The notes beneath the pieces were generated by a model, which saw only the letters and a program-made list of their open reading frames with translations, had not been told where the DNA came from and did no database searches. Positions 1-64,000 of a stretch of 64,000 bases of DNA are shown one piece after another. Made by a program: the position numbers and the translations under genes. This stretch comes from a virus (lineage: Duplodnaviria; Caudoviricetes): positions 1 through 64,000 of IMG/VR virus record IMGVR_UViG_3300028833_000006; one strand, given 5' to 3'. How positions within the stretch are numbered: position 1 is the first letter of the stretch; the number at the start of each line of letters is the position of its first letter.

Positions 1-1680
1 TATACCGAGGAGGATGGCTTTCGCTTGACTTCTACGCTCCTTACCGTCTGCATACGTATCCTTTTCACCGTCTGCGATTTTATCATAATCGTCTTCTGTA
101 CCATAGTACCACTTATCACCTTTTTGCTTGATATATGAACCTTTAGGAAAGTGCTCTAAACATTCTTTGTACGGCTGTTTAAATGCTACTGATGCTATTT
201 CCGCATAGAAATCTTTACCTTGCCTAAAAGCCTCTATCATACCCTCATCACCACACATCTGCGCCATACCCTTAATTTCTTGCTGTGAATAATCGGCTGA
301 CAACAAAACGTATCCGTCAGTTGCCTTAAACATTTTACGAATGTCATGGTTTCTTGATGGTATATTCTGGAGATTTGGCTCTGATGAACTATACCTACCT
401 GTAGCAGCACCATACTGATTAAAACTACAGTGTATCCTACCATCATTAGGGTTGATACACTCTGGTAACTTATCAATGAATGTACTAACAAGTGTTGCAA
501 GTTTACGATATTCTAGTACTGCATCTGCCACTGGATGATTTAATTTCACCAAAGCATCTTCGCTAGTACTACGAGTATTCTTTTTCGTCTTCTTATCATA
601 GTACAATGGCAATCCTAAGATGTCATAGAAAAGAATTGCTAATTGTGTTGTACTTGCAATATTTATTGGATTTTCAAGTTTACACCCATCACCAACAGAT
701 AATCTGTACTCACTTATAACGTCCGTATATGCGACACAACTGTCATAAAATCCTTGTATCTTCTCATTAAGCAATGCATGGTACTTAATTTTCAACTGCT
801 CGTTATAATCTAAATCTATCTCTATACCTGCATCCTCTAAATCACAAGTCGCTTGAACACAAGGCATTTCTATATTATGGAACACCCACGCAATATTTCG
901 CATATCCTCACGTTCATGGTCAAGCCGTAAGTGCTGTCTCTGATAGTCACACAACTCTGTTGTTATAACTGGGTCATTAGCCGCATATAAATATCCAACT
1001 TGTATTGGTATCATTGAAAATGGAATACCTTTAAACAAATCATCAAATCTGAACGCACTACCCTTACCGCCCAAGCAGTACTTGTTGTGTAATGCCTTCA
1101 AATTCGCCTCTAATTCATTCTCATTCAATATCTTACTTGCAAGAAAACCATCCCATGTACAATAAATACCACTCAATCCATTCGCCCTCATAACACGAAT
1201 ATCAAATGATGCATTGAACATGTCTATGTCTGGTTTCTTATCAAGTAACCTTTTAAATTCTGACATCACAAACTCCATAGATAACTGACCATCTACTTTT
1301 TCGTTTGTGATATAACTTACATGATTAAGAGGGATATAAGAACCTTTTTGCCCATATGTATAAGGACAAATACCGACAAGTGTATCAAGTAATGGGTCAA
1401 GTCCAGTTGTCTCTGTATCAATACTAATATAACTGTTGCCTATACATTCTGTAATGAAATCATGCAATAACTCTTCTTGTTGAATTATTTGATACTTATC
1501 CTTATACTGACCTAAATTAGTATCAACCATTGTCTTTATCTGATTTATTCTACCGACAATCCCCCCACCACCTTTTATAGTGGTGGAGGTTTTTGCTACT
1601 TTCGCCTTTGATTTTTTCGCTAATACTAAATCAGATTGCTTATCATTTCTGACAGGTATGTCAAATAATCTATTTGCCAT
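1..1680 (-). CDS. polA: DNA polymerase family A (3'-5' exonuclease plus polymerase), C-terminus beyond the left edge
   Basis: Manual translation from ATG at 1680 (absent from the ORF track because there is no stop in the window): ExoI IDTETTGLD, FNASFD, YAAND, TGRYSSSEPNLQNIP, motif A SADYSQQE, motif B RSQAKAILLG. Confidence 0.95.
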   Translation of the reverse strand, partial: MANRLFDIPVRNDKQSDLVLAKKSKAKVAKTSTTIKGGGGIVGRINQIKTMVDTNLGQYKDKYQIIQQEELLHDFITECIGNSYISIDTETTGLDPLLDTLVGICPYTYGQKGSYIPLNHVSYITNEKVDGQLSMEFVMSEFKRLLDKKPDIDMFNASFDIRVMRANGLSGIYCTWDGFLASKILNENELEANLKALHNKYCLGGKGSAFRFDDLFKGIPFSMIPIQVGYLYAANDPVITTELCDYQRQHLRLDHEREDMRNIAWVFHNIEMPCVQATCDLEDAGIEIDLDYNEQLKIKYHALLNEKIQGFYDSCVAYTDVISEYRLSVGDGCKLENPINIASTTQLAILFYDILGLPLYYDKKTKKNTRSTSEDALVKLNHPVADAVLEYRKLATLVSTFIDKLPECINPNDGRIHCSFNQYGAATGRYSSSEPNLQNIPSRNHDIRKMFKATDGYVLLSADYSQQEIKGMAQMCGDEGMIEAFRQGKDFYAEIASVAFKQPYKECLEHFPKGSYIKQKGDKWYYGTEDDYDKIADGEKDTYADGKERRSQAKAILLGI

Positions 1681-1690
1681 GAATTACCCC

Positions 1691-2344
1691 TTAGAATGCT
1701 TCGCCTCTCTCTGTTGACGGTGTACGTCTAGTAGGTGCTTCGTCACTTGCTGAACTTCTACGTCTAGGTGGCTCTTCATCTGTACCGTCATTAGGGAAAT
1801 TACCAGTACGCAAATATGTCTGCATCTCATCTGCGGTCTTATCTAAAACTATAGTACCCAATGCATTCGGTATCTCAAAATCTTCGATTTTTGTATCATC
1901 ATCTGCGGTCTCGTATATCTCATAAGTAGTCTGAGTATCACCAGCCTTACCATTACGCTCTATCTCAAATATATGAGATACTAAGTGCGGATATCTTGAG
2001 CACATAGATGATAACTTAGCACCAAATTTTCTACCACGCTCCCAAGTCTCAATTCTATCCTTGTCAATGTTGAACAACGGTATGAAATACTTGGCTTGTA
2101 CTGGGTATGATTTTGCGCACAACGGACATGAATCTATAGGCTGTCCATATTCACGTAAACAATTCACATACCGTTTCTTACCGTCACCAACATCTACTTG
2201 GTGCACTGCAAGCCCCTCAACATCATCAATAGAATCATACAAAAATCTCACTCTAGCAGTATCTCTATCATTCTTCAATGAAAAGAAACCACCGCCACCC
2301 TGACCACCATAATTATCAGCGTCAGATAATCCAAATCTTGCCAT
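1691..2344 (-). CDS. Single-stranded DNA-binding protein (gp32-like, Zn-binding)
   Basis: FFSLKND..RVRFL, H...C..CPLC, acidic/charged C-terminal tail ending in F; adjacent to the polymerase. Confidence 0.7.
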   Translation of the reverse strand: MARFGLSDADNYGGQGGGGFFSLKNDRDTARVRFLYDSIDDVEGLAVHQVDVGDGKKRYVNCLREYGQPIDSCPLCAKSYPVQAKYFIPLFNIDKDRIETWERGRKFGAKLSSMCSRYPHLVSHIFEIERNGKAGDTQTTYEIYETADDDTKIEDFEIPNALGTIVLDKTADEMQTYLRTGNFPNDGTDEEPPRRRSSASDEAPTRRTPSTERGEAF

Positions 2345-2482
2345 AATCTTTCCTCCTTATAACTTGTTATGACTTTCAATAGTTTCTATTTGCAATAAAA
2401 AGAGTGATATTCACATACCACTCTTATAATGCCATTATTAATTGAGTAGTTACGTGTTTTGAGTTCTTCAAGTTTTTTATTT

Positions 2483-2511
2483 AGTATATCACAGTACATA
2501 ATGTTTTGCAA
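2483..2511 (-). promoter_or_regulatory. sigmaA-type promoter for ssb-pol
   Basis: TTGCAA-17 nt-TATACT with extended -10 TG. Confidence 0.6.
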
Positions 2512-2519
2512 TAATAAAT

Positions 2520-2745
2520 TTATTCGTTTTTATACAACTTTATCTCCAACCCAAGTGCTTTAACCATCTTCTCAATGTTATCAATTGTCGGATTACTTTC
2601 ACCACTAATTGCACGAGAAACAATAGCCTTATCAACAACAGATTTCCTTTGCCGTTCTTCTGAAATAACGATTACCATTTTTCCAAAAGTACACAGTACC
2701 CGAAAATACATCACCCTCACTATATATGCTAAAACTATTTTTCAT
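2520..2745 (-). pseudogene. Chimeric remnant: 37-aa ORF (2632-2745) overlapping an out-of-frame XRE/Cro HTH C-terminal half
   Basis: The RBS-backed ATG at 2745 stops at 2632; another frame carries VDKAIVSRAISGESNPTIDNIEKMVKALG, typical of XRE helices 3-5 but lacking helices 1-2. Confidence 0.5.
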
Positions 2746-3076
2746 TCTGTTCCCCCAAAATCAATGGGATGTTGGATTTATATTCAACTCTAATATCATT
2801 TTCCATTTTCAACTTAAACATTTGATATAAGGCATTTGATAAACCTTGCACAAAAGTTTCATCCCCTGCCAATTCTGAATATCCTATATTCATCAATATT
2901 CCATGCACTATTTCGTGAAATAATACTGCTTGCTTTAATTCCTTGGGTAAACTCTCTTTCAAAAGTATCTTTGCTTGTGAATAAAGTATCTTACCCTGTG
3001 TTATTCCGTCCAATTCTTCGTCTATTACTGGTACTTCTTCAATAGTATAAGGTATTCCACATATATTTACATTCAT
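2735..3076 (-). CDS. HEXXH zinc-metallopeptidase-like protein (ImmA/IrrE-like)
   Basis: LFHEIVHGIL motif plus downstream E; paralog of 4304-4672. Confidence 0.6.
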   Translation of the reverse strand: MNVNICGIPYTIEEVPVIDEELDGITQGKILYSQAKILLKESLPKELKQAVLFHEIVHGILMNIGYSELAGDETFVQGLSNALYQMFKLKMENDIRVEYKSNIPLILGEQNEK

Positions 3077-3237
3077 ACATTATCCTCACTTTCCTGTGGT
3101 GTATCTTCTTTCCCATAATTACCACATAGATGTGATTTTTCCGTATAAGCATCTGGACAATATACACTAGGATTTCTCTGCCCTATACAATACTCTTCGT
3201 ATGTTTTAGGTGAATATTCACATTCTTTACAACTCAT
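3073..3237 (-). CDS. 54-aa Cys-rich cassette protein
   Basis: Manual: MSCKECEY...PQESEDNV; ATGA coupling at both ends. Confidence 0.6.
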   Translation of the reverse strand: MSCKECEYSPKTYEEYCIGQRNPSVYCPDAYTEKSHLCGNYGKEDTPQESEDNV

Positions 3238-3473
3238 TCCTTATCCTCACTTTCTGCCTTATATGGTGCGTTCCACCAAGATTTTTCTATCGCATAACCA
3301 ACAACTCCGTCCAATGTAAATTCCATAAAATTTGTGGGTGTGTTTTCACTTCTCGTTTTACAAGATGGAAATAATGCCTTAATCACATCACCATTCGTAG
3401 CATTATTTTTCACTCTAATAGTTATTTCATCGTGTCGTCCAAATACAAATAAATCTTTATCGTAATCTAGCAT
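3234..3473 (-). CDS. Hypothetical cassette protein
   Basis: ORF with TNGDVIKALFP and WWNAPYKAESEDKE. Confidence 0.7.
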   Translation of the reverse strand: MLDYDKDLFVFGRHDEITIRVKNNATNGDVIKALFPSCKTRSENTPTNFMEFTLDGVVGYAIEKSWWNAPYKAESEDKE

Positions 3474-3685
3474 TCCTTATCCTCACTTTCCATAATCTCG
3501 TTTAGGTCATACAGACTATTTACTTCAATGGCTAACTGATATTCGTTTTCTGCCATTAGTGCCATTCTTAACCATTTCTCACGCTTTCGGTCTGTCAGAT
3601 AACCCAACACTAACGCTTGATTCCCTTCTTCAAGTACAATGCAAGGTCTTTTCCTGTCGGGAAAATGTCTTATAGCAATTAACAT
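3467..3685 (-). CDS. Hypothetical cassette protein
   Basis: Coupled ORF ending ESEDKEC. Confidence 0.65.
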   Translation of the reverse strand: MLIAIRHFPDRKRPCIVLEEGNQALVLGYLTDRKREKWLRMALMAENEYQLAIEVNSLYDLNEIMESEDKEC

Positions 3686-3870
3686 TCCTGCTCCTTTCTG
3701 TACTTGTCGATAATCTCTAACGCTTTAGCAAGTCCATTAGTGTAATCTCGGAACATATACATTTTTTGTATTTCTGTGTTTATCTCAGCTTTTATCTTGT
3801 CAAGCAATTCATCCCGTTCCTCCAAAGCTTTAAATGCTCTATCTATATCTTTTAATGTTTGGTCAGTCAT
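3679..3870 (-). CDS. Hypothetical cassette protein
   Basis: Coupled helical ORF (ALEIIDKY). Confidence 0.65.
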   Translation of the reverse strand: MTDQTLKDIDRAFKALEERDELLDKIKAEINTEIQKMYMFRDYTNGLAKALEIIDKYRKEQEC

Positions 3871-4163
3871 TCCTTATTCCTCTCCATTTCATACATGGTT
3901 TCTTTAATAGTCTTAAATCCTGCTTTCTCATAAATGTGTATTGCTTTGTCATTATCAGACCGTACCCACAATTTCTTTATTCCATAGGTATCAATCAAAT
4001 CAGATAACACTTGCTGACCATAACCCTTATTCTGATATGGCTCAAATATTACAAATCTTTCAAGCATTTTCTCATTAGGTTCAATCTCTGCTGTACCTAT
4101 AAGCGTTCCGTCTGATAATTTAATATCAATCTCAATGAAGTGCTCTGTTTCTTCAAATATCAT
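3867..4163 (-). CDS. GNAT family acetyltransferase
   Basis: Acetyl-CoA motif YQNKGYG and NDKAIHIYEKAGF. Confidence 0.85.
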   Translation of the reverse strand: MIFEETEHFIEIDIKLSDGTLIGTAEIEPNEKMLERFVIFEPYQNKGYGQQVLSDLIDTYGIKKLWVRSDNDKAIHIYEKAGFKTIKETMYEMERNKE

Positions 4164-4184
4164 TCTTCTACCTCACTCTCTGCC

Positions 4185-4307
4185 TTATCCAATTATGCTT
4201 AATAACTTACTTGTGTTAATAAGCGTAAGTATCTGCACTATAAGACCTATCATTTGTGTTATAACCATGACTATCACACATATATGCGAAATATTTTCTA
4301 ATTTCAT
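4185..4307 (-). CDS. 40-aa hydrophobic peptide
   Basis: Manual ORF coupled by ATGA to the upstream gene; single TM-like stretch. Confidence 0.45.
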   Translation of the reverse strand: MKLENISHICVIVMVITQMIGLIVQILTLINTSKLLSIIG

Positions 4308-4672
4308 ACTTCCTCACTTTCCTGTGGCTCAACCATCTTTGCTCCACAATTTTCGCCTATTTGTTGTAAAACTTTATTTATCTTAGGCAACTGAATTGCA
4401 ATCCAATCAACCAATTCCTCGTTTTCAGCATACTCTGAGTTTCCTCTCAGTCCACTTTCAGCAAAGAATGCGTGTATTATTTCATGTCGCAAAACCCTCT
4501 TTTTAAATTCCTGAAAATTCTCATATGACAGTTCATCTTCTTGTATATCAGCATTTAGTATAATTCTATGGGAATAAATCTCACACAATCCATTACTATT
4601 TTTTAATTTGGGATTCTGTTCTTCAGTTTGTTCTATTATTTCGTACTCTGTTCCTAATATGTTTACTTTCAT
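4304..4672 (-). CDS. HEXXH metallopeptidase-like protein with a captured Zn-ribbon tail
   Basis: VLRHEIIHAFF..EELVDW; ends NCGAKMVEPQESEEV. Confidence 0.65.
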   Translation of the reverse strand: MKVNILGTEYEIIEQTEEQNPKLKNSNGLCEIYSHRIILNADIQEDELSYENFQEFKKRVLRHEIIHAFFAESGLRGNSEYAENEELVDWIAIQLPKINKVLQQIGENCGAKMVEPQESEEV

Positions 4673-5264
4673 TGTTTAATCCTTTCCCACAAGTAGGGCA
4701 AAACTTGAATCGTTCTGTTTGATTCGCCTCATAATGCCAAATATCACTACAATTTGGACATTCCATATACGTTCTTTCTTCAATCCAACGCCCCGTCTTT
4801 GGCTCTTGTTCTGTGCAACTTTCAAATTGCGGTTCTTCTCCGTCAATTAGCGATTTAGAATACCTTAAACCATTTCTAAAGCCGACAAAGTAGTTAGTAT
4901 CTCCGTTACTTGCGTCAATAGCAAAATCAAGAGTATCGACTATCTTTGGCTCTTGCGGAGTGACAGGTGGTAACTGTCTTATATCTGACATTCTTACAGC
5001 ATATACTGTATCTCCGTTTACATCTGTCATTAATTCTTTGCACTCTTCCAAATCTTCACGGCTGATAGCATTACCGCAAGGCTGTTGCTTTTTCCTCAAT
5101 CTTCTCATAATCTCTGCCATAAAAGTTATACTGAATGCAGTCTTACCCTCTATAACTTTTAAACCTACCGATTCAGCACACTCTTTTATGTATAGCATGG
5201 CCTTTTCATTTTCATTAAGTTCATCATTCTGTGTTAGTGTTCCATATATAGTTCTTCTTGTCAT
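4623..5264 (-). CDS. Mosaic protein with C-terminal zinc ribbon
   Basis: Modules separated by QEPK; CPNC..CPTCG. Confidence 0.65.
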   Translation of the reverse strand: MTRRTIYGTLTQNDELNENEKAMLYIKECAESVGLKVIEGKTAFSITFMAEIMRRLRKKQQPCGNAISREDLEECKELMTDVNGDTVYAVRMSDIRQLPPVTPQEPKIVDTLDFAIDASNGDTNYFVGFRNGLRYSKSLIDGEEPQFESCTEQEPKTGRWIEERTYMECPNCSDIWHYEANQTERFKFCPTCGKGLNNESKHIRNRVRNNRTN

Positions 5265-5266
5265 GT

Positions 5267-5773
5267 TTATTCTTCACTTTCATCCTTATTCTTGTATACA
5301 TACTCAGGTTTATCAGGAACCACGTAAGGAAAAGTCACATTTACTCTAGAATCTCTACTCGTATACCACACTTCTCCATCATCAGTAAATACCTTTCCTT
5401 CAACATTGTATGCGATACCATCTTTGTCTTTAAACACGGCAGAATATCTTTTATTTTGTTGAAGACCGTCTCCAATATCATTCCACTCATCATCTTCACC
5501 TGTCAGCGGTGAAATGGGCTTAAACATAGCAAGTCTGTAAAACATGTTCACAACATATGGAGCTGTAAATCCGCTATGACCCTGAGAAGCAAATAACTCA
5601 ATCAAATCCAAGATAGCCTTTGTTGCCCAATCGTTATATGGTTCTCCAGAATCAATCATTCCAATCCTTTTAAGTTCATCTTTTGCATAATCAGTTAAAT
5701 TACTCATCTTTAGCCTCTCTTTCAACTTTTTTAATTTCTCTATATCTTCTTTCGTTTCGTACCTCAATAACAA
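5267..5773 (-). CDS. Conserved-type phage hypothetical protein (start may be 5707)
   Basis: ORF with SQGHSGFTA and PLTGEDDEW; ends DESEE. Confidence 0.7.
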   Translation of the reverse strand: MLLRYETKEDIEKLKKLKERLKMSNLTDYAKDELKRIGMIDSGEPYNDWATKAILDLIELFASQGHSGFTAPYVVNMFYRLAMFKPISPLTGEDDEWNDIGDGLQQNKRYSAVFKDKDGIAYNVEGKVFTDDGEVWYTSRDSRVNVTFPYVVPDKPEYVYKNKDESEE

Positions 5774-5779
5774 GATACT

Positions 5780-6025
5780 TTACCCTTTTATCTTTGCCTT
5801 ATTTCTTAAATATTCCATAGCATCATAATAACCTTTTCTATATGCCTTTTCTAATATAGCGGATTGTGCTGTAGCCGTTAGCCATTTTTCTGTAACATCT
5901 TCGCCATACAATGTATAGTTAATAGCATGAAGGTATGCTGTTGCTATTACCATAGGTGGCATCTTTGATAATTCTTCTATTAACCGTTTGTTTTCATATT
6001 CCTGTATTTGCTTTTCTTTGTTCAT
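5780..6025 (-). CDS. Hypothetical protein
   Basis: Coupled ORF. Confidence 0.6.
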   Translation of the reverse strand: MNKEKQIQEYENKRLIEELSKMPPMVIATAYLHAINYTLYGEDVTEKWLTATAQSAILEKAYRKGYYDAMEYLRNKAKIKG

Positions 6026-6321
6026 TGCTCCTCACTTTCCAGTGTCTTATACAATTTATCAAAATCTTCTTTCCACATTATCTCTGCCATAAGTTCTTGT
6101 TCCCCACACAACATCACTTGCAAAACTACAATCGGTTTGTATTCACTATCACGATAATCCCTCTTTTGTAATCTCGGATTTTTATCAAGAATAGTATCTG
6201 CCATTTGAGATTTCATATGAAATCGCAATATAAAGGAATCCTTGTAATTCTTTACTATTGTTCCACTAACAGCATTTATTTTAACTGTCTGTGGATTCGA
6301 TACATTATAACTATTAAACAT
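6022..6321 (-). CDS. Hypothetical cassette protein
   Basis: ORF ending ESEEQ. Confidence 0.65.
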   Translation of the reverse strand: MFNSYNVSNPQTVKINAVSGTIVKNYKDSFILRFHMKSQMADTILDKNPRLQKRDYRDSEYKPIVVLQVMLCGEQELMAEIMWKEDFDKLYKTLESEEQ

Positions 6322-6323
6322 CC

Positions 6324-6563
6324 CTATTTCTCACTTTCTGCCAAAATATCCTTAATAACATCTAACTTATTTGCATCTGCAAACTTCTTTATAAGCCGTA
6401 ACTCGGAATTAAGTTTATCTGATTTATCTTGCAAAGTGCCTAATCTTGCTATCAGTATATAATGCAAAATATCATATACTTCCGCCACTAAATTATTCTC
6501 TACGGCTAACTTAACTATCTGTTCTTTAGTCATCCTCACTCCATCAAAATTTATATTTGCCAT
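6324..6563 (-). CDS. Hypothetical cassette protein
   Basis: ORF ending AESEK. Confidence 0.65.
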   Translation of the reverse strand: MANINFDGVRMTKEQIVKLAVENNLVAEVYDILHYILIARLGTLQDKSDKLNSELRLIKKFADANKLDVIKDILAESEK

Positions 6564-6905
6564 TTATTCCTCACTCTCTGCCTTATCTGCTTCTATGATT
6601 GTGGGTGTAATAAAATATTCTTGAATATACCTCGAAAGCACCTCTGGGTTATATGTACCAAAGCCTATAATATGTTCTCCATCTTTTTCGTATTTGATTG
6701 AAAAATATGGTTTACCCTTATATTCAGGATATGTACATAAATCAGCAGGTGGATATTCAACCGCTATTCCCTCAAACTTTATTGTATGTCCTTTAGGAAG
6801 TGGTGTGCCAGTTCTTACTATTTCTTTCAGCGAAAGGCTATCAATATAGTCCAAGCGATTATATCTTTCTTCGGGTATCTTAATTACTAATTCTATATCT
6901 GCCAT
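6564..6905 (-). CDS. MADIELVIKIP-family mosaic protein
   Basis: Same N-terminus as 59097-59432; ends TIIEADKAESEE. Confidence 0.7.
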   Translation of the reverse strand: MADIELVIKIPEERYNRLDYIDSLSLKEIVRTGTPLPKGHTIKFEGIAVEYPPADLCTYPEYKGKPYFSIKYEKDGEHIIGFGTYNPEVLSRYIQEYFITPTIIEADKAESEE

Positions 6906-6906
6906 A

Positions 6907-7077
6907 TTATTTCTCACTTTCCTTAATAAATAACCACCTAAAATGCCAAATAAAAATATTTAGTATTAAGGCTATGTTTTTCTCTCTATACATAGGATTA
7001 TCTATGTGTATCTCAATCGTCGGAATAAATGTTATCCATTTACTAAAAGTCTGTAATTGAAAATCGTGTAGTGTCAT
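6907..7077 (-). CDS. 56-aa hydrophobic cassette protein
   Basis: Manual ORF MTLHDFQ...WLFIKESEK with junction motifs on both sides. Confidence 0.6.
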   Translation of the reverse strand: MTLHDFQLQTFSKWITFIPTIEIHIDNPMYREKNIALILNIFIWHFRWLFIKESEK

Positions 7078-7256
7078 GTTTCCTCACTTTCTCCTCTACG
7101 TATAGTCAACCACTGATTAAGGCTTATTCGACATTCAGTACATATATCCCATATCCTTCCATGACTTGAAATACAAAAATTCATATCCTCAATAGTGTCC
7201 GTATACTTTGCAGTTGCCATTTCCTTACCACAAATATCACATACTGTCTTTGTCAT
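7074..7256 (-). CDS. Small zinc-finger protein
   Basis: CDICG...DICTEC; ends GESEET. Confidence 0.7.
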   Translation of the reverse strand: MTKTVCDICGKEMATAKYTDTIEDMNFCISSHGRIWDICTECRISLNQWLTIRRGESEET

Positions 7257-7651
7257 ATTTCCTCACTTTCTGCCTTTAATTCATCACACCATGCTAAAAA
7301 CGCTCTTTTTAACGGATTCAAGTTTCCATCATCTGCCCATCCTGCAAATCCAATAAATCCATCTATATTAAACGAAATAGCTTCTCTTCTTGTGAAATAG
7401 TGCGAGTTGAGATATAGATAACACGTCTTAATTGTTCCGTTCGTATTCTTCGTCATATCAATCTTCTTGCTTAAAGACATTGTATTTACAGATGTTTCGC
7501 CAACCTTGTTTGACTTCTTTAACTCCCTATTAATCATCAATACAAGTGACAGGATATCTCCTTCGGTAATATTGTTATATGTCAAACCGCACTTTTTAAA
7601 GTAATCCCGTGCTTCGTCATTGGTACATACTGGTTCAAAACCTCTTGTCAT
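7253..7651 (-). CDS. Hypothetical cassette protein
   Basis: ORF with REAISFN.DGFIGFAGWAD; ends AESEEI. Confidence 0.7.
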   Translation of the reverse strand: MTRGFEPVCTNDEARDYFKKCGLTYNNITEGDILSLVLMINRELKKSNKVGETSVNTMSLSKKIDMTKNTNGTIKTCYLYLNSHYFTRREAISFNIDGFIGFAGWADDGNLNPLKRAFLAWCDELKAESEEI

Positions 7652-7670
7652 TTCACTCCCTCTCTTCCTG

Positions 7671-8078
7671 TTACTCAATCATCTTTGCACCACAACTTGG
7701 GCAATATATTGAAGTACATGAATGTACTATAAGACACTTTGAACACTTAAAGCCATGCAATCCTTTTATCCAATACCCTGTCTTTGGCTCTTCCTCTAGT
7801 GCCTTGATTGCCATTCTTACTGTTTCTGCCCACTCATAGGATGTGTCAGTATGCCCATCCATTTTACTTTTTAACATATTGATTGCTTCTTGATTAGTCA
7901 TTGTTCTCTCCCTTCCTAAAGTATTCTCCGATAAGCAAACATATAACCCTGTCTTTGGCTCTTGCTTTAGTGCCTTGATTGCCATATTCAAGGCTTCGTA
8001 TTGTTCATCGTCAAAATAATCTAATGACATATCATCTATTCCGTCTTTGATTATTCTACTTGCTTCTTCTCTTGTCAT
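7671..8078 (-). CDS. Tandem-module protein with C-terminal zinc ribbon
   Basis: Two MTxxEA...MAIKAL..EPKTG units, then CSKC..CPSCGAKM. Confidence 0.7.
   Translation of the reverse strand: MTREEASRIIKDGIDDMSLDYFDDEQYEALNMAIKALKQEPKTGLYVCLSENTLGRERTMTNQEAINMLKSKMDGHTDTSYEWAETVRMAIKALEEEPKTGYWIKGLHGFKCSKCLIVHSCTSIYCPSCGAKMIE
7775..7985. repeat. 40-bp direct repeat (7775-7814 and 7946-7985, 38/40 identical)
   Basis: accctgtctttggctctt(c/g)ct(c/t)tagtgccttgattgccat; the core tctttggctctt recurs at about 4796 and 4943. Confidence 0.9.
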
Positions 8079-8314
8079 ACTTCCTCTCCTTCTTGTGGCT
8101 TAACCTCATCCCAACTAATAAAATCTCCGTGAAAGCCTTTTAATTTATCTGTTTCGTTTTCTGAACAGAATATATATTTCACACCCATCTTACTTGTTAA
8201 TGACATAGGTTTTCTACAAACATTAACCCACATATCAGAATAAGCATCTGCAAGTCTATGCCATTCGTAAAACGCATATCTCAATGTCGGGCATAAAACT
8301 ATTTTGGTTTTCAT
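8075..8314 (-). CDS. Hypothetical cassette protein
   Basis: ORF ending PQEGEEV. Confidence 0.6.
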   Translation of the reverse strand: MKTKIVLCPTLRYAFYEWHRLADAYSDMWVNVCRKPMSLTSKMGVKYIFCSENETDKLKGFHGDFISWDEVKPQEGEEV

Positions 8315-8583
8315 ACTCCTTTACCTCTTACAAATTCCTCATTCATTATTCTTGTTATCTCTTTATTCCAATTCACTCGGGCATTCATTTCACTTATACC
8401 TTCAACTCTTTTGCCACACCACATACACTCTAATATGACTATCCTTTTTGACGAAACATATTTATATACTCGCTTCCTTTTGTTACAACCGCAAACACAA
8501 GGTAACAACATTGTCTTTGGTGCTTTCTTGACAAGTCTATACCCCTGTCTATCTGCTTCTTTCATCAATTCTTTTAAGGTCAT
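8311..8583 (-). CDS. Lar-like (restriction alleviation) zinc-ribbon protein
   Basis: LLPCVCG...ECMWCG...NARVNWN pattern resembling the Lar family. Confidence 0.45.
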   Translation of the reverse strand: MTLKELMKEADRQGYRLVKKAPKTMLLPCVCGCNKRKRVYKYVSSKRIVILECMWCGKRVEGISEMNARVNWNKEITRIMNEEFVRGKGV

Positions 8584-8661
8584 TTACACATCTCCTCTAT
8601 TGCTATGAACATAAATACCATTGACACTAATGTCATAATTACAAATCCAACTGTCACCTTA

Positions 8662-9087
8662 TTATTTCTCCTTTCCGTGCCCAATAACATAATCAATCAT
8701 ATCATAGGTCTCGCTTATAAGGTTCTTATAATCAGACTTGGAGTCTACCCTAACCTCTCCAATTCTATACTCGCCAGTGTGCACATATTCACCGTCTATA
8801 GATGTCCTTTCAAAATCGGAGAAATGAAATATCAGTAACTCCTCGCCCCTATTCGTTTTTCTCCTAACACATATCTCTGGTGATGACCAAAAAGGTCTCA
8901 TGCCAATTTTATAAGTTCCGTCTGCATTTACTGCGTCTATAGTCGGTATTTCACTTGTATCCTTAAAATCCCAAAAAGAATTATCAAACCCATGACCAAC
9001 ACCCTTATTATCAATGGTCAGATTTTCTCTCTTTGCAACCATATCAATCAATGCTACCATTCCCTTGATTACTTCGCTTTTTGTCAT
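8662..9087 (-). CDS. Hypothetical protein
   Basis: ORF with GAGGAGA RBS. Confidence 0.65.
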   Translation of the reverse strand: MTKSEVIKGMVALIDMVAKRENLTIDNKGVGHGFDNSFWDFKDTSEIPTIDAVNADGTYKIGMRPFWSSPEICVRRKTNRGEELLIFHFSDFERTSIDGEYVHTGEYRIGEVRVDSKSDYKNLISETYDMIDYVIGHGKEK

Positions 9088-9146
9088 ATGCTTTCTCCTC
9101 TCTTACTTACCATAACATAGTATATAATGTTTTGTCAACAAAAAAT

Positions 9147-9470
9147 TTACTTAAAGCCAATCTCTTCAAGTGCCCTATCAAAATCAGCACCGTCAAGCAT
9201 TTTCTGCTTAAAATCATCTAACTGATTTGGTGTGACACCCACATCCAATATCTGCTCAACTAAGTCATTCATTAAATTCGGATTGTCATATACTACTCTC
9301 CTCTTGCCGTATTCATTTGTCCTATAAATTGGACAGTATGCTATATACTTGAATGATTTTCTATTCAACAGATTGTTGATATTCTCGTCTCTGTACTTTG
9401 CTGTATCAACATTAAAACTATCCTCTGTTCCGTCAAGCCAAGTAAAGTAAATTGCGTATTTCATAAACAA
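9147..9470 (-). CDS. Hypothetical protein
   Basis: ORF with AAGGAGA RBS. Confidence 0.65.
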   Translation of the reverse strand: MFMKYAIYFTWLDGTEDSFNVDTAKYRDENINNLLNRKSFKYIAYCPIYRTNEYGKRRVVYDNPNLMNDLVEQILDVGVTPNQLDDFKQKMLDGADFDRALEEIGFK

Positions 9471-9479
9471 TCTCCTTTT

Positions 9480-9875
9480 CTAATAGCCTACTGTTCCAAG
9501 CACCCACTTGAGTGCGGTTATCTGGTCTTTAAGATACTTGATGTTGGTCTGATATGTCTTGATTATATCACGGTTATAATTAACCCAAGACTTATCAGCC
9601 CTATCCAACTCTATCATCTCTTTACGATACTTTATATCCGCACGATACTTTTTAATCTCTTCCTTGTATATTCGTATCTGCTCATTGAGATTATTTTCTA
9701 CCTCAATCTCCTCGGGTGTCTTGCTGTTATCTACCAACTTCTTACCCCACTCGTAGACATCCTCTTTGGTCATAGTGTCATCATTCATATAGATTATCTC
9801 AAGTCTCTTGTAAACCTTGTAGTTATTATCGGTCTCTCTGCAACCTGTTCCCTCAATGAACTCACTATACAACAT
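9480..9875 (-). CDS. Hypothetical coiled-coil protein
   Basis: ORF with strong RBS. Confidence 0.7.
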   Translation of the reverse strand: MLYSEFIEGTGCRETDNNYKVYKRLEIIYMNDDTMTKEDVYEWGKKLVDNSKTPEEIEVENNLNEQIRIYKEEIKKYRADIKYRKEMIELDRADKSWVNYNRDIIKTYQTNIKYLKDQITALKWVLGTVGY

Positions 9876-9890
9876 AATCTTTCTCCTTTC

Positions 9891-10130
9891 TTACCAATTA
9901 GAGGCTATTGACTTAATCTTGAGTAATGCAGTCTCCCAATACTTGCACTCATTCTCAACTGCTTTAAGATTCTTCAATCCTTTTGCCCAAGGACAACCGT
10001 CTGCTGAATAAATCTTGTAAGCCTTGCGGATTCTACCACTCATATCTACCCAACTATCATCTGCTATCTTGATACCGTACTTCTTCTCTAACTGCGCTCT
10101 ACTCATATTCATTTCTCCTTTCAAAATCAA
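9891..10130 (-). CDS. Hypothetical protein, first gene behind an operator-bearing promoter
   Basis: ORF; AAAGGAGA RBS suggests a start near 10112. Confidence 0.65.
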   Translation of the reverse strand: MILKGEMNMSRAQLEKKYGIKIADDSWVDMSGRIRKAYKIYSADGCPWAKGLKNLKAVENECKYWETALLKIKSIASNW

Positions 10131-10141
10131 TGTTTTCTGTT

Positions 10142-10207
10142 CCTTACAATGCCATTATAAGCCTATACTTATATATTGTCAAGTGTTTTTGAAATATTTT
10201 TCAAAAA
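10142..10207 (-). promoter_or_regulatory. Operator-bearing sigmaA promoter, copy A
   Basis: TTGACA(10177-82)-17-TATAAT(10154-59); TATAAG-N6-CTTATA; upstream TTGAAAAATATTTCAA; downstream TGTAAGG. Confidence 0.9.
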
Positions 10208-10537
10208 TTATTTACAAAACAGTAACGCTTGCTTGAAAATGTCATTTGCCTCATCCTTATCCAATGTTGTCCAAGTCTGTAACAAATTGGTAGTTCCGTC
10301 ACCATTAGGAATGTAAGCATTCTCACCTAATTCATAGTGATAGAATATCTTGACTGTATATCTTGTCTTCTTCTCTATCTGCTTGGGTAATTCACGGTAC
10401 AGATACATTGCTGACAACAACTCATCCTCTGTGGGTATATATGTATCAACATCTATCTCATCCGTTGAACATACTATAACTACCTTACCACTGTACTTAT
10501 CATCACTTACTAAATATTTCTTTGTCATATTCGCCAC
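10208..10537 (-). CDS. Hypothetical protein
   Basis: ORF in operon. Confidence 0.6.
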   Translation of the reverse strand: MANMTKKYLVSDDKYSGKVVIVCSTDEIDVDTYIPTEDELLSAMYLYRELPKQIEKKTRYTVKIFYHYELGENAYIPNGDGTTNLLQTWTTLDKDEANDIFKQALLFCK

Positions 10538-10543
10538 CCTTTC

Positions 10544-10795
10544 CTAAAATCCAAACTTCATACAGTTCTTGATACATCGCTTAACCTCTTTGTAGTCACC
10601 CACAAACTCTTTATACTCATCAATGTCATTAACCTTACAAGCACCGTATCCGTCTGTAACTACCTCAAAATCCCAACCCTTGATTCTCAATAGTTTTTCC
10701 ATTCTCAATGCAAGTGTCCACTCATCATCCGAAAAACTAACCTCGGCTAGTCTCCACGGTAATGCTTTTTCTGCTCCTTTGTATGTAACTGTCAT
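10544..10795 (-). CDS. Hypothetical protein
   Basis: ORF with AGAAAGGAGA RBS. Confidence 0.7.
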   Translation of the reverse strand: MTVTYKGAEKALPWRLAEVSFSDDEWTLALRMEKLLRIKGWDFEVVTDGYGACKVNDIDEYKEFVGDYKEVKRCIKNCMKFGF

Positions 10796-10820
10796 ATTTG
10801 ATTTCTCCTTTCTTGTAATT

Positions 10821-10884
10821 CCTTACAATCATAGTATAAGTCAATACTTATATATTGTCAAGTGTTTTTGAAAAATTTTTCAAA
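10821..10884 (-). promoter_or_regulatory. Operator-bearing sigmaA promoter, copy B
   Basis: TTGACA(10856-61)-17-TATACT(10833-38); same operator and flanks as copy A. Confidence 0.9.
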
Positions 10885-10917
10885 AAAAATAAAACCCCTT
10901 GATTTAAGGGGTTTTAT
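10882..10917 (-). terminator. Rho-independent terminator
   Basis: taaaacccctt-gattt-aaggggtttta stem, followed by a T-run on the minus strand. Confidence 0.8.
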
Positions 10918-10939
10918 ACCATTTAAAAATCTGACATGT

Positions 10940-11359
10940 TTATCTTTTTTCTTTTCCGTCCTTATCCCAAACACTTGACTTAACAATAGCCACCTTACCG
11001 CCACCTATATGGTCAAGTTTATAATAATTACCGTCACCTTTAACATCAGCAACTATGTCAAAATACTTATTTCTAAACCATTTTATTTTCTTACTATTAA
11101 GATACTTACATATTGCGTCATTTGCGGATGAATTACCAGGTAACTTATCCCAATCAAACTCAAAGAATACAGATTTACCATCACTATTGCTGTTAGCATT
11201 CTCTCTCTGCTCTTTGGCTTCTTTTATCTGCTTTGCCTTGGTCTCTTCATTCTGCTTTGCTACTGCTCTGTTATAAGCATCTTGCTTTGACTCTCCGTCA
11301 TATATAGGAACGTGCTTTCCGTTTACTGTTATCCAATCTTTAGGTTCTTTTTGTGCCAT
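10940..11359 (-). CDS. Hypothetical protein with N-terminal WITVNGxHVPI motif
   Basis: GAGGTG RBS before MAQKEPK. Confidence 0.65.
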   Translation of the reverse strand: MAQKEPKDWITVNGKHVPIYDGESKQDAYNRAVAKQNEETKAKQIKEAKEQRENANSNSDGKSVFFEFDWDKLPGNSSANDAICKYLNSKKIKWFRNKYFDIVADVKGDGNYYKLDHIGGGKVAIVKSSVWDKDGKEKR

Positions 11360-11438
11360 ATTTTTCACCTCATACATTTGAGTTTATATACAATAAATAC
11401 CAATAAAATGATAGCAAAATATCTTAATAAAATCAAGT

Positions 11439-12422
11439 TTAAAAATATGGCTCTAGTGCTAATATCTCTTCGTCAGTACAGTCACCAATATCCTTACACC
11501 CACTTGGTAACTTGACTGTCTGTATCATTTTATTCTTTATCTGTGCTTTCAATTTCTCATATGCATCTCGCCCTGCTTTATCCATATCGGTGGCTATTAC
11601 TAATAATCTACAAGGCATTGCCTTTAACTCTTTTATCTGTCTTTGATTTCCAGTTCCATTCAATGCAACACCATATATACCTAACTGCCAAAGTCTTAAC
11701 ACATCAATCATACTCTCTGTTACCCAAACTGTTTTTGGAAACTCATCTAACTGATATAGTTGATATATTCCATAACAACACTTTGACACATCTCTCGGAT
11801 AATTAAAATACTTATAGTTTACTGACCGCTTTGCTACAAACAGACAATTACCGTCTTTATCCAAATTTGGCATAGTTATCATTTGATTTTCGCAGTCGTA
11901 TCCAATATCAAACAATTCTATCAACCATTCTTCTGTTATCCCACGCTTTGCCCAATATGGGTGATAATATCTATAACTATCAAGTTCTTCTTCTGACACA
12001 TATGTCACATTCTCTTCTTCTTTTTTCTGCCCACGCTCAAAATTGATTTCCAATGGCTTTCTATTCTCTATTGATACCGTAAGAAAATTACGGCAAAGCC
12101 ATTTCCACCCCTGTGCACCTATCATATCATCAGTATATCCTAAACAAAATGATATCATTTCTGGCAATGTATGTGTCTTATGACATGAGAAACAATGAAA
12201 TGTTCCAGGCAGTATTACCTTCCCATCCCTCTTCTTTTGTATCTTCGTTATACCTGCACTCGGTCTATGTTCATTGTGGTATGGACAACATACTTGAATA
12301 TCATTCGTGCCATCTATAATCTTGTCCAATAACGGTATGTCATTCATTCGTAATTGAGATTGCAATGTTGTAAGAATATCCATTAGTGAACAATCAAACA
12401 TTGTATCATTTATGGTTATCAT
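11439..12422 (-). CDS. dnaG: DNA primase (CHC2 zinc finger plus TOPRIM)
   Basis: CPYHNE..FHCFSC; VTESMIDV; ATDMDKAG. Confidence 0.9.
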   Translation of the reverse strand: MITINDTMFDCSLMDILTTLQSQLRMNDIPLLDKIIDGTNDIQVCCPYHNEHRPSAGITKIQKKRDGKVILPGTFHCFSCHKTHTLPEMISFCLGYTDDMIGAQGWKWLCRNFLTVSIENRKPLEINFERGQKKEEENVTYVSEEELDSYRYYHPYWAKRGITEEWLIELFDIGYDCENQMITMPNLDKDGNCLFVAKRSVNYKYFNYPRDVSKCCYGIYQLYQLDEFPKTVWVTESMIDVLRLWQLGIYGVALNGTGNQRQIKELKAMPCRLLVIATDMDKAGRDAYEKLKAQIKNKMIQTVKLPSGCKDIGDCTDEEILALEPYF

Positions 12423-13717
12423 TAGAATACGTCCTCTTTTGCTGTCTGCTTTTTCTTCTCGCCACCGTCACTAGGTTTCTTTTTTATGACACCACTGTCA
12501 TTATTGTCTGATATTGGTAAATATACAAAATCACCAGTATTAATATCACAGTTATAGCACACCCTACCACCAACTGCACCGTTCCTTGACTTCTTTATAC
12601 CCATTTCAAGTACATTATCTTTCTTATATCTGATTGATATTACCGTACTCGCATTATGGGCTATACCGTCACTATCCCTTATACTCTCAAGTTCTGGTGT
12701 TCCGTCATCTTCGGACACCACACCGCCCCTATTTGCTTGCACTACCACAAGTATAGGTACATGCATTTCTACGGATAAAGCCATAAGGTCTTCACTGATA
12801 TTTGTGAGTGATACTGTCTTGCTATCATTTCTCTTTGCTCTCTCATCATTGAGATATGTAATACCGTCTATTGCAACTATATCCAACTTAGCTTGCTTTA
12901 TCCAATGCTTTATACTTGATACTGTTGGATTATACCCAAAATCTTTTGGTGTGGTCACTACAAAATCATTCTCTTTCTCTGCAAGTGTATCTAAATACTT
13001 TTCATATTCGTCAGTATCTATATCTTGTGCCCCACGCATAAGAGATGTGTTTGAGTAATGATTAAACAGAGTATCAAATCTAAATCCTAGGCTCGTGTCA
13101 CTCATCTCGGGACTGAAATATCCAACATTAAATCCCAATCCCCACACATGTGTGCATATTCTTTCAAGCACAAACGACTTAAGATTATTTGTCCTCGCCA
13201 CTATCACAAACAATTCTTCCGACCTTTGTATGCCGTGTATGATATCATCAAGTTCTTTAAAACCTGTCTCAAAAAACCATTCTTGCGGATTTTCTCTACG
13301 CTTCTTATACTGCTCAAGTCTATCTTTACTCTTTGTTAAACTCTTGTATTGTATGTCATAACTTGGCTGTAATTTCTGCAACTCACCTGATAGATACTCT
13401 ACAGCAGTATTACTATCTGTCTGCATTAAATCAGCCATCTTACGCATACTTGGCAATAATTGCTGATATAGATACTCTTCTCTGATTGTATTCAACAAAT
13501 ACCTATCAGTCTCAGCAACATCGACCAATTCAACATCTTCAAACTCACTTAAAAATGTTGCTATGTCTGGCACATTACCATATTCTTTTACATGTGTCTC
13601 TATGAAATTATATTCATCCTTATATTCCCCAAAAAAATCCTCTGTTAAATTATTATCTTCTATAAGCGAATTATCTTTTGTCTGTAATACTCTTGACAAT
13701 ATCTGTAACTGTACCAT
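12422..13717 (-). CDS. dnaB: DnaB-like replicative helicase
   Basis: Variant Walker A ARTNNLKS, FSPEM, Walker B AIDG, QANR, RDSD, KSRNG. Confidence 0.9.
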   Translation of the reverse strand: MVQLQILSRVLQTKDNSLIEDNNLTEDFFGEYKDEYNFIETHVKEYGNVPDIATFLSEFEDVELVDVAETDRYLLNTIREEYLYQQLLPSMRKMADLMQTDSNTAVEYLSGELQKLQPSYDIQYKSLTKSKDRLEQYKKRRENPQEWFFETGFKELDDIIHGIQRSEELFVIVARTNNLKSFVLERICTHVWGLGFNVGYFSPEMSDTSLGFRFDTLFNHYSNTSLMRGAQDIDTDEYEKYLDTLAEKENDFVVTTPKDFGYNPTVSSIKHWIKQAKLDIVAIDGITYLNDERAKRNDSKTVSLTNISEDLMALSVEMHVPILVVVQANRGGVVSEDDGTPELESIRDSDGIAHNASTVISIRYKKDNVLEMGIKKSRNGAVGGRVCYNCDINTGDFVYLPISDNNDSGVIKKKPSDGGEKKKQTAKEDVF

Positions 13718-13732
13718 CTATAACTCCTTTAC

Positions 13733-14419
13733 CTATCTCATATCTCGGCTCTTAAATACAACCACCTCTGTATCCTTTGATAGTATCCTACTTGCTATCT
13801 TATCGCCAAGTGCCTTATTCAAAACTTCCTTAGTCTCACAATTAGAAGTAAATATATTTGAATAATGACTCATTATCCTATGGTTAATGATAGGTAATAT
13901 CTGTGAATAATCATAAGCACTCATATTAGTACTTGCTATATCATCCCATACAACTAAATCAACCTCTTTAACTAATTTCCTTATCCTCATAAAATTTGGG
14001 TCTTTATTATCAAAATCTTTTAGTTGCATAAGGAAATCTGGTACACTAATAAATACTGCTCGTTCACGTAGTCCGTTGCCATCCCACACTTCTTCAAAAT
14101 ACTTATGCATTAACTTTATAGCCCAACTAGATTTACCGTTTCCGACAAATTTACTGCATATATAAAGATTCTTACCCTGCTGTACAAAATCATATATATC
14201 GGATTTAATTTCTCCCAATCTCCTATATGCATCTCTATCACATTCTGGTGCATATAATGTAATCACTTGCTGTAAGTGCTTTGGTAGATTACTGTTCTCC
14301 ATTAGGAATTTCATCTCTGTATATTTATTACACAAAGTACATTTATTATCTCTAGTACAGACTTCGTGATACCAACAATTTGGATTACGCTCAATATTTA
14401 TCTGTTGAGAAATGTCCAT
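13733..14419 (-). CDS. DnaC/IstB-like helicase loader ATPase
   Basis: GNGKS Walker A, LVVWDD Walker B, FTSN, SRI. Confidence 0.88.
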   Translation of the reverse strand: MDISQQINIERNPNCWYHEVCTRDNKCTLCNKYTEMKFLMENSNLPKHLQQVITLYAPECDRDAYRRLGEIKSDIYDFVQQGKNLYICSKFVGNGKSSWAIKLMHKYFEEVWDGNGLRERAVFISVPDFLMQLKDFDNKDPNFMRIRKLVKEVDLVVWDDIASTNMSAYDYSQILPIINHRIMSHYSNIFTSNCETKEVLNKALGDKIASRILSKDTEVVVFKSRDMR

Positions 14420-15332
14420 TAATCATTGCCTCCTCTGATACGTGTTCAGAACTTGTATTATATTCCCCAAATACATTCTCACGTTTGTTATAACTATATC
14501 CATTTTCTTTTAATTCAAAAAAACTTGCCCAATCACAATCTATACTTTTCTGTATAATTTTTATCTGTACATCTTCGTCTCTTGAAAGTTTAACTAACTT
14601 TCTAAGAAGACTGACCCAATTATTATAACTAGGTGGTACAGTAGTTTTATTAAATCTTACTGGAAGATATTCTTTCAATTTATCTGCAACGTCTAAACTA
14701 AATCCATACTCTTCTTTATATATTTCGTTTTGACATTTATCATATACATTAACTTTTTTAGGTTTTTCACTAAAAGGATTATCTTTAGTGGACGGTGAAG
14801 AAACTTGTTTCTTCTCCTTAATCTCTTTATCATTATTTAGTATATTATCATTAATTAATTTTTTGTCTGGTGTCATTTTAGAATGACGTGGTCGTGTGAC
14901 CGTGTCATTTTCAAATGACGTGGTCATAGTTTTCACGTCATTTTTAAGTGACGTGGTCGTGTCTATTTGATTTGGACGTTTAAATAAACTTAATGCGCTA
15001 TTAGATAAACCATAATATGTACGTGAACCACGCCCTTTTCTATTATGTACTGTTTCAGATACAATAAATCCAATACTCTTTAGATTTGATAATCTATTTC
15101 GTATAGTAGGTTCAGAAAGCCGTAAAATAGGTAAATCTTCTACAATCTTTTTATGAGATAACCAAGTTAGTACAATATTAGGTTCGTCATAAAAATCAGA
15201 TTCCACTACCATATGGTACATATCTGGAGAACCACAAGCCAACATAACATAATACATTAATAATACGTCTATCAAATCTAAATTTAGCATATATGCGACT
15301 TCTTGACTGCACCCAAATATTGAATTTAACAT
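14391..15332 (-). CDS. Phage replication initiator (wHTH; contains origin iterons)
   Basis: wHTH-like LSEPTIRNRLSNLKSIGFI; internal repeats; directly upstream of loader and helicase. Confidence 0.75.
   Translation of the reverse strand: MLNSIFGCSQEVAYMLNLDLIDVLLMYYVMLACGSPDMYHMVVESDFYDEPNIVLTWLSHKKIVEDLPILRLSEPTIRNRLSNLKSIGFIVSETVHNRKGRGSRTYYGLSNSALSLFKRPNQIDTTTSLKNDVKTMTTSFENDTVTRPRHSKMTPDKKLINDNILNNDKEIKEKKQVSSPSTKDNPFSEKPKKVNVYDKCQNEIYKEEYGFSLDVADKLKEYLPVRFNKTTVPPSYNNWVSLLRKLVKLSRDEDVQIKIIQKSIDCDWASFFELKENGYSYNKRENVFGEYNTSSEHVSEEAMINGHFSTDKY
14821..14963. repeat. Putative replication origin: three palindromic iterons plus AT-rich tract
   Basis: GTCATT-N4-A(A/G)TGACGTGGTC at 14872, 14904, 14937 (32/33-bp spacing); AT-rich 14821-14865. 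Confidence 0.75.
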
Positions 15333-15359
15333 TACTACTCTCCTTGTCTTATAGGGTAA

Positions 15360-15470
15360 ATTAAAGACCTACCTTGCGGTATGCCCCCCGCTCGGATAGG
15401 TCTCTAATTACTACTTTTTGTCAGTTATGAAGTTGTCCACCAGTTACGGAGGGCATCCCATAACTGACTG
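15360..15470 (-). ncRNA. Putative structured leader RNA of the initiator gene
   Basis: Two hairpins (GUCAGUUAUG/CAUAACUGAC; AGACCUA..GCGG/CCGC..UAGGUCU) with complementary loop segments AUGCCC/GGGCAU. Confidence 0.45.
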
Positions 15471-15603
15471 ATTGTATATACAATATACACTTTGGTTGCG
15501 TATTCGTCAAGTTGTTTTTCACAAGCCAGTTGGGTTACTTAACAACTCTCTTAATATTCAACTTCCATGTACAAGTATATCATAGGTTTTTATGACAGTA
15601 ATG

Positions 15604-15831
15604 TCAATTAGTTTTTGTGGCTTCGTAGATTTCATCTATCTGGTCATCTACAATACCGTTCACAACATTCCACAAATCATGTCTTTCAGCATTCATGTCT
15701 ATACCGTCAACATCTGGAATACTTCTCTCTTCCATATGCTCAACGGTAAAATAATTATCACCACGTTTGATTGCAACTCTACTCGTTGCTCTGATTGTTG
15801 TTGTAGTTCCTTTTATCTCATAATCTGCCAT
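15604..15831 (-). CDS. Hypothetical protein
   Basis: ORF with RBS. Confidence 0.65.
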   Translation of the reverse strand: MADYEIKGTTTTIRATSRVAIKRGDNYFTVEHMEERSIPDVDGIDMNAERHDLWNVVNGIVDDQIDEIYEATKTN

Positions 15832-15844
15832 TTGTTATTCTCCT

Positions 15845-16042
15845 TTACGTAAAAAACACAAGCCATATAAATCGTACAAGACTAAATACAGATGCACATG
15901 CCATAGGCAAAGCAACATATAGTAAATCTATATCTATGATATTGAACCACCATAATGGTAACAATACTAATGTTAAAATTGCACTTAAGGACATTAAATC
16001 ATCTGCTATTCTCATCTCATACCTACTTGACATTAGTGTCAT
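15845..16042 (-). CDS. Small membrane protein
   Basis: Two hydrophobic segments. Confidence 0.55.
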   Translation of the reverse strand: MTLMSSRYEMRIADDLMSLSAILTLVLLPLWWFNIIDIDLLYVALPMACASVFSLVRFIWLVFFT

Positions 16043-16146
16043 TATGTTTCTTATTGTGTGCCAATGCTATCACAACTGGTGTTAAAAGACCAATTACAAA
16101 TCCAAGTATGAACCCAATTACTATTTCTGGAATATACATATAACAC

Positions 16147-16380
16147 CTACTTTCTTGCCACTACCCAAACATTAAGGTGTTCTTTACTTATCCAACTGCC
16201 AACTTTAAGTACATTCTTAGATGTATATCCCTTTGCGCACTCTAGTGTATCTACTCTCTCTTTAAAATACAACTTGTTTGCAATTTTAATAGCCTCTTCT
16301 GCTGTTGCACATTTAGACATGGGTACTGTAATAAAAGATTTACCTTTATTCTCTTCAATACCAACAAATAACTGAACCAT
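16147..16380 (-). CDS. Hypothetical protein
   Basis: ORF with GAGGT RBS. Confidence 0.6.
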   Translation of the reverse strand: MVQLFVGIEENKGKSFITVPMSKCATAEEAIKIANKLYFKERVDTLECAKGYTSKNVLKVGSWISKEHLNVWVVARK

Positions 16381-16459
16381 AATTTACCTCTCTTTCTAAT
16401 CCATCGAATAAGGGTGGTTTTTTGCCCCAAAAACGAGTTCTAATAACATAGACGATACT

Positions 16460-16861
16460 TTATTCGTCTTTTGCAATTGTAATGGTTAATTTAGGTATTT
16501 CCTTGGTGATTCTGCAATTATTTAAATCAGCAACTACCCCTTGTGGTAATTCACCCTTATATAAAACTGATTCAAGAACATCCATATCTATATATTCTTT
16601 AGTTCTGATATATGGACATTCTGTGTCACCATTTCTACTACTCCAGTCTTTTTTGAGTATTTCAAGTGCTTTATCCTCATTAAGTGATTCTTGTTTCGAT
16701 ACTGAATACTTTGCTGTATAACCGCCTGCTGTAAAGTTGGTCAGTTTGTCTGCCACCATTAACCGCTTAATTTCAGCATTTTCAGTATCACATACTTTTT
16801 TAAGTGCTTTGGCTTCTGCGTTATGACCGCCATAAGATGTTACAAGTTCTTCAAGTGTCAT
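16460..16861 (-). CDS. Hypothetical protein (Gam/gp157-like helical architecture possible)
   Basis: N-terminal coiled coil, then TKEYID..LE. Confidence 0.55.
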   Translation of the reverse strand: MTLEELVTSYGGHNAEAKALKKVCDTENAEIKRLMVADKLTNFTAGGYTAKYSVSKQESLNEDKALEILKKDWSSRNGDTECPYIRTKEYIDMDVLESVLYKGELPQGVVADLNNCRITKEIPKLTITIAKDE

Positions 16862-16862
16862 T

Positions 16863-17156
16863 CTAACCCTCCTTTTTGTTTCTAAAATTATCCTTGGTAT
16901 ATTTTTGTGTTACATCACCCATTAAACCATTTCTACCTTGTGGAATTGACTTTTTAAACTCAATGAGTTTCCATATATCTGCCTTATCCCACAATCTTGC
17001 ATTACGCTCACCTCTTATATACTTTGGTAATAGTTTTGCAAGTTCGTGGTCTGGGTGTAAATCTTTCCACTTATACCAACTAGTTACTGTTTGCACAGAC
17101 ACACCTACTAAAAATGCGACTGTGGTTACATTGATTTTTGTTTCATTGTTATCCAT
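16863..17156 (-). CDS. MerR-like HTH DNA-binding protein
   Basis: VAFLVGVSVQTVTSW...RLW. Confidence 0.7.
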   Translation of the reverse strand: MDNNETKINVTTVAFLVGVSVQTVTSWYKWKDLHPDHELAKLLPKYIRGERNARLWDKADIWKLIEFKKSIPQGRNGLMGDVTQKYTKDNFRNKKEG

Positions 17157-17218
17157 AAAATCTCCTCCTAATAAATCAAATGCAAGAAGGTTTTTGAGGA
17201 TTTTGAGTATTATGACTT

Positions 17219-19828
17219 TTAATCTGCTAATAAGAAATCAACCATTTCTGATTTTGAAAAATCAACACCATTATCAATTAAGGCATCTGCCATTTTTCCT
17301 TTTTTATTTACTAATGTCCACACCCTCTCATCTATCGTATTTTTACAAAGAATATTATAAATAGTCACCATATTCTTCTGTCCTATTCTATGGCATCTGT
17401 CTACGCACTGCTCGTACAATGCTCTGTTCCAAGGGTGGTCAAGGAAAATTTCAACAGTCCCAGCAGTAAGTGTTAATCCAGTGCCCATAGCACCACTTGT
17501 ACCAATAATTACTTTACAATTAGCATCATTTTGAAATTTGTCTTTCATTCTCTGACGGTCTTCGTCTTTGGTATCGCCTGTTATGACAGCAATGTCATAT
17601 TTCTGTGACAGTCTTTTGCAAACTTCATCAGTTATAGAAGTCCAATTTGAGAATATAACTATTTTCTCGCCATTTTCTATGGTGTCTTCTACTATTTCTT
17701 CCATACGGTCAAGTTTCGCTGACTCTTGTATCTGACTTGAAAGAATACCTGTATATCCAGTGGCTTGGCGCATTCTAATCATTTCTGATAAAGGATTTGC
17801 TGATGACTTAATTTGGTCTATATTAGACTTAATCTCATTAGTAATCTCCTTGTATATGATTGCTTGCTTTGGTGTCATATCAACGTATTCGTCTATATAC
17901 GTCTTTTCGGGTAAATCGAGTACGTCCTCTTTTCTTCTTCTGAGCATGATTTCATCTAACTGCTCTTGAAGTTCACCAAGATTCTTATATCCAATCACTT
18001 GATATCCACCATATCCACCCATAGTACAAAAATGATTTCTGAATGAATAGAACGAATGCTTTTCATAACCTAACCATTTAAGAATACCGTATACATCTAA
18101 GGGTCGGTTAAGTAACGGTGTACCTGTCATGGCAATCATAGTCTCTGCCTTGAGTTTAAGTAATCCTTTACCTTGCTGTGACGTGGTATTTGTTAACGCT
18201 TTATGTGCTTCGTCAAGAATTATCATATTTATGACACCATTGTCACATAGTTTACATAACTCACTAACTATATCATCATTTCTAAGCGATTCTATATTAG
18301 TTATCAAGAAGTATGACTGACTAATTTCACTGTTTGGATTGTTTGTTATGTCAACCAACTGTTCATACTTTTCTGCATTACTGCCTATAACTATGTTGCC
18401 TGCTCTGTTAGTTTTCTGCCCAATAATCCACCCTTGTTCATTAGAATGTATACCAATTTCATTTGCCCAATTCCATTTAAGTCCATTAACACCACACACT
18501 ACTAAACAATGCCTATAATTATTGTTTGTTTTACGTATGCACGCTATGTCTATAGATTGTTTTGTTTTACCACAATTATGTACTACAACACTATTGCATA
18601 TAAAATTGTGAATATCTGGGTGGTCAATTTCAATATCATAAACGTCCTCATACCCATTTTCTTCAATTGATATAATTTTTTGCAACCTAGGTACAAGATA
18701 TATTTTTGTGCCCTTTCGCATTACATAATCTAAATTGGGATTGAACTGATATAAATGCTTTGATTTGGTATCAGCGTGTTTTTTACAATGTTCTTTAATA
18801 CTAAGTAATTCAAGATTTTCAAACCTATTATCGGTTTTAATACCATTAATATGGTGTACCACTTCTTTTTTAGTATCTACGATATGTCCTGTATTTTCGT
18901 ACCACACTTGATGGTGTTTATATATCCCACCCTCGTTTTTAAGATGTTCATAATTGGGCATAGATTTAGTTAGTTTACCTTTCAGTCTTACATATCCACA
19001 CCTATCTAACACTTCGACAATATCTTGATTCATATATTTTACGTTAGCGTTACATCTTAATTGTTGGTACATACACTTTTTGCAATATCCATTAAACTTT
19101 GCATATGGATAAGTGATAAGATTTTTTGTACTACCACATAATTTACATACCTCTTGACCATTAGTAAATACAGAATCACCTACTTTAAGTTGACATGCCT
19201 CAATCCAACCCTTATCTGTGTAAATTAAATGGTCTGGTGTACATACAATATCTGTATCCTCTAATGTGATTTTAATAGTCTCTTTGTTGCCTTTATATAC
19301 AACAGATTTCATTGGTAAATACCCAAATCTACCGTCTATCATACATTTAATTTGTATAGAATTATCTTTAGCAAATAATTTATATAAATTACTAAGTTTA
19401 GTATCTCTAGTAGCGACTTTACCGACTTCTTTTATCATTACTTTACAATTACCAGAGATACAACCCATCATATCACCCAGCAACCACTTGTCATGCACTA
19501 ATCCATACTTAACACCATCCAACTGATAACTATATGGCTCTGTCTTAAATGTGAAGTTACTAGGTATCTGTACATCATCTTCTGTTTTAGATATGAGCAG
19601 TGACGGGTCAGATATGTTGACATCTATGTCATAATCAGATAATCCATTAATGATATCTGCTAATGACTTAAAGGAAACTTCCCATTCTTTTGTATTAGCA
19701 TTCCAATATCTGCTAGGCAATGCTCTTACAAAATCCACTATATAATTGCTGAAAGGGAAAGAGAGATAAAGGGAACAATTTCCGTTGCACCTATCGCTCT
19801 TTCTTATGTCAACCTTAATCATTCTCAT
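17219..19828 (-). CDS. SNF2/SWI2 family helicase with intein
   Basis: GDMMG|CGKT Walker A split by the intein; DEAH, TGTP, GTGLTL, QCVDRCHRIGQ. Confidence 0.92.
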   Translation of the reverse strand: MRMIKVDIRKSDRCNGNCSLYLSFPFSNYIVDFVRALPSRYWNANTKEWEVSFKSLADIINGLSDYDIDVNISDPSLLISKTEDDVQIPSNFTFKTEPYSYQLDGVKYGLVHDKWLLGDMMGCISGNCKVMIKEVGKVATRDTKLSNLYKLFAKDNSIQIKCMIDGRFGYLPMKSVVYKGNKETIKITLEDTDIVCTPDHLIYTDKGWIEACQLKVGDSVFTNGQEVCKLCGSTKNLITYPYAKFNGYCKKCMYQQLRCNANVKYMNQDIVEVLDRCGYVRLKGKLTKSMPNYEHLKNEGGIYKHHQVWYENTGHIVDTKKEVVHHINGIKTDNRFENLELLSIKEHCKKHADTKSKHLYQFNPNLDYVMRKGTKIYLVPRLQKIISIEENGYEDVYDIEIDHPDIHNFICNSVVVHNCGKTKQSIDIACIRKTNNNYRHCLVVCGVNGLKWNWANEIGIHSNEQGWIIGQKTNRAGNIVIGSNAEKYEQLVDITNNPNSEISQSYFLITNIESLRNDDIVSELCKLCDNGVINMIILDEAHKALTNTTSQQGKGLLKLKAETMIAMTGTPLLNRPLDVYGILKWLGYEKHSFYSFRNHFCTMGGYGGYQVIGYKNLGELQEQLDEIMLRRRKEDVLDLPEKTYIDEYVDMTPKQAIIYKEITNEIKSNIDQIKSSANPLSEMIRMRQATGYTGILSSQIQESAKLDRMEEIVEDTIENGEKIVIFSNWTSITDEVCKRLSQKYDIAVITGDTKDEDRQRMKDKFQNDANCKVIIGTSGAMGTGLTLTAGTVEIFLDHPWNRALYEQCVDRCHRIGQKNMVTIYNILCKNTIDERVWTLVNKKGKMADALIDNGVDFSKSEMVDFLLAD
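18575..19462 (-). mobile_element. Intein (296 aa) with an HNH homing endonuclease
   Basis: Starts CISG, block B CTPDH, ends VVHN followed by extein C; internal HHINGIKTDNRFENL. Confidence 0.92.
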
Positions 19829-19913
19829 TCTCCTTCTCTGACTTGAGAATTTCTAACATTTCCAAGTATGCAAAGTATTCGTTTTCTCTTTCTTCGTAAT
19901 AAGTGTTTTCCAT
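19815..19913 (-). CDS. 32-aa acidic leader ORF
   Basis: AAAAGGAGA RBS; MENTYYEE...; overlaps the helicase start. Confidence 0.45.
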   Translation of the reverse strand: MENTYYEERENEYFAYLEMLEILKSEKENEND

Positions 19914-19970
19914 TTTTGGTTTCTCCTTTTCTGATATTTACAAGGTTTATAAGGTTTCCGTTCAGTTAAT

Positions 19971-19999
19971 ATTATATACAATGTTTATTGAGAAGTCAA
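19971..19999 (-). promoter_or_regulatory. sigmaA promoter for the helicase operon
   Basis: TTGACT-17-TATAAT. Confidence 0.7.
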
Positions 20000-20022
20000 T
20001 ACCTATATTGAAAAATTTTAGA

Positions 20023-20421
20023 TTAGTCGGAATATTTGTTATGTAAACTAAATAACATATCTTTGATACACTTACGTTCTTTGTTCATATCTGTACAACT
20101 ATACAGTGTATCTATAAATTCTTGGATTTCAGTGCATAATGATTTGATATCTTTTATTACTGCACCTTCATTGATTTGACCTAATTGATATGCCCTTTTA
20201 TTATTCACATACTGATTATATGTGGGTAATATGTCATTGTATTCTGATTGTGTAACATCTTTAGATTTAATTTTGTCACGAACAATATATAGATTTGCAA
20301 GGTCTGCTAAATCATCTAGTGTCTCTGCATTCTCTTCCAACTCCGATATTGTATAATCAATTATATTTATATCCATAGTTATTTTCTCCATAAAAGGGGA
20401 TAGCAAAATACTATCCCCCAT
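20023..20421 (-). CDS. Hypothetical protein, last gene of the post-lysin operon (start likely near 20376)
   Basis: Helical acidic ORF. Confidence 0.65.
   Translation of the reverse strand: MGDSILLSPFMEKITMDINIIDYTISELEENAETLDDLADLANLYIVRDKIKSKDVTQSEYNDILPTYNQYVNNKRAYQLGQINEGAVIKDIKSLCTEIQEFIDTLYSCTDMNKERKCIKDMLFSLHNKYSD
20391..20418 (-). terminator. Terminator/attenuator hairpin
   Basis: ggggatag-caaaata-ctatcccc with TTTT on the minus strand. Confidence 0.6.
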
Positions 20422-20428
20422 ACAGTGA

Positions 20429-20866
20429 TTACTTCATCTGCTCAATTTGACGTTTCATCTGGTCTATTTTCTGCAACATTTGCTCCTTATCATCGTGACG
20501 ACTATAACCGCCATCACGACTAGTATATCTGCCCATGCTATCACGACCTCTTCTATAACTGCTATCCTCGCTGTATCTTCCATCACCGTCACCGTCACGA
20601 CCCCTTCTTCCGTCATTGCTATTTCCATAACCATAACTTCCGTCATAGCTACCATCGTAACTGCCACGATAAGAATTGTAAGAGTTATTAGAATAACCGT
20701 CATTTGAATAACCACTATTTTCCATTGCTTCAACTGTCTTAATATCCTTGATGATATCAACTGCTCTGTAAGCACGGTCTAGTTCAGTAGGAGAGATATC
20801 GCCCTTCTTTACTATGTCCTTGAGTTCATCATCAAGCATTTCACATAAATCATATAATGATTGCAT
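20429..20866 (-). CDS. Protein with a low-complexity Y/S/G/R/D region
   Basis: Helical N-terminus, GSYD repeats, RGRDSMGRY. Confidence 0.75.
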   Translation of the reverse strand: MQSLYDLCEMLDDELKDIVKKGDISPTELDRAYRAVDIIKDIKTVEAMENSGYSNDGYSNNSYNSYRGSYDGSYDGSYGYGNSNDGRRGRDGDGDGRYSEDSSYRRGRDSMGRYTSRDGGYSRHDDKEQMLQKIDQMKRQIEQMK

Positions 20867-20903
20867 ACTGGCGTCCTCCTTTCTACGCTATCCGAAATGA
20901 AAT

Positions 20904-21680
20904 CTAATTTTTTATGTACCATTTTTTACCTCGCTTTTCTGCCAACACCTTACCGCTGTGTATCCACCTATTTACCGTTGTTCTTGTAACACCTTTAGAT
21001 TTTGCATAAGATTCAACATCCACATAATTACTAGGTATGTTGTGTGATTTTATCCAATTGGTTAATACGGTATCCAATGATTGCCCACGTTTCACATGAT
21101 AATATACATAGGATTTATGTATTCCAAATTTATCTGCAAATTCTGATGCGGAATACATCTGTTCATGATATTCATAAGTTGTAGTGATATTACGATTACG
21201 CATTTGTTCTCTTGCGGTAGTAAACCGACAATTCTCTGGTGAATATCCTAAATTATTGTCAATTCTGTCTAAACTCCAATATCTACCGTCTTTTGTTTCA
21301 TCATATCCATTTGCATATGCCCATGTATAAAAAGATTCAAAAGAATTTTTCCACTCATTACAAACATCAATTCCTCTGCCACCATATCTTTTGTTATTAG
21401 TGTCTCTACATCTACTTAACATAGATTGATACTTATGATATAGTTTACTCTTACATTTACCATGTTTAGTGCCACGTTCAACAAATTGTTTAGCACACTC
21501 GTTTCTAAGACACCCACATGACTTTTGCCCACAAAGGAGTCTAGAATAATTAAGTTCTATGTCATTGCCACAATCACAGTGCAACAACCATTTAGACCTA
21601 CCAGTTTTCTCAATGGCAACTAATTTTCCAAATCGCCTACCAACAATATCTAAGTTGTCATACTTATCTCGTTTTTGCAT
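20904..21680 (-). CDS. Free-standing HNH-type homing endonuclease with C-terminal HTH
   Basis: GRRFGKL, CDCG, SCGC, YGGRGI, LDRIDNNLGYSPENC; C-terminal excisionase-like HTH. Confidence 0.8.
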   Translation of the reverse strand: MQKRDKYDNLDIVGRRFGKLVAIEKTGRSKWLLHCDCGNDIELNYSRLLCGQKSCGCLRNECAKQFVERGTKHGKCKSKLYHKYQSMLSRCRDTNNKRYGGRGIDVCNEWKNSFESFYTWAYANGYDETKDGRYWSLDRIDNNLGYSPENCRFTTAREQMRNRNITTTYEYHEQMYSASEFADKFGIHKSYVYYHVKRGQSLDTVLTNWIKSHNIPSNYVDVESYAKSKGVTRTTVNRWIHSGKVLAEKRGKKWYIKN

Positions 21681-21736
21681 ATAATCGCCCTCCATAGTAT
21701 TATCTACGCAATTCGATTATATTACGCATTAGTAAT

Positions 21737-22195
21737 TTATGCAACACGAGTTACGGTTAAATTCGCATTCTGCACATTAATAGGCGGTGCTGGTGTTGTT
21801 GCAGGTGTTGCTGATTCGGATGTATTTTCAACACTCACATTGAAACAACACCCTCTAGGTATTGTAACTATGGCAGTGGATGTCACATTGAAATATTCAT
21901 CTACTGCCGCAGGTGTCACAATCGCCCTACTTGTAAGCACTGGTTCACCGTCAATAGCAACTGCTATTGATATAGCACCTACCGTACTACCCTCAGGAAC
22001 TGCTATGTTCCCATTAAAAGTTACTTGATATCTTGCAAAGCAAGCATTAGGACAATTGACAATACCACGGAGAGTTACAATCCCACTTTCACTTCTGTGA
22101 AGCACATAACCTTTAGGACAACCTATTGTAGTCTGTAAAACCACGGGTTGATTTGGTTGTACTACTTGTATTGGGTTATAAGTAAACTCAGCCAT
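21737..22195 (-). CDS. Beta-sandwich protein (BclA-C/C1q-like)
   Basis: All-beta pattern (YQVTFNGNI, NANLTVTRVA), Cys-containing. Confidence 0.6.
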   Translation of the reverse strand: MAEFTYNPIQVVQPNQPVVLQTTIGCPKGYVLHRSESGIVTLRGIVNCPNACFARYQVTFNGNIAVPEGSTVGAISIAVAIDGEPVLTSRAIVTPAAVDEYFNVTSTAIVTIPRGCCFNVSVENTSESATPATTPAPPINVQNANLTVTRVA

Positions 22196-22209
22196 TAGTA
22201 CTCACCCCC

Positions 22210-23001
22210 TTAGAAATTGCCACAACCACAACCGTAGTTCTGTGTGCAACAATTAGGGTTCTGCACGATATAAGCAGGTCTTGCTACTGGATTAAGATAG
22301 TCCTCCAATACCGCAGTCTGTCTGCTATTATCTGCAAGTAACTGTGCTGTCTGTGCACCTTGTGATGCCGCAAGATTAGCCATTGTAAGCTGTCTTTCAA
22401 GGTCTGCAATCTTCTCATTTTTAGCATCTATCTTATCCTGACACAACTGGTCTTTAATTGACTGGATGCCTCCATTGATTGTGTTAAGGATTGCCTGTGT
22501 GTTCTGAGTGTCGTTTGTACGTGTAGCACATGCCTCTCTTGCTATATCGCTACCTAAGTTCGCTACAGCAAGACGGTTTTCACAGCAACAATCTGCTAAC
22601 TGTGACTGCAATGCAAAATTCTGGTTCATGTCTGCTATCTGATTAGTATATGCTGTCTGCATAGCATCCATAGCCCTATTACATCCTGCAACCTCAGCAT
22701 TTGCAAAACCATTGGAGATTGCGGTGCTAATACCACTAAGTTGACTTGTAAGACCTGCATTATCAAATCCTCTATTAACATCATTCTGTGTCTGAGTGTT
22801 GAAGAAATAGGGGAACATTTCATTTCCACCGTAGCCTCCAAAACCACCCCAACCACCATTGCCCATAAGAGCAAAGAGGAATAAAATAACCCACCAACTA
22901 TCATAGCCACCGAAACCGCCACCAAAGCCATTTCCGTAACCACCCATGTAAGCAGGTGCTACAGGCATATACATGCCATTTCCACTGTCTGTTAATGCCA
23001 T
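22210..23001 (-). CDS. Gly-rich membrane segment plus coiled-coil protein with Cys clusters
   Basis: GFGG repeats, WWVILFLFALM, heptads, CCC, C-terminal NCC..GCGC. Confidence 0.8.
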   Translation of the reverse strand: MALTDSGNGMYMPVAPAYMGGYGNGFGGGFGGYDSWWVILFLFALMGNGGWGGFGGYGGNEMFPYFFNTQTQNDVNRGFDNAGLTSQLSGISTAISNGFANAEVAGCNRAMDAMQTAYTNQIADMNQNFALQSQLADCCCENRLAVANLGSDIAREACATRTNDTQNTQAILNTINGGIQSIKDQLCQDKIDAKNEKIADLERQLTMANLAASQGAQTAQLLADNSRQTAVLEDYLNPVARPAYIVQNPNCCTQNYGCGCGNF

Positions 23002-23094
23002 AACATTTTCTCCTTTCTGATAATTGTTTTCAGTTAGCGGCTATTCTCTTAATCGAATAGTCGGTATATCATAGGTGTGCACTCCTTAGATAAC

Positions 23095-23325
23095 TTATAA
23101 TTTAAACCCCATTTTCTGTGCCAATGTCATAATCCTATTAAGACTTTCTTGTGACATCTGATTATTGTTCAATAGATATTGAACAGCACCGTGTGGGTCA
23201 TTAGCATATTGATTTGGTATGTTTATTTTTCTCTGCATTAAAAACTGCATAGGATTCTGCATAAATGTATTGAATTGGTTTTGCATACCATTATTCATTT
23301 GTTCTTGGAATAAGGGATTTGCCAT
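23095..23325 (-). CDS. Q/N/M-rich small protein
   Basis: GGAGG RBS before MANPLF. Confidence 0.7.
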   Translation of the reverse strand: MANPLFQEQMNNGMQNQFNTFMQNPMQFLMQRKINIPNQYANDPHGAVQYLLNNNQMSQESLNRIMTLAQKMGFKL

Positions 23326-23716
23326 TGTTATTAGACCTCCTATTTTCACCGATAGTTGCTTTCTTTATAGATTTAGTTATATCGGATATAGCGTCTTCAA
23401 ATTCATCTCTTGTTATAAACATGGATGTATCTATATCATTTTTTCGTATATCCGACTCATTACATTCTGAATAACTAAATATTCTCAATGGCTGTGGCAT
23501 TCCACTTTGGTCTGCTGACTTGATATAAAATACTTGACTTTCTGAATCAAATAATACTTGACTCATTCCAGGTGCTACTGGATATGCCTTAGCACCACTT
23601 TCACCTTGTACCCATACCATGCTCGAATTATTCTGTGTTTGATTTTGTGACATTGGTGTCATATAATTCGGAACTGTTGGGTTTACATAACTTTGATATG
23701 GATTTGCGTAATTCAT
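23291..23716 (-). CDS. Hypothetical protein (WVQG..AKAYPVAPG...FYIKSAD)
   Basis: Coupled ORF with AGGAGG RBS. Confidence 0.75.
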   Translation of the reverse strand: MNYANPYQSYVNPTVPNYMTPMSQNQTQNNSSMVWVQGESGAKAYPVAPGMSQVLFDSESQVFYIKSADQSGMPQPLRIFSYSECNESDIRKNDIDTSMFITRDEFEDAISDITKSIKKATIGENRRSNNNGKSLIPRTNE

Positions 23717-24096
23717 TATTCATCCTCCTTTGTAAAATAGTAAATTACCACTTCGTCCCCACTGTCCCATGTATCCATATAATCACCAGATATGCAGGTA
23801 ACTACATGGGTACCAGTGGCTAATAGATATCTACCCTCTGGGTTATCTTCACAGAACTGCTTTACTGTATAACAGTATGGACATGTATTTGGTATGACAT
23901 GCATGTCATATCCTTGTGATTTTAAATAAGCACTCCACACCGCATTAGATGATGGCATATCATGCATATAAAATCCTTGCATCATTACTGCTGTATATAC
24001 ATACTCCCACGACTTATCCATGAGTATGGATATTGCCCTTATTACACAGTCACCAACTAAATTATTATTAGGATTAGGATTTGTTTGAATAAACAT
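23716..24096 (-). CDS. Putative papain-like Cys-His-Asp enzyme
   Basis: GDCVIRA...THVV...DTWDS; paralog at 61932-62342. Confidence 0.6.
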   Translation of the reverse strand: MFIQTNPNPNNNLVGDCVIRAISILMDKSWEYVYTAVMMQGFYMHDMPSSNAVWSAYLKSQGYDMHVIPNTCPYCYTVKQFCEDNPEGRYLLATGTHVVTCISGDYMDTWDSGDEVVIYYFTKEDE

Positions 24097-24159
24097 TTAC
24101 ACTTACCTCTTACATTAATAATTTTCACATGGATACCGCATAGTCTCAATGAAGTCCAA

Positions 24160-24187
24160 GTGCAAGTTAAGTGCAATTTTTGTGCAA
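24160..24187 (-). promoter_or_regulatory. Three TTGCAC direct repeats at exact 11-bp phase
   Basis: gtgcaa at 24160, 24171, 24182, upstream of a weak TTGAGA-17-GAAAAT promoter. Confidence 0.65.
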
Positions 24188-24221
24188 AAAAAGAAAGAGT
24201 AGTATCTCTACTACTCTTTCC
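24186..24221 (-). terminator. Rho-independent terminator
   Basis: gaaagagtagta..tactactctttc stem plus T-run. Confidence 0.7.
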
Positions 24222-24277
24222 GAAAATAAAGGAGTTATAACATGAGATGGTTTTGATGAAGCATCTCTTATAACCAA

Positions 24278-24508
24278 TTATATTTTGGAGAATATTTTAT
24301 CTTCTCCCTTGTACACTATATTTTTAACTTGTCTTACTGATAAATCAAATTCCGCAGCCAGTGGCTCAAATCCTATACCATCAATTAGATTTCGTCTCAT
24401 TATCTTTCTGTTGCGTTCACCATGTCTGCCTATTATCCATCTATCAATGAGAATATTCAAGTCTTCTACTGTTATATCATCTAATTCAGGACACCTTTTC
24501 TCACTCAT
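24278..24508 (-). CDS. Sigma70 region-4-like HTH regulator
   Basis: GIGFEPLAAEFDLSVRQVKNIVYK. Confidence 0.75.
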   Translation of the reverse strand: MSEKRCPELDDITVEDLNILIDRWIIGRHGERNRKIMRRNLIDGIGFEPLAAEFDLSVRQVKNIVYKGEDKIFSKI

Positions 24509-24642
24509 GGTTTTGTCTTCTTTGTCCTATTAGGTTTTGCATGATACCCTTTGCCGTGGCACACATTACATTGTACCTGACCATCTGGTATTTTCTTTCT
24601 CCTATATGCGGATGTTGTAATTGTTTGTTTAACGTGTGCCAT
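24505..24642 (-). CDS. 45-aa basic peptide with one CxxCxGxG motif
   Basis: Manual ORF: CNVCHGKG; ATGA-coupled to the HTH gene. Confidence 0.5.
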   Translation of the reverse strand: MAHVKQTITTSAYRRKKIPDGQVQCNVCHGKGYHAKPNRTKKTKP

Positions 24643-24901
24643 ATGTTATATTCCCGCTATCTTGTATGTAAGCATTACCACCATCATCAGAATTTACCTC
24701 TTGTGATATTGTAGACGATGGTATATATTCCCAACTGTTTTCCCAAATTATCCAACCTATATTACTTGCAAAGAGTAAAACTACAAGAATTATTATGAGT
24801 ATCCACAATCTCCTATTTGAGCGTTCCATTCTTGCTTGTGCTCTCTCAAATATCATGACTGGTACATAATTAGGATTTTCAATCTTAGATAGTGTTGCCA
24901 T
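24629..24901 (-). CDS. Single-TM membrane protein
   Basis: RRLWILIIILVVLLFASN. Confidence 0.65.
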   Translation of the reverse strand: MATLSKIENPNYVPVMIFERAQARMERSNRRLWILIIILVVLLFASNIGWIIWENSWEYIPSSTISQEVNSDDGGNAYIQDSGNITYGTR

Positions 24902-25101
24902 TATTCACCCTCAACAATCACAAGTATTTTTGTTGCTGATTCTATAGACCACTTCTTGACTAACATGTTTTCTATAGTATCTTCAAGGCTCTCATAACCT
25001 TCTGCCTTAAATGATATCAATTCTTTCTCTGTATTATTATCTTGCAATATGACAGTAATGTCAGTTGATGTAAGTTTACTTAGTAAATCAACAAGTTTCA
25101 T
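24901..25101 (-). CDS. Hypothetical protein
   Basis: Coupled ORF. Confidence 0.6.
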   Translation of the reverse strand: MKLVDLLSKLTSTDITVILQDNNTEKELISFKAEGYESLEDTIENMLVKKWSIESATKILVIVEGE

Positions 25102-25104
25102 ACA

Positions 25105-25908
25105 TTATACCTCATTCACATATTCTTTGTTCCTATATGTTGCAGCTATCCAACCACTCGGTATCTTCATCCATATATTACCGTTAAAATCTACTGTTCC
25201 TTGACATGTAACCTTAGTGCCCTTCCTTAAGATAGCATATCCGTTACCATCATCATAAGAGTTCTGCTTTGCATTTTTGGTTATCTGAGATATTAATGTC
25301 TTATTGCCCTCTGGCTCTACCCTAATAAACAAATTAACATTTGTCTTATATGTCGTACCTTTATGATATTTTATAACACCGTTTGATTGTGGCTTAGTGT
25401 CAACCACAATAGGTTCATTATAGGATTCACCATGATAATTAAAATCATCCCACTTCTGTAGACCCCATTTATTGCATGTGGTCATGAGGGTATTGACATA
25501 TGTGCTACTTGTTGCATAGCCATCTTGTTTTAGTCTCTCAGCATATAGCAATGGGGTGTCAGCAGTTTTGAGATTTGCATACCTTTTAGTTGAAATGAAA
25601 TCATAATATCCATTGATGCCAGATACTAAATCTGGATATGTGCGGAAATTATCACGGATAGTAGTTAAATGACCTACTGTATATTCCTCTTTGGTTTTCA
25701 TGTTAACACTTGTACCTTTCCAAGTATTACCACACTTCATTCCAAATAGATTGTTATATTTTGCAAGACCACTAAGTCCATATGCGCTTTCAATACATGC
25801 TTGCGCAATTACTGTACTGCAAATAAGATAGCCACGTTCTTTGGCTATCTTTTGTATAATCGGTGCTACTTCTGCTATGAATTTTTTACATTCCGCATTA
25901 CTAGCCAT
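25105..25908 (-). CDS. Endolysin (GH73 glucosaminidase plus SH3-like cell-wall-binding domain)
   Basis: AQACIES, NNLFGMK, TKEE, GYATSSTY; C-terminal W.KIPSGWI. Confidence 0.9.
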   Translation of the reverse strand: MASNAECKKFIAEVAPIIQKIAKERGYLICSTVIAQACIESAYGLSGLAKYNNLFGMKCGNTWKGTSVNMKTKEEYTVGHLTTIRDNFRTYPDLVSGINGYYDFISTKRYANLKTADTPLLYAERLKQDGYATSSTYVNTLMTTCNKWGLQKWDDFNYHGESYNEPIVVDTKPQSNGVIKYHKGTTYKTNVNLFIRVEPEGNKTLISQITKNAKQNSYDDGNGYAILRKGTKVTCQGTVDFNGNIWMKIPSGWIAATYRNKEYVNEV

Positions 25909-25913
25909 ATATG

Positions 25914-26270
25914 TTATCCCTTTACGACAGGTGTGTCATTCTCTTCTTTTTGTTCAACATCCTTGGGTACAACTTCGGATAACTGTTTGAGTAACTGAAT
26001 AACTTTATCATACCCAACCATACTTGCTACCCACACAGCAATGCCCATAAGGAATAAACAAATAATATTGTTCACTGTCCAAGGAATTGCCATAAGCATA
26101 TATCCAATTGCTGTACCGCCACAACCAACTACAATTGCATTTATAAGCGCAACCATATTTGCTGAATACTCCTTATGTGCATTGGAATATGCTTTCTTTA
26201 TAGCCTCAGTTAAAAGAGAAGTTACAACTGAACCTACTGTGAACATTGTGATAAAAAGTGTAACTGTCAT
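25914..26270 (-). CDS. Holin
   Basis: Three TM segments, LTEAIKK, GYDK; directly upstream of the lysin. Confidence 0.75.
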   Translation of the reverse strand: MTVTLFITMFTVGSVVTSLLTEAIKKAYSNAHKEYSANMVALINAIVVGCGGTAIGYMLMAIPWTVNNIICLFLMGIAVWVASMVGYDKVIQLLKQLSEVVPKDVEQKEENDTPVVKG

Positions 26271-26273
26271 ATA

Positions 26274-26579
26274 TTACTCTCCTACTACAACCTTATGTGA
26301 TGAGTCTTGATAAACTATATCTTCTAGATTTGCTACCTTACTCTCCAACTTAATAAGTTTCTCACGTATCTCTTTAATATCAACTTGAAACCCTTTGTTG
26401 TCTTCCTTAATATCCTTTACAGTATTTTCGATAGTATCCAATTTGACTATTATAGTTGCCATCTGCGTTGCATCTGCTTTATCATCACTAGTCTTATTAC
26501 GTGAAAATGCCTTGTAGCCAAAGAATATGCTACAAGTTACTGAAAGTACTGTAATTAAACTCATAATTTCTACAGTCAT
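26274..26579 (-). CDS. Holin-like TM plus coiled-coil protein
   Basis: N-terminal TM and heptad repeats, in the lysis cassette. Confidence 0.6.
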   Translation of the reverse strand: MTVEIMSLITVLSVTCSIFFGYKAFSRNKTSDDKADATQMATIIVKLDTIENTVKDIKEDNKGFQVDIKEIREKLIKLESKVANLEDIVYQDSSHKVVVGE

Positions 26580-26648
26580 GTGCGCTCCAATCTCGCTCCA
26601 TCTCCCCAATATCATTATAATATTAAAATGACACTTATGTCAACTTAT

Positions 26649-26969
26649 TTATCCTTGGGGTTGGTCACTTGTTTTATCATCATTTACGGTATCATTAACA
26701 TCTTTTAATTTGAATATCTTAATAAGTGCACACATAACGACCTCACCACCAAAAAATCCAAATAAACATGTAGTCAAATCACTATCCAATGGTTTCTCAA
26801 AGCCTAAAAATATTAATGCAATTATGACATAGACAATCAATACCGATATACTGAATACAACATAATTTGCTAATGGCACTTGTTGTAAATCAAATCTTTT
26901 TCTATTCTTTATTTTATTTTTTATTTTTCGTATACGTGTTTTAATACTCATTATGAAACTATCTCGCAA
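26649..26969 (-). CDS. Membrane protein (lysis cassette)
   Basis: Two TM segments, FFGGE. Confidence 0.6.
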   Translation of the reverse strand: MRDSFIMSIKTRIRKIKNKIKNRKRFDLQQVPLANYVVFSISVLIVYVIIALIFLGFEKPLDSDLTTCLFGFFGGEVVMCALIKIFKLKDVNDTVNDDKTSDQPQG

Positions 26970-26975
26970 TTCTTT

Positions 26976-28715
26976 TTATTCATACCAGAGAGCATAGACA
27001 TCTATTGACCTAGCACCATTTGTCATTACAGCTACATAAGATGATCCAGATATAGTCTTCTGAGACTTGGCGATAGCACTGTTTGTTAATTCTGTATCAT
27101 TTACAAGAGTTTTATTTGCAGCTGAGAATAACTCACCGTACCTCGTTTTATCCATTGTTTTACCTTGAGTTATGGTACACAGCCTTGTTGCATTATTAAC
27201 TATGTTCTTAGAACCTATACCGCATTGAGTATTACCACCACTTATAAGTACTGTAGTCATAGTAAGTTTATTAGTAGAATACGTTGGTGCTACAAATGTA
27301 TAACCACTATATAATGTCCACCCGTTAGCAGGTTTAGTTTCCTCCGCATCACTACTCATATACCCATACCAATACAGACAATTATCTGGCATAAACCTCA
27401 ATACATTACTGTCTGTATTAAATGCTTTAGTATAATCAGCAGTAAGGTCTTCTGGATTTTTAGCCACACTTGATTTAAGGATAAATGCTGTATCTGGTAA
27501 TACTGCATTTGCTAAATATCCGTTGCTATCTGTTTGTCCTACTACTGTCCAATCTGTTCCGTTTGTAGAGTAGTAGATTGTATCTTGTGCCGCTCCGTAT
27601 ATATCGGCTTTATGTGTTGATATTTCTTTGATGCCTATTATTTTAGTTGGAATATCATACTCATTGTATGTAGTACTTGGACCTGATTGTAAACAGAACC
27701 CACTACTAAAATATACTTTATATTCTCCATCTGTAGCAGAATTATTCAATCTAACATATCTCATATAATGATTAGTCCATATAGAATACATAGCAGCTTG
27801 AATACTATATGCGGTTGAACTATCACCAGAATGAACAGCTGGATTTCTCATAGTATTTGGATTAGTTACATCTATATACATCATAGCCAAAGTACTATAT
27901 GGATAATATGCTTTAAATTCTATTCCAAGCATATTGTAATTTTGCCAACTGTCATCTAATACTACACTTTGAGCAGAAAAAGAACTACTTGCTGAATTAT
28001 TAACCCACAATACTTTTTCTGTTCTAATATTACGAACTTTAGTTTGACTAAGTTCAGTAAGTCCAGTAATTTTAAGAGGCATACACGAAACATTTTCACT
28101 TCCTGTTGCATTACTAGGATAACTCAATGAAAATTTTACACTAGTATCAGATGCATAAAAAACACCTCTTGACCAAGTATAATTACTTGCAGACTTCGTA
28201 GCAATAGTAAGAATATTATGTCTTACAGAATTTCCATCTACGCTCGTTTTAAAATTACTTACTGGTATAATAACCAACATCGGGTCATTATCAATTACCA
28301 TATCGGCGCCATATCTATAATAAAAACATAAATAATTATAATTATTTATATTATCCGACAATGCAACCGTCTGAGCAGGAAACGTTGATCCTGTTGGGCT
28401 TGGATTCTCCCACAATGTAACTTCCTTGAATCCATCCACATCCATTATTTCAAGTTTAATAGTCGTATCTGCTTTAGCAGCACTACTAAATGTGAGTACT
28501 GCTTGACCATCTGTAATCTGTATATTTGATACACCCAGTATCTCACCATCACTAAATGGTTCTACATACTTCTTAATAACACTGGTTGATTTTATTCGTG
28601 AGTCATAAATCGTTACAGAAGTGTCTCCTGTTAATACAGTAGCAGGAGAAGTCCAAGCACTTTTCTCTTTTGGTGCTCTGCTTATATTTTGACCTTGATA
28701 TAATAACTTTGCCAT
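26976..28715 (-). CDS. Tail fibre / receptor-binding protein
   Basis: Two LW.N.S..S.F.AQ.V.L.D modules; located at the end of the tail module. Confidence 0.7.
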   Translation of the reverse strand: MAKLLYQGQNISRAPKEKSAWTSPATVLTGDTSVTIYDSRIKSTSVIKKYVEPFSDGEILGVSNIQITDGQAVLTFSSAAKADTTIKLEIMDVDGFKEVTLWENPSPTGSTFPAQTVALSDNINNYNYLCFYYRYGADMVIDNDPMLVIIPVSNFKTSVDGNSVRHNILTIATKSASNYTWSRGVFYASDTSVKFSLSYPSNATGSENVSCMPLKITGLTELSQTKVRNIRTEKVLWVNNSASSSFSAQSVVLDDSWQNYNMLGIEFKAYYPYSTLAMMYIDVTNPNTMRNPAVHSGDSSTAYSIQAAMYSIWTNHYMRYVRLNNSATDGEYKVYFSSGFCLQSGPSTTYNEYDIPTKIIGIKEISTHKADIYGAAQDTIYYSTNGTDWTVVGQTDSNGYLANAVLPDTAFILKSSVAKNPEDLTADYTKAFNTDSNVLRFMPDNCLYWYGYMSSDAEETKPANGWTLYSGYTFVAPTYSTNKLTMTTVLISGGNTQCGIGSKNIVNNATRLCTITQGKTMDKTRYGELFSAANKTLVNDTELTNSAIAKSQKTISGSSYVAVMTNGARSIDVYALWYE

Positions 28716-28729
28716 ATCATTTATCTCCT

Positions 28730-28990
28730 TTAAATGTTTCTTACTTTAACTCTAACTACTGCATTTTCTTCTAAGGCATTATCAAAAGTTAAAGTAAGTG
28801 TATTATTCGCCACCTCAACTTTTGATATGCCGATTATATTTCCACTAGCACCTATAACACTATGGTCTATGGTGCTAGTAGTAAAGATATTTCTATCATT
28901 GATTGTGACACTTGTATCACCTTGTAAAGCATTTGCTTTAATCTTTCTGGTATTAGTGCCAATCATATATCCTTTATAAAACATTGACAT
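28730..28990 (-). CDS. Fibre adaptor-like protein, paralog of the N-terminus of 26976-28715
   Basis: GDTSVTI.D..I..TS.I shared. Confidence 0.6.
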   Translation of the reverse strand: MSMFYKGYMIGTNTRKIKANALQGDTSVTINDRNIFTTSTIDHSVIGASGNIIGISKVEVANNTLTLTFDNALEENAVVRVKVRNI

Positions 28991-29002
28991 AGTGCTTTCT
29001 CC

Positions 29003-29366
29003 TTATGTTAACTTCTCAATAGTATTATTTGGTGCATCAAGTACAATTACACCGCATCTAGGTGAGACACTAGGACTCTTTATTGTAAATGTTGCATTAT
29101 TTGCATCTGTATATGTGTACAGTCTTGTATTAGCTAATCCATCATATAATGATATACTTCCCACACTTGGAGTGACTGTTATCTGACCACTTGTCGATGT
29201 TGTATATGTTGTAGAACCATCTCCTCTTTTAGTTCCTAAAACAAGTACTGTGCCACTTCCATTTAATGTTATTGAGGCTTGTGATACTGATGTAACTCCT
29301 TCTGATTTACTTCCTACTGAGTACCTTACTGCCCCCCATATTTGTATTCATCTCAACATAAGCCAT
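29003..29366 (-). pseudogene. Putative fibre-tip gene frameshifted in a G6 tract
   Basis: MAYVEM.. stops after 19 aa; removing one G at 29332-29337 gives a 120-aa ORF with an N-terminus like 29436-29789. Confidence 0.7.
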
Positions 29367-29435
29367 AATTCATTCTCCTTATTCTTCAATGAATTTTTAC
29401 TTAACCACTTGTATAATAATAACAAACTTATAATG

Positions 29436-29789
29436 TTAGCCAATTACAGTGTAATATACTGTTTTACCTGCCGTTGTTGTGCCTGCTTTATATACAAATC
29501 CTGTCGATGATATACTAACAAGCACTCCATTATTTGTCGAATTAGGAAATGCATAAACAACACAATCTTTTGACGAAGAGGATATACTCCATCCAGCTAT
29601 CTGGTGTGTGCTATCCATATCAATATCGTAAGCAACAACATAAAAAATACTAGAACTTTCGTACATAGTAAGATATATTTTTTTAGGCTCAAATTCACAA
29701 GTTATTGTGATTGTATTACCTCTAGTCGGTGAGATAAATGTTCCTGTCTTAACATTCCCACCGCCACTACTCATATCTACATAAGCCAT
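29436..29789 (-). CDS. Putative fibre-tip / adhesin protein
   Basis: MAYVDMSSGGG; beta-rich. Confidence 0.55.
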   Translation of the reverse strand: MAYVDMSSGGGNVKTGTFISPTRGNTITITCEFEPKKIYLTMYESSSIFYVVAYDIDMDSTHQIAGWSISSSSKDCVVYAFPNSTNNGVLVSISSTGFVYKAGTTTAGKTVYYTVIG

Positions 29790-29792
29790 AAC

Positions 29793-30029
29793 TTATTCCT
29801 CATTAACTACTGCATCAGCAGGCTTGTTTATTACCTTACCCTCTATATCGTGTAAATGCTCATTTAACTTTGATACCCTAAGAACACTTACAGTTTCACT
29901 ATCAATGGCACTTGCAATAGCAAGAGAGTAGTCCTTCTCCAACTGTAAATCATCATTGTATTCAACTATTGATGATGCACTTGTTCCGTCTTTTAATTCT
30001 TGTACTTGTACTAAATAACATTTAGCCAT
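29793..30029 (-). CDS. Fibre-associated small protein
   Basis: AAGGAGA RBS before MAKCYLV; weakly similar to 30165-30434. Confidence 0.55.
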   Translation of the reverse strand: MAKCYLVQVQELKDGTSASSIVEYNDDLQLEKDYSLAIASAIDSETVSVLRVSKLNEHLHDIEGKVINKPADAVVNEE

Positions 30030-30030
30030 A

Positions 30031-30168
30031 TTACTTTTTCTCCTTATTCTTATAATTTGAAAGTTTATCCCACTCATTACCTACTATTACTGCAATTACA
30101 AATACAGCAAGCATAAGTAGGATAAACACTCCACTAAAAATCAAGATGATTAGATTAAGTATACTCAT
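30031..30168 (-). CDS. 45-aa membrane peptide
   Basis: Manual ORF, one TM plus basic tail. Confidence 0.45.
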   Translation of the reverse strand: MSILNLIILIFSGVFILLMLAVFVIAVIVGNEWDKLSNYKNKEKK

Positions 30169-30434
30169 TCATTCTGCTCCGATTCAGGCTCGGGTTCGGG
30201 TTGGGGAATAGGTGGATTCTGTATTGTCTCCGTATACTTATCACCGCCAGCAACTCTGCCATCCGCATTAAGAATTGATACTACAGCCTTTAATACTGTA
30301 TCCTTATTATTGATATAAGTATTGCATTTAGAATGCCAAAAACTTCTTGCAACATCCCAATCATCTTTAATATCAATAGTTGCTGTTTCTTGAAGTTGTT
30401 GATTTGTTACTAAACTTTGTACATAAAATGCCAT
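30165..30434 (-). CDS. Fibre-associated small protein
   Basis: ORF with PEPE tail. Confidence 0.6.
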   Translation of the reverse strand: MAFYVQSLVTNQQLQETATIDIKDDWDVARSFWHSKCNTYINNKDTVLKAVVSILNADGRVAGGDKYTETIQNPPIPQPEPEPESEQNE

Positions 30435-30534
30435 TTGATATACCTCCTAAATTTATTTTCTATATTGATGTTCCGTCCTGTCCTTTGTCATTGATTACGA
30501 TTTTTACAAGATAGTAGTTCATATTCATTCTCCT

Positions 30535-31290
30535 TTATGATTCCATAAATGTGATGTTTACCATTACTTCCGTAGAAGTTGAAGCGCTAGACATATCCAC
30601 AACAACGCTATCGCCTATGTCTAATTGCTGATACACAACGTTACTCGGCGTAGACCTAACGAACATACACGGCTTAACGGCGGTAAATGTGTGTGTATAT
30701 CCCGAACTGCTTACTGTTACCAAGGTGTAATTAGACGCATACGTTGCAGGATTTGTTCCCGAAGTTGCATAATTCATATTTATCTGCTCTGTCGGTGACA
30801 CATACGCACAACAGTTGTATTTAGTACGTAGGCACCGCCACGCAAGGGTGTTGAAGTCCTTAAACGTGCCGTGTGCCAGTTCGTTCACACCGAGGATTTC
30901 GAGAGGGATAGCAGAACCGTCACCCGTTGCGGAAGCATTTGCCCTATATGCCGTTGTGAATGATAAAGAAGTGCTCGATACATAATCAATATAACGAGAG
31001 TAAATTCTCGCACCACTTGCAACACTTCCCAAGCCTATTACATTTCCAATTTCAGTTGTTGACGTATTTTTTACATCCTCAACTAAATATATGGCACAAT
31101 TTACAAAATCATTACCAGTTGAGGCTCTATACTTAAAAGCCAAATACTTAAAATTGTCCATACTCTCCGACAAAGTAACCGTCTGCGCCGAAAATGTACT
31201 TGTCGGACTCGGATTAGTCCACAATACAGTTTCGGTATACTTCCCACCGCCACCGCCTTTAGTCCTTAATGTGCATAGTTTTTCTGCCAT
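30535..31290 (-). CDS. Putative receptor-binding protein
   Basis: GGGGG linker plus LWTNPSPTSTFSAQTVTL module shared with 26976-28715. Confidence 0.65.
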   Translation of the reverse strand: MAEKLCTLRTKGGGGGKYTETVLWTNPSPTSTFSAQTVTLSESMDNFKYLAFKYRASTGNDFVNCAIYLVEDVKNTSTTEIGNVIGLGSVASGARIYSRYIDYVSSTSLSFTTAYRANASATGDGSAIPLEILGVNELAHGTFKDFNTLAWRCLRTKYNCCAYVSPTEQINMNYATSGTNPATYASNYTLVTVSSSGYTHTFTAVKPCMFVRSTPSNVVYQQLDIGDSVVVDMSSASTSTEVMVNITFMES

Positions 31291-31291
31291 A

Positions 31292-33676
31292 TCAATCTAC
31301 TCCTTCCACATTGATATAAAATCCATCTGTCGGTATGTCACTCGCATACAGATACAGACAAGATACGGTCGTGTCTACGGTTACATACTGCACTAAATCG
31401 TAGGCTTCCTGTTGGGCGGTTGTGGGTAATACTGAACCGCTTGCAGAACCGATATCTATGCTAGGTGATTCTACGTATACGTGATTCAAACTAACCTGTT
31501 TTTTATAAAGTAACACACCACTCTGACTTATTACATCTTCTACCCAACCAATTGTCGATACTTCAAATGTATTTACCTTTACAAGATTATTTACTTTTTC
31601 TGATGACCATACCTTATCAGGCGCAACTGAATTATCATTAATGTCAACATCTACGTCTGTCGCATCTGTTATTACATAAAAATAATGTGGGTCTATTTGT
31701 TGAGTAGGTGTCAGTGCATCATGTGCTTCTTGCGATAATGCGATAGTTACTACATGTCCACTCTCTACTACCCATTTCCCAAGTTCTGCCATATATACAA
31801 GAACATCGTTAGTGGACAATCCAGTAAGGTCTACGTCTGTAAGTTGTGCCATTGATGACGCACCACCAGTTCCGTTCTTTAACTTGTCTGTAATCTGTTT
31901 ATTAGTAAGAGCATAGGGTGCGTAAGTATTATTTGTATCTGCACTGAGCACCATCATTAATGAAACAACACTGTTATCGAATGACTCACCAGAAGGAATA
32001 TTAATGTATAACTCTTCTACATTTGGCTCAAACTCTGAATATTGAGAAAAATCCATATCAAGAGTATCTCGCTTGACAAACAGCTTTGAATAATCTTCAT
32101 CTAATATTGTTCCATTGGCAATGATTACTCCAGCATCAAAACTATACGTGAGTGTCATATATCCAAGATGACCACTTTTGCATTCCATCACCATGTCATA
32201 GCCATTAGAGTTATAATCCATAAGGTCATACTCACTGAGCGGTATTGCTCCAGTTGCTGACCCACCAAGATACAAGACCTTAATTGCTACGTCATCCGAT
32301 GCCGTACCGTTTATTGTCAATGTACCATCGTCATTAACAGTCCACGTAATATTATTTGATTCGCCAGACTCACAATTGATTGGAAGAACATTCTTAGCAC
32401 CATTCTTACGTAATATAGTATGAATGTTGTTATTGTTAGTCTTTACTGTATCAACCGTAGTACCTAGTTCTTTCGTAAGATATCTATTTGGATATGCATA
32501 CGGAACATAGGTATAGTCAGTACAACTTGATTGAACCATCATTGCATATATGACATTGTTGTCAAATACAGCACCAGATTTTATTGATATATTAACACTC
32601 ATCGAATCTTCGTACTGCTTAGTAGATGATTCTACAAGAGCATCAAATTCATGTTCTATATAATACTGAGAATTAGGAGTCTCTTGCCATAGTTCCATAT
32701 CAGATACTGGAGATGGGGATTGCGGATTATTGTAATATAATGTTCCGCTTATATAATTTATACTACTAGACTTAAATAGTGCATTCGTGCTATATATCCT
32801 AACTTTGACTCCAGTTTCATTAAATAACGTGTGAATGTCTATTGGCATAGTGTTCTCAAGAACTGACAATGAAAAATTCGCAGTTGCCGTGCCATTCAGC
32901 GTTATACTACCGTCACTATTTACTGTCCAAGTAACACCATTTTTACTGCCACTTTCACAAGTTATCGGTAAGAAATTCATTGCGCCATTCTTACGCATCA
33001 GCAGTCTAAGGTTATCATCTGTAGTTTGTAAATTTTCTATTTCCTTAGCAACATTTACATCTTTTATCTGATTGGTTATCTGTTTATTTGTAAGAGTATA
33101 AGGCGCATATGTAAAGTCTGTGCATTCTGGTGCCACAAGCATTGTATAAATTACAGCGTTATCGAATGAAGCACCATTAGATACGGTTACAGTTAAGCCC
33201 CAATTGCCCATAACATCCGATTTAACTATACCATCTGCGATTAATACATCAGTAGTTTTTTCTGTAACAGGTTCTAAATAAGGTGAGGAAAATACCGAAC
33301 AATAGAAAGGAGTGTTTATTATAATTTCACCCATGGTTCGTTTATATACGCCACTTATAGTTAATGTTCCTACGTTTGCAATATCCGCACCAGTACTAGC
33401 AAGTACAATTTTATTTGTAGACCTGAATGCATCAACATCTATCGTGCAATTATCTACAAGAGCAATTACAGTATCTGCGGTTGCTGTACCATTTAATTTT
33501 ATTGAACCGTCCGAATTAACTGTCCATGTAAGACCATTACCAGAGCCGCTTGTTCCATTAATCGGCAAATAATTAATAGCCCCATTCTTACGCATTATTG
33601 TCTGTTGCTCATTTATCTTATCTGCGTATTCTCGCAGTATACTTTCTGCATTATCATAAGAAACAAAATTAGCCAT
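31292..33676 (-). CDS. Tail fibre with three internal repeats
   Basis: Three copies of RKNGA.N.LPI..SG..N..TWTVN.DG....NGTA. Confidence 0.75.
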   Translation of the reverse strand: MANFVSYDNAESILREYADKINEQQTIMRKNGAINYLPINGTSGSGNGLTWTVNSDGSIKLNGTATADTVIALVDNCTIDVDAFRSTNKIVLASTGADIANVGTLTISGVYKRTMGEIIINTPFYCSVFSSPYLEPVTEKTTDVLIADGIVKSDVMGNWGLTVTVSNGASFDNAVIYTMLVAPECTDFTYAPYTLTNKQITNQIKDVNVAKEIENLQTTDDNLRLLMRKNGAMNFLPITCESGSKNGVTWTVNSDGSITLNGTATANFSLSVLENTMPIDIHTLFNETGVKVRIYSTNALFKSSSINYISGTLYYNNPQSPSPVSDMELWQETPNSQYYIEHEFDALVESSTKQYEDSMSVNISIKSGAVFDNNVIYAMMVQSSCTDYTYVPYAYPNRYLTKELGTTVDTVKTNNNNIHTILRKNGAKNVLPINCESGESNNITWTVNDDGTLTINGTASDDVAIKVLYLGGSATGAIPLSEYDLMDYNSNGYDMVMECKSGHLGYMTLTYSFDAGVIIANGTILDEDYSKLFVKRDTLDMDFSQYSEFEPNVEELYINIPSGESFDNSVVSLMMVLSADTNNTYAPYALTNKQITDKLKNGTGGASSMAQLTDVDLTGLSTNDVLVYMAELGKWVVESGHVVTIALSQEAHDALTPTQQIDPHYFYVITDATDVDVDINDNSVAPDKVWSSEKVNNLVKVNTFEVSTIGWVEDVISQSGVLLYKKQVSLNHVYVESPSIDIGSASGSVLPTTAQQEAYDLVQYVTVDTTVSCLYLYASDIPTDGFYINVEGVD

Positions 33677-33694
33677 CTTGTATTCTCCCTTTAA

Positions 33695-33733
33695 GTAAAG
33701 GGATACTCTAGGAGCACCCTAAAGTATCCCTTA
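33695..33733 (-). terminator. Intergenic hairpin/terminator
   Basis: aagggatact.tagg...ccta.agtatccctt. Confidence 0.6.
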
Positions 33734-33748
33734 TCTATTAACTCTTAA

Positions 33749-34516
33749 TTACCCAAGAAGTCCTATAAGAGTATTAACTTGTTCTGATGTAAGTGCATCG
33801 GGTTCTGCGGCTTGTATGATGTCAAGTACTGTTACCTCGTCAACTTCTGCACTGTCCCACGCACCAGCCGCATGGTCTGCTTTAAACTTATAGAGTCCGT
33901 TATCGTATACAACAATATCTCCAGTTGAGTATGCTGTTGAAGTATCAAAGTTATCATCAGAAATCATCTCTCTGACACTTACAAGATTTGTTGAAACGGT
34001 ATTGATATTAGTTTGTAAAATATCAAGTAAGTCATCAACTGTAACCGCTACTACGTCATTTTCATCCCAAGCACCTGCTGAGTGTGTTGCAGTAAACTTA
34101 TAGAGAACCAAATCCTTGACACAAATGTCACCTACTGCATAATTTTCCGTTGCGTCAAACTCACTTGCAATCATGTCTGATACTGCTGTGATTGCATCCA
34201 TGATAGCATCAACGTCAATGAATGAACCAATAACGTCAAACTTCATGTCGGGTGTCTCTGCATTACCAAGATTTACTATTGCAACATTCGTACCAGCGGG
34301 ATAGTCCTTGCCTGCACCCTCTACGAATCTAGCGTCTGTTGTGAAATCATCGGTAATGTTGTAAACAAAACCATTCATAGACGCTGTAAGTGTACTCGGT
34401 AAATCATCAAATGCAGAATTACCCTTCACTACATACGCACCGTTGAGTGCTGAAAGTTTCTGACCTATTGCGGTCATAAGTTCTGTCGCATTAGCATAAG
34501 ATACAAAATTTGCCAT
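33749..34516 (-). CDS. Structural protein with two CBM5/12-like repeats
   Basis: F....Y..GD......LYKF...H.AGAWD twice. Confidence 0.65.
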   Translation of the reverse strand: MANFVSYANATELMTAIGQKLSALNGAYVVKGNSAFDDLPSTLTASMNGFVYNITDDFTTDARFVEGAGKDYPAGTNVAIVNLGNAETPDMKFDVIGSFIDVDAIMDAITAVSDMIASEFDATENYAVGDICVKDLVLYKFTATHSAGAWDENDVVAVTVDDLLDILQTNINTVSTNLVSVREMISDDNFDTSTAYSTGDIVVYDNGLYKFKADHAAGAWDSAEVDEVTVLDIIQAAEPDALTSEQVNTLIGLLG

Positions 34517-34526
34517 ATTTCCCTCC

Positions 34527-34727
34527 TTAAATGAGACCTAATAATGTATTCATTTGCTCAAGAGTGAGTTCATCACTCTCAATTTCCAAATCATCTGTGG
34601 ACATATTACCTTCTAAAACATGTCCGTTAATCATAGGCTTATTACTTAATTCATTGTAGTTGGTAGTACCACCACCGCCACCACCGCCCTTTTTAATGGC
34701 AATCGCAAGTATTTCATTATATGTCAT
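34527..34727 (-). CDS. Small fibre-associated protein
   Basis: G7 linker, YNELSNKPMING. Confidence 0.65.
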   Translation of the reverse strand: MTYNEILAIAIKKGGGGGGGTTNYNELSNKPMINGHVLEGNMSTDDLEIESDELTLEQMNTLLGLI

Positions 34728-34745
34728 ACTTAAATTACCCCCTTA

Positions 34746-34958
34746 TTATATCCAATTCCAAGTTCCATCTGACTTCTTGAATGCAAGGTCAGCATCTGCG
34801 GTTAAGACAGTACTGCCAGGCTCTATCTCTTTGCCCTTCGGAAATCCGATTATGTCATCTGTAGATGTTGTTTCTACTTCGTCTTTAGTATCGGAATATA
34901 AGGAAACTACTACTTGATTATTAAGTATTCCTTGACTTAATTCTGTTACTTTCATCAT
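34746..34958 (-). CDS. Small structural protein
   Basis: PGS....DGTW motif. Confidence 0.6.
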   Translation of the reverse strand: MMKVTELSQGILNNQVVVSLYSDTKDEVETTSTDDIIGFPKGKEIEPGSTVLTADADLAFKKSDGTWNWI

Positions 34959-34999
34959 AGTTATTCACCTCGTTATGAGTACAACAACTCTCACTTTTT

Positions 35000-35028
35000 A
35001 TTATACTAAACTAATGGTTTTATGTAAA
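35000..35028 (-). promoter_or_regulatory. sigmaA-like promoter (TTTACA class)
   Basis: TTTACA-17-TATAAT. Confidence 0.6.
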
Positions 35029-35049
35029 CCTATTTTTATGACAAATGTG

Positions 35050-37011
35050 TCAGTCATCAAATCTATTTACTACAAATGCTACAGTGAACCCACTCAAGTC
35101 ATCACCAACACTTAATAAGTTTGAACCAGTCAATGAAAGGTAATACTCAAATGTTTGTGGGTCTTCTTCGATATATGAAATGAATAAATCAGTACCCCTT
35201 TGTGCAAATACCAGATATTCAACAGTCTCTGCACTAAAATTATCCCCACATACTTGCCAATCAAATCCTAAATCAGTACCATCTGGTGCGTGACTTGCAA
35301 ATATATTTTCCAAACTATCAAAAGGTGACACTATTGTCACATCAAATCCTGTAGATGTATTTGTAACTGTGACTGACTGCACTTTATCTAAATCAAATCC
35401 ACTATCTAAAGTTGCCTTAACATATCTGTTGGGCTGACCAGAAATTACAGTGGTATCTGGTGCATATGCAACATAAGTACCTTGGGTAGTCTCATGATTG
35501 ATTATCTCTAGATTACCAAGAGTGCCACCATCAACTACAACTTTCTTATATTTGATTTTGTACAACTCCTCCATAATATCAGAGAATGACTCACCAATAA
35601 CTTGTCGTATTTTTGCTGACGAATACGTATTCGTTGTATTAGTTATATTATCATTAATTAAACCACACCTTTGACTGTATATCTGTACACTTTGTATATA
35701 CTCTCCTTGACTTGTTGAAGTAGATAAAAGACCATGTGTGCCAAGAACAGTGTGTGTAGTCGTATTTACTAAATACATATACATAGAACTGCCGGTCACA
35801 ATAAGTACAAGTGCTATGTCATTATCAATATGATAATATGTGAAATTAGTTAAATTTGTAGCATATCCGTATGATAAATCGTACGTAGTCAAATCTGCCT
35901 TATCTAATACTTGACCTACAACCTCAGTACCATCCATATAAGTTAATGTAATTGCCATTGGAATATCTGAATTATTCCAAGGGTAGAAAATTATAGCACC
36001 TTCATCACCACTATATGCTGTATAACTTTCCCAAGTCTCACCCAAATTCGTAGAGTAGAATGGAACTGGTATTCTACTACCGCTTTCGATAATGACAGAA
36101 CTTACAGTTGACCACGTTGTATCTCCAAAAACATCTGCTACGATTTTCTCACTTGAGTATGTCGTATTTAAAGACTTATTTTCATCATCAATCAGATTAC
36201 TTATGGGCTGTACATTACCATAAACCAATACCATTGGATAATATACATAATAATCTTGTGCGTATCGTATACCAACATTAGTTTGAGTTATAGTATGTGT
36301 TGTTGCATTAAGTCCTACAACTACAGCATAATATGATGAACCATAGTAAGTTAATGCAACTAACAGAATGTCACCGCTAGTGCCTGTCACCCATGAATCT
36401 ACAACGGTATAATTTGATATAGAATCTATAAATGCGACACTAGTGTCAGATTGTAAATATCTGTTCAACACATCGTAGCCACAATATGTCCTTAATACTG
36501 TGGGTACATCTGTGGGTGTAATACCGCTAGGTAAATTACTAGAATCATTGATTTGATAGAACCTAATCGGTAAAATTTCAGACCCAAATGTATAACTATG
36601 CTTAGTATGCTCACCATCATAATAACAAATGTCAATTGAACTGACTTGGTGAAGTGCTGAAAGTTTCATGCTGTTTGTATTTTGCATTACAAACAATTGT
36701 GAATCTATCACACTTTTAAGTTGTCGCAAAGAATCAAGTGTTGCGACATCTCTACGAGACGTACTTGTGAAATTACTGCCATCTAATTTGTGACCAGTTA
36801 TATTCATGTACATCAGAGCATATGCATTATCCACGATAGTATACACGTCATTGACAATGGATAAATCAACGTCTTTTAAGCCATTGGATATTGCCTCATC
36901 TGCGTTATCTGCTGCGTCTTCAATACCATCTTCAATATGTGATAATCTATCTGCACTAATTGGTGTTGTTTCGTCTGGGTAATCTACCCAATTTTGTTTG
37001 TCATATGCCAT
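35050..37011 (-). CDS. Baseplate / tail fibre protein
   Basis: N-terminal AYDKQNW.D....TPISA.RL.HIE.GI anchor; two I.D....TYSS.KI motifs. Confidence 0.7.
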   Translation of the reverse strand: MAYDKQNWVDYPDETTPISADRLSHIEDGIEDAADNADEAISNGLKDVDLSIVNDVYTIVDNAYALMYMNITGHKLDGSNFTSTSRRDVATLDSLRQLKSVIDSQLFVMQNTNSMKLSALHQVSSIDICYYDGEHTKHSYTFGSEILPIRFYQINDSSNLPSGITPTDVPTVLRTYCGYDVLNRYLQSDTSVAFIDSISNYTVVDSWVTGTSGDILLVALTYYGSSYYAVVVGLNATTHTITQTNVGIRYAQDYYVYYPMVLVYGNVQPISNLIDDENKSLNTTYSSEKIVADVFGDTTWSTVSSVIIESGSRIPVPFYSTNLGETWESYTAYSGDEGAIIFYPWNNSDIPMAITLTYMDGTEVVGQVLDKADLTTYDLSYGYATNLTNFTYYHIDNDIALVLIVTGSSMYMYLVNTTTHTVLGTHGLLSTSTSQGEYIQSVQIYSQRCGLINDNITNTTNTYSSAKIRQVIGESFSDIMEELYKIKYKKVVVDGGTLGNLEIINHETTQGTYVAYAPDTTVISGQPNRYVKATLDSGFDLDKVQSVTVTNTSTGFDVTIVSPFDSLENIFASHAPDGTDLGFDWQVCGDNFSAETVEYLVFAQRGTDLFISYIEEDPQTFEYYLSLTGSNLLSVGDDLSGFTVAFVVNRFDD

Positions 37012-37022
37012 AAATAATCTCC

Positions 37023-38507
37023 TTATGATAAATCTTCATAATATGAATCACTGTTATAGTATCCAGGATTGTAATAACACACATGCAAATTCGATACAGA
37101 ATATTTTTCATCATTAGATACTATACCAATTAATGGATTAAACCAGTATTTTCTAGCCATCAATACATTATAATTATGCATAATGTTGTCAGAAACATTG
37201 TGCGAAGCACTGATTTCACCGAAAACACATACCGCATGTGGTGAAATATTGTGCATTGCATCAACATTATACTCAAAACCAGAATCTGTACCATTCTTTG
37301 TGGTGATAAATCCATTACAAAGACTACGCTTAATAGCATTCCAAAAATCGTTATAAGTATATAGTCTATAATTTGACCTACCGTATGACACCCTAATGTC
37401 ATTAAAGTTCTCACCACTAGATTCATGTATTTCATGCGCATTAAGACCACCCTCATGGTCTGCAAATGCTAATATCTGTTTTTTGGGGTCTATACCAAAA
37501 TAATCTGTACCTGTTCCAGTAAATTTTTCGAGATACAAATATAAACAACACTGCCAACTTGTTGATGTGGTTAATGGTGCATTTGGAAATACGGCAAAAT
37601 CTCGAAGGTTATAATTATATTCACCTGCAGCTGGGTAACGTCCACCGCTATATACTTCATTCCAACTATATATAACCTTTCTAGTTATACCCCCATATGA
37701 ATTAATTGCAATAACCCCTAAGTTACTCTTGAGACCACCAACATTAATTTGTTGAGTAAATACAAAATAACTTAAACCAGACATAGGTGATTTAAGTGCA
37801 AGAGACTCAAGATTACCACCACTACTTGGGATGAATGACGTAATTTGCGTAATTTCGCTATCCTTTGCATTAAATAATTTACCCCGAAATATAAAATACT
37901 CTGTAATGCCTTTTTGATATTCACTACGAACACCTGTTACTCGTAAATCTTCCGCATAACTACTTGAATACGGCACATTTATATATTCAACGGTGTGTGA
38001 CGTAAAATCTCCATTAAAATTAATTACAGTAATATCATAACCGCCACTAGGACAAACAATTATTCTATTGTGATGTGTAACAAAACATGAAACACTCATC
38101 GCTGTGGTGAAAGTGAGATTAACCGTATCAAGTAAATTTCCACTAATATCATAAATTGATATTGTATGAGTATAACTTCCATAAACACTTGACGGTAAAC
38201 AGAAAATAATACCATTATATTCAGCATATGTTCTATATATCTGCCATGCACTATCACGGTCGCCCAAAAACGAAACTAAACTGTTACTATATGAATTTGT
38301 AGACGGTACATAATTATTACGATTACCCACATAAATCCTTTTACTGCCACCTTGTGAGATTTGACTTAATAAATAACCGCCCTTAAACGCAAACCCATTC
38401 TCCCACACAACAACACCATCATGTATCCACTTAGTGAGATTAACACCATTGTATACAGGTTGCTCAACTATTGTTCCGTTGTAGTTTAGATTTCTTACTC
38501 TTGCCAT
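37023..38507 (-). CDS. Putative tail-tip / beta-propeller receptor-binding protein
   Basis: N-terminal V.YNG...VVW; beta-rich; tail position. Confidence 0.55.
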   Translation of the reverse strand: MARVRNLNYNGTIVEQPVYNGVNLTKWIHDGVVVWENGFAFKGGYLLSQISQGGSKRIYVGNRNNYVPSTNSYSNSLVSFLGDRDSAWQIYRTYAEYNGIIFCLPSSVYGSYTHTISIYDISGNLLDTVNLTFTTAMSVSCFVTHHNRIIVCPSGGYDITVINFNGDFTSHTVEYINVPYSSSYAEDLRVTGVRSEYQKGITEYFIFRGKLFNAKDSEITQITSFIPSSGGNLESLALKSPMSGLSYFVFTQQINVGGLKSNLGVIAINSYGGITRKVIYSWNEVYSGGRYPAAGEYNYNLRDFAVFPNAPLTTSTSWQCCLYLYLEKFTGTGTDYFGIDPKKQILAFADHEGGLNAHEIHESSGENFNDIRVSYGRSNYRLYTYNDFWNAIKRSLCNGFITTKNGTDSGFEYNVDAMHNISPHAVCVFGEISASHNVSDNIMHNYNVLMARKYWFNPLIGIVSNDEKYSVSNLHVCYYNPGYYNSDSYYEDLS

Positions 38508-38511
38508 AAAT

Positions 38512-39852
38512 TTATGAAAGCATGGTAGAAGATGTTTCTAGAATGCCTGTACTAGCATCCCAATTAACAACTACCATTACTTCTTGACCCCCAAAAGTGC
38601 CATATAAATTATCCCAATCGCTGTCATACTCTTCAAACTTATAGTCATAGTCTTTACTACTTGTATCTTGTTTTGTTTGAATAGTCTGTAGTCTAGCATT
38701 GATGTCTGTTATAAATTCGTTTTGATACTCTTCGCCCTTTGACTCAAAGTTATCTTTTAATGCTTGTATGCCAGTCAGTTTTCTATTGAATATATAGAAA
38801 TCCATAGACTGTGTTGCTTGTTGTGCGTCTAAATAATAGAATGATACTGCATCTACTCCGCACTCTGCATAGGGTAAGCCATTATTTGTTGATAAATACG
38901 GATAGTATGTTATGTTCTGCACCTTCATATAGATTTCTCTTGCTATATTCTTCAAAACTTGAGTACTTAATTTATATGCAAACATATTGGCTTGAATAAT
39001 ATAATTGTTCTCACCACTACCATATGTGACACCAGTGTCAGTTTCACTTTCCCTTATAGTTACTTTATCAACTGGCTTTACTTCAAAATCTTGATACTCT
39101 ACAAGTCTGTAATACCCCATTATTTCTGAATTTCTGTAAGGAGACTCAGATGAACCACCTGGGAATATATCATAAGACGGGAACAGCGCAAGTGACGGAT
39201 ATAATGCGTTTACTGTCTGTTTAAGATACCTAAACTCAAATAATCCGTCTCTATTAACTATACCGAAACAACCATTTATCTGACATAGTGACTTTAGTAC
39301 CACTAGACTTTGTAACGTCTTAGGCTCATATTGCTTATTTATGACAACACTGTCATTTGGTAATGTTGACTCTACGTAAGGTAAATGTATATAACTCAAT
39401 AAACTTCTTCTCAATGCCCCCAAAGTTATGGGAAAATGAAGATTGTTATACCAATTAGCAACTTCTACTTGACCACATTTATACAATATGTCATAAGCAG
39501 TTATCTTTATAAAATTCTTTCCAGTTTCTTTCTTGGCTTCATCTACAATGCCCTTAAATAACGGTATCGGCTCATCTTCTGTACCTTCTGTATAAATGGT
39601 AGCCTCTATACGTTTACCCTTGAGTACCTTTTGATATGTTGCATTATTTCGTATTTGTACCTCAAATTTACTTGAGATACATCCCACAAATTCTATACTA
39701 GTATTCTCAAGTATGCTTTCGTACAAGTTCATTGACTCAGCATATACTTCACTCGTAGGTATAGTTAAAGACAACTCTGGAAATGTCAATACCAAAGTCT
39801 TCTGCACACTATCACTTTTATATGCTCTTCTTACTTCATCTGATACATTCAT
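38512..39852 (-). CDS. Tail tip hub (Tal-like) protein
   Basis: Position after Dit; FVGCISS, AYDILY, INGCFG. Confidence 0.7.
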   Translation of the reverse strand: MNVSDEVRRAYKSDSVQKTLVLTFPELSLTIPTSEVYAESMNLYESILENTSIEFVGCISSKFEVQIRNNATYQKVLKGKRIEATIYTEGTEDEPIPLFKGIVDEAKKETGKNFIKITAYDILYKCGQVEVANWYNNLHFPITLGALRRSLLSYIHLPYVESTLPNDSVVINKQYEPKTLQSLVVLKSLCQINGCFGIVNRDGLFEFRYLKQTVNALYPSLALFPSYDIFPGGSSESPYRNSEIMGYYRLVEYQDFEVKPVDKVTIRESETDTGVTYGSGENNYIIQANMFAYKLSTQVLKNIAREIYMKVQNITYYPYLSTNNGLPYAECGVDAVSFYYLDAQQATQSMDFYIFNRKLTGIQALKDNFESKGEEYQNEFITDINARLQTIQTKQDTSSKDYDYKFEEYDSDWDNLYGTFGGQEVMVVVNWDASTGILETSSTMLS

Positions 39853-39857
39853 ATGCT

Positions 39858-40259
39858 TTAATACTCAATAAACTGAAACTTAAGTTGCTCAAATCTACCA
39901 CCCATATGTTTTACAGTTGTTTGAAAACTAGGGTCAAGATAGAAGTGTCCTGTTTTCATTGAAAAACTCTCGGTATCAAAGTAAGTACAGTTAGCGTCTC
40001 TTTCTTTTGAATTAATATAATTACTTGTGAGACCTTGCATTATTTCTGCCACTTCTTCCCACTTGAGATTTTTACGTGTGGTGATAGTAATGTCAGTTTT
40101 AGTGTGACTAACTGCATTTCTATGTGTAAGACCTGTTTGGTCTGTATATGGGTCTAAATCTTGCCTTTGATTAGGTTTGATATCATACCCACCCTCATTT
40201 ATATATTTGTCTGGAAATATAAAGTTTCCGAACTTAAATGTATAACTAGGAACTGACAT
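39858..40259 (-). CDS. Distal tail (Dit-like) protein
   Basis: Directly downstream of the tape measure gene; ends FIEY. Confidence 0.65.
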   Translation of the reverse strand: MSVPSYTFKFGNFIFPDKYINEGGYDIKPNQRQDLDPYTDQTGLTHRNAVSHTKTDITITTRKNLKWEEVAEIMQGLTSNYINSKERDANCTYFDTESFSMKTGHFYLDPSFQTTVKHMGGRFEQLKFQFIEY

Positions 40260-40273
40260 TACTTTTCACTCCT

Positions 40274-43200
40274 CTATGCAAATGCGCTCGAACCAGTTTG
40301 TTTTCTATACTGATTGTTTTGTGTCTGTACTGCTCTAAATACTTCCCTACCATCTATTTGTATCACAATATCGCCAGAATTTCCACCACCCATTCCATAC
40401 ATATTCATTTCACCAAGTGCTTCTATCATGGCTTGTTTCATTGTTGAAAGCGGCGATACTACTTCTGTCTCTTTATTGTTATCACCAAGTATTGCAAGGT
40501 ATTCTGACATACTAGGCGGTATCACTTGACCTGTTGCATGTCTAGGTATTGTTATCCTACTTGATACACTTCTATAGGCATTACTTGCCATATTAGATAC
40601 TTGACTACTAACACTTGATACCGCACTTGATATCTGACTTATGACACTAGATATCATGCTTGCAAGTGAACTTAATGCACTTCTCACACTAGATACCATA
40701 CTGCTCACCACACCTAATACTCGTGATTTCACATTATTGAATGCACTCACAAATTGCGTGCCAAAGTTGGATATCTGTGATACAAAATTACCAATGTTCT
40801 GTGTCCAACCGTTTATTAATCCTTGTACAATATCCCTACCAATATTCTGCATTACTACAGAGGGTGAGTGTACTTGGAATATAGTTTTTACAGCGGTTAT
40901 AATGCCTTGTAATCCAGGAGTTATTGCACCTACAATAGTTGCAATACCACCTAATAATCCAGTTTTAAGACCCTCTGATATATTAGTACCTAACGAATTT
41001 GCATTCGGCATATTAGCAGTAGTAAATGTACTATCTAATGCTGAAATGGACGCATTACCAGTCGCTATCATGGTTTCTTGTGGTACAGTAATCTCATTAG
41101 CCACATTCGTACCAAATGTTTGTGCATTAGGCATGTTGGCAGTAGTAAATTCATTATCCATTGCCGTAACTGCTTGCCTTGTCTGTGATGCTAAATTCTC
41201 TGTAGACAATCCAGTATCTAACATTGTTTGAACATTCGGCCCGAAGTTATGACCGTTTGGCATATTGGCTGTCGTGAACTCACTATCTGCTTTTTGTATT
41301 GCCTCTTTTACACTAGTAGGTAGTCTATCAAGATTATCTGCGAGTGACTGTGTTGCCCACTGTGACTCTTGATTTGCTCTTTCAATAGCACTCTTCACAC
41401 TAGTAGGTAATCTGTCCATATTATCAGCAAGTGACTGAGTAGCCCATTGTGCTTCTTGGTCTGCTTGCTGTATAGCCGCCTTAACTGATGTGGGTACTTT
41501 ATCTAATTCAATATTAAGTCTTTCACTCTTCTCAACTATCTTATCAGACGCTGTACTTACACTGTTGACAAGACTGTCATAATATTCTTGTGACTTACCT
41601 TGACTTGCATACCAATCTTCTACAGTCTGACTTGAGTGTAAAATTGTATCATTTGACTGTGATATTGTACTTGCTGTAATGTCCGCAAGTGCTCCGCTTT
41701 CACGCATTGCATTTTGCACAGCAACATATGCTTCATCACCGTCTCTCAAATGGTCGAAGAATTTATATGTCGCATTATCTACCTCACCATATTTACTAGC
41801 AAGTATAGATAACATACCGTTAACATCATTGCCATTAGTTTCAAGTATGCCTAAACCCTCATTTATTTGGATTAATGCTGTCGTATTATCTTTCCACGCA
41901 AGTCCATTACCACGAACCTTGACATTATTTTCGTCTAAAGCACCAGTAAGAGCACTTAAATCTGAGTGGGTTTCAATAATTTTCTTACGGAACTCGTCCA
42001 TTTGGCGACCGGCACCTGCGCTATCGCCATAATTATTCATACGAGCAACTTTATTCATCTCTTCTGTTGCAGGTATGACACCGTTTTCAATAGACTTTGT
42101 AAGGTCATCTACAGCCTTTTGGTTCTCTTTTGCAACATCCGCAATACCATTCTCATACCCAAGTTGCTTTGCAAGTATATCAGCAAGTCCAATAGTAAGT
42201 GCTCCTGCTACCGCACCCAATAATGCGCCAACAAGGAGTCCACCTAATGCTGTACCGAGTCCTGATGCGGCACTTGTCACTGCGCTATTTGTTGCAAGTT
42301 CTTTGAATGGTGCTGTAAAACCTTTGCCTAAAGCAGTTCCACCAAGTTTACTAAGCATACCACTTACAACACTACCGCCCATCTTCTTACCTGCATTGGT
42401 AAGTAAATTAAGTATTACTGCGCCACCAAGTAGTTTGCTAACTATCTCTGGCCAGTCAAGTCTAAGTTTTGCCATTATGACTGATTTGATTGTGTTCTTT
42501 ACTTTTGATAAATCAACAAGTTTAATTGCATGTACAAGGAAATCGACAACTCTGTCAATTACACGAGATACAAGTTTATCTACTTTATCCCAATCAATAT
42601 TTTCTTCTATCTTATCAAGCCATAATTCTATCTCATCAAGTAATGCATCAAATGAATCTACGATACCTTCCCAATCCATATTTTCTATGAATGTTTTGAT
42701 ACCTTGTATGAGTTTATCTTTATCTACTTTCTGTAAGAAATTGGTTATAGCATCTATAGCACCCTTGATAAAATTACCTAATGCCTCACCATTTGTCTCC
42801 CAGTCAAATTCATCAACTGCCTTATTTATAGCACTTGCAAGTCTCTCAAGAATACCCTTGCCATCAAAATTCTCACCAAATTCTTTGGCTTTCTCAAATA
42901 TAGTATTTAATCTATCAGCAAAAGTAGAGCCTATCTCTTCCCACTTAATATCATTCTTTATTCTGTCACTAAGTGTCTTTGCAATATCACCCAATTTAAG
43001 GTTCTTAATGAATTGAGTAATCCTATCTGCTATAGCTTGCCACCTTAATTCTTCAAGTGCATCCCCAATGCCATTGATTATCTGTACAAAATCAATGTCT
43101 TCAATAAATGATGTTATGGTATCTACAAGACCATAGAGGAAATTACCTACTGTCTTACCGTTTTCTCTCCAACTAAAGTTGGCAAATCCCTTATTTATTG

Positions 43201-46099
43201 AGTCAGCAATTTGCTTTGCAATCTTAACACCGTCAAATCCGTCCATAAATCTTTGCAAAGCATCAAATGCACTATTCAGAGTATCGGTAAGACCCATGAA
43301 TAGGCTATCCCACATACTTTTATTGCCCAAGAATGCGGTAATACCCTTACCCAAATCTTCAAAATGTATCTTATCTAATGTTCCACTGATTGTATCAAAT
43401 AGTTTTCTAAAGAACCTACCAATTATTGTTGCTGTATAACTCCAATTGAAATCTGTAAATGCTCTGTTAACCATTTCAGATATACTATCAGATACAAGAT
43501 TGGGGTCAAATGCCTTTAAGAAACTGTCTACGATAGCAAATAATCCATTAAGTCCTGCGGCAAATATATGACCAATAGCACCCCAATCAATAGTTCTAAA
43601 GGATTCCATTAACGCATCACCGATAAACTTACCAAGACTCTCAAAATGGAATTTATCAACAAAATTAGTTAAGAATATTTGAATAGTATTAACTATCTCA
43701 CCAATCGTTCTGCCCACTGATTCTGCAAGCCCTTGCACCTCTAAAAATCCATTGAGGAATGTTGCGATAGAACTACCTAATCTAGCGGCGAAATCTTGTA
43801 TTTTATCCCAAGGAATGCTATCAAGAAACTCTTTTAATTTCTGCCCAGCAAGCGCACCAAGTTCATAGAAGTCACCTTTTTCCCACATCTCTCTGAGCCA
43901 ATCGGCTATCTTCTTAAACTTATCTTCAATAGGCTTCTCCTCAAAAAGACTGCCTAATCCGCCGCCACCGCCACCAAGGTCATCAAGGTCGCCCAAATCA
44001 TCAAGTAAATCTGCTTGGTCTTCAAGGTCTTTATTTTCATCCGCATGTAATACATTAAGTTTATCAAGACCACTTAACTGCTTATCAAGTTCCTTGTTGT
44101 TATCTTTTTTGGCTTTAGTGTTATCCTTAGTTGCTTTGGTATCTTTCTTTGTGCCACTTGTAACACCACCTACACCTTGCTTTACTGCTGTTAGATATGT
44201 TTTATGTCCAGTAAGAGCACCTATCACCTGTGCGATTGCATTAACTACTCTAAGTAACCAATTTACAAACATCTGTAAATAGGGAATAACTAAACTTACT
44301 ATAGGTGCAAATGCGGCTGACCATGAGTATCTTAACTGCTGTAAACTAGCCCTTAACTCATTTATCTGACCAACCATATTTCTGAATGTGGTCATAGCAC
44401 TCTTATTACCAAACTGTTGCATTGTATTCCCAGTATACTGTAATTGAGTGTCTAATTCCTTAACTTTATTTTTGAGCATATCAATATTAGACGCTACTTG
44501 TGGATTGACTTTTAAGTCAATTCCACGCTCTTCTACCTTTGCGGTATAATCGTCTAATTTCTTTTGCATCTCATCCCTTGCGGATACTATATTTTGAGTA
44601 TAATCATCTGCTAATTCTTCAATAGTTCCAGACACATCAAATGCACTCATAAGAGAACTTGTGAAACTACTGAATAGGCTTGATACCTTACCACCAATAC
44701 CCCTAGCAATATTCATAATTCCACTGCCTATGAGTGAGAATAAATTTTTGAACTTACTTAATAATCCAACTACAGCCGAGCCTACTTTACTTGTAATAAC
44801 TCCTGCTAATTGGAACATTTCTTTTTTGATATTCAATACCACTGACGGTATTTGTTTAAGTGCACCAAGCACATTATTAACTATAGTTTTACCAATAGTC
44901 TTAAAGGCATTAATAATGCCTTGATTTATGGCACTTCTCATTTTAAGTATATACGATAATGCCATAGCGAGTGCGGACACTACAAATCTTTGTACTACTC
45001 TACCCCACTCACGAGCACCACTAACTAACTGTTCTTGTCGTAATTGAATCTGTTTCTCTTTGGCTAATGATGCTTCTAATCTTGATTTAGTTTCTCTATA
45101 ATCTTCTGTAGTACGAACATCTACAACAACTTCTCCACGAGACTCTATCTCGCTCATTTGTTGATTAATGTTGCCTAACTCGGCTTCTTCTTCCTTGAGT
45201 TGTTCAACGGCTGTATCTCGTTTTTGCTCTTGTGTTTCAAGTTTAGCCTCTGTACTATCTAATTGGTTCTGTATATTCTGGCCAGCCTCTGTAAGAGTAT
45301 TAGTCCATGCTTTACCACTCTCAACTAACTGTTGCTGTTCCTCTTTTGCCTCATTTAATCCGCTCTCGGTTTCCTCTAATCTGAGATTAGCAGTATCAAG
45401 CATTGCCTTTTGTGTATTATACTCATCCTCATACACTTTTTGCTGTTTCATCAGGGTAGCAACTTCCCAATTACGTGACTGCTCTTGTTCTGCTGTAAGT
45501 GCACCGTGCTTCTTAATTAACTCATCATATCGTTCAACTACTTTCCTAATAGAATCCTCTAACGAATTATATCCTTTTACAGCCTTATTAGAATCAAATG
45601 CGTCTTGAACTGCCTTTTGATTTACTTCTGCTTCCTTAAGTTCATTGTTCATAAACTCAATGGAGCTAAGTACCTCATTGTATTCTTCGGTAGGCATATA
45701 TAACTGCCTGCCTTTAGTATCGAAACCACCCCTTAAAGTCTCTCTTAAAGTATTAGCCTTTTGATTAAGGTCATTGATTGTAGAATTAACCGCACCCAAT
45801 TGTGCCTTATACTTATTCACACTATCGGATGCTTTATCAAAATTAGTTGCAAGTTTTTGATACTCTGGATTAACTACATACTGGTTCTTGCCCATTTCTT
45901 CTAACTTTGACATCAACTCTTCGGTACTATTTCTAGCCGCTCTAAGTGAATTGTTTATAGTCATTAGTTGTGGATTTCTTTTTGCAGCACCAGAAGTACG
46001 AGATAAACTTTTATCTATCTCGTTAGACAAATTAGAAATATCTCTTTTGAATTGACTTAACTCTGCTTCTAAGGGAATTTTGATAGGGTCTGTTTCCAT
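40274..46099 (-). CDS. Tape measure protein (1941 aa)
   Basis: Length, coiled coils, W/F-periodic repeats, C-terminal HATG..IPP/GDN..E.VSPL. Confidence 0.93.
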   Translation of the reverse strand: METDPIKIPLEAELSQFKRDISNLSNEIDKSLSRTSGAAKRNPQLMTINNSLRAARNSTEELMSKLEEMGKNQYVVNPEYQKLATNFDKASDSVNKYKAQLGAVNSTINDLNQKANTLRETLRGGFDTKGRQLYMPTEEYNEVLSSIEFMNNELKEAEVNQKAVQDAFDSNKAVKGYNSLEDSIRKVVERYDELIKKHGALTAEQEQSRNWEVATLMKQQKVYEDEYNTQKAMLDTANLRLEETESGLNEAKEEQQQLVESGKAWTNTLTEAGQNIQNQLDSTEAKLETQEQKRDTAVEQLKEEEAELGNINQQMSEIESRGEVVVDVRTTEDYRETKSRLEASLAKEKQIQLRQEQLVSGAREWGRVVQRFVVSALAMALSYILKMRSAINQGIINAFKTIGKTIVNNVLGALKQIPSVVLNIKKEMFQLAGVITSKVGSAVVGLLSKFKNLFSLIGSGIMNIARGIGGKVSSLFSSFTSSLMSAFDVSGTIEELADDYTQNIVSARDEMQKKLDDYTAKVEERGIDLKVNPQVASNIDMLKNKVKELDTQLQYTGNTMQQFGNKSAMTTFRNMVGQINELRASLQQLRYSWSAAFAPIVSLVIPYLQMFVNWLLRVVNAIAQVIGALTGHKTYLTAVKQGVGGVTSGTKKDTKATKDNTKAKKDNNKELDKQLSGLDKLNVLHADENKDLEDQADLLDDLGDLDDLGGGGGGLGSLFEEKPIEDKFKKIADWLREMWEKGDFYELGALAGQKLKEFLDSIPWDKIQDFAARLGSSIATFLNGFLEVQGLAESVGRTIGEIVNTIQIFLTNFVDKFHFESLGKFIGDALMESFRTIDWGAIGHIFAAGLNGLFAIVDSFLKAFDPNLVSDSISEMVNRAFTDFNWSYTATIIGRFFRKLFDTISGTLDKIHFEDLGKGITAFLGNKSMWDSLFMGLTDTLNSAFDALQRFMDGFDGVKIAKQIADSINKGFANFSWRENGKTVGNFLYGLVDTITSFIEDIDFVQIINGIGDALEELRWQAIADRITQFIKNLKLGDIAKTLSDRIKNDIKWEEIGSTFADRLNTIFEKAKEFGENFDGKGILERLASAINKAVDEFDWETNGEALGNFIKGAIDAITNFLQKVDKDKLIQGIKTFIENMDWEGIVDSFDALLDEIELWLDKIEENIDWDKVDKLVSRVIDRVVDFLVHAIKLVDLSKVKNTIKSVIMAKLRLDWPEIVSKLLGGAVILNLLTNAGKKMGGSVVSGMLSKLGGTALGKGFTAPFKELATNSAVTSAASGLGTALGGLLVGALLGAVAGALTIGLADILAKQLGYENGIADVAKENQKAVDDLTKSIENGVIPATEEMNKVARMNNYGDSAGAGRQMDEFRKKIIETHSDLSALTGALDENNVKVRGNGLAWKDNTTALIQINEGLGILETNGNDVNGMLSILASKYGEVDNATYKFFDHLRDGDEAYVAVQNAMRESGALADITASTISQSNDTILHSSQTVEDWYASQGKSQEYYDSLVNSVSTASDKIVEKSERLNIELDKVPTSVKAAIQQADQEAQWATQSLADNMDRLPTSVKSAIERANQESQWATQSLADNLDRLPTSVKEAIQKADSEFTTANMPNGHNFGPNVQTMLDTGLSTENLASQTRQAVTAMDNEFTTANMPNAQTFGTNVANEITVPQETMIATGNASISALDSTFTTANMPNANSLGTNISEGLKTGLLGGIATIVGAITPGLQGIITAVKTIFQVHSPSVVMQNIGRDIVQGLINGWTQNIGNFVSQISNFGTQFVSAFNNVKSRVLGVVSSMVSSVRSALSSLASMISSVISQISSAVSSVSSQVSNMASNAYRSVSSRITIPRHATGQVIPPSMSEYLAILGDNNKETEVVSPLSTMKQAMIEALGEMNMYGMGGGNSGDIVIQIDGREVFRAVQTQNNQYRKQTGSSAFA

Positions 46100-46137
46100 A
46101 AATATGTACCCCTCTTAAGAAAATCTATGATTAAAGA

Positions 46138-46725
46138 TTACTGCTTATTCCATATACTACGGATATAAGCATCTGCTTCTCTTTGTTCTCGTGTTCTTAC
46201 ATCTACTTGGAAATACTGAGGATTTTCTGCTTTGAATTTCTGCTCATGTTTTTCCAATTTCTTACCCATAGCGGTCTTATATCTTATTCCTACTACGGTT
46301 GCTAATGTGCACTCTCCTACTGCCATATAATAGCCCATGAAAGTCCACCAATGTATATAACTCTCACCTCTAACTTCTTTACCTGCCACATGATTGACTG
46401 CTGAACTGATTAGCATAGAATCACCTTCCCAGTCAATCAAGTGGTAGTTGTTAGTAGGTGTATTATACTCTGGTTGGTTGAAATTAAAGAAGTTAAACAT
46501 CTTCTCCACTGCCTCAACCAAGTTGTCACCAAATATGACACCAATGTCACTTATATCATTAATATCTTCATAGAAGATAATCAATGCTGAATATATCCTC
46601 TCCTCTTTGGTCATCTCAACATCGTCAAGTGCCAAATAACAGTCAATAATCACCCTATAATCTGCTTTATTTCGGATAGGGTACATTGTACCGTCTATTT
46701 CAATTGAGGTGGGTAATTCAAACAT
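46138..46725 (-). CDS. Tail assembly chaperone (A118 gp15-like)
   Basis: LPTSIEIDG..YPI..DYR; HWWTF. Confidence 0.8.
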   Translation of the reverse strand: MFELPTSIEIDGTMYPIRNKADYRVIIDCYLALDDVEMTKEERIYSALIIFYEDINDISDIGVIFGDNLVEAVEKMFNFFNFNQPEYNTPTNNYHLIDWEGDSMLISSAVNHVAGKEVRGESYIHWWTFMGYYMAVGECTLATVVGIRYKTAMGKKLEKHEQKFKAENPQYFQVDVRTREQREADAYIRSIWNKQ

Positions 46726-46727
46726 TT

Positions 46728-47339
46728 CTACTTGTTCTTCGCTCTCCTAGCGGCTCTGTTATTGCCAACGGGCTGTGTGTACTTTGCTGTATGCTTTGAC
46801 ATCTTCTTCTGCATAACCTTAAATTCTTTTGCAATATTAGTCTCATAAAGACCAAGAAGTGTCTCTATAATATGCTCATATCTGAGTGTACCATTATAGG
46901 GGTCGTACATTGTGCCACCATCAGCGGCTTTATCTGCAACTTCTGCATCAAATATATAGTCAATCTGCTCTCTCATAGCCATGTCTAATTTATCCAAAGT
47001 AGCCATAGCCTTATTGAGAACTTCTATGTCATCGGTTTCAGGGTCAAATTCAACATCTGTTATCTCATTTGCAATCTGCCTTAACTTAGCATAGCCCTTT
47101 TCAAGTCTGTTGTATAAGCCAAGGTCAGACATATTAAGTGAGATTACCTTGTTATTGTCACCATTAAGTCTAAATCTCTTACGCTTAATCGGTGCAATCT
47201 CAATGTCAACAATATCGTCTTCTACTTTAGGTTCTGACACAGGTGTCACTTTCTTCTCAACAACCTTTGTGTCTTCCTTAATCTCCTCTAACACTTCATC
47301 TTTCTCAATTTCGGTATTCTTGTTATCCACAAGTGCCAT
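46728..47339 (-). CDS. Tail assembly chaperone
   Basis: Between tail tube and gp15-like gene; AGGAGG RBS before MALVDN. Confidence 0.65.
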   Translation of the reverse strand: MALVDNKNTEIEKDEVLEEIKEDTKVVEKKVTPVSEPKVEDDIVDIEIAPIKRKRFRLNGDNNKVISLNMSDLGLYNRLEKGYAKLRQIANEITDVEFDPETDDIEVLNKAMATLDKLDMAMREQIDYIFDAEVADKAADGGTMYDPYNGTLRYEHIIETLLGLYETNIAKEFKVMQKKMSKHTAKYTQPVGNNRAARRAKNK

Positions 47340-47358
47340 ATTATCCTCCTTAAAATAT

Positions 47359-47397
47359 GGCATACACACAGGGGTATTTCACCCTATGTGTATGCTA
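47359..47397 (-). terminator. Hairpin after the major tail gene
   Basis: gcatacaca.aggg...ccct.tgtgtatgc. Confidence 0.6.
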
Positions 47398-47414
47398 CAA
47401 TATCTCTGTAAGTC

Positions 47415-48065
47415 TTATACTGTCACGTCAGGTGTGAACTCAAAGTCATCAGATAACTTATCTACAGTACCTGGTGTTGACTTGTTTGAGTAGTGTACAG
47501 TAATGGGGAAGTTAACCTTTGTGTCACCACCAAGTGAATCGTAAGTGATTGTACACTCAGTCTGCCTCTGTGCCTTATAACCGTTGGTCTCATCACCGAT
47601 GTATGCAGTAATGATGTACATTGTGAACTGGTTAAGTTCTGATACTGCATTTCTGAACATGATATCATGCAACTTCGGTGCTAACTTTGAACCGCCAAGG
47701 ATAAGGAACGGGTCGAATGACTGCTCAGGCTCTGTCTTGTTCATATCTGTATATGAGTTACCACGAATATCAGTGGTTGTCTCAATATCGGGATTGAACT
47801 CGATAGAAGAGTCTTCGGTACGAGTACCAAGGATATCTCTAACCTCTTCGCCCTTGTAATACTTATTGGTTTCAAAAGTAGGTGCTTCTGAACCAGTTAC
47901 ATGTGTATACACATTACCACTCTTTGTGTAGTAGTCTGTGTAATTGGTAGACCAATCAGCGGGTGCTGACTCAAGAAGTGTGTACTCATCCCAAGCCGCT
48001 ACCGTAATGAGTGTCTTTCTCTCGGCTCTCTGACCTTGCGCCAGATTAAACTGCTCAACTGCCAT
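47415..48065 (-). CDS. Major tail tube protein
   Basis: Synteny; SSIEFNP.IE...DIRG, SLGG; strong codon bias. Confidence 0.8.
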   Translation of the reverse strand: MAVEQFNLAQGQRAERKTLITVAAWDEYTLLESAPADWSTNYTDYYTKSGNVYTHVTGSEAPTFETNKYYKGEEVRDILGTRTEDSSIEFNPDIETTTDIRGNSYTDMNKTEPEQSFDPFLILGGSKLAPKLHDIMFRNAVSELNQFTMYIITAYIGDETNGYKAQRQTECTITYDSLGGDTKVNFPITVHYSNKSTPGTVDKLSDDFEFTPDVTV

Positions 48066-48078
48066 AATTCATTTCCTC

Positions 48079-48570
48079 CTATGATTTATTGTATATCTTT
48101 TTGCTTGTATCTAGATAATCTACTTGTATAGTAAAACTATACTTTGCAAGCGGTGGTGTTGTCTGTGTATCCACACTGTTAAGTCTTGGATTTTCAGTTG
48201 TGACACGCATGTCATCTATCTCACAATACTCACCAAAATTAGGATAATTCCTAATGTCGGCTTGCTCGACTATCCAATCGATTATGTCTTGTACCTCTGA
48301 AAAGTCCATAACATTACTGTCAACATGACTTTCTGGGTCAACCTTTACTATTTGATTATAAGCCACTGACTTAAAATCTACAATAGTTGCGGAGTATCTT
48401 TTTTCAATACATCCGTCTATATATGCTTTGTTGACAGCCTTGTCATTTGCTAATGCTACAATCTGCTTATTATTCTCTTTCGCATTGATGAAATTGAAAT
48501 ACAGCGGATTGTCTCTAATGATAGGACAGTCTAACAAAAAAGTTATTATCGCTTGGTTCTTGTCACTCAT
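48079..48570 (-). CDS. Tail terminator / neck protein
   Basis: Synteny; W..EQ....NYP...AKY. Confidence 0.65.
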   Translation of the reverse strand: MSDKNQAIITFLLDCPIIRDNPLYFNFINAKENNKQIVALANDKAVNKAYIDGCIEKRYSATIVDFKSVAYNQIVKVDPESHVDSNVMDFSEVQDIIDWIVEQADIRNYPNFGEYCEIDDMRVTTENPRLNSVDTQTTPPLAKYSFTIQVDYLDTSKKIYNKS

Positions 48571-48920
48571 GCTTTATTTAACCTATCGCTCAAAATATCG
48601 GCTACCTTGGCTATAAATGTATCGCCCTCGGCATCTAACATTGCTTTATCCCATTGAGCACTCGCAAGTGGGTGGATGTTTGTATTGTGATTGGGATTTA
48701 TGTACTGCTTGGTTGAGTATGGAGCATTGTACTTAACACCAGTTTCATCTACAGTAATGTCATTAGCAAGTCTACCTGTTTGATAGGGTACATAAGGGTC
48801 ACTCATGTCTGCTAATAATTGATTTATCTCTGTAAGTGTCTCTGGGTTCTCTACAACGTCTCTAATCTCGTCTACTATCGCATCTGGATTAAATCCAGTT
48901 TTTATCCTAGAGTACATCAT
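48567..48920 (-). CDS. Head-tail joining ('minor capsid') protein
   Basis: PYVP..TG.L, Y.APY. Confidence 0.7.
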   Translation of the reverse strand: MMYSRIKTGFNPDAIVDEIRDVVENPETLTEINQLLADMSDPYVPYQTGRLANDITVDETGVKYNAPYSTKQYINPNHNTNIHPLASAQWDKAMLDAEGDTFIAKVADILSDRLNKA

Positions 48921-49369
48921 TTACCCCTTACTCTATAATGCTCGTTGTTACGTCCACCGCCAGTATTGTCTGTAAAGTTCATTATCTCAATATAGTTTAC
49001 AAGGTCTTGGTATTTCGCTTGAATGTCGCTCATACTCTTGCCCTTTGCATACTCATCTACTTCGTCTTCTATCTCGCCCTCAAATATAACATCTCCCCTA
49101 CCAAGTGTGAAATAATCACCCATTTGGTCATTAGGTAATTGTACCCATTTAAGTCTAGGAAGATATTTATCATTCTTGGGTATACGGCAAATCGTACTTG
49201 TGGCTGATACTACGGCATCTCCAAGTCTTAACTGCTCTGCATCATTCTTGAAAAAACAACTAGGAATTACTGTTCTGTACCACTGTTTAATGCCTGTGGT
49301 GTTATCTTCATATTTATTGTAGAGTGTAATGGTATCATCCCACCAACTTGCGATTCTCTGATTGTCCAT
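48917..49369 (-). CDS. Head closure / joining protein
   Basis: TITLYNK..W.RTV, GD.I..G, HY. Confidence 0.65.
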   Translation of the reverse strand: MDNQRIASWWDDTITLYNKYEDNTTGIKQWYRTVIPSCFFKNDAEQLRLGDAVVSATSTICRIPKNDKYLPRLKWVQLPNDQMGDYFTLGRGDVIFEGEIEDEVDEYAKGKSMSDIQAKYQDLVNYIEIMNFTDNTGGGRNNEHYRVRGK

Positions 49370-49379
49370 CTTATCACCC

Positions 49380-49799
49380 TCATTCGTCTTCGTAGATACC
49401 ACGGTATAAAACCTTGTGCCCTAACTCATTGACTACACTATGAAGATATTTCCTTATGGTATCGCCTTGGCTTTCCCTAAATGTTTTTAACAAATCTGAA
49501 TACGAGATGTTGTTATAACTTATGGATACACCATCATTTGACTGACTCGCTACTGACTTACTAGCAGTACCTTCTATCCCAACTGCAAGTCCAGCGTTCT
49601 CTGCATCTTGTATCTTCTCAATCTGTGAGATTAGATACATCATACACATCTTAACCTCTTCTGGCAGTCGTGTCATTTTCTTTAGTCTGTCAAACGTATA
49701 CCAGTCTACAGTCGCTCTTGCCTCAAACTCTAATAGATTAAAGGTGGTTTCGTCTTTAGTGCCACCCATAGAAGTATATTCTTCAAAAGTTAAGTACAT
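49380..49799 (-). CDS. Head-tail connector (adaptor)
   Basis: YLTFEEY...GG, SQSNDGVSISY, LYRG. Confidence 0.8.
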   Translation of the reverse strand: MYLTFEEYTSMGGTKDETTFNLLEFEARATVDWYTFDRLKKMTRLPEEVKMCMMYLISQIEKIQDAENAGLAVGIEGTASKSVASQSNDGVSISYNNISYSDLLKTFRESQGDTIRKYLHSVVNELGHKVLYRGIYEDE

Positions 49800-49828
49800 A
49801 AAACTCCACCACCTTTACAATGATTTAC

Positions 49829-50155
49829 TTATTCAGACTTCTTTGTTGCTCGTGTCTTGGGCTTAGGCTCTGCTTTGGGTTCTACTTCTGCTGTGTCTTC
49901 ACTCTCGGCTTTAACTGCCTTTGCTGACTGTGCTTTTTCTAACTCTGCCTTAAGTGCATCTACCTCTGCCTTGAGTTCTGCTATCTCCTTAGTATGCTCT
50001 CTATATGCTCTTTGTAGATTAGGAACGTCAGCGGGAATTGTCTCTCTGATAACTGCGCCCTTATCGTCTACTATCTTATAGCCTTGATTTGCATATCTTT
50101 CGATACTCTCCTCATCAATCTTAACAACTCTATTGTCTTTTTGAGCATAAATCAT
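49829..50155 (-). CDS. Capsid-associated hypothetical protein
   Basis: Follows the major capsid gene; coiled coil. Confidence 0.65.
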   Translation of the reverse strand: MIYAQKDNRVVKIDEESIERYANQGYKIVDDKGAVIRETIPADVPNLQRAYREHTKEIAELKAEVDALKAELEKAQSAKAVKAESEDTAEVEPKAEPKPKTRATKKSE

Positions 50156-50175
50156 AAGTGACTGTCCTCCTACTA

Positions 50176-51069
50176 TTAAGGTTCAATATTGAATTGAATA
50201 GCACCAGCCTTGTTATTGAGAATGAATACGTCCTCGAATGACTCCTCAAAGTAGATGTACTTACCTTCTGAACCAGCACTAGGCTCGTCTAACTTAGAGA
50301 ATGTGTAAGATACGGGTGTAATTACTGCTGTGGGCTGTACAAGGAACATATTAATCTGCTTTGCGCCAGTAGCAGGCTTCCAACCCTGTGTGAAGTCGTA
50401 AAGTGTCTTCATAAGGGGTGCAGGAACACCAATTATCTCTACTTCGTCAAGTCTGTTGACTACTCTATCAATCTTGTGGTTATTATCTGTTACGTCTATG
50501 CTACGAGAAATCTTGTCAGCTTCCTTAAGAATGTACTTAACTTCATTCGTAACATAAAGGATTCTACCATTAACGGGTACTCTTGCATTATCCATCTTAA
50601 GCATAAGTGCATCAAATACTTGAAGTGCGTTTGCTGATGTGATAACAGTCGTGTCAGCCGCAGTAGTTGCGAGTGCATTCCAATCTGAGAAAATCTTTGA
50701 AACGCAGTATGCATCCATCTCGGGGAACTTCTGCTCTTCGTTGAATACCTTTGTGATATTCTGAATGGTAGTAACCATGTTTGTCTGGTCAACATCCATA
50801 GGATGTACGAGCGTAGACCACTTTCTCTGATTTTTAAGGGTCTTCGTCTCCCAGTTGTTGTCGTAATTTCTCTGTGCCGTTGCAATCGTGTCACGGTTAG
50901 AGTCCACACGACCTGTGGTTGAGATACTAGGTATCTCGATTGTCTTTGCGTTTACCCAACGATATGTATTGTTGTTGGGAGTGTTGTAAAGTGCACCAAA
51001 GTTAAGTGTGTACGGAAAAGCCTGTGCAAGTGCTCTTGAGTACTGTGTTGCATAATTCAATGCTGCCAT
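50176..51069 (-). CDS. Major capsid protein
   Basis: Follows the scaffold; TIEIP, PEMDAY, GRILYV; strong codon bias. Confidence 0.88.
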   Translation of the reverse strand: MAALNYATQYSRALAQAFPYTLNFGALYNTPNNNTYRWVNAKTIEIPSISTTGRVDSNRDTIATAQRNYDNNWETKTLKNQRKWSTLVHPMDVDQTNMVTTIQNITKVFNEEQKFPEMDAYCVSKIFSDWNALATTAADTTVITSANALQVFDALMLKMDNARVPVNGRILYVTNEVKYILKEADKISRSIDVTDNNHKIDRVVNRLDEVEIIGVPAPLMKTLYDFTQGWKPATGAKQINMFLVQPTAVITPVSYTFSKLDEPSAGSEGKYIYFEESFEDVFILNNKAGAIQFNIEP

Positions 51070-51096
51070 TATACGTGTCCTCCTAATAATAAGTAA

Positions 51097-51837
51097 TTAG
51101 TGAGACCTTACTCCTTGAAAGTCGAATGACCAATCTTCGTCACCGCTGTCAAACCCTTGTGCTGACCCAACAAATACTTCGGGAATCTCAATATCGTCAG
51201 GCTCAACTTCCTCTACCTTAGGCTCTTCAACAATCGGATGAGACACAACTTCTGACACTTCTGTCACAATCGGCTCAGGCTCTGGTAACTCTACTTTGAA
51301 AGCGTCTGCATTCTGCTCAGAATAGATAGATACAAAATCATCTGCACCTATTAGTCTATCCCCCTCCATCTGCAACTGCTTGGCAAGCATCTCCCTAGTG
51401 AAGTCTCTCTTAGCCGCCTCTGATGAGAATTGCTTTGTGTTAGCAAATTCCTTAACAGCAAACTCATACTTCTGCTGTGCCATAAGGTCTTTGTAATTCT
51501 TAACGTCTGCTTCGTACTTACTCTGTAAGTCTGACAGTGATGTCGTTAAGTCTGCTAACTTTGTAGCGTCCTCGTCAGCCGATTTTAACTTCTCTTGCAA
51601 CTGTGCAAGGTCAGTATCCCTCGTGCTTATGGTCTCATTGAGTGTGTTTATCTGCTCGTCTCTAGTAGCAATCTCATTATCCTTCGCCTTGATAGCGGAA
51701 TCAAATTTTGATACGCTGACATACTTACCGTCTGATAAGTCTGCAAATTTCGCCCCACTCTCTTTCGCCATTGCCTCGAACTGCTCATAGGTCAACTTAC
51801 CGTCTTCGGCATTCTCGAAAAGGTCTTTAATGTTCAT
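51097..51837 (-). CDS. Capsid scaffolding protein (gp20-like)
   Basis: GKYVS..KF, long coiled coil, acidic tail. Confidence 0.8.
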   Translation of the reverse strand: MNIKDLFENAEDGKLTYEQFEAMAKESGAKFADLSDGKYVSVSKFDSAIKAKDNEIATRDEQINTLNETISTRDTDLAQLQEKLKSADEDATKLADLTTSLSDLQSKYEADVKNYKDLMAQQKYEFAVKEFANTKQFSSEAAKRDFTREMLAKQLQMEGDRLIGADDFVSIYSEQNADAFKVELPEPEPIVTEVSEVVSHPIVEEPKVEEVEPDDIEIPEVFVGSAQGFDSGDEDWSFDFQGVRSH

Positions 51838-51994
51838 TTGTCATTGTCCTCCTAACAATCTTTTATATCTGCTTTATTTGTAACTGCCCAGTCGCAGTTC
51901 TGGGCTGATTGCTACCTCATTTTACAGGTCTTTGGCTTGACCTCTATATAAATGCAATATAGACAAGGTTACATAACTAACCTATCTGTTGTAT

Positions 51995-52024
51995 AGTATA
52001 TCATACTTCTTATTATTATGTAAA
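51995..52024 (-). promoter_or_regulatory. sigmaA-like promoter for the scaffold/capsid operon
   Basis: TTTACA-18-TATACT with TG extension. Confidence 0.55.
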
Positions 52025-52060
52025 CTGTTTTTCACAATATTTTGAAATATTTTTCATACA

Positions 52061-54223
52061 CTATACATTATCTTGTGTCTTGAGTTTTGTCGCTTTGGTC
52101 TTTTTCTGCTTTAAGACTTGTGACTGCATGGACTGATATGCGCCACCGCCAACTTTTCCTACACCACCATTTGTAGAAATTTGGTTGCCTTGATTTCCTT
52201 GCCCCCCTTGTGCCCCTTGTCCATTGGTAGGGGTGGGTGCTTGCTGTCCTTGATTATTCGTGCCCCTATTATTATTGGCTTGAGTTGAATTTAAATTTTG
52301 TTGCTCACCGCTGACACTCGTGTCACTTTCCTCATCCCCCTTGTCTGAGTTGGTGGGGCTTTGGCTATTACCGTTGGAATTAGGGGAGGGTTGTCCTTGT
52401 GCCATCATTGATGAGACTGCCATGTTCTGCTCAATTGCTTGTTGAGATTCTTCTTGAACTCTTTGCAGTGCATCCATTGCCTGTCTCTTGGTCTCTCCGT
52501 AATACCACATTCTTGTTTCTAACTTGCTTGCCAATCCCTTGTCCATGAGAGTGAGCCTTGTGTTTAACTCTGTTACCATGTCTACTAGAATGCTGTCATC
52601 CCATGTGAATGAGACATCGTAAAGACCTAACTTCTTGGTGTCCACTTTGCCCCCTCGGATTACTACGTCTCCGACAATGTTGTAAATTGTGCAGTAAACG
52701 TCCATTGCGTAAATTACGTCTTTAAGGGCTGACTCTAATGCTTTTTGGATTTCTGCGTTGCTTGCGTAACTTCTTTGCTTTAAAATCTTAATCTCTGTTG
52801 CTGTTCTCGCCTCTGCGCTCACGTCTGCGATTGTGCCCCTGCTTAATGCCACTACGTCTTCAATTCGCATCAAAAGCGTGTTTAATCCATTAATCATTGA
52901 CGCATCTCTAAGGCTTGGTGCGTAAGGTTTGTAAGTGTCTGACTCACCTAAGTCAACTGGTCTGTAAAGTCTTTGCTGTAAGTGCCCCATCATTGAATGA
53001 GAATTACCCTTAAAGTCTGTTACATCTGTAAGTGCATCTCTGTCAATGTCAATTGCTAATTCGCCACCTTCGTACTCCCAAAGTAATCTAGAATACTGTA
53101 AATCCGCTTGCTTGATTAACTCCTTTGCTCTTGCGAAACCACTGATTCCTAACGGTGAGTGCGGGTCAATCGTGTTTGCTTCTGGCATCTTAAAATAACC
53201 AAACATCATTCGGTCTACGTTCTTAATTGTTGCCCTCTGCGGAATGTTCTTCCATTCTGGAACTTGCTTTAACTCAATCTCTGCCCCAAGCACTGCGTTG
53301 CCCAAAGTCATCGTGTTGTCTGTTCGGTTCAGACTCCTAAATGCTCTGTTAGTGATTGTAACTGTGTTATTCTCCAACTTGTGATACTCTAACCTAGTGT
53401 AAGTGTATTCCTTGTCAACCTTGGTCTGTAAGAATGCTACCTCTATTAGATTGCCACTGCTGTCAAATGAAAAAGGATAAAAACAATCTGCTTGTACAAA
53501 GTCAAACTCTATAGCGTACTTGTACTTCTTATTGTTCTTATCTGTTTTTATCTCTGCTGTTCCCTCTGTGTCATTAGTACTACTTTCAGAATTTGATTGC
53601 TCGTTTGTTGATTCAGCGTTGGCTACACCTTCTGATTTCTGCTCTGCCTTTGCCCCCACCTTACTATTATCAAGTCCTGCTACCTCTGCTACTGCCATTC
53701 TTGTCACATAAGGTTTTATTATAAGACTACCTTTAGCAATACCCAATTCAAGTTGTGTTCTTAATCTAGAAAGCAACTTATCTTGGTATTCCTTATTCAT
53801 AAACTCCGCTCTCTCTGTTGGAGATTTTGCTTTTTCCTTTATTACTGTTTTGGGTTTATTGCTAATAGATATGTTTCCATTTATATCTGATACTGGCGGT
53901 TGATACTCTGGATTAACAACTTCTTGAATACTCATTGGTGCGGTTATCTCTGACTGTAATTCTAATACCGCCATCCTTGCTTTTTCACTTGCTATAAATG
54001 CTGGTAACCCCAAAGACGTTACTAATGAATGGTCTTTGAAATCTGGTTCGTGCAACCAATCTGCTCTGTCTTCATACATTGCTGTCCACTCATCAATAGC
54101 ATCTATCATCTTACTACTGATTGCTGGTGAAATATGTAATGTTTGTTCAATATTTTTAACACCTATCATACCTTGCACCTTCTCTTTAACTGTTGACCAT
54201 AATGACATATTTATATACCTCAT
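52061..54223 (-). CDS. Portal protein (A118/SPP1 gp6-like)
   Basis: LP..IASE.AR, YTRLEYH, SPLGIS.F, ARTATEI, WDDSI; low-complexity insert and tail. Confidence 0.88.
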   Translation of the reverse strand: MRYINMSLWSTVKEKVQGMIGVKNIEQTLHISPAISSKMIDAIDEWTAMYEDRADWLHEPDFKDHSLVTSLGLPAFIASEKARMAVLELQSEITAPMSIQEVVNPEYQPPVSDINGNISISNKPKTVIKEKAKSPTERAEFMNKEYQDKLLSRLRTQLELGIAKGSLIIKPYVTRMAVAEVAGLDNSKVGAKAEQKSEGVANAESTNEQSNSESSTNDTEGTAEIKTDKNNKKYKYAIEFDFVQADCFYPFSFDSSGNLIEVAFLQTKVDKEYTYTRLEYHKLENNTVTITNRAFRSLNRTDNTMTLGNAVLGAEIELKQVPEWKNIPQRATIKNVDRMMFGYFKMPEANTIDPHSPLGISGFARAKELIKQADLQYSRLLWEYEGGELAIDIDRDALTDVTDFKGNSHSMMGHLQQRLYRPVDLGESDTYKPYAPSLRDASMINGLNTLLMRIEDVVALSRGTIADVSAEARTATEIKILKQRSYASNAEIQKALESALKDVIYAMDVYCTIYNIVGDVVIRGGKVDTKKLGLYDVSFTWDDSILVDMVTELNTRLTLMDKGLASKLETRMWYYGETKRQAMDALQRVQEESQQAIEQNMAVSSMMAQGQPSPNSNGNSQSPTNSDKGDEESDTSVSGEQQNLNSTQANNNRGTNNQGQQAPTPTNGQGAQGGQGNQGNQISTNGGVGKVGGGAYQSMQSQVLKQKKTKATKLKTQDNV

Positions 54224-54248
54224 ATAATTATGTAAACTACCACAAAAT

Positions 54249-54277
54249 ATTATACTAAATATTTATTTCTGTGTAAA
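54249..54277 (-). promoter_or_regulatory. sigmaA-like promoter for the portal gene
   Basis: TTTACA-17-TATAAT. Confidence 0.65.
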
Positions 54278-54310
54278 GAAAAAAGGCTTGCCAATATAGG
54301 CAAACCTCTT
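54278..54310 (-). terminator. Terminator ending the accessory block
   Basis: agg.ttgcc/ggcaa.cct stem plus T-run on the minus strand. Confidence 0.6.
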
Positions 54311-54373
54311 CTCGGAACAAAATGGATTTATTGGTCTGTGACTCTCAACAAACTATATACTAATATAATCACA

Positions 54374-54565
54374 TTATTTTGTCAATGCCAAATCACCACG
54401 GATACATTCCTTTATATACCCTTGCTTATTTGGTACAGACTCTAGTTTTGATATTATATCCGCATCTGTTACTTTGTTCAGTTTGATTAAAAACTTTTTA
54501 GTATGTTCCTTATCATATTTTGCTGTTGCTCGTATCTGCGCCTTTGTTGTTGCCATATCACTCAT
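54374..54565 (-). CDS. Arc/ribbon-helix-helix-like DNA-binding protein
   Basis: AQ.RA..KYDK......KLN...D.DII..L....NKQGYIK. Confidence 0.65.
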   Translation of the reverse strand: MSDMATTKAQIRATAKYDKEHTKKFLIKLNKVTDADIISKLESVPNKQGYIKECIRGDLALTK

Positions 54566-54842
54566 CTCCTCTCACACTTATAGAACCATAAACAACATCA
54601 TCAAACACATTTGTCTTCTGCCAATCTTTAAATTTATCTTCTGTCATAAAATACACTCGAAATTCTTGTGTATCATAACTACCCATATATCCAGACCACG
54701 TATATCTCTGTAGTGTATCTGACTTGGCTACCTTATCCAACTCTGCACGTAATGCTTTCTCCGCATCAACTTCGGTTAATAATATATGTACTATAGTGAA
54801 TCTTTGTATCGTACCAGAATGTCTCATTCGCATACCCTTCAC
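54558..54842 (-). CDS. Hypothetical protein
   Basis: ORF in operon. Confidence 0.5.
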   Translation of the reverse strand: MKGMRMRHSGTIQRFTIVHILLTEVDAEKALRAELDKVAKSDTLQRYTWSGYMGSYDTQEFRVYFMTEDKFKDWQKTNVFDDVVYGSISVRGDE

Positions 54843-55007
54843 TGCTTGTAAATTTTTACATCAATACCTTGCTGTTGTATCTTGGTCGTATTATCGGCTA
54901 TTTTTGCCAACGACTTTGCTATATCCATAAGCAATAAATCTGTATCCATACTACCATCTCCTTTAGTAATTACATCCTTTATCATTTCGATTAATTCACA
55001 ATACCTA

Positions 55008-55364
55008 CTAGTCATCAATCACAACCTCCACTGTGCCTGCGTCTAATTGTCTATATTTCTTCTGATTATCCAACTGCAACATAAACTTGGAATTATTCAG
55101 TCTATTTTCATTCTCATTGTGTTTCGGTGTAGCCACTTCCCCACTACTTATCAAACTACTTAACGCTGATTCAATTCGTGCCCTTAACTTTTGTCTATAC
55201 TGCTTTATCACATCGACTATCAACCTCTCTGACCGTCTCCCTACGGTAACTGATACTGGCTCATCTATTACATTCATTATCTTATCTTTGGTATCTTGCA
55301 CCCCCTGCTGATACCCCGTGTGATAATATGTATGATAAAGTGCGTCTAACTCATGTTGCGACAT
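55008..55364 (-). CDS. Hypothetical protein
   Basis: ORF with RBS. Confidence 0.55.
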   Translation of the reverse strand: MSQHELDALYHTYYHTGYQQGVQDTKDKIMNVIDEPVSVTVGRRSERLIVDVIKQYRQKLRARIESALSSLISSGEVATPKHNENENRLNNSKFMLQLDNQKKYRQLDAGTVEVVIDD

Positions 55365-55386
55365 ATTATATCACTCCCTAATTATG

Positions 55387-55665
55387 TTATTTCCGTGCTG
55401 TCAACAGATATACGTTTCTTAATTTATCCACTCCCTTTATTCTCACATACTTATCTGTCTCCCTATCAATAGTCATACAATCGAAACCTAATAGATTCAA
55501 CGCTGCTAAATGCATGAATAAATCATGTGCGTCAACGCTATCCTCTACGGCATCTAATACATCTGTTACTGTCGCATATCTATCAAACCCATTTCCACAC
55601 GCAACATTACTTAATGCAAGCGGAACGTCACCTACTGTTGTTAATCTCACACTATTTCTCTGCAT
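55387..55665 (-). CDS. Hypothetical protein
   Basis: ORF with RBS. Confidence 0.55.
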   Translation of the reverse strand: MQRNSVRLTTVGDVPLALSNVACGNGFDRYATVTDVLDAVEDSVDAHDLFMHLAALNLLGFDCMTIDRETDKYVRIKGVDKLRNVYLLTARK

Positions 55666-55821
55666 CTTCGTCCTCTTTCTCTAACTTTTCCAACTCTGTT
55701 TTTAACATACCATCAAATACAAAATCAAACTGTGTAATCTGCGACTTGTCATATTTATTTTTAGAATTTTTCTGCCCCAAAAATGTAGCCAACTCCGACT
55801 TCCCAACTTTTTTAATCGCCA

Positions 55822-56166
55822 TTATGAAATCTCCTCGAATATCGGAACTAATGTCTGTGCCAATCTACGCTTTGATACTCGCATTCTCTTGTCATTCATA
55901 ACTCTCCTAGCATTCTCAAGGTTATTTATGCCCCAACTTGCCCCCTTATCAAGCAATTTAGCATACTCTGTGCCCACTTTGATTGCTTTAACTGTATTCG
56001 GATTAATTGTGTAATCATCCTTGTTATACCATTCAGCTAAAGGAATCCATTCATCATCCCCCATATTCTTACCGATATTCCATACAAAAAACCCATTCGG
56101 TATCTTATTCACTATCTCATAAGTTTTCGCAACCCCAAAAGTATCAACCGTTGTAATTGTACGCAT
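55822..56166 (-). CDS. Hypothetical protein
   Basis: AAAGGAGA RBS. Confidence 0.65.
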   Translation of the reverse strand: MRTITTVDTFGVAKTYEIVNKIPNGFFVWNIGKNMGDDEWIPLAEWYNKDDYTINPNTVKAIKVGTEYAKLLDKGASWGINNLENARRVMNDKRMRVSKRRLAQTLVPIFEEIS

Positions 56167-56207
56167 ATTCGTTTCTCCTTTCAATACTAACTTCTTGTCA
56201 CATTATA

Positions 56208-56236
56208 AGTATATACCATACTAGCATATATGTCAA
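56208..56236 (-). promoter_or_regulatory. sigmaA promoter without the operator
   Basis: TTGACA-17-TATACT. Confidence 0.7.
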
Positions 56237-56610
56237 TACATAGTTTCGTCTAACACATCATTTACCCTTACAAGCACCTTACCATCTTCAACCTCAACCA
56301 TAATTATGTCATCATACTTAATGTACTCTTTGAAATCTAATCCAATCGTCTTATAGTATAAATCTACGTATTTGTAATCAAGGTTATATGCCATTTCATC
56401 AAAATCACGGACTGTTAACTTTCTATCAATTATCTCGTACTCGCCATTGTTCGGCACAACATACACCTTAAATATCTCGTCAAATTCAATTGACTCAACA
56501 ACCATAGTGTCATCAATATCTATTTTGTTTTCGTCCAAATCATAGAACTCAACTACTTCGTCTAGATACTTCTCAATATCCTTTGCCAATACTGTTGCTC
56601 TTGCTCTCAT
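56233..56610 (-). CDS. Highly acidic hypothetical protein
   Basis: D/E-rich ORF with strong RBS. Confidence 0.65.
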   Translation of the reverse strand: MRARATVLAKDIEKYLDEVVEFYDLDENKIDIDDTMVVESIEFDEIFKVYVVPNNGEYEIIDRKLTVRDFDEMAYNLDYKYVDLYYKTIGLDFKEYIKYDDIIMVEVEDGKVLVRVNDVLDETMY

Positions 56611-56623
56611 AAGTTTCTCCTTT

Positions 56624-56902
56624 CTACGCTATCTTAAGTATTGCTGACTTCGGAATCCACACCCTATACCCATTGTATACTGTGAAATTCGGTCTATAAG
56701 ACCGTGTACTCCAATATCTGCAATTAACAAATACTGCCTTTTCGGTCTCCTTTACAATATCCTCAACTCCGATATTGTATATAGCAACCTCATTACCGTT
56801 CTCGTCATAGTCATACTGCTTATCCCAAACTATAGTCTTGGAATTACAAAATGCCCTTGACTGTATTTCCTCATATATCCAACTCTTGATTGTAAATGTC
56901 AT
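56624..56902 (-). CDS. Hypothetical protein (ETEKA...WIPKS family)
   Basis: Motif; first gene behind promoter copy C. Confidence 0.65.
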   Translation of the reverse strand: MTFTIKSWIYEEIQSRAFCNSKTIVWDKQYDYDENGNEVAIYNIGVEDIVKETEKAVFVNCRYWSTRSYRPNFTVYNGYRVWIPKSAILKIA

Positions 56903-56937
56903 ACCTTATACCTCCGTATTTAAGTTTCCCAACTGTT

Positions 56938-57001
56938 CCTTACAAGTATAGTATAAGGCAATACTTATTATATGTCAATACTATTTTGAAAAATTTTTCA
57001 A
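56938..57001 (-). promoter_or_regulatory. Operator-bearing sigmaA promoter, copy C
   Basis: TTGACA(56973-78)-17-TATACT(56950-55); AATAAG-N6-CTTATA. Confidence 0.85.
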
Positions 57002-57234
57002 ATTAAATATTGTTCTATTGGCTTTGCGTCATCTATATTCTCCTCTTCATCTCGCACCACTAATATAAGCGTATTTGTATCTGCAACATACATACTGACA
57101 ACTTCTAAATCTCGGTACTGCTTATCTATCATTTCGCCAATACCGTACTCCGCATATACATAATTAGTCTGATTAATTATTCTCACACTTGTTTGAATAT
57201 CAACTATCTTGGATAAATCACGTACTGTTGTCAT
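56998..57234 (-). CDS. Hypothetical protein
   Basis: GAGGTGG RBS before MTTVRD. Confidence 0.5.
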   Translation of the reverse strand: MTTVRDLSKIVDIQTSVRIINQTNYVYAEYGIGEMIDKQYRDLEVVSMYVADTNTLILVVRDEEENIDDAKPIEQYLI

Positions 57235-57271
57235 ACCTACACCACCTCTCACGCACACACATAACCGCAAC

Positions 57272-57571
57272 CTAGAATAATCTAGCCTGCGGTCTCTTCC
57301 TACCCTGTGCACTCTCTAACTGCTTTATCTTAGTCTTTAATGCCTCTACATCTCTACGCAAATACTCATTTTCATCATACATATCTGTGTAACAATCTAA
57401 ATCTCTGTGTAACGCTCTTATATAATTTGCAAAATCTGTACTGACAAACTCTTCTGCTATCTCATATATATCTTTGTCACTAAATACCGCTACTGCACCC
57501 TTTGGTGTCTCTATCATATCCACACTGTTCATCTTCTTCCACCTCGTTATCCTCATCTTCTGGCCCGCCAC
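57272..57571 (-). CDS. Hypothetical protein
   Basis: ORF; start uncertain. Confidence 0.5.
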   Translation of the reverse strand: MAGQKMRITRWKKMNSVDMIETPKGAVAVFSDKDIYEIAEEFVSTDFANYIRALHRDLDCYTDMYDENEYLRRDVEALKTKIKQLESAQGRKRPQARLF

Positions 57572-57631
57572 ACATTAAATCGCATAATTCATCCCATGTT
57601 AGATTTTCAAATGTCTTACCCATATATCCAC

Positions 57632-57814
57632 CTAATCAATATTCAACCATACCAATGTCCGCTCAGTATCAAACCCCATACGTTCAAACTTATCATAGTT
57701 TGGTGCACCGCCAACCCAATCTGGTTCTTCTGTCGGCTCATATGTGCTTCCATATGTCTCACTTGTCTTAATTGGTGCTAAATTATCCATACCAGGATAC
57801 CGCTTTTTTGTCAT
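57632..57814 (-). CDS. Hypothetical protein
   Basis: AAGGAG RBS. Confidence 0.5.
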   Translation of the reverse strand: MTKKRYPGMDNLAPIKTSETYGSTYEPTEEPDWVGGAPNYDKFERMGFDTERTLVWLNID

Positions 57815-58258
57815 TTAAACCACTCCTTTCATATCAGCCAACTTATTCCTAACTGCACTAACTTGCTTGCCTATATCACCGATTCTCTTACCTAAATCAG
57901 ACGGTACTGTACCACTCCTAATCTCATTGCCTAAGATATCTACGACAACGATTATGTCATCCAAATCACCAACCAAACTATTGATTTCAGATTTCTTCGC
58001 TTTAGGTAAACGTGCCTTACTCTCTATAGCCCATTCAAGTGCTTTCCATTCGTCATTACTCAAATCGAAAAACTGACCATTACAACTCAAATGCTCTAGC
58101 ACATACTCAAGTGCTTGCTCCGCTGTATAGTCTTTGTTAATACTGACGCACACTGCTAACGGTAATATATCCGCTCTAGTGTTTCTGCACTCGCATAATC
58201 GTGTATGCACATCTGCATCTAAACCTCTCCACAACTGCTCACTTGTCATATTCGCCAC
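57815..58258 (-). CDS. Hypothetical protein
   Basis: ORF in operon. Confidence 0.6.
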   Translation of the reverse strand: MANMTSEQLWRGLDADVHTRLCECRNTRADILPLAVCVSINKDYTAEQALEYVLEHLSCNGQFFDLSNDEWKALEWAIESKARLPKAKKSEINSLVGDLDDIIVVVDILGNEIRSGTVPSDLGKRIGDIGKQVSAVRNKLADMKGVV

Positions 58259-58261
58259 CCC

Positions 58262-58585
58262 CTATACATACTGTGCTAAAAACTTCGGTGTCAATACTAC
58301 CTTGGGATATACACAAAATCCGCTAAATCCCAAATCACCAACTTCTTTGATGTATCCGCTATCTATCATGCTATTTACCAAATCTTCGCAATTGTTGATA
58401 TCTGCGTAAAACTCATACTCCTTACACCCAACACTCTCCTCAAGATTTACGGATACTGTTGCATACGGCTCACCACTCTCTGTATAAGCCTGCACCGCTG
58501 TGCTACCATTATTAGCATACTTTGCGGTCTTGAAATATAAATCATACTGTTCACCACCAAACTGACTTGTGTACTTCATATGTAT
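58262..58585 (-). CDS. DUF4313-like protein
   Basis: Y.NNG..AV.....GEPYATVSVNL; SGFC.YP. Confidence 0.6.
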   Translation of the reverse strand: MHMKYTSQFGGEQYDLYFKTAKYANNGSTAVQAYTESGEPYATVSVNLEESVGCKEYEFYADINNCEDLVNSMIDSGYIKEVGDLGFSGFCVYPKVVLTPKFLAQYV

Positions 58586-58623
58586 ATTCTCCTTTCGTAT
58601 AACTACCTTTACATTACAGTATA

Positions 58624-58652
58624 AGTATATACCCATACACACCATATGTCAA
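58624..58652 (-). promoter_or_regulatory. sigmaA promoter without the operator
   Basis: TTGACA-17-TATACT. Confidence 0.7.
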
Positions 58653-58717
58653 CACTTTTTTGTAAAAACCTTAAAAATTATTTGCTTAAAAATTTCTATA
58701 CGCAAAAAGTGTAGGAA

Positions 58718-58930
58718 CTAAATCTTACCTAATTCTAATTGCGTTTTTGTATTCTGACTCCGATTTTTGTAGTCTGACTCTGATATTGCTACTATCTGTC
58801 TGACTGATATATCAAGATTCCACATCCTTATATATCTGTTAGCATCTGCTCTCATTGCTGACATGTTCTTTGCATACCCAACGGTATCTGAAAAATCCGA
58901 AAATATAACTCTATAATAATTCTTTGCCAT
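58718..58930 (-). CDS. Hypothetical protein
   Basis: ORF with RBS. Confidence 0.55.
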   Translation of the reverse strand: MAKNYYRVIFSDFSDTVGYAKNMSAMRADANRYIRMWNLDISVRQIVAISESDYKNRSQNTKTQLELGKI

Positions 58931-58933
58931 ACG

Positions 58934-59119
58934 CTACTCCTCACCACAGTCCTTCATTCGCCTCTTATAATCCGTATCCATTAAAATTGTGTCATTATCG
59001 TATTCCTCAATATTTGTAACATAATACATACCATCTTCAAACATTTCATCATTTGGAATCAAGATTTTTGCATTTTCTGGATATTTTGATAGTTTCTTAA
59101 TTAACTGTTTTACCGTCAT
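58934..59119 (-). CDS. Hypothetical protein (MTVKQLI..L..YP family)
   Basis: Common phage small-ORF N-terminus. Confidence 0.6.
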   Translation of the reverse strand: MTVKQLIKKLSKYPENAKILIPNDEMFEDGMYYVTNIEEYDNDTILMDTDYKRRMKDCGEE

Positions 59120-59432
59120 TCTTATCCTCGCTTTCTCTCCACACTTCCCTTAATTCAGCACCACAATAACAAGGTCTATGGTCTATAATACTCACAGTTA
59201 ATCTGCATTTCACATCACGAATAACATCTTTTTCAAAGGTTGTATCGGAATCCAGTTTTCCTCTTATCCTTTCTTCCATTAACAAATCTGCTAATATATC
59301 TGGTGTAAGTGGTATGCCGTTTATAACTGCATCTTTAATGTCTAATACATCACTATTCGCAATATGTTCATATTTACGAATATAATTATAAACTCGCTTA
59401 GGTATCTTAACTACTAACTCTATATCAGCCAT
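59097..59432 (-). CDS. MADIELVVKIP-family mosaic protein
   Basis: N-terminal paralog of 6564-6905; carries an ESEDK junction. Confidence 0.65.
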   Translation of the reverse strand: MADIELVVKIPKRVYNYIRKYEHIANSDVLDIKDAVINGIPLTPDILADLLMEERIRGKLDSDTTFEKDVIRDVKCRLTVSIIDHRPCYCGAELREVWRESEDKNDGKTVN

Positions 59433-59434
59433 AC

Positions 59435-59707
59435 TTATTCCTCCGTATATTCTGCAATCACAACCTCAAAATACTCATCAATCTTATTGTCGTATAACAA
59501 GCCACATTCTGTATGGAAATTACAATCCTCAAGCAAATCTACTATCTTCTGCTGAATGTCTGTGTTTGCACCATACTGATACAGCACCCCCAATACTAAA
59601 AGGTCTTGCTTACCAAAGCCCCACTCTATATCGGCTGATAAATCCCAACCCCTTTCTACTGAATTTAATGCTGACTCCCAATCTGCTCTAATCTCTTCTC
59701 CGCTCAT
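59435..59707 (-). CDS. Acidic hypothetical protein
   Basis: AAAGGAGA RBS before MSGEE. Confidence 0.6.
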   Translation of the reverse strand: MSGEEIRADWESALNSVERGWDLSADIEWGFGKQDLLVLGVLYQYGANTDIQQKIVDLLEDCNFHTECGLLYDNKIDEYFEVVIAEYTEE

Positions 59708-59708
59708 A

Positions 59709-59921
59709 TTAGTTCTCCTTTCCGTTGACCAACTCTTCAAGCCTAGCCTTTGCATCTGCATAGGATACATCACCGTCCACCCTATTACCCTCGGCATCGT
59801 AAATATACCAAAAATCTGCTTTAATAGGTCTACCAGTAAATATGTTCTTACTTGCATTTGACTTGATTGTGTAACCATTATCTGCCTTGTATAACCCTGC
59901 GCTAATTCTTTTAATCTTCAT
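59709..59921 (-). CDS. Hypothetical protein
   Basis: Strong RBS. Confidence 0.6.
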   Translation of the reverse strand: MKIKRISAGLYKADNGYTIKSNASKNIFTGRPIKADFWYIYDAEGNRVDGDVSYADAKARLEELVNGKEN

Positions 59922-59938
59922 ACTGTATTCTCCTTCCT

Positions 59939-60109
59939 TTAAAATGCCTTTACCTCATACTCAAACTTCGGCTTGCCACCATACATGTAAGTTCCGCAAA
60001 ACTCTTTGCCAAACTCATCTGCTTTCTTACGGCTTGCAAATGTGGTCAGTGTCAACTGCACCTCATTAGTTCTCTTATTCCTTAATGCTACTCTGTAATA
60101 TCTTGCCAT
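59939..60109 (-). CDS. 56-aa protein, first gene behind promoter copy D
   Basis: Manual ORF MARYYRVAL... with AAAGGAG RBS. Confidence 0.6.
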   Translation of the reverse strand: MARYYRVALRNKRTNEVQLTLTTFASRKKADEFGKEFCGTYMYGGKPKFEYEVKAF

Positions 60110-60135
60110 AGACAACTCCTTTCTCTATTCAACTT

Positions 60136-60200
60136 CCTTACAGTATCATTATAAGGGTATACTTATATATTGTCAATACCTTTTTTGAAAAATTTTTCAA
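60136..60200 (-). promoter_or_regulatory. Operator-bearing sigmaA promoter, copy D
   Basis: TTGACA(60171-76)-17-TATAAT(60148-53); TATAAG-N6-CTTATA. Confidence 0.9.
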
Positions 60201-60306
60201 CTTTTTATCTGCGACAATATCCCCACAAACAGTTTATGCGGTGTAGGAACTCCTACCAAATCCCTAACACCGCACACTATATAACTAATCCCCTACCACG
60301 GACTAA

Positions 60307-60804
60307 TTACCAACAATCATTTGCTCTCACCGCTTTAGCTGCTCTGTTAAACTCTTTCATCACCTTATTACTGTAACCACCCTCTCTAAGATAGTCTACC
60401 CAATCCTTACCATCACCGTACTCACAATCCCCAAAGATTGAACATACATCATAATCACCTTCCCAATTTATCGGATATTCGTGATTGTACATCTCATACT
60501 CAAATGCCTCATATGCGAAACCATCTTCATTCTCCATAAGATTTCTTAACTCTGAATACTTATCTCTCTTAAAGAATGCCCTTATCACATCAGCATCAGA
60601 CTTAAGATAAAACCCACCTAAATTATTTAGTCTGTATATCTTATCCGTGTCATTCAATGTCAACCCACGCTTATTCATCTCTTCCTCTAACTGCTTTTCT
60701 GAAAAGGCAAAGAATATAGGCAATGCGGAATACTCTTTTTCATTCTTGATTCTATAATCTGCATACGTCATAACATTGTTCTCCTTTCTATTACGCACTT
60801 GCAA
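60307..60804 (-). CDS. Hypothetical protein (FFAFS..Q...YE..NHEY family)
   Basis: ORF; the RBS suggests a start near 60771. Confidence 0.65.
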   Translation of the reverse strand: MQVRNRKENNVMTYADYRIKNEKEYSALPIFFAFSEKQLEEEMNKRGLTLNDTDKIYRLNNLGGFYLKSDADVIRAFFKRDKYSELRNLMENEDGFAYEAFEYEMYNHEYPINWEGDYDVCSIFGDCEYGDGKDWVDYLREGGYSNKVMKEFNRAAKAVRANDCW

Positions 60805-61297
60805 GTATCTTCTTGATATCTGCTAACTTGTACTGATTTTCCCAACCATCTGCCCAATTACCATCTATGCACACATCCCAATAATTCTCGTTTGATACGA
60901 AACTGTGGTAAACTGCGTCACCGTCAGGACTATATCCGTTAACGCTCTCATTCTTGTGTACCCACATTCCATTTGCACAACCCACTGCGCCAACCTTAAA
61001 GCAAGCATATCCATTGAATCCCAACCTGATTGACTGCTCAAGGAACTTCTTCATCTGCTTTAACTGTGAGAGTGAAAGAGTGTCGTTCCACCAATCAAAG
61101 ATTGAAAGGTCTCTGCATACGGTCGCTATCCTATAAGACCAACTACCGCCCCAACCACGCTTCTTGAACTGAATGCTATCAATATTAGGATTGAAATAAT
61201 CATAACCTTGTGCGTTCTTGTCCTCAAGTATCTGAATATACTCATTAATCTTATCAAGTACATTCTGTGCGTTATACTGCCTATAATCTTTTGCCAT
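60791..61297 (-). CDS. Hypothetical protein
   Basis: AAAGGAGA RBS before MAKDY. Confidence 0.65.
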   Translation of the reverse strand: MAKDYRQYNAQNVLDKINEYIQILEDKNAQGYDYFNPNIDSIQFKKRGWGGSWSYRIATVCRDLSIFDWWNDTLSLSQLKQMKKFLEQSIRLGFNGYACFKVGAVGCANGMWVHKNESVNGYSPDGDAVYHSFVSNENYWDVCIDGNWADGWENQYKLADIKKILASA

Positions 61298-61331
61298 ACT
61301 GTTTTCTCCTTTCAATTAAGTACCACAACTA

Positions 61332-61396
61332 CCTTACAATGATAGTATAAGCCTATCCTTATATATTGTCAATACTTTTTTGAAATATTCTTCAAC
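61332..61396 (-). promoter_or_regulatory. Operator-bearing sigmaA promoter, copy E
   Basis: TTGACA(61367-72)-17-TATACT(61344-49); TATAAG-N6-CTTATA. Confidence 0.9.
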
Positions 61397-61455
61397 TTTT
61401 TACAAGCCAACTAAATCCAAACCCAATTCACCTACATTTTCAGACACCGAATTTT

Positions 61456-61935
61456 TTATATTGGATACTCTCGTACCAACTCATATCCTATCGGTGACTT
61501 CCTAGATTGCTTGTAATACTGCTTTTCCACCCACTTAAGACTTCCGTCTGTATTAAGGAATGTGTTATTATGAAAATCCTCTCTACGAACTAAATATCGT
61601 ACTGACTGGTCGCCATCTATACACAGTCCTATAAACTTATTATCTAAATAAGATTTACCCTCTGTTTCTTCATACGCTTTAATATAATCATCCATTGATA
61701 CCCAATGCTCATACAACCACTTACATATCTCCTTTGGCTCAAAATCCGCACAAGTTATGGCTGACTGCTGACCACAGTCATATGACTTAAACCACGGCAC
61801 TGCAAACTGTATATGCTTATGGTCTATACGCTTACAAGTAGTATCCTCTCTGCGCTCTGCGTCACACTGATGATATCTACAATCACCGCAACCTAAATGA
61901 CAATGACACTCGTATATGTTATCTCCCATAGTCAC
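61456..61935 (-). CDS. Cys-rich hypothetical protein
   Basis: CHCHLGCGDC...C. Confidence 0.6.
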   Translation of the reverse strand: MTMGDNIYECHCHLGCGDCRYHQCDAERREDTTCKRIDHKHIQFAVPWFKSYDCGQQSAITCADFEPKEICKWLYEHWVSMDDYIKAYEETEGKSYLDNKFIGLCIDGDQSVRYLVRREDFHNNTFLNTDGSLKWVEKQYYKQSRKSPIGYELVREYPI

Positions 61936-62342
61936 ACCTCTCTTTCATAGTACCCATACAATGACTTCCTACCACTATCCCACGTGTCATAGTATTTGCC
62001 ATCCACACATGCCACCTCATGGTTAGCGACATTTAATATATACGTACCACTCGTATGTGATTTGGCAAACTCCTCAACCGTAGGTCGCTTTGTACCCTTT
62101 TTATTTGACACCCCATAGTACTTAAACCCCAACTCGGACATTGCTTTTATCTCATCCTTATTAGACAAATTGAATACATTCGGTGTTTGGTATTTACGAC
62201 ATATAGGAATCATCCTATCAAATGCCTCTATCCAACTGCACCCCCACGCTTTAGATAATGCACGGATAGTACAGTCGCCATACTTATCTTTTAAGTCTAA
62301 ATCGTTCGGCTGATAATATTCAAATCTCTTCATTATGCCCAC
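61932..62342 (-). CDS. Putative papain-like Cys-His-Asp enzyme (paralog of 23716-24096)
   Basis: GDCTIRA...NHEV...YDTWDSG. Confidence 0.6.
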   Translation of the reverse strand: MGIMKRFEYYQPNDLDLKDKYGDCTIRALSKAWGCSWIEAFDRMIPICRKYQTPNVFNLSNKDEIKAMSELGFKYYGVSNKKGTKRPTVEEFAKSHTSGTYILNVANHEVACVDGKYYDTWDSGRKSLYGYYEREV

Positions 62343-62557
62343 CTCGCATTTCCACTGGTTTCTGCTAACTGCTCGTACTGCTCCACCACATCTGAATAAT
62401 CCTCACACACTATATCATCTGTGTCCGACACCACTATGCCCAACCTCTGTATGCGGTTTATATACCTCTGTATAGCGTCCACCTTACAACTTGCCTCATA
62501 CACCTCTCCGTCTATGTAGTTACCATTGATATTTCGTATTCTTACACAATATGTCAT
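62333..62557 (-). CDS. Hypothetical protein
   Basis: ORF with RBS. Confidence 0.5.
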   Translation of the reverse strand: MTYCVRIRNINGNYIDGEVYEASCKVDAIQRYINRIQRLGIVVSDTDDIVCEDYSDVVEQYEQLAETSGNARWA

Positions 62558-62571
62558 ATATACCCACCCCC

Positions 62572-62874
62572 TTACTCTTGAATTGGTGCTACCTGTGACT
62601 TAGTGAAGAAACTAAGTACTCTCGTACCCTTTTTAGTCTTAGGGTCGGTTACTGTCAACTGAAAGACATTCTTGCTCTCATGTATAACCTCGTACCCCAA
62701 CTGATACCAGCCATACCAAGTGTGAACTTCCTCATTGATTACATTGTCTGCGATTGCATTGATGAAATCTTTTGTCTCTGCCCAAGCAATCCTTAAGCAA
62801 TCTGCAAAAGACATCTCTGACTCTCTGAATAATGACCAAGCCTTATTCATGATACTTGAAAGATTGTACTTCAT
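62572..62874 (-). CDS. Hypothetical protein (IM.KAW...F...L..AW family)
   Basis: First gene behind promoter copy F. Confidence 0.65.
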   Translation of the reverse strand: MKYNLSSIMNKAWSLFRESEMSFADCLRIAWAETKDFINAIADNVINEEVHTWYGWYQLGYEVIHESKNVFQLTVTDPKTKKGTRVLSFFTKSQVAPIQE

Positions 62875-62907
62875 AGTGTTCTCCTTTTCTAAGTGTTCTA
62901 ACTTTTC

Positions 62908-62970
62908 CCTTACAATGACATTATAAGCCCATACTTATATAATGTCAAGTACTTTTGAAATATTTTTCAA
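62908..62970 (-). promoter_or_regulatory. Operator-bearing sigmaA promoter, copy F
   Basis: TTGACA(62943-48)-17-TATAAT(62920-25); TATAAG-N6-CTTATA. Confidence 0.9.
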
Positions 62971-63590
62971 GTCTTTTTCTTCTTTTTAGGTAAATAGTGT
63001 TTACATTCACTCAAAAAATCATCTATACCAACCCACCCACTATCCGCATCATCATATTTAGCATAAATACTAAATTGTGGACATCTAACAGTATTGTACT
63101 GCTTATATTTAAAACAAAAGGGTCTGTGATATGATTTGCCATTTCGTTTCTTTAATAATCTCTTATAATACCAAATACAACCTTGACACGACTCACACTT
63201 GTGTGTCGAAGTGTTCCTATTCTCGGTGTAGGTGATACCCATCTGCTGTCTGAGATATATTATTTCTTGTTTAGTTCCAGTAAAACCGTCTGCATACCCC
63301 TTATTGTGAATATAGTTATGGCACTTCTCACACAGCGGAATTAAATCTGTTGGTAACTCATGCCCAACTCTCTCATAAGTGATGTGGTGCAAATGAATAG
63401 CCTTATTACTCTTACCACACACAGTACATTTATGGTCTTTAGGAACTAGTTGTTTGCGTAACTGTTTCCAATGTCTTGTCTTTAAATAATTGTCATAGCC
63501 TACACAAGTTTCATTCGTATCCTCACAATAATATGTCTTGGTATAAACCTTTTGTGACTTATGGCTATATCCCTTCTTTTTCTTACTCAT
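62967..63590 (-). CDS. HNH endonuclease
   Basis: YL...HW..LR, CTVC, LHHITYE, LIPLCEKCHNYIH; extra C-terminal Cys cluster. Confidence 0.8.
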   Translation of the reverse strand: MSKKKKGYSHKSQKVYTKTYYCEDTNETCVGYDNYLKTRHWKQLRKQLVPKDHKCTVCGKSNKAIHLHHITYERVGHELPTDLIPLCEKCHNYIHNKGYADGFTGTKQEIIYLRQQMGITYTENRNTSTHKCESCQGCIWYYKRLLKKRNGKSYHRPFCFKYKQYNTVRCPQFSIYAKYDDADSGWVGIDDFLSECKHYLPKKKKKT

Positions 63591-63748
63591 AATCAACAAA
63601 AAAAAACAGTTATCACTCGGCAATAGCATAAATATGCTATTCTGGAATTAGCCAAATGATAACTGTTATTCACTATGTTTATGTATGATACAATTCCAGT
63701 AGTATCATAAAGTAAATTAATATTATCAAATATTGTTTATACTGTCAA

Positions 63749-63785
63749 CAAAGAAAGAGCACTGTCATTACGACAATGCTCTCTA
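63749..63785 (-). terminator. Rho-independent terminator
   Basis: agagca.tgtc-atta-c.gaca.tgctct stem plus T-rich tail. Confidence 0.6.
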
Positions 63786-64000
63786 GAAAAGGGGGTTACT
63801 TCTATGAAATCATATATTCATTATACCACAGTACTATAAATGGTCAATATGATACCTCTAAAAATTTAACACCTTTGTATATAAAACTTGTTTCTATATA
63901 ACTCCCATTATTTAATGTCTCCACCCTGTGTGATGATGTTGGTAACTCTAATATATCCGCTACGGTTTGTAGACAATTATACAAGTGTACATAATCCTTA

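Follow-up and report, generated by a model that had tools for sequence, protein, structure and literature searches.

A purine-rich connector between small accessory genes of rumen phages: a probable translational coupler and possible recombination linker

Results and Discussion

The small accessory genes of a rumen phage, studied here in a 64,000-nt window (positions 1 to 64,000 of the 111,212-bp IMG/VR record IMGVR_UViG_3300028833_000006), are joined by a 25–30-nt purine-rich element that we read, with a probability of roughly 60 %, as a connector for translational coupling with a second role as a recombination linker. The element has a defined anatomy, is specific to accessory arrays, is conserved at the nucleotide level, is widely distributed among rumen phages and prophages, and coincides with breakpoints of homology. 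From this pattern we infer that the connector makes recombination more frequent and does not just mark the sites at which recombinants survive.

Anatomy of the array

The array (2735–8583, minus strand) comprises 22 small genes of 40–213 aa, which are co-directional, tightly packed or overlapping and follow each other stop to start, all genes of the region lying on the minus strand. When one-base variants of the core are allowed, GA(A/G)AGTGA(G/A)(G/A) is found at 12 junctions in 2735–8583, with the next ATG 4–7 nt further on, and at least nine array junctions have an ATGA stop/start overlap. The coupled micro-gene array with a shared junction motif that the initial annotation had described is thus confirmed, with 22 genes and 12 motif junctions. 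The core GAAAGTGAGG itself occurs seven times in the window, on the minus strand only and always within 3084–7270; 0.16 copies are expected from shuffling, and seven were reached in none of 100 shuffles.

All 12 junction copies lie on the minus strand, and in 11 of them the upstream frame runs through the motif as ESE(D/E/K). GAAAGTGAGG at 3084–3093 is followed by an ATG at 3076 and gives the upstream gene the tail ..TPQESEDNV*, and the cores at 3245–3254 (tail YKAESEDKE*) and 3481–3490 (MESEDKEC*) belong to the exact 20-mer flavour GAAAGTGAGGATAAGGAATG(A). At 4171–4180 the core GAGAGTGAGG lies 3' of a 40-aa ORF and precedes the ATG of a GNAT gene at 4163; it is not translated as ESE because the ORF has already stopped just ahead of it (TAA, other frame), which bears out the earlier statement that the motif is out of frame here. 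The core at 4312–4321 has the tail CGAKMVEPQESEEV*, borrowed from an interrupted Zn-ribbon gene, and a degenerate core, GAAAGTGAAG at 5272–5281, stands behind the Tad3 gene (KDESEE*). Further cores are located at 6030–6039 (LESEEQ*), 7082–7091 (GESEET*) and 7261–7270 (KAESEEI*), with the variant GAAAGTGAGA at 6329–6338 (AESEK*) and 6912–6921 (KESEK*) and a second GAGAGTGAGG at 6569–6578 (ADKAESEE*). Two longer identities reported previously are exact, namely 17 nt between 3083–3099 and 4311–4327 (CCACAGGAAAGTGAGGA) and 19 nt between 4171–4189 and 6569–6587 (GATAAGGCAGAGAGTGAGG).

The motif also marks a second array at 101.8–106.3 kb of the record, and core 6912–6921 together with the opening 36 nt of the gene that follows shares 96 % identity with record positions 103845–103898. 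The additional copy placed near 59120 by the initial annotation was recovered as an isolated connector, GAAAGCGAGG (59126–59135, minus strand), behind the gene 59097–59432, an N-terminal paralog of 6564–6917. Spacers between core and ATG vary freely within this phage. Relatives anchored on the gene for the single-strand DNA-binding protein (SSB) contain almost no homologs of the array proteins.

Transcription unit and cargo

Upstream of the array we found a perfect sigma-70-type promoter, TTGACA-17-TATAAT (10154–10182, minus strand), and a second promoter with a 10/12 match and a TG (9109–9138, minus strand), and downstream of it an intrinsic-terminator-like hairpin with a T run (2400–2425, minus strand). 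No promoter- or terminator-like sites were detected at the junctions or elsewhere within the array, so that its layout suggests one transcription unit running from promoters 10182 and 9138 to terminator 2425.

The predicted cargo was corrected in several points. The small GNAT acetyltransferase (3867–4163, minus strand; PF00583, E 1.4e-10) is confirmed, but the proposed Lar-like protein gave no Lar match at E<0.01, and the list had lacked a homolog of Tad3, a type I Thoeris inhibitor (5267–5773, minus strand; PF25185, E 4.9e-40), whose domain spans residues 24–140 of 168. The HEXXH gene, listed earlier as a peptidase, has only a weak SprT-like match. This HEXXH cassette of 343 nt (4344–4692, minus strand) consists of its own RBS, GGAAAGGA, and the ORF, and is inserted within the last CxxC of the Zn-ribbon gene 4623–5264; it is bracketed by TTGTGG direct repeats (4344–4349 and 4687–4692), and reading the Zn-ribbon gene across it restores ..FCPTCGAKMVEPQESEEV*. 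The phage record, which closes with a 127-bp terminal repeat, encodes a RecA/UvsX-like protein (record 94108–95130) and SSB; integrase, RecT and Erf were not found in it.

The connector as a probable ribosome-binding and coupling signal

Use of the motif as RBS is almost restricted to the arrays, with 15 of 33 array genes against 2 of 170 genes elsewhere (OR 70, p 6e-12), so it is not the ordinary RBS of this phage, a possibility that the initial annotation had raised against itself. Copies occur in the sense orientation only, both in the 111-kb record (19 sense, 0 antisense) and in 948 kb from SSB-anchored relatives (27 sense, 0 antisense), and nearly always 2–9 nt ahead of a start codon. A duplex with the textbook Bacillota tail GAUCACCUCCUUUCU, from which the hosts' own tail may differ, is predicted at -11.2 kcal/mol with one bulge, compared to -10.1 kcal/mol for AAGGAGG and -5.0 kcal/mol for GAGG alone. 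The other genes of the phage use AGGAGG or AAGGAG as RBS, which implies a canonical anti-Shine–Dalgarno (SD) sequence. In E. ruminantium ATCC 17233, 13 of 17 copies are located in two small contigs that have the same small-gene array layout and are likely prophage, and the remaining genome holds the motif near the control count. The motif is therefore not the RBS of the host.

Together with the 4–7-nt distance to the ATG, these data fit the proposed connector of RBS plus stop and start codon. With one base bulged out, GAAAG.U.GAGG may form nine pairs with the 16S rRNA 3' end (3'-CUUUC-CUCC-5') and so act as an SD sequence, 4–7 nt ahead of an ATG that usually overlaps the preceding stop (ATGA). 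Judged from this arrangement, ribosomes that end one small gene would reinitiate at the next and so work through a long series of promoterless cassettes in one operon. The pairing model leaves a strong preference for T as the bulge base unexplained (T 22, A 7, C 4 and G 0 in a set not selected on the motif).

Conservation of nucleotides and spread among rumen phages

Among about 445 copies sorted by frame, 76 % are read as ESE and 7 % stop at the motif-internal TGA; the third frame accounts for 3 %, and the other 14 % lack a long ORF upstream. In 201 ESE tails the serine codon is AGT in 169, AGC in 27 and TCN in only 5 cases, whereas genome-wide 65 % of serine codons are TCN; the first glutamate is GAA and the third is GAG in 192 tails each. 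It is the nucleotides that are conserved, not the peptide, which supports the earlier claim that the motif is kept as DNA or RNA. The ESE(D/E) tail would then mainly be a by-product, a hydrophilic appendix by which the RBS of the next gene is held outside the folded domain.

What had been taken for a peculiarity of one phage is a standard common to many rumen phages and prophages. The exact 20-mer GAAAGTGAGGATAAGGAATG is present in more than 116 IMG/VR contigs among the matches listed and in 25 genome or MAG contigs, mostly from rumen Lachnospiraceae. It lies upstream of at least 123 and downstream of at least 93 gene families, in 147 distinct contexts, and 3,791 pairs have only about 25–30 nt in common, with non-homologous flanks on both sides. 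The same 20–30 nt separate hundreds of unrelated pairs of genes, and recombination must therefore have spread the connector. The same arrays are found in the isolate genomes of E. ruminantium ATCC 17233 and Butyrivibrio sp. INlla21, and the connector DNA is a standard of accessory and anti-defence arrays in many phages and prophages of rumen Lachnospiraceae-type hosts.

Breakpoints at the connector

Where pairs share flank homology, 21 of 27 do so on one side only, and in these the match stops flush with the connector. Among motif-anchored loci, which were chosen by presence of the 20-mer, homology ends at 78–88 % of motif boundaries versus 41–54 % of other boundaries; a set not selected on the motif contains only 3 motif boundaries with any homolog. 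Within the same small-gene arrays, homology ends at 81–93 % of motif boundaries versus 61–74 % of non-motif tight boundaries (OR 2.7–5, p 0.01–0.04, the boundary counts not being phylogenetically independent). Homology breakpoints are thus not random relative to the motif. As non-motif boundaries also break in 61–74 % of cases, gene-boundary selection by itself accounts for much of what is seen, and the motif adds a modest effect.

Linkage to upstream versus downstream genes switches inside the 10-nt core. The spacer is common to only 33 % of close pairs with the same downstream gene, and junctions therefore also drift or break elsewhere. Adjacent cassettes of the window match three different contigs, L138 (6919–7091), L176 (7081–7267) and L157 (7259–7662), whose matches overlap exactly at core 7082–7091 (L138 and L176) and at core 7261–7270 (L176 and L157), and core 6030–6039 lies between the ends of two further matches, 6025 and 6040 (L078 and L164). 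Goat-gut contigs carry single window cassettes at 88–99 % identity with unlike DNA on both sides, such as a goat contig with 7260–7653, and in many goat and sheep contigs the likeness is lost at 3234 and at 3259–3267. One goat-gut contig joins 4165 to 4300 and is devoid of the 134 nt between two connector copies. The assembled contigs yielded no excision circles and a single reliable deletion; most of their joints between motif copies have one side shorter than 30 nt and probably reflect repeat artefacts.

The connector may now offer a homology patch at which single-gene cassettes are gained, lost or swapped, likely by general or phage recombination proteins such as the RecA/UvsX-like protein and SSB of this phage. 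Of the recombination-driven shuffling proposed in the initial annotation, the homology breakpoints at the motif stand, while the connector as their cause is only deduced from them; its interpretation is partly supported.

Alternative explanations

A rather unlikely alternative, yet one that deserves serious weight, is that the element is an RBS only, a favoured coupling sequence that hitch-hikes on cassette ends without any role in recombination; illegitimate or microhomology recombination would then occur anywhere, and selection would keep the breaks at gene boundaries. The frequent breaks at non-motif boundaries of the same arrays speak for it, as does the one reconstructable insertion inside the region, the HEXXH cassette, which went in at the 6-nt TTGTGG microhomology and not at the connector. 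Conserved boundary sequences are moreover absent from most phage mosaic joints, for which illegitimate recombination is favoured (PMC3029335). However, these arrays also work with canonical SD junctions, so convergence cannot have placed an identical 20-mer before at least 123 and behind at least 93 unrelated families. One-sided hitch-hiking would also bind each flavour to a gene family, instead of linkage switching within the core, and motif boundaries break more often than matched non-motif ones. Assembly could mimic such a picture if short shared repeats joined unrelated phages into false mosaics, and the data are indeed mostly short-read metagenome assemblies, with Logan unitigs of the source sample breaking at or near connector copies. 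We give this the slimmest chance of all, as the final k-mers of the usual assemblers are longer than the connector, the two isolates carry the same arrays, the terminal repeat closes the record, and the motif exists regardless of the joins made.

The remaining two alternatives place the selection on RNA or protein. An operator of a post-transcriptional regulon, at which the conserved RNA is bound or cleaved by a factor of phage or host origin (a RegA-like translational repressor, for instance, or a RegB-like SD-specific endoribonuclease) and the whole array is switched together, would explain why conservation exceeds the needs of SD pairing (the preferred bulge T and the recurrent spacer ATAAGGA), why the motif is limited to one gene class and why its core lacks GGAG. 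We nevertheless consider it improbable: no candidate for such a factor accompanies the arrays, whose most widespread neighbour "family" is a heterogeneous group of modular small Zn-ribbon or WMPLPEPY-tailed proteins, the connector has no match in Rfam, the spacers are free to vary within this phage, and the connector can be switched to canonical GAGGAGG at orthologous junctions (L068 versus L075). Selection on the acidic ..(K/P)(A/Q)ESE(D/E).. tail itself, which might aid stability, sorting or the binding of a partner, would fit the ESE reading in 76 % of copies and the core variation in this phage, which lies mostly at third codon positions. It is highly improbable given that 24 % of copies keep the sequence untranslated or in another frame and that the codons are almost fixed (Ser AGY in 196 of 201). 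The ..IIDKY protein family, moreover, has different tails in different phages, and the ESE tails, including the ESEE tail of Tad3, fall outside the Tad3 and GNAT domains.

Comparison with known systems

Overlapping stop and start codons (ATGA) with the SD sequence inside the upstream gene are a textbook feature of translationally coupled operons. The connector shares the ATGA overlap, a predicted SD sequence 4–7 nt upstream and C-terminal residues set by it, but differs in the unusual long and bulged form of this SD (GAAAG-U-GAGG), in its near-identity among unrelated genes and phages, and in its confinement to accessory arrays. Integron arrays, to which the initial annotation had likened the system, likewise line up single-gene cassettes that lack promoters of their own, all oriented one way downstream of a promoter, and carry highly variable cargo including defence and counter-defence genes. 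Yet the complete 111-kb record gave no match to the tyrosine integrase PF00589, and the connector, being 25–30 nt long, purine-rich and unstructured, contains no attC-type imperfect inverted repeats or hairpins and implies no site-specific chemistry; the integron analogy holds only loosely.

The modular theory of lambdoid phages proposed short conserved boundary or "linker" sequences (Susskind and Botstein 1978 and Clark et al. 2001, as cited in PMC3029335). Like the connector, these stand between unrelated flanks and were proposed as sites of homologous exchange, but they are missing from most joints of lambdoid phages and mycobacteriophages (PMC3029335), whereas the connector is found at hundreds of joints, at the scale of single genes rather than modules, and with an evident, sequence-predicted RBS function of its own. 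The mobile PeSL (promoter-early stem-loop) regulatory cassettes of T4-type phages consist of a sigma-70 promoter and a terminator hairpin, are intergenic and give each ORF a transcription unit of its own (Arbiol et al. 2010, PMC2839356; Comeau et al. 2014, PMC4122927). In both systems the small non-essential ORFs of hyperplastic or hypervariable regions are separated by copies of a short conserved expression signal, which also bounds the insertions, deletions and replacements that distinguish relatives. PeSLs are proposed to act via the phage's own homologous recombination, and this phage has a RecA/UvsX-like gene and SSB. Unlike PeSLs, which belong to one phage genus, the connector is common to many unrelated phage lineages of one habitat; its signal is predicted to be translational (SD sequence with stop/start overlap), comprises 25–30 nt within the upstream coding tail, and is accompanied by neither early promoter nor stem-loop terminator at the junctions. 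By analogy, the connector may best be read as a coding-embedded counterpart of the T4 PeSLs and the lambdoid boundary sequences.

Results and Discussion

The record derives from a sheep-gut metagenome and is complete, with a length of 111,212 bp, a terminal repeat of 127 bp and a G+C content of about 35 %; the window comprises its first 64 kb, and the minus strand carries nearly all genes. On this strand, 22 ORFs of 40–213 aa are packed head to tail at 2735–8583. A sigma-70-type promoter with a perfect TTGACA-17-TATAAT (10182–10154, minus) and a second sigma-70-type promoter (9138–9109, minus) were found upstream of this small-gene array and a terminator-like hairpin (2425–2400, minus) downstream, with no promoter or terminator detected within 2735–8583, so that the array looks like one long operon. 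Its neighbours are replication genes, namely SSB, clamp, polymerase pieces, primase and two methyltransferases, and a further array of this type is located at record position 101.8–106.3 kb. Several operon starts of the phage share a promoter-like repeat of 35–47 nt with TTGACA-18-TATGGT (window 9103–9149 and 2477–2522; record 90823–90866 and 94022–94056), and TGACA-N4-TGTCA-type palindromes are placed just 5′ of several non-array RBSs (window about 26616–26640; upstream of record 81674, 83002 and 85265).

Among the array cargo we identified a homolog of the type I Thoeris inhibitor Tad3 (5267–5773, E 5e-40), a strong match for a phage whose host is of the rumen Bacillota type. One GNAT, Zn ribbons and HEXXH proteins are present as listed in the initial annotation, the HEXXH proteins being two in number and weakly SprT-like; for its Lar-like protein, no Lar match was obtained at E < 0.01. 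A megablast search of 2500–9000 against the INPHARED phages returned no match.

The genes of the array are joined by a connector, a purine-rich, RBS-like junction of 25–30 nt built around a core of about 10 nt, GA(A/G)AGTGA(G/A)(G/A). The form GAAAGTGAGG is present in 7 copies in the window, against 0.16 expected from shuffling, all of them on the sense strand and within the array. When single-base variants are counted, the array has 12 junction copies, a further copy lies at 59126–59135, and the whole record holds about 19, with none on the opposite strand. The core is spaced 4–7 nt from the next ATG at each copy, and at least 9 junctions show an ATGA stop/start overlap. The 17-nt and 19-nt identities between junctions described in the initial annotation were exact on recheck, and the copy it placed near 59.1 kb indeed sits behind a paralog of 6564..6917. 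For paralogous loci within the record, homology begins exactly at core 6921.

If the motif were simply the ordinary RBS of this phage, it should be equally common elsewhere in the record; instead, it precedes 15 of 33 array genes versus 2 of 170 other genes (OR 70, p 6e-12), the remaining genes of the record using AGGAGG or AAGGAG. Nor do host genomes use the connector as an RBS. In Eubacterium ruminantium ATCC 17233, 13 of 17 copies fall into two small contigs that share the array layout and are likely prophage, and copy numbers in the remaining genome are close to those of the control. The connector is a real feature and not an ordinary one. Two small-gene arrays with 6–7 connectors per 2–3 kb are found in this strain, one on the compared locus L195 (NZ_FUXA01000030.1) and one on contig C7 of the same genome, which makes the cultured strain a usable experimental system.

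Read as RNA, GAAAG-U-GAGG is perfectly complementary to the textbook Bacillota 16S tail CCUCCUUUC except for one extra base. With this tail, presumably that of the hosts given the canonical Shine-Dalgarno (SD) sequences of the other phage genes, the predicted duplex reaches −11.2 kcal/mol with a single bulge, on par with AAGGAGG (−10.1) and far stronger than GAGG alone (−5.0). Reading of the bulged-U form by a dedicated factor is a possibility. No Rfam family matches the connector, and an RF00177 search of candidate host genomes gave no match; a pattern match for the 16S 3′ end fell in a coding region.

As the upstream proteins commonly end in ESE(D/E/K), we also considered a C-terminal peptide tag. 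Across all loci, about 445 distinct copies were read, 76 % of which encode ESE, which is the kind of frame bias that an ATGA overlap at fixed distance produces; in 7 % the upstream ORF ends at the motif's TGA, 3 % use the third frame and 14 % lack a long upstream ORF. The tail serine is encoded by AGT in 169 cases, AGC in 27 and TCN in 5, although TCN accounts for 65 % of all serine codons and 42 % of those in internal ES(E/D) motifs, and both tail glutamate codons are as fixed as the serine codon. Furthermore, members of one protein family (..IIDKY) end in RKEQEC, KTESEG or KAESEDKE depending on the phage. The 24 % of copies outside the ESE frame, the near-fixed codons and the differing tails of a single family led us to reject the peptide tag, and the connector is conserved as nucleotides, in agreement with the initial proposal that it is kept as DNA or RNA.

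The exact 20-mer GAAAGTGAGGATAAGGAATG was detected in more than 116 IMG/VR contigs of 5–145 kb and in 25 genome contigs, most of them from rumen Lachnospiraceae; E. ruminantium ATCC 17233 and Butyrivibrio sp. INlla21 are among these. Its 147 distinct contexts comprise at least 123 gene families downstream and at least 93 upstream, and comparison of 820-nt windows yielded 3,791 pairs that are alike over about 25–30 nt alone. Since canonical SD junctions also function in these arrays, this identity reflects common descent of the connector rather than convergence, which in combination with the unrelated flanks implies recombination on both sides. An assembly artefact was considered as the source of the mosaics and rejected.

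Homology also tends to end at the connector. Flank homology of at least 100 nt was present in 27 window pairs, and in 21 of them it was one-sided, the match stopping flush at the connector. Over all loci, homology ends at 78–88 % of motif boundaries versus 41–54 % of other tight boundaries, and for small genes that have another connector within 3 kb at 81–93 % versus 61–74 % (OR 2.7–5, p 0.01–0.04), both sets of counts being phylogenetically non-independent. Breakpoints between phages are non-random with respect to the motif, and non-motif boundaries break often as well. In close homologs, the 9 nt 5′ of the core track the upstream gene (shared 0.30, baseline 0.02) and the spacer weakly tracks the downstream gene (0.33, baseline 0.15); as neither linkage crosses over, the switch is placed in the core. 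Three adjacent cassettes of the window match three different contigs, 6919–7091 matching L138 (89 %), 7081–7267 L176 (81 %) and 7259–7662 L157 (77 %), with overlaps on the cores 7082–7091 and 7261–7270. Goat-gut contigs carry the single cassettes 7260–7653, 6326–6564 and 6913–7082 at 88–99 % identity with unlike DNA on either side, and one of these contigs joins 4165 to 4300 without the 134 nt between two connector copies. Other joints between motif copies (3253→6581, 3260→6037, 4321→6569 and others) were rejected as deletions and read as repeat cross-matches, because the short side spans only 20–28 nt in most contig joints. A through-versus-end test in a set unselected for the motif comprised 3 informative motif boundaries, and junction-versus-flank conservation in orthologous pass-through pairs about 10, mostly from one ortholog group selected on the 20-mer. 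The 68 loci anchored on the SSB gene have almost no array protein in common, these relatives being too distant for synteny.

Cassettes also enter by other microhomology. A HEXXH cassette of 343 nt (4344–4692, minus) sits inside the last CxxC of the Zn-ribbon gene 4623..5264, flanked by direct repeats of TTGTGG. When the gene is read across the insert, ..FCPTCGAKMVEPQESEEV* is restored, and the HEXXH protein now ends in the orphaned Zn-ribbon tail CGAKMVEPQESEEV, which shows a route by which an unrelated protein inherits the tail. A second repeated segment of 30–45 nt, 90–95 % identical, encodes the intragenic linker ..AIKALEQEPKTG.. (window 7775–7814, 7946–7985 and 4779–4812; record 104563–104605, 105379–105410 and 105868–105912). 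Array proteins across phages are likewise modular, combining N-terminal MTREEAI.. or MSDLISRQAAI.. with a C-terminal CPNCGAKM Zn ribbon or IAWMPLPEPYK, which, together with the linker repeat, suggests that shuffling extends to the sub-gene level.

Regarding enzymes that may be involved, a RecA/UvsX-like recombinase is encoded at record position 94108–95130, outside the window (PF00154, E 4e-35), and the record also encodes an SSB. As no tyrosine integrase, RecT or Erf was found in the record, the phage looks virulent and recombination-proficient. Among protein families co-occurring with the arrays, no coherent candidate for a regulator or recombinase emerged.

Conclusion

Our boldest reading, a tentative one to which we assign a probability of roughly 0.4, is that the connector may serve as a habitat-wide plug standard: one translational connector of 25–30 nt, kept alike by constant exchange, would let unrelated rumen Lachnospiraceae phages and prophages swap anti-defence or accessory genes one at a time, in frame and expression-ready, as a natural, recombinase-independent cassette system. 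If true, this would directly support the model in which phage mosaics arise at boundary sequences. For practical use, the connector flags arrays of accessory and anti-defence genes in rumen viromes, and it is a naturally occurring design for Bacillota operons in which small genes are stacked.

The origin of phage mosaicism has been debated for decades between homologous exchange at short conserved boundary sequences and illegitimate recombination with subsequent selection. Against the boundary-sequence view it is mainly objected that such sequences are not found at most joints (PMC3029335). Here, hundreds of single-gene joints in many phages share a single boundary sequence, which plausibly has its own function and lies in arrays carrying counter-defence cargo (Tad3). 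Because the cultured hosts E. ruminantium ATCC 17233 and Butyrivibrio sp. INlla21 contain the connector as well, the question can now be addressed by experiment. Literature searches on RBS-based mosaic joints and on the motif string yielded no relevant report. Among known systems, the closest are the promoter-early stem-loop (PeSL) cassettes found in T4-type phages (PMC2839356, PMC4122927) and the boundary sequences that modular theory proposes (as cited in PMC3029335). The connector would work like both but is not a PeSL, as it has neither promoter nor hairpin and is translational, coding-embedded and common to many lineages; nor is the system an integron.

What the first reader, a model, noticed from the sequence alone, without database searches (positions are those of the whole stretch)
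52141..53381. About 1.2 kb of the portal gene is almost free of TAT/ATA trinucleotides
Seen, by eye: from about 52370 to 53365 I count three ATA and no TAT on the plus strand, where dozens are expected per kb and flanking DNA has many. Across 52141-53381 the only survivors are in AATA/TATT context; I found no TATA, TATC, TATG, GATA or CATA. Other TA-containing words (TTA, GTA, CTA) remain. The depletion includes codon-boundary sites, and the strongly codon-biased capsid and tail genes keep TAT/ATA, so codon bias alone does not explain it. Inference: a DNA-level constraint overlaid on the coding sequence. Options are a zone kept free of a TAT-context modifying, nicking or binding protein (for example at a packaging-initiation or first-injected region), a promoter-free zone, or the scar of context-specific A-to-G hypermutation (TGT looks enriched).
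Basis: partly seen in the sequence, partly recalled or inferred. Interest (0 to 1): 0.75.

Follow-up and report, generated by a model that had tools for sequence, protein, structure and literature searches.

The report
TATV-free island inside a phage portal gene
A 1.25-kb stretch inside the portal gene of a 111-kb sheep-rumen phage has lost every copy of the four-letter DNA word TAT(A/C/G) on both strands while still encoding a normal protein; selection has held it that way in two diverged lineages, which implies that something unidentified reads this word on this segment only.

Summary
Plus strand 52367-53367 has 0 TAT and 3 ATA, against a genome mean of about 74 TAT+ATA per kb. The precise avoided word is TATV/BATA. 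No copy lies between 52137 and 53383, a 1,246-bp gap; mean spacing elsewhere is 23 bp and the next-largest gap is 196 bp.

- **Not codon usage.** Synonymous shuffles that keep the segment's own codon usage expect 21.7±3.2 TAT+ATA; 3 are seen. All four codon-junction classes are zero. MCP, scaffold and 116 other genes show no such effect.
- **Not an import.** The N-terminal part and the zone rank relatives identically.
- **Not a hypermutation scar.** Ancestral sites were removed by many substitution types, and TGT is not enriched.
- **Maintained by selection.** One 80%-identical relative (L008) has the same gap although dS in the zone is about 1.0. 74 other homologous portals carry 16-63 sites there.
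- **Survivors.** All are TATT/AATA, on the same strand. This reverse-complement symmetry points to double-stranded DNA recognition.

My best guess is a site-avoidance island like the leading regions of T5/T7-type phages. Genome termini could not be mapped. This scan has noted other sharply bounded motif-free zones in other phages, with different motifs.

The parts
52061..54223 (-). Portal gene, 720 codons (other assemblies call the start 15 nt downstream, giving 715 aa)
   Evidence: phrog_533 portal E=1.1e-98. Homologues carry PF05133 and a JGI name 'A118 family predicted phage portal protein'. Pfam gives no hit for the query itself.
52141..53382 (.). TATV/BATA-free island in this phage, portal codons 281-694; no TATA, TATC, TATG, GATA or CATA on either strand
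   Evidence: 1,246-bp gap between sites at 52137 and 53383; genome mean spacing 23 bp, next-largest gap 196 bp. 0 observed against 15.4±3.2 expected from synonymous shuffles, both strands counted. About 63-67 expected at genome or local rates.
52367..53367 (.). Core 1 kb with 0 TAT and 3 ATA on the plus strand
53383..53476 (.). Upstream extension of the island (codons 250-280). It is site-free in relative L008. This phage keeps one ancestral TATC (Tyr280, 53383-53386), which L008 lost through Y280H.
   Evidence: The L008 gap is 1,324 bp.
52135..52140 (.). Shared downstream boundary: coding-strand CATATC (Ala/Thr695-Tyr696), holding three overlapping forbidden words, conserved in both lineages
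52502..53197 (-). The three surviving Tyr TAT codons of the core (plus-strand ATA at 52502, 53093, 53195), each followed by T, so TATT
54249..54277 (-). Sigma-A-type promoter-like site upstream of the portal gene (TTTACA-17-TATAAT, 11 of 12)
   Evidence: a consensus scan only.
51995..52056 (-). Promoter-like site for the scaffold/capsid operon (TTTACA-18-TATACT with TG), preceded by the palindrome TGAAAAATATTTCA, which recurs at about 13 other promoters of the genome
   Evidence: Phage-identical metatranscriptome contigs cover 49308-51973 and stop there; this is a weak hint, from one study.
51845..51945 (-). GP20-a-like RNA motif in the scaffold gene leader
   Evidence: RF02991, 42.9 bits, E=1.9e-5, below the gathering score of 47.2.
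52312..52325 (.). One of 54 genomic copies of TGACA-N4-TGTCA. It is the last copy before a 28-kb stretch (52326-80772) that has none, and it lies in the low-complexity tail inside the island.

Best explanation
The island is a discrete DNA segment of about 1.25-1.33 kb (portal codons 250/281-694). It is under continuing purifying selection against the 4-bp word TATV in either orientation, read as double-stranded DNA.

Shown:
- The word was removed in situ, in the common ancestor of this phage and L008. Removal used about 30 independent, mostly synonymous substitutions of many types.
- Both descendants have kept it out while their synonymous sites turned over almost completely.

Inferred:
- The segment is a site-avoidance island. 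Some DNA-acting factor that recognises TATV (a nuclease, nickase or other cleaving or marking activity) can do harm only on this segment, so each site there costs fitness. The roughly 4,800 sites elsewhere are harmless.
- The closest known logic is the leading, first-injected DNA of T5- and T7-type phages, which is the only part exposed to host nucleases and is therefore kept free of their sites.
- For that logic to apply here, the segment would have to be uniquely exposed. It could be a terminal or first-entering piece, or a piece that becomes single-stranded or unprotected at some step.

The identity of the TATV reader and the reason for the locality are not shown.
For: Selection acts at the DNA level, not on codons:
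- Shuffles that keep protein and codon usage expect 21.7±3.2 TAT+ATA; 3 are observed.
- All four junction classes are zero.
- ATA and TAT are the two most depleted 3-mers.

Double-strand symmetry:
- On one and the same strand TATT (3) and its complement AATA (5) survive. TATA, TATC, TATG, CATA and GATA are all 0. L008 shows the same pattern, 4 and 7.

A discrete unit:
- Density changes abruptly from 0 per 1.25 kb to about 1 per 25 bp at both ends.
- The downstream boundary is identical in both lineages.

Ongoing selection:
- win-L008 dS in the zone is about 1.0 (pS 0.55), yet both have 0 sites.
- Lineage-specific sites TATV:TATT are 0:11 in the zone against 17:14 in the N-terminal part, Fisher p=0.0012.
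- 74 other distinct homologues have 16-63 sites (median 32) in the same codons.

Uniqueness:
- An unbiased scan of about 500 degenerate 4-mer classes in five family genomes scores this gap 45, against 16 or less for anything else.

Nuclease pressure shapes this genome:
- GATC 2 against 339 expected, CGCG 1 against 103, CCGG 6, GGCC 17, AGCT 28, GAATTC 0 against 34.

Precedent for local vulnerability:
- In T5, only FST DNA is cut by EcoRI or CRISPR (bioRxiv 10.1101/866236).
- In Murciavirus, a type I RM motif matters only in the leading region (PMC12455610).
Against: - No nuclease, nickase or PAM with TATV specificity is known to me from nature.
- The island lies inside a late structural gene, about 25 kb from the terminase gene. 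It is not in an early or anti-defence region as in T5 or T7.
- A genome end inside the portal gene would be unusual.
- The record's 127-bp 'terminal repeat' equals a common assembly k-mer size, which I take for an assembly overlap, so it gives no information on real ends.
- Persistence over dS about 1 in two lineages needs a very stable selective agent. That fits a phage-intrinsic factor at least as well as a host nuclease.
Confidence: 0.35

Rival explanations
1. Intrinsic cis-acting segment. The phage's own TATV-reading machinery acts genome-wide: a DNA modification enzyme, a nickase, the DnaG-type primase, or an abundant DNA-binding protein. This segment has a DNA-level role, for example in packaging, replication or recombination, that is incompatible with that mark or binding. 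It is therefore kept as a modification-free or protein-free zone.
For: - Stability of the constraint over dS about 1 in two lineages fits a phage-encoded factor.
- The phage encodes two N6_N4 methyltransferases, a free HNH_3 endonuclease, a DnaG-like primase, a clamp and clamp loader, and a UvsX-like recombinase.
- TATV is not avoided elsewhere: per-gene z averages +0.46.
- Earlier unchecked notes of this scan tie other sharply bounded motif-free zones to phages' own DNA modification.
Against: - No positive element was found in the zone: no iterons, inverted repeats or Rfam hit.
- Synonymous sites evolve freely, so no embedded sequence-specific element is conserved.
- GC skew shows no origin-like switch.
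- No T- or A-hypermodification genes were identified in the proteins scanned.
Confidence: 0.25
2. CRISPR or other RNA-guided pressure. TATV is the PAM (or TAM) of a host or rival-phage effector whose guides concentrate on the conserved portal core, so only PAMs there were purged.
For: - Guides are the one known way to couple a short motif to a particular region.
- A 'three bases plus V' form resembles the Cas12a PAM TTTV. TATV is the PAM of engineered Cas12a RVR variants (a resemblance only).
- The island coincides with the widely conserved portal core plus tail.
Against: - No natural TATV PAM is known to me.
- PAM loss from priming should fade gradually, not stop within 40 bp.
- Spacer repertoires turn over quickly, whereas the purge is complete and stable over dS about 1.
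Confidence: 0.08
3. Avoidance of spurious sigma-A promoters. The -10 hexamers of this phage's own promoters begin with TATA, and the zone is kept free of internal or antisense initiation.
For: - The phage's promoters are TTGACA-N17-TATAAT/TATACT.
- The effect is strand-symmetric, as promoter avoidance would be.
Against: - -10-like hexamers without TAT are not depleted: TA[ACG]..T 30 against 30.8, and TA[ACG]A.T 14 against 9.7.
- By my estimate most TATV occurrences elsewhere lack the T at hexamer position 6, yet all TATV are gone here.
- No other gene, including the most expressed ones, shows the effect.
Confidence: 0.05
4. RNA-level avoidance. The portal mRNA is kept free of UAUV and BAUA because an endoribonuclease, for example a toxin of an abortive-infection system, cuts there.
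For: - The zone lies within one transcription unit.
- Short 3-5-nt motifs are typical of mRNA interferases (general knowledge).
Against: - It needs two unrelated RNA motifs whose exceptions (UAUU, AAUA) happen to be reverse complements of each other.
- The boundaries do not match the transcript or the ORF: the first 250-280 codons and the last 26 codons are normal.
Confidence: 0.04
5. Mosaic import of the segment from a phage that is poor in TAT/ATA genome-wide, or plain codon bias of a highly expressed gene.
For: - Codon usage shifts inside the gene at about codon 281: Ile ATT/ATC/ATA goes from 6/1/13 to 16/6/0, and GC3 from 0.30 to 0.44.
Against: - The ranking and degree of relatedness are the same for the N-terminal part and the zone: L008 > L009 > L001/L013/L015.
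- L008 has normal TATV density outside the gap.
- Divergence inside and outside the zone is similar.
- Shuffles that keep the codon usage still expect 22.
- No donor was found among about 85 family loci, five whole genomes, or 185k bacterial genomes.
Confidence: 0.03
6. Scar of context-specific hypermutation, for example A-to-G in TAT.
Against: - 13 ancestral sites were removed by T>C (6), A>T (3), A>C (3), T>G, T>A, G>A and G>T, in some cases differently in the two lineages.
- TGT is at expectation.
- The protein is conserved: 80% identity to L009 in the zone.
Confidence: 0.01

Closest known systems
Restriction-site-free leading (first-injected) DNA of T5-like and T7-like phages (T5 FST region and EcoRI/CRISPR, bioRxiv 10.1101/866236; Murciavirus and type I RM, PMC12455610)
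   Same: A motif that is common and harmless in most of the genome matters only in one defined segment, which is therefore kept free of it. Locality comes from the position of the DNA, not from the gene it encodes.
   Different: - Here the segment is 1.25 kb inside a late, essential structural gene and far from the terminase gene.
- It carries no early or anti-defence genes.
- The word is a degenerate asymmetric 4-mer occurring every 23 bp elsewhere, not a classical RM site.
- Whether the segment is terminal or first-injected is unknown.
Genome-wide restriction-site (palindrome) avoidance in phages
   Same: Selection removes short DNA words through synonymous changes. This same genome shows it strongly for GATC, CGCG, CCGG, GGCC, AGCT and GAATTC.
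   Different: That avoidance is genome-wide and concerns palindromes. TATV is not avoided anywhere else in the genome.
PAM depletion in phages of CRISPR-bearing hosts (PMC4246573; PMC12174588)
   Same: Depletion of a 2-4-nt word on both strands, driven by a DNA-targeting system.
   Different: I did not read these papers beyond their titles and abstract openings. As I understand the phenomenon, such depletion is modest and genome-wide, whereas here it is total and confined to 1.25 kb. No TATV PAM is known in nature.
Other sharply bounded motif-free zones noted in this scan (GG/CC-free 3.1-kb zone; CTC-free 9.5-kb early region)
   Same: Sharp-edged islands in uncultured phage genomes that lack one short word, at some cost to coding freedom.
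   Different: The motifs, sizes and locations differ: next to the packaging site or in early regions, against a late portal gene here. These are unchecked AI notes, used only as leads.

Membership tests
Leading-region restriction-site avoidance (T5 FST / T7-type) | A motif is absent from one segment but common elsewhere in the same genome | tested here: met
   0 sites in 1,246 bp against one per 23 bp genome-wide.
Leading-region restriction-site avoidance (T5 FST / T7-type) | The segment is at a physical genome end or is injected first | not testable with these tools
   Only Logan contigs were available, so no read starts or depth steps could be seen. The 127-bp end repeat equals a common assembly k-mer size and is probably an assembly overlap.
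Leading-region restriction-site avoidance (T5 FST / T7-type) | The segment carries early or anti-defence genes expressed before the rest enters | tested here: not met
   The segment is the 3' two-thirds of the portal gene, with no other ORF of 60 aa or more in any frame.
Leading-region restriction-site avoidance (T5 FST / T7-type) | The motif is the recognition site of a known nuclease of the host | not testable with these tools
   The host is unknown, and no TATV-specific enzyme is known to me.
Codon-usage or translational bias | The depletion disappears when synonymous codons are permuted within the segment | tested here: not met
   21.7±3.2 expected, 3 observed, 0 of 5000 shuffles. Junction classes are all zero.
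Mosaic import from a compositionally different donor | The segment has different nearest relatives or divergence from its flanks | tested here: not met
   Same ranking of relatives and similar identities for the N-terminal part and the zone. dS is 0.66 against 1.0.
Context-specific hypermutation scar | One dominant substitution class converts the motif, with an excess of the product word | tested here: not met
   Seven substitution classes were seen. TGT is 54 against 54.7 expected.
Spurious sigma-70/sigma-A promoter avoidance | -10-like hexamers in general (TANNNT) are depleted | tested here: not met
   TA[ACG]..T is 30 against 30.8, and TATT.T is 4 against 4.3.
CRISPR PAM depletion | Host spacers match the region and are flanked by the depleted motif | tested here: inconclusive
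   565 Lachnospiraceae and Oscillospiraceae genomes were searched. The few 24-43-nt matches checked are not flanked by repeats. This is a small sample and the host is unknown.
SPP1 Gp6-like / A118-type portal protein (identity of the gene) | Significant match to curated portal profiles, and position upstream of the scaffold and major capsid genes | tested here: met
   phrog_533 E=1.1e-98. The neighbours match Phage_scaffold (PF06810) and phrog_422 major head protein. Homologues carry PF05133, but Pfam itself gives no hit for this protein.

The most novel reading that the evidence does not exclude
The island is the visible 'negative imprint' of a physical or functional DNA unit that nobody has described. 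One possibility is a roughly 1.3-kb terminal repeat, first-entering piece or transiently single-stranded segment lying inside the portal gene. Another is a cis-acting packaging or replication segment. In either case TATV would be the recognition word of an undiscovered frequent-cutting, nicking, modifying or PAM-reading system, belonging to rumen Firmicutes or to the phage itself. If so, motif-free islands could be used to find both hidden cis-elements of uncultured phages and the specificities of unknown DNA-targeting systems from sequence alone.
Probability: 0.3. Interest if true: 0.85.

Novelty: new variant of a known kind. Interest (0 to 1): 0.72.

Why it matters
- Local, total and long-maintained avoidance of a 4-bp word inside an essential late gene is not explained by any described phage feature.
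- It shows that a sequence-specific DNA process acts on one defined kilobase of this genome.
- If the agent is a nuclease, nickase or PAM reader, its specificity (TATV) has been read directly from a metagenomic sequence.
- If the segment is terminal or cis-acting, its borders have been mapped to within a few tens of bases without any experiment.
- The test used here can be applied to any phage genome. It needs a gap statistic, synonymous shuffles, and a diverged relative as a control for ongoing selection.

Tried and rejected
- **Megablast against GenBank phages:** no match. tblastn finds only portals of 41% identity or less.
- **Second copy of the zone in the genome (a DGR-like template):** none.
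- **Iterons or inverted repeats in or at the edges of the zone:** none convincing.
- **Rfam hits in the zone:** none credible. Only a GP20-a-like motif downstream of it.
- **GC or AT skew switch at the zone:** none.
- **The 14-bp palindrome TGACA-N4-TGTCA as a boundary marker:** one copy lies inside the zone and near-matches lie at 53452 and 53693. They do not bracket it.
- **Other motif-free patterns in the same portal region of about 75 homologues:**
  - The extremes checked (GATC, AGCT and GATG/CATC in L017, L031, L001, L036 and L049) are absent or rare across their whole 7-8-kb loci.
  - An AATT gap in L046 is not significant.
- **Host-resident copy of the portal segment:** the closest hit in 185,579 species genomes is 52% identical.
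- **CRISPR spacers:**
  - The 6-kb region was searched against 401 Lachnospiraceae and 164 Oscillospiraceae genomes.
  - Short matches at 50.6, 51.2, 52.1, 52.8 and 53.7 kb are not flanked by repeats where checked.
  - This is no evidence either way.
- **Termini and expression:**
  - Runs holding the phage are kept only as contigs.
  - No starts, ends or local depth can be read.
  - The absence of RNA contigs over the portal gene is not interpretable.
- **One 9.1-kb unitig containing the island has depth 15.8, against 13.7 for its neighbour.** A doubled 1.3 kb would give about that figure, but two unitigs are no evidence.
Full report
**Setting.** The window is the first 64 kb of a 111,212-bp IMG/VR virus record. 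The record's 127-bp end repeat equals a common assembly k-mer size, so I take it for an assembly overlap rather than a real terminal repeat. The runs that hold the sequence are sheep-gut metagenomes. Of 119 ORFs of 100 aa or more, 113 lie on the minus strand.

The gene at 52061-54223(-) is the portal:
- It matches phrog_533 with E=1.1e-98.
- The scaffold gene (PF06810) and the major head protein gene (phrog_422) follow directly.
- Homologues carry PF05133.

The phage has its own replication genes: a DNA polymerase, a DnaG-like primase, a DnaB-like helicase, a clamp and clamp loader, and a UvsX-like recombinase. It also has two N6_N4 methyltransferases and a free HNH_3 endonuclease. The large terminase gene (PF04466) lies about 25 kb upstream of the portal and is interrupted.

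- Plus strand 52367-53367 contains no TAT and three ATA. The window averages 37 TAT and 34 ATA per kb.
- In the whole genome the lowest 1-kb window has 4 TAT+ATA, against a mean of 74 (sd 16). The next-lowest region, in the capsid gene, has 28.
From 52141 to 53380 every surviving TAT/ATA is TATT or AATA, and TATA, TATC, TATG, GATA and CATA are absent.
- Defined as TATV/BATA, the gap is 1,246 bp (52137 to 53383). Sites elsewhere are 23 bp apart on average, and the second-largest gap is 196 bp.
- About 500 degenerate 4-mer classes were scanned without prior choice in this genome and four whole genomes of the same portal family. This gap scores 45 (gap over mean spacing, minus ln n). Nothing else exceeds 16.

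**It is not codon usage.**
- Codon usage does change inside the gene near codon 281. Ile ATT/ATC/ATA goes from 6/1/13 to 16/6/0, and GC3 from 0.30 to 0.44.
- Permuting synonymous codons within the segment keeps the protein and that codon usage, yet still gives 21.7±3.2 TAT+ATA. Three are observed, and none of 5000 shuffles reaches this.
- ATA (0 against 9.9) and TAT (3 against 11.7) are the two most depleted of all 64 trinucleotides.
- All four ways of forming the words across a codon junction are at zero (AT|A, A|TA, T|AT, TA|T), with 3.8-5.7 expected each. Other TA- or AT-containing junction words are at expectation. The compensating T|TA and AT|T are enriched.
- The first 281 codons of the same gene show no effect (51 against 49.8). 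Neither does any other gene. The capsid and scaffold genes are low in TAT/ATA exactly as their codon usage predicts, z about 0.

**It is read as double-stranded DNA.** On the coding strand both TATT (3) and its reverse complement AATA (5) survive. TATA, TATC and TATG and their complements CATA and GATA are all absent. L008 shows the same pattern, 4 and 7. An RNA-level reader would have no reason for exceptions that are reverse complements of one another. One asymmetric 4-bp word, TATV, read in either orientation explains everything.

**It arose in place and is actively maintained.** Searches of 5.8 billion proteins and of viral, metagenome and genome contigs gave three kinds of relative:
- identical portals in other assemblies (L006, L007);
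- one relative at 80% protein identity (L008, a 3.8-kb ENA contig);
- then nothing closer than about 70%.

| Comparison | Result |
|---|---|
| L008 TATV/BATA gap | 1,324 bp |
| L008 TAT+ATA, observed against shuffled | 5 against 20.4 |
| Downstream boundary | same in both lineages: CATATC at codons 695-696 |
| Upstream end of the L008 gap | site-free back to the shared TATC at codon 249; Tyr280, still TAT-C in this phage and in L009, has become His |
| 74 other distinct homologues, codons 281-600 | 16-63 sites, median 32 |
| Shuffle z of the other homologues | between -3 and +4 |

- The N-terminal part and the zone rank relatives identically (L008 > L009 > L001/L013/L015) with similar identities. 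The segment is therefore not an import.
- Thirteen sites that are ancestral by outgroup comparison were removed by T>C, A>T, A>C, T>A, T>G, G>A and G>T. In some cases the two lineages differ in how. That is selection, not one mutational process.
- TGT is not enriched.
- Between this phage and L008 the synonymous divergence in the zone is about 1.0 (pS 0.55), against 0.66 in the N-terminal part. Synonymous sites have largely turned over, yet neither lineage has a single TATV.
- The tolerated words serve as an internal control. Lineage-specific TATT/AATA sites number 11 in the zone and lineage-specific TATV/BATA sites number 0. In the N-terminal part the counts are 14 and 17 (Fisher p=0.0012).
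- High dS also means the zone hides no conserved sequence element or overlapping gene.

**What it is not, further.**
- σA-type -10 avoidance fails. TA[ACG]..T hexamers are at expectation (30 against 30.8), and TA[ACG]A.T is if anything enriched.
- There is no second copy of the zone, no repeats or iterons, no Rfam element in it, and no skew switch.
- No host-resident copy was found.
- No CRISPR spacers were found in a small sample of 565 genomes. That sample is too small to be informative.

**Mechanism.** The following is shown: persistent purifying selection against a 4-bp double-stranded DNA word, confined to a discrete segment whose borders are sharp and partly conserved. The rest of the genome is indifferent to the word.

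Whatever reads TATV must therefore be harmful only on this segment. Two broad classes fit.

- **(a) Exposure.** The segment alone is accessible to a TATV-specific cleaving, nicking or marking activity. This is the logic established for leading DNA.
  - In T5, only FST DNA is sensitive to EcoRI and to CRISPR (bioRxiv 10.1101/866236).
  - In Murciavirus, a type I RM motif matters only in the first-injected region (PMC12455610).
  - Nuclease avoidance has clearly shaped this genome: GATC 2 against 339 expected, CGCG 1 against 103, GAATTC 0 against 34.
  - Against it, the island lies in a late gene far from the terminase gene, and no TATV enzyme is known.
- **(b) Intrinsic incompatibility.** The phage's own TATV-reading activity (a modification, nicking, priming, or an abundant binder) must be kept off a segment that has a DNA-level role.
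  - The stability of the constraint over dS about 1 in both lineages favours a stable agent, and so gives (b) real weight.
  - No positive cis-element was found.

A guide-dependent (PAM) explanation is the only known way to tie a short motif to an arbitrary region. It fits poorly with the sharp borders and the long persistence.

I put (a) at 0.35, (b) at 0.25, PAM at 0.08, and all ordinary explanations together below 0.15. The remainder is something not thought of.

**What could not be done.** Termini, depth steps, nicks and modifications could not be examined because the runs are held as contigs only. That mapping is the single most decisive missing step.

**Relation to earlier notes of this scan.**
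- The same stretch was noted twice by first readers.
- Other agents noted sharply bounded motif-free zones in other uncultured phages: GG/CC-free next to a packaging site, and CTC-free in an early region. I used these as leads for the rival explanations and did not test them.
- A note on a 14-bp palindrome in this genome was checked here. There are 54 exact copies and none in 52326-80772. It does not delimit the island.

**Verdict.** This is a real, statistically overwhelming, lineage-specific and actively maintained TATV-free island of 1.25-1.33 kb inside the portal gene. The hypermutation and promoter options are rejected, and the causal agent remains unidentified.

Noticed in passing
whole genome (window and beyond): Very strong genome-wide avoidance of palindromic restriction words: GATC 2 (339 expected from base composition), CGCG 1 (103), CCGG 6, GGCC 17, AGCT 28 (339), TCGA 86 (339). 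GAATTC, AGATCT, GGATCC, GCATGC and many other 6-mers are at 0. Relatives avoid other sets: L017 has GATC 0 and GATG/CATC rare, and L049 has AGCT 1 in 7.8 kb.
   Followed up: partly
G000:C1:78837-79890 (beyond the window): The large terminase (PF04466) matches in two pieces, profile positions 1-108 at 79543-79890 and 97-200 at 78837-79145. About 400 nt lie between them, and one TAG is counted inside the upstream piece. This could be an intron, an inserted element or a split gene. The gene lies about 25 kb upstream of the portal. Relatives with 62-75-kb genomes have the terminase 0-4 kb from the portal, and the 105-kb relative G001 has it 34 kb away.
   Followed up: partly
window 10203, 10882, 52056, 57000, 60199, 61394, 62969 and 65529-99430 beyond the window: A 16-bp palindrome TTGAAAAATTTTTCAA (variants with ATAT in the centre) sits directly upstream of near-consensus TTGACA-N17-TATAAT/TATACT promoters with a conserved spacer, at about 14 places. 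It is probably the operator or activator site of a phage regulator. One copy precedes the scaffold/capsid operon.
   Followed up: partly
window 51845-51945 (-): A GP20-a RNA motif (RF02991) matches in the leader of the scaffold (Phage_scaffold/GP20) gene. The score is 42.9 bits, E=1.9e-5, just under the gathering score of 47.2.
   Followed up: no
window 1650-52312 and 80773-110376 of the genome: There are 54 exact copies of TGACA-N4-TGTCA, mostly inside genes, and none between 52326 and 80772 (the block of small genes between terminase and portal). The motif is absent from four family genomes (G001-G004) and has only two copies in a fifth, G005.
   Followed up: partly
window 17219-19828 (-): An 869-aa helicase (phrog_62) carries an HNH endonuclease domain at residues 268-361, ahead of the helicase core. 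This could be an inserted homing-type nuclease or an intein-like element.
   Followed up: no
window 49308-51973: Contigs identical to the phage in two sheep-gut metatranscriptome runs of one sample cover the capsid-scaffold operon. They end at 51972/51973, about 20 nt downstream of the predicted -10 (TATACT, 52000-51995). That fits a transcript start there, but contigs cannot prove it.
   Followed up: no
G004:C1:15623-16669 and G003:C1:43241-43877: Relatives have smaller word gaps elsewhere. One is an AGG/CCT-free 1.05 kb in G004 (score 16). The other is a TTTD-free 0.64 kb in G003 (score 15.8). Neither was corrected for protein composition and neither is in the portal gene.
   Followed up: no
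window 52142-52426 and 53530-53700 (portal codons 601-694 and about 175-235): The portal of this phage and of L008 has two lineage-specific low-complexity insertions: an S/T/N/E-rich one in the N-terminal part, and a roughly 95-residue Q/N/G-rich tail before a conserved basic C-terminal peptide. The tail lies inside the TATV-free island.
   Followed up: no
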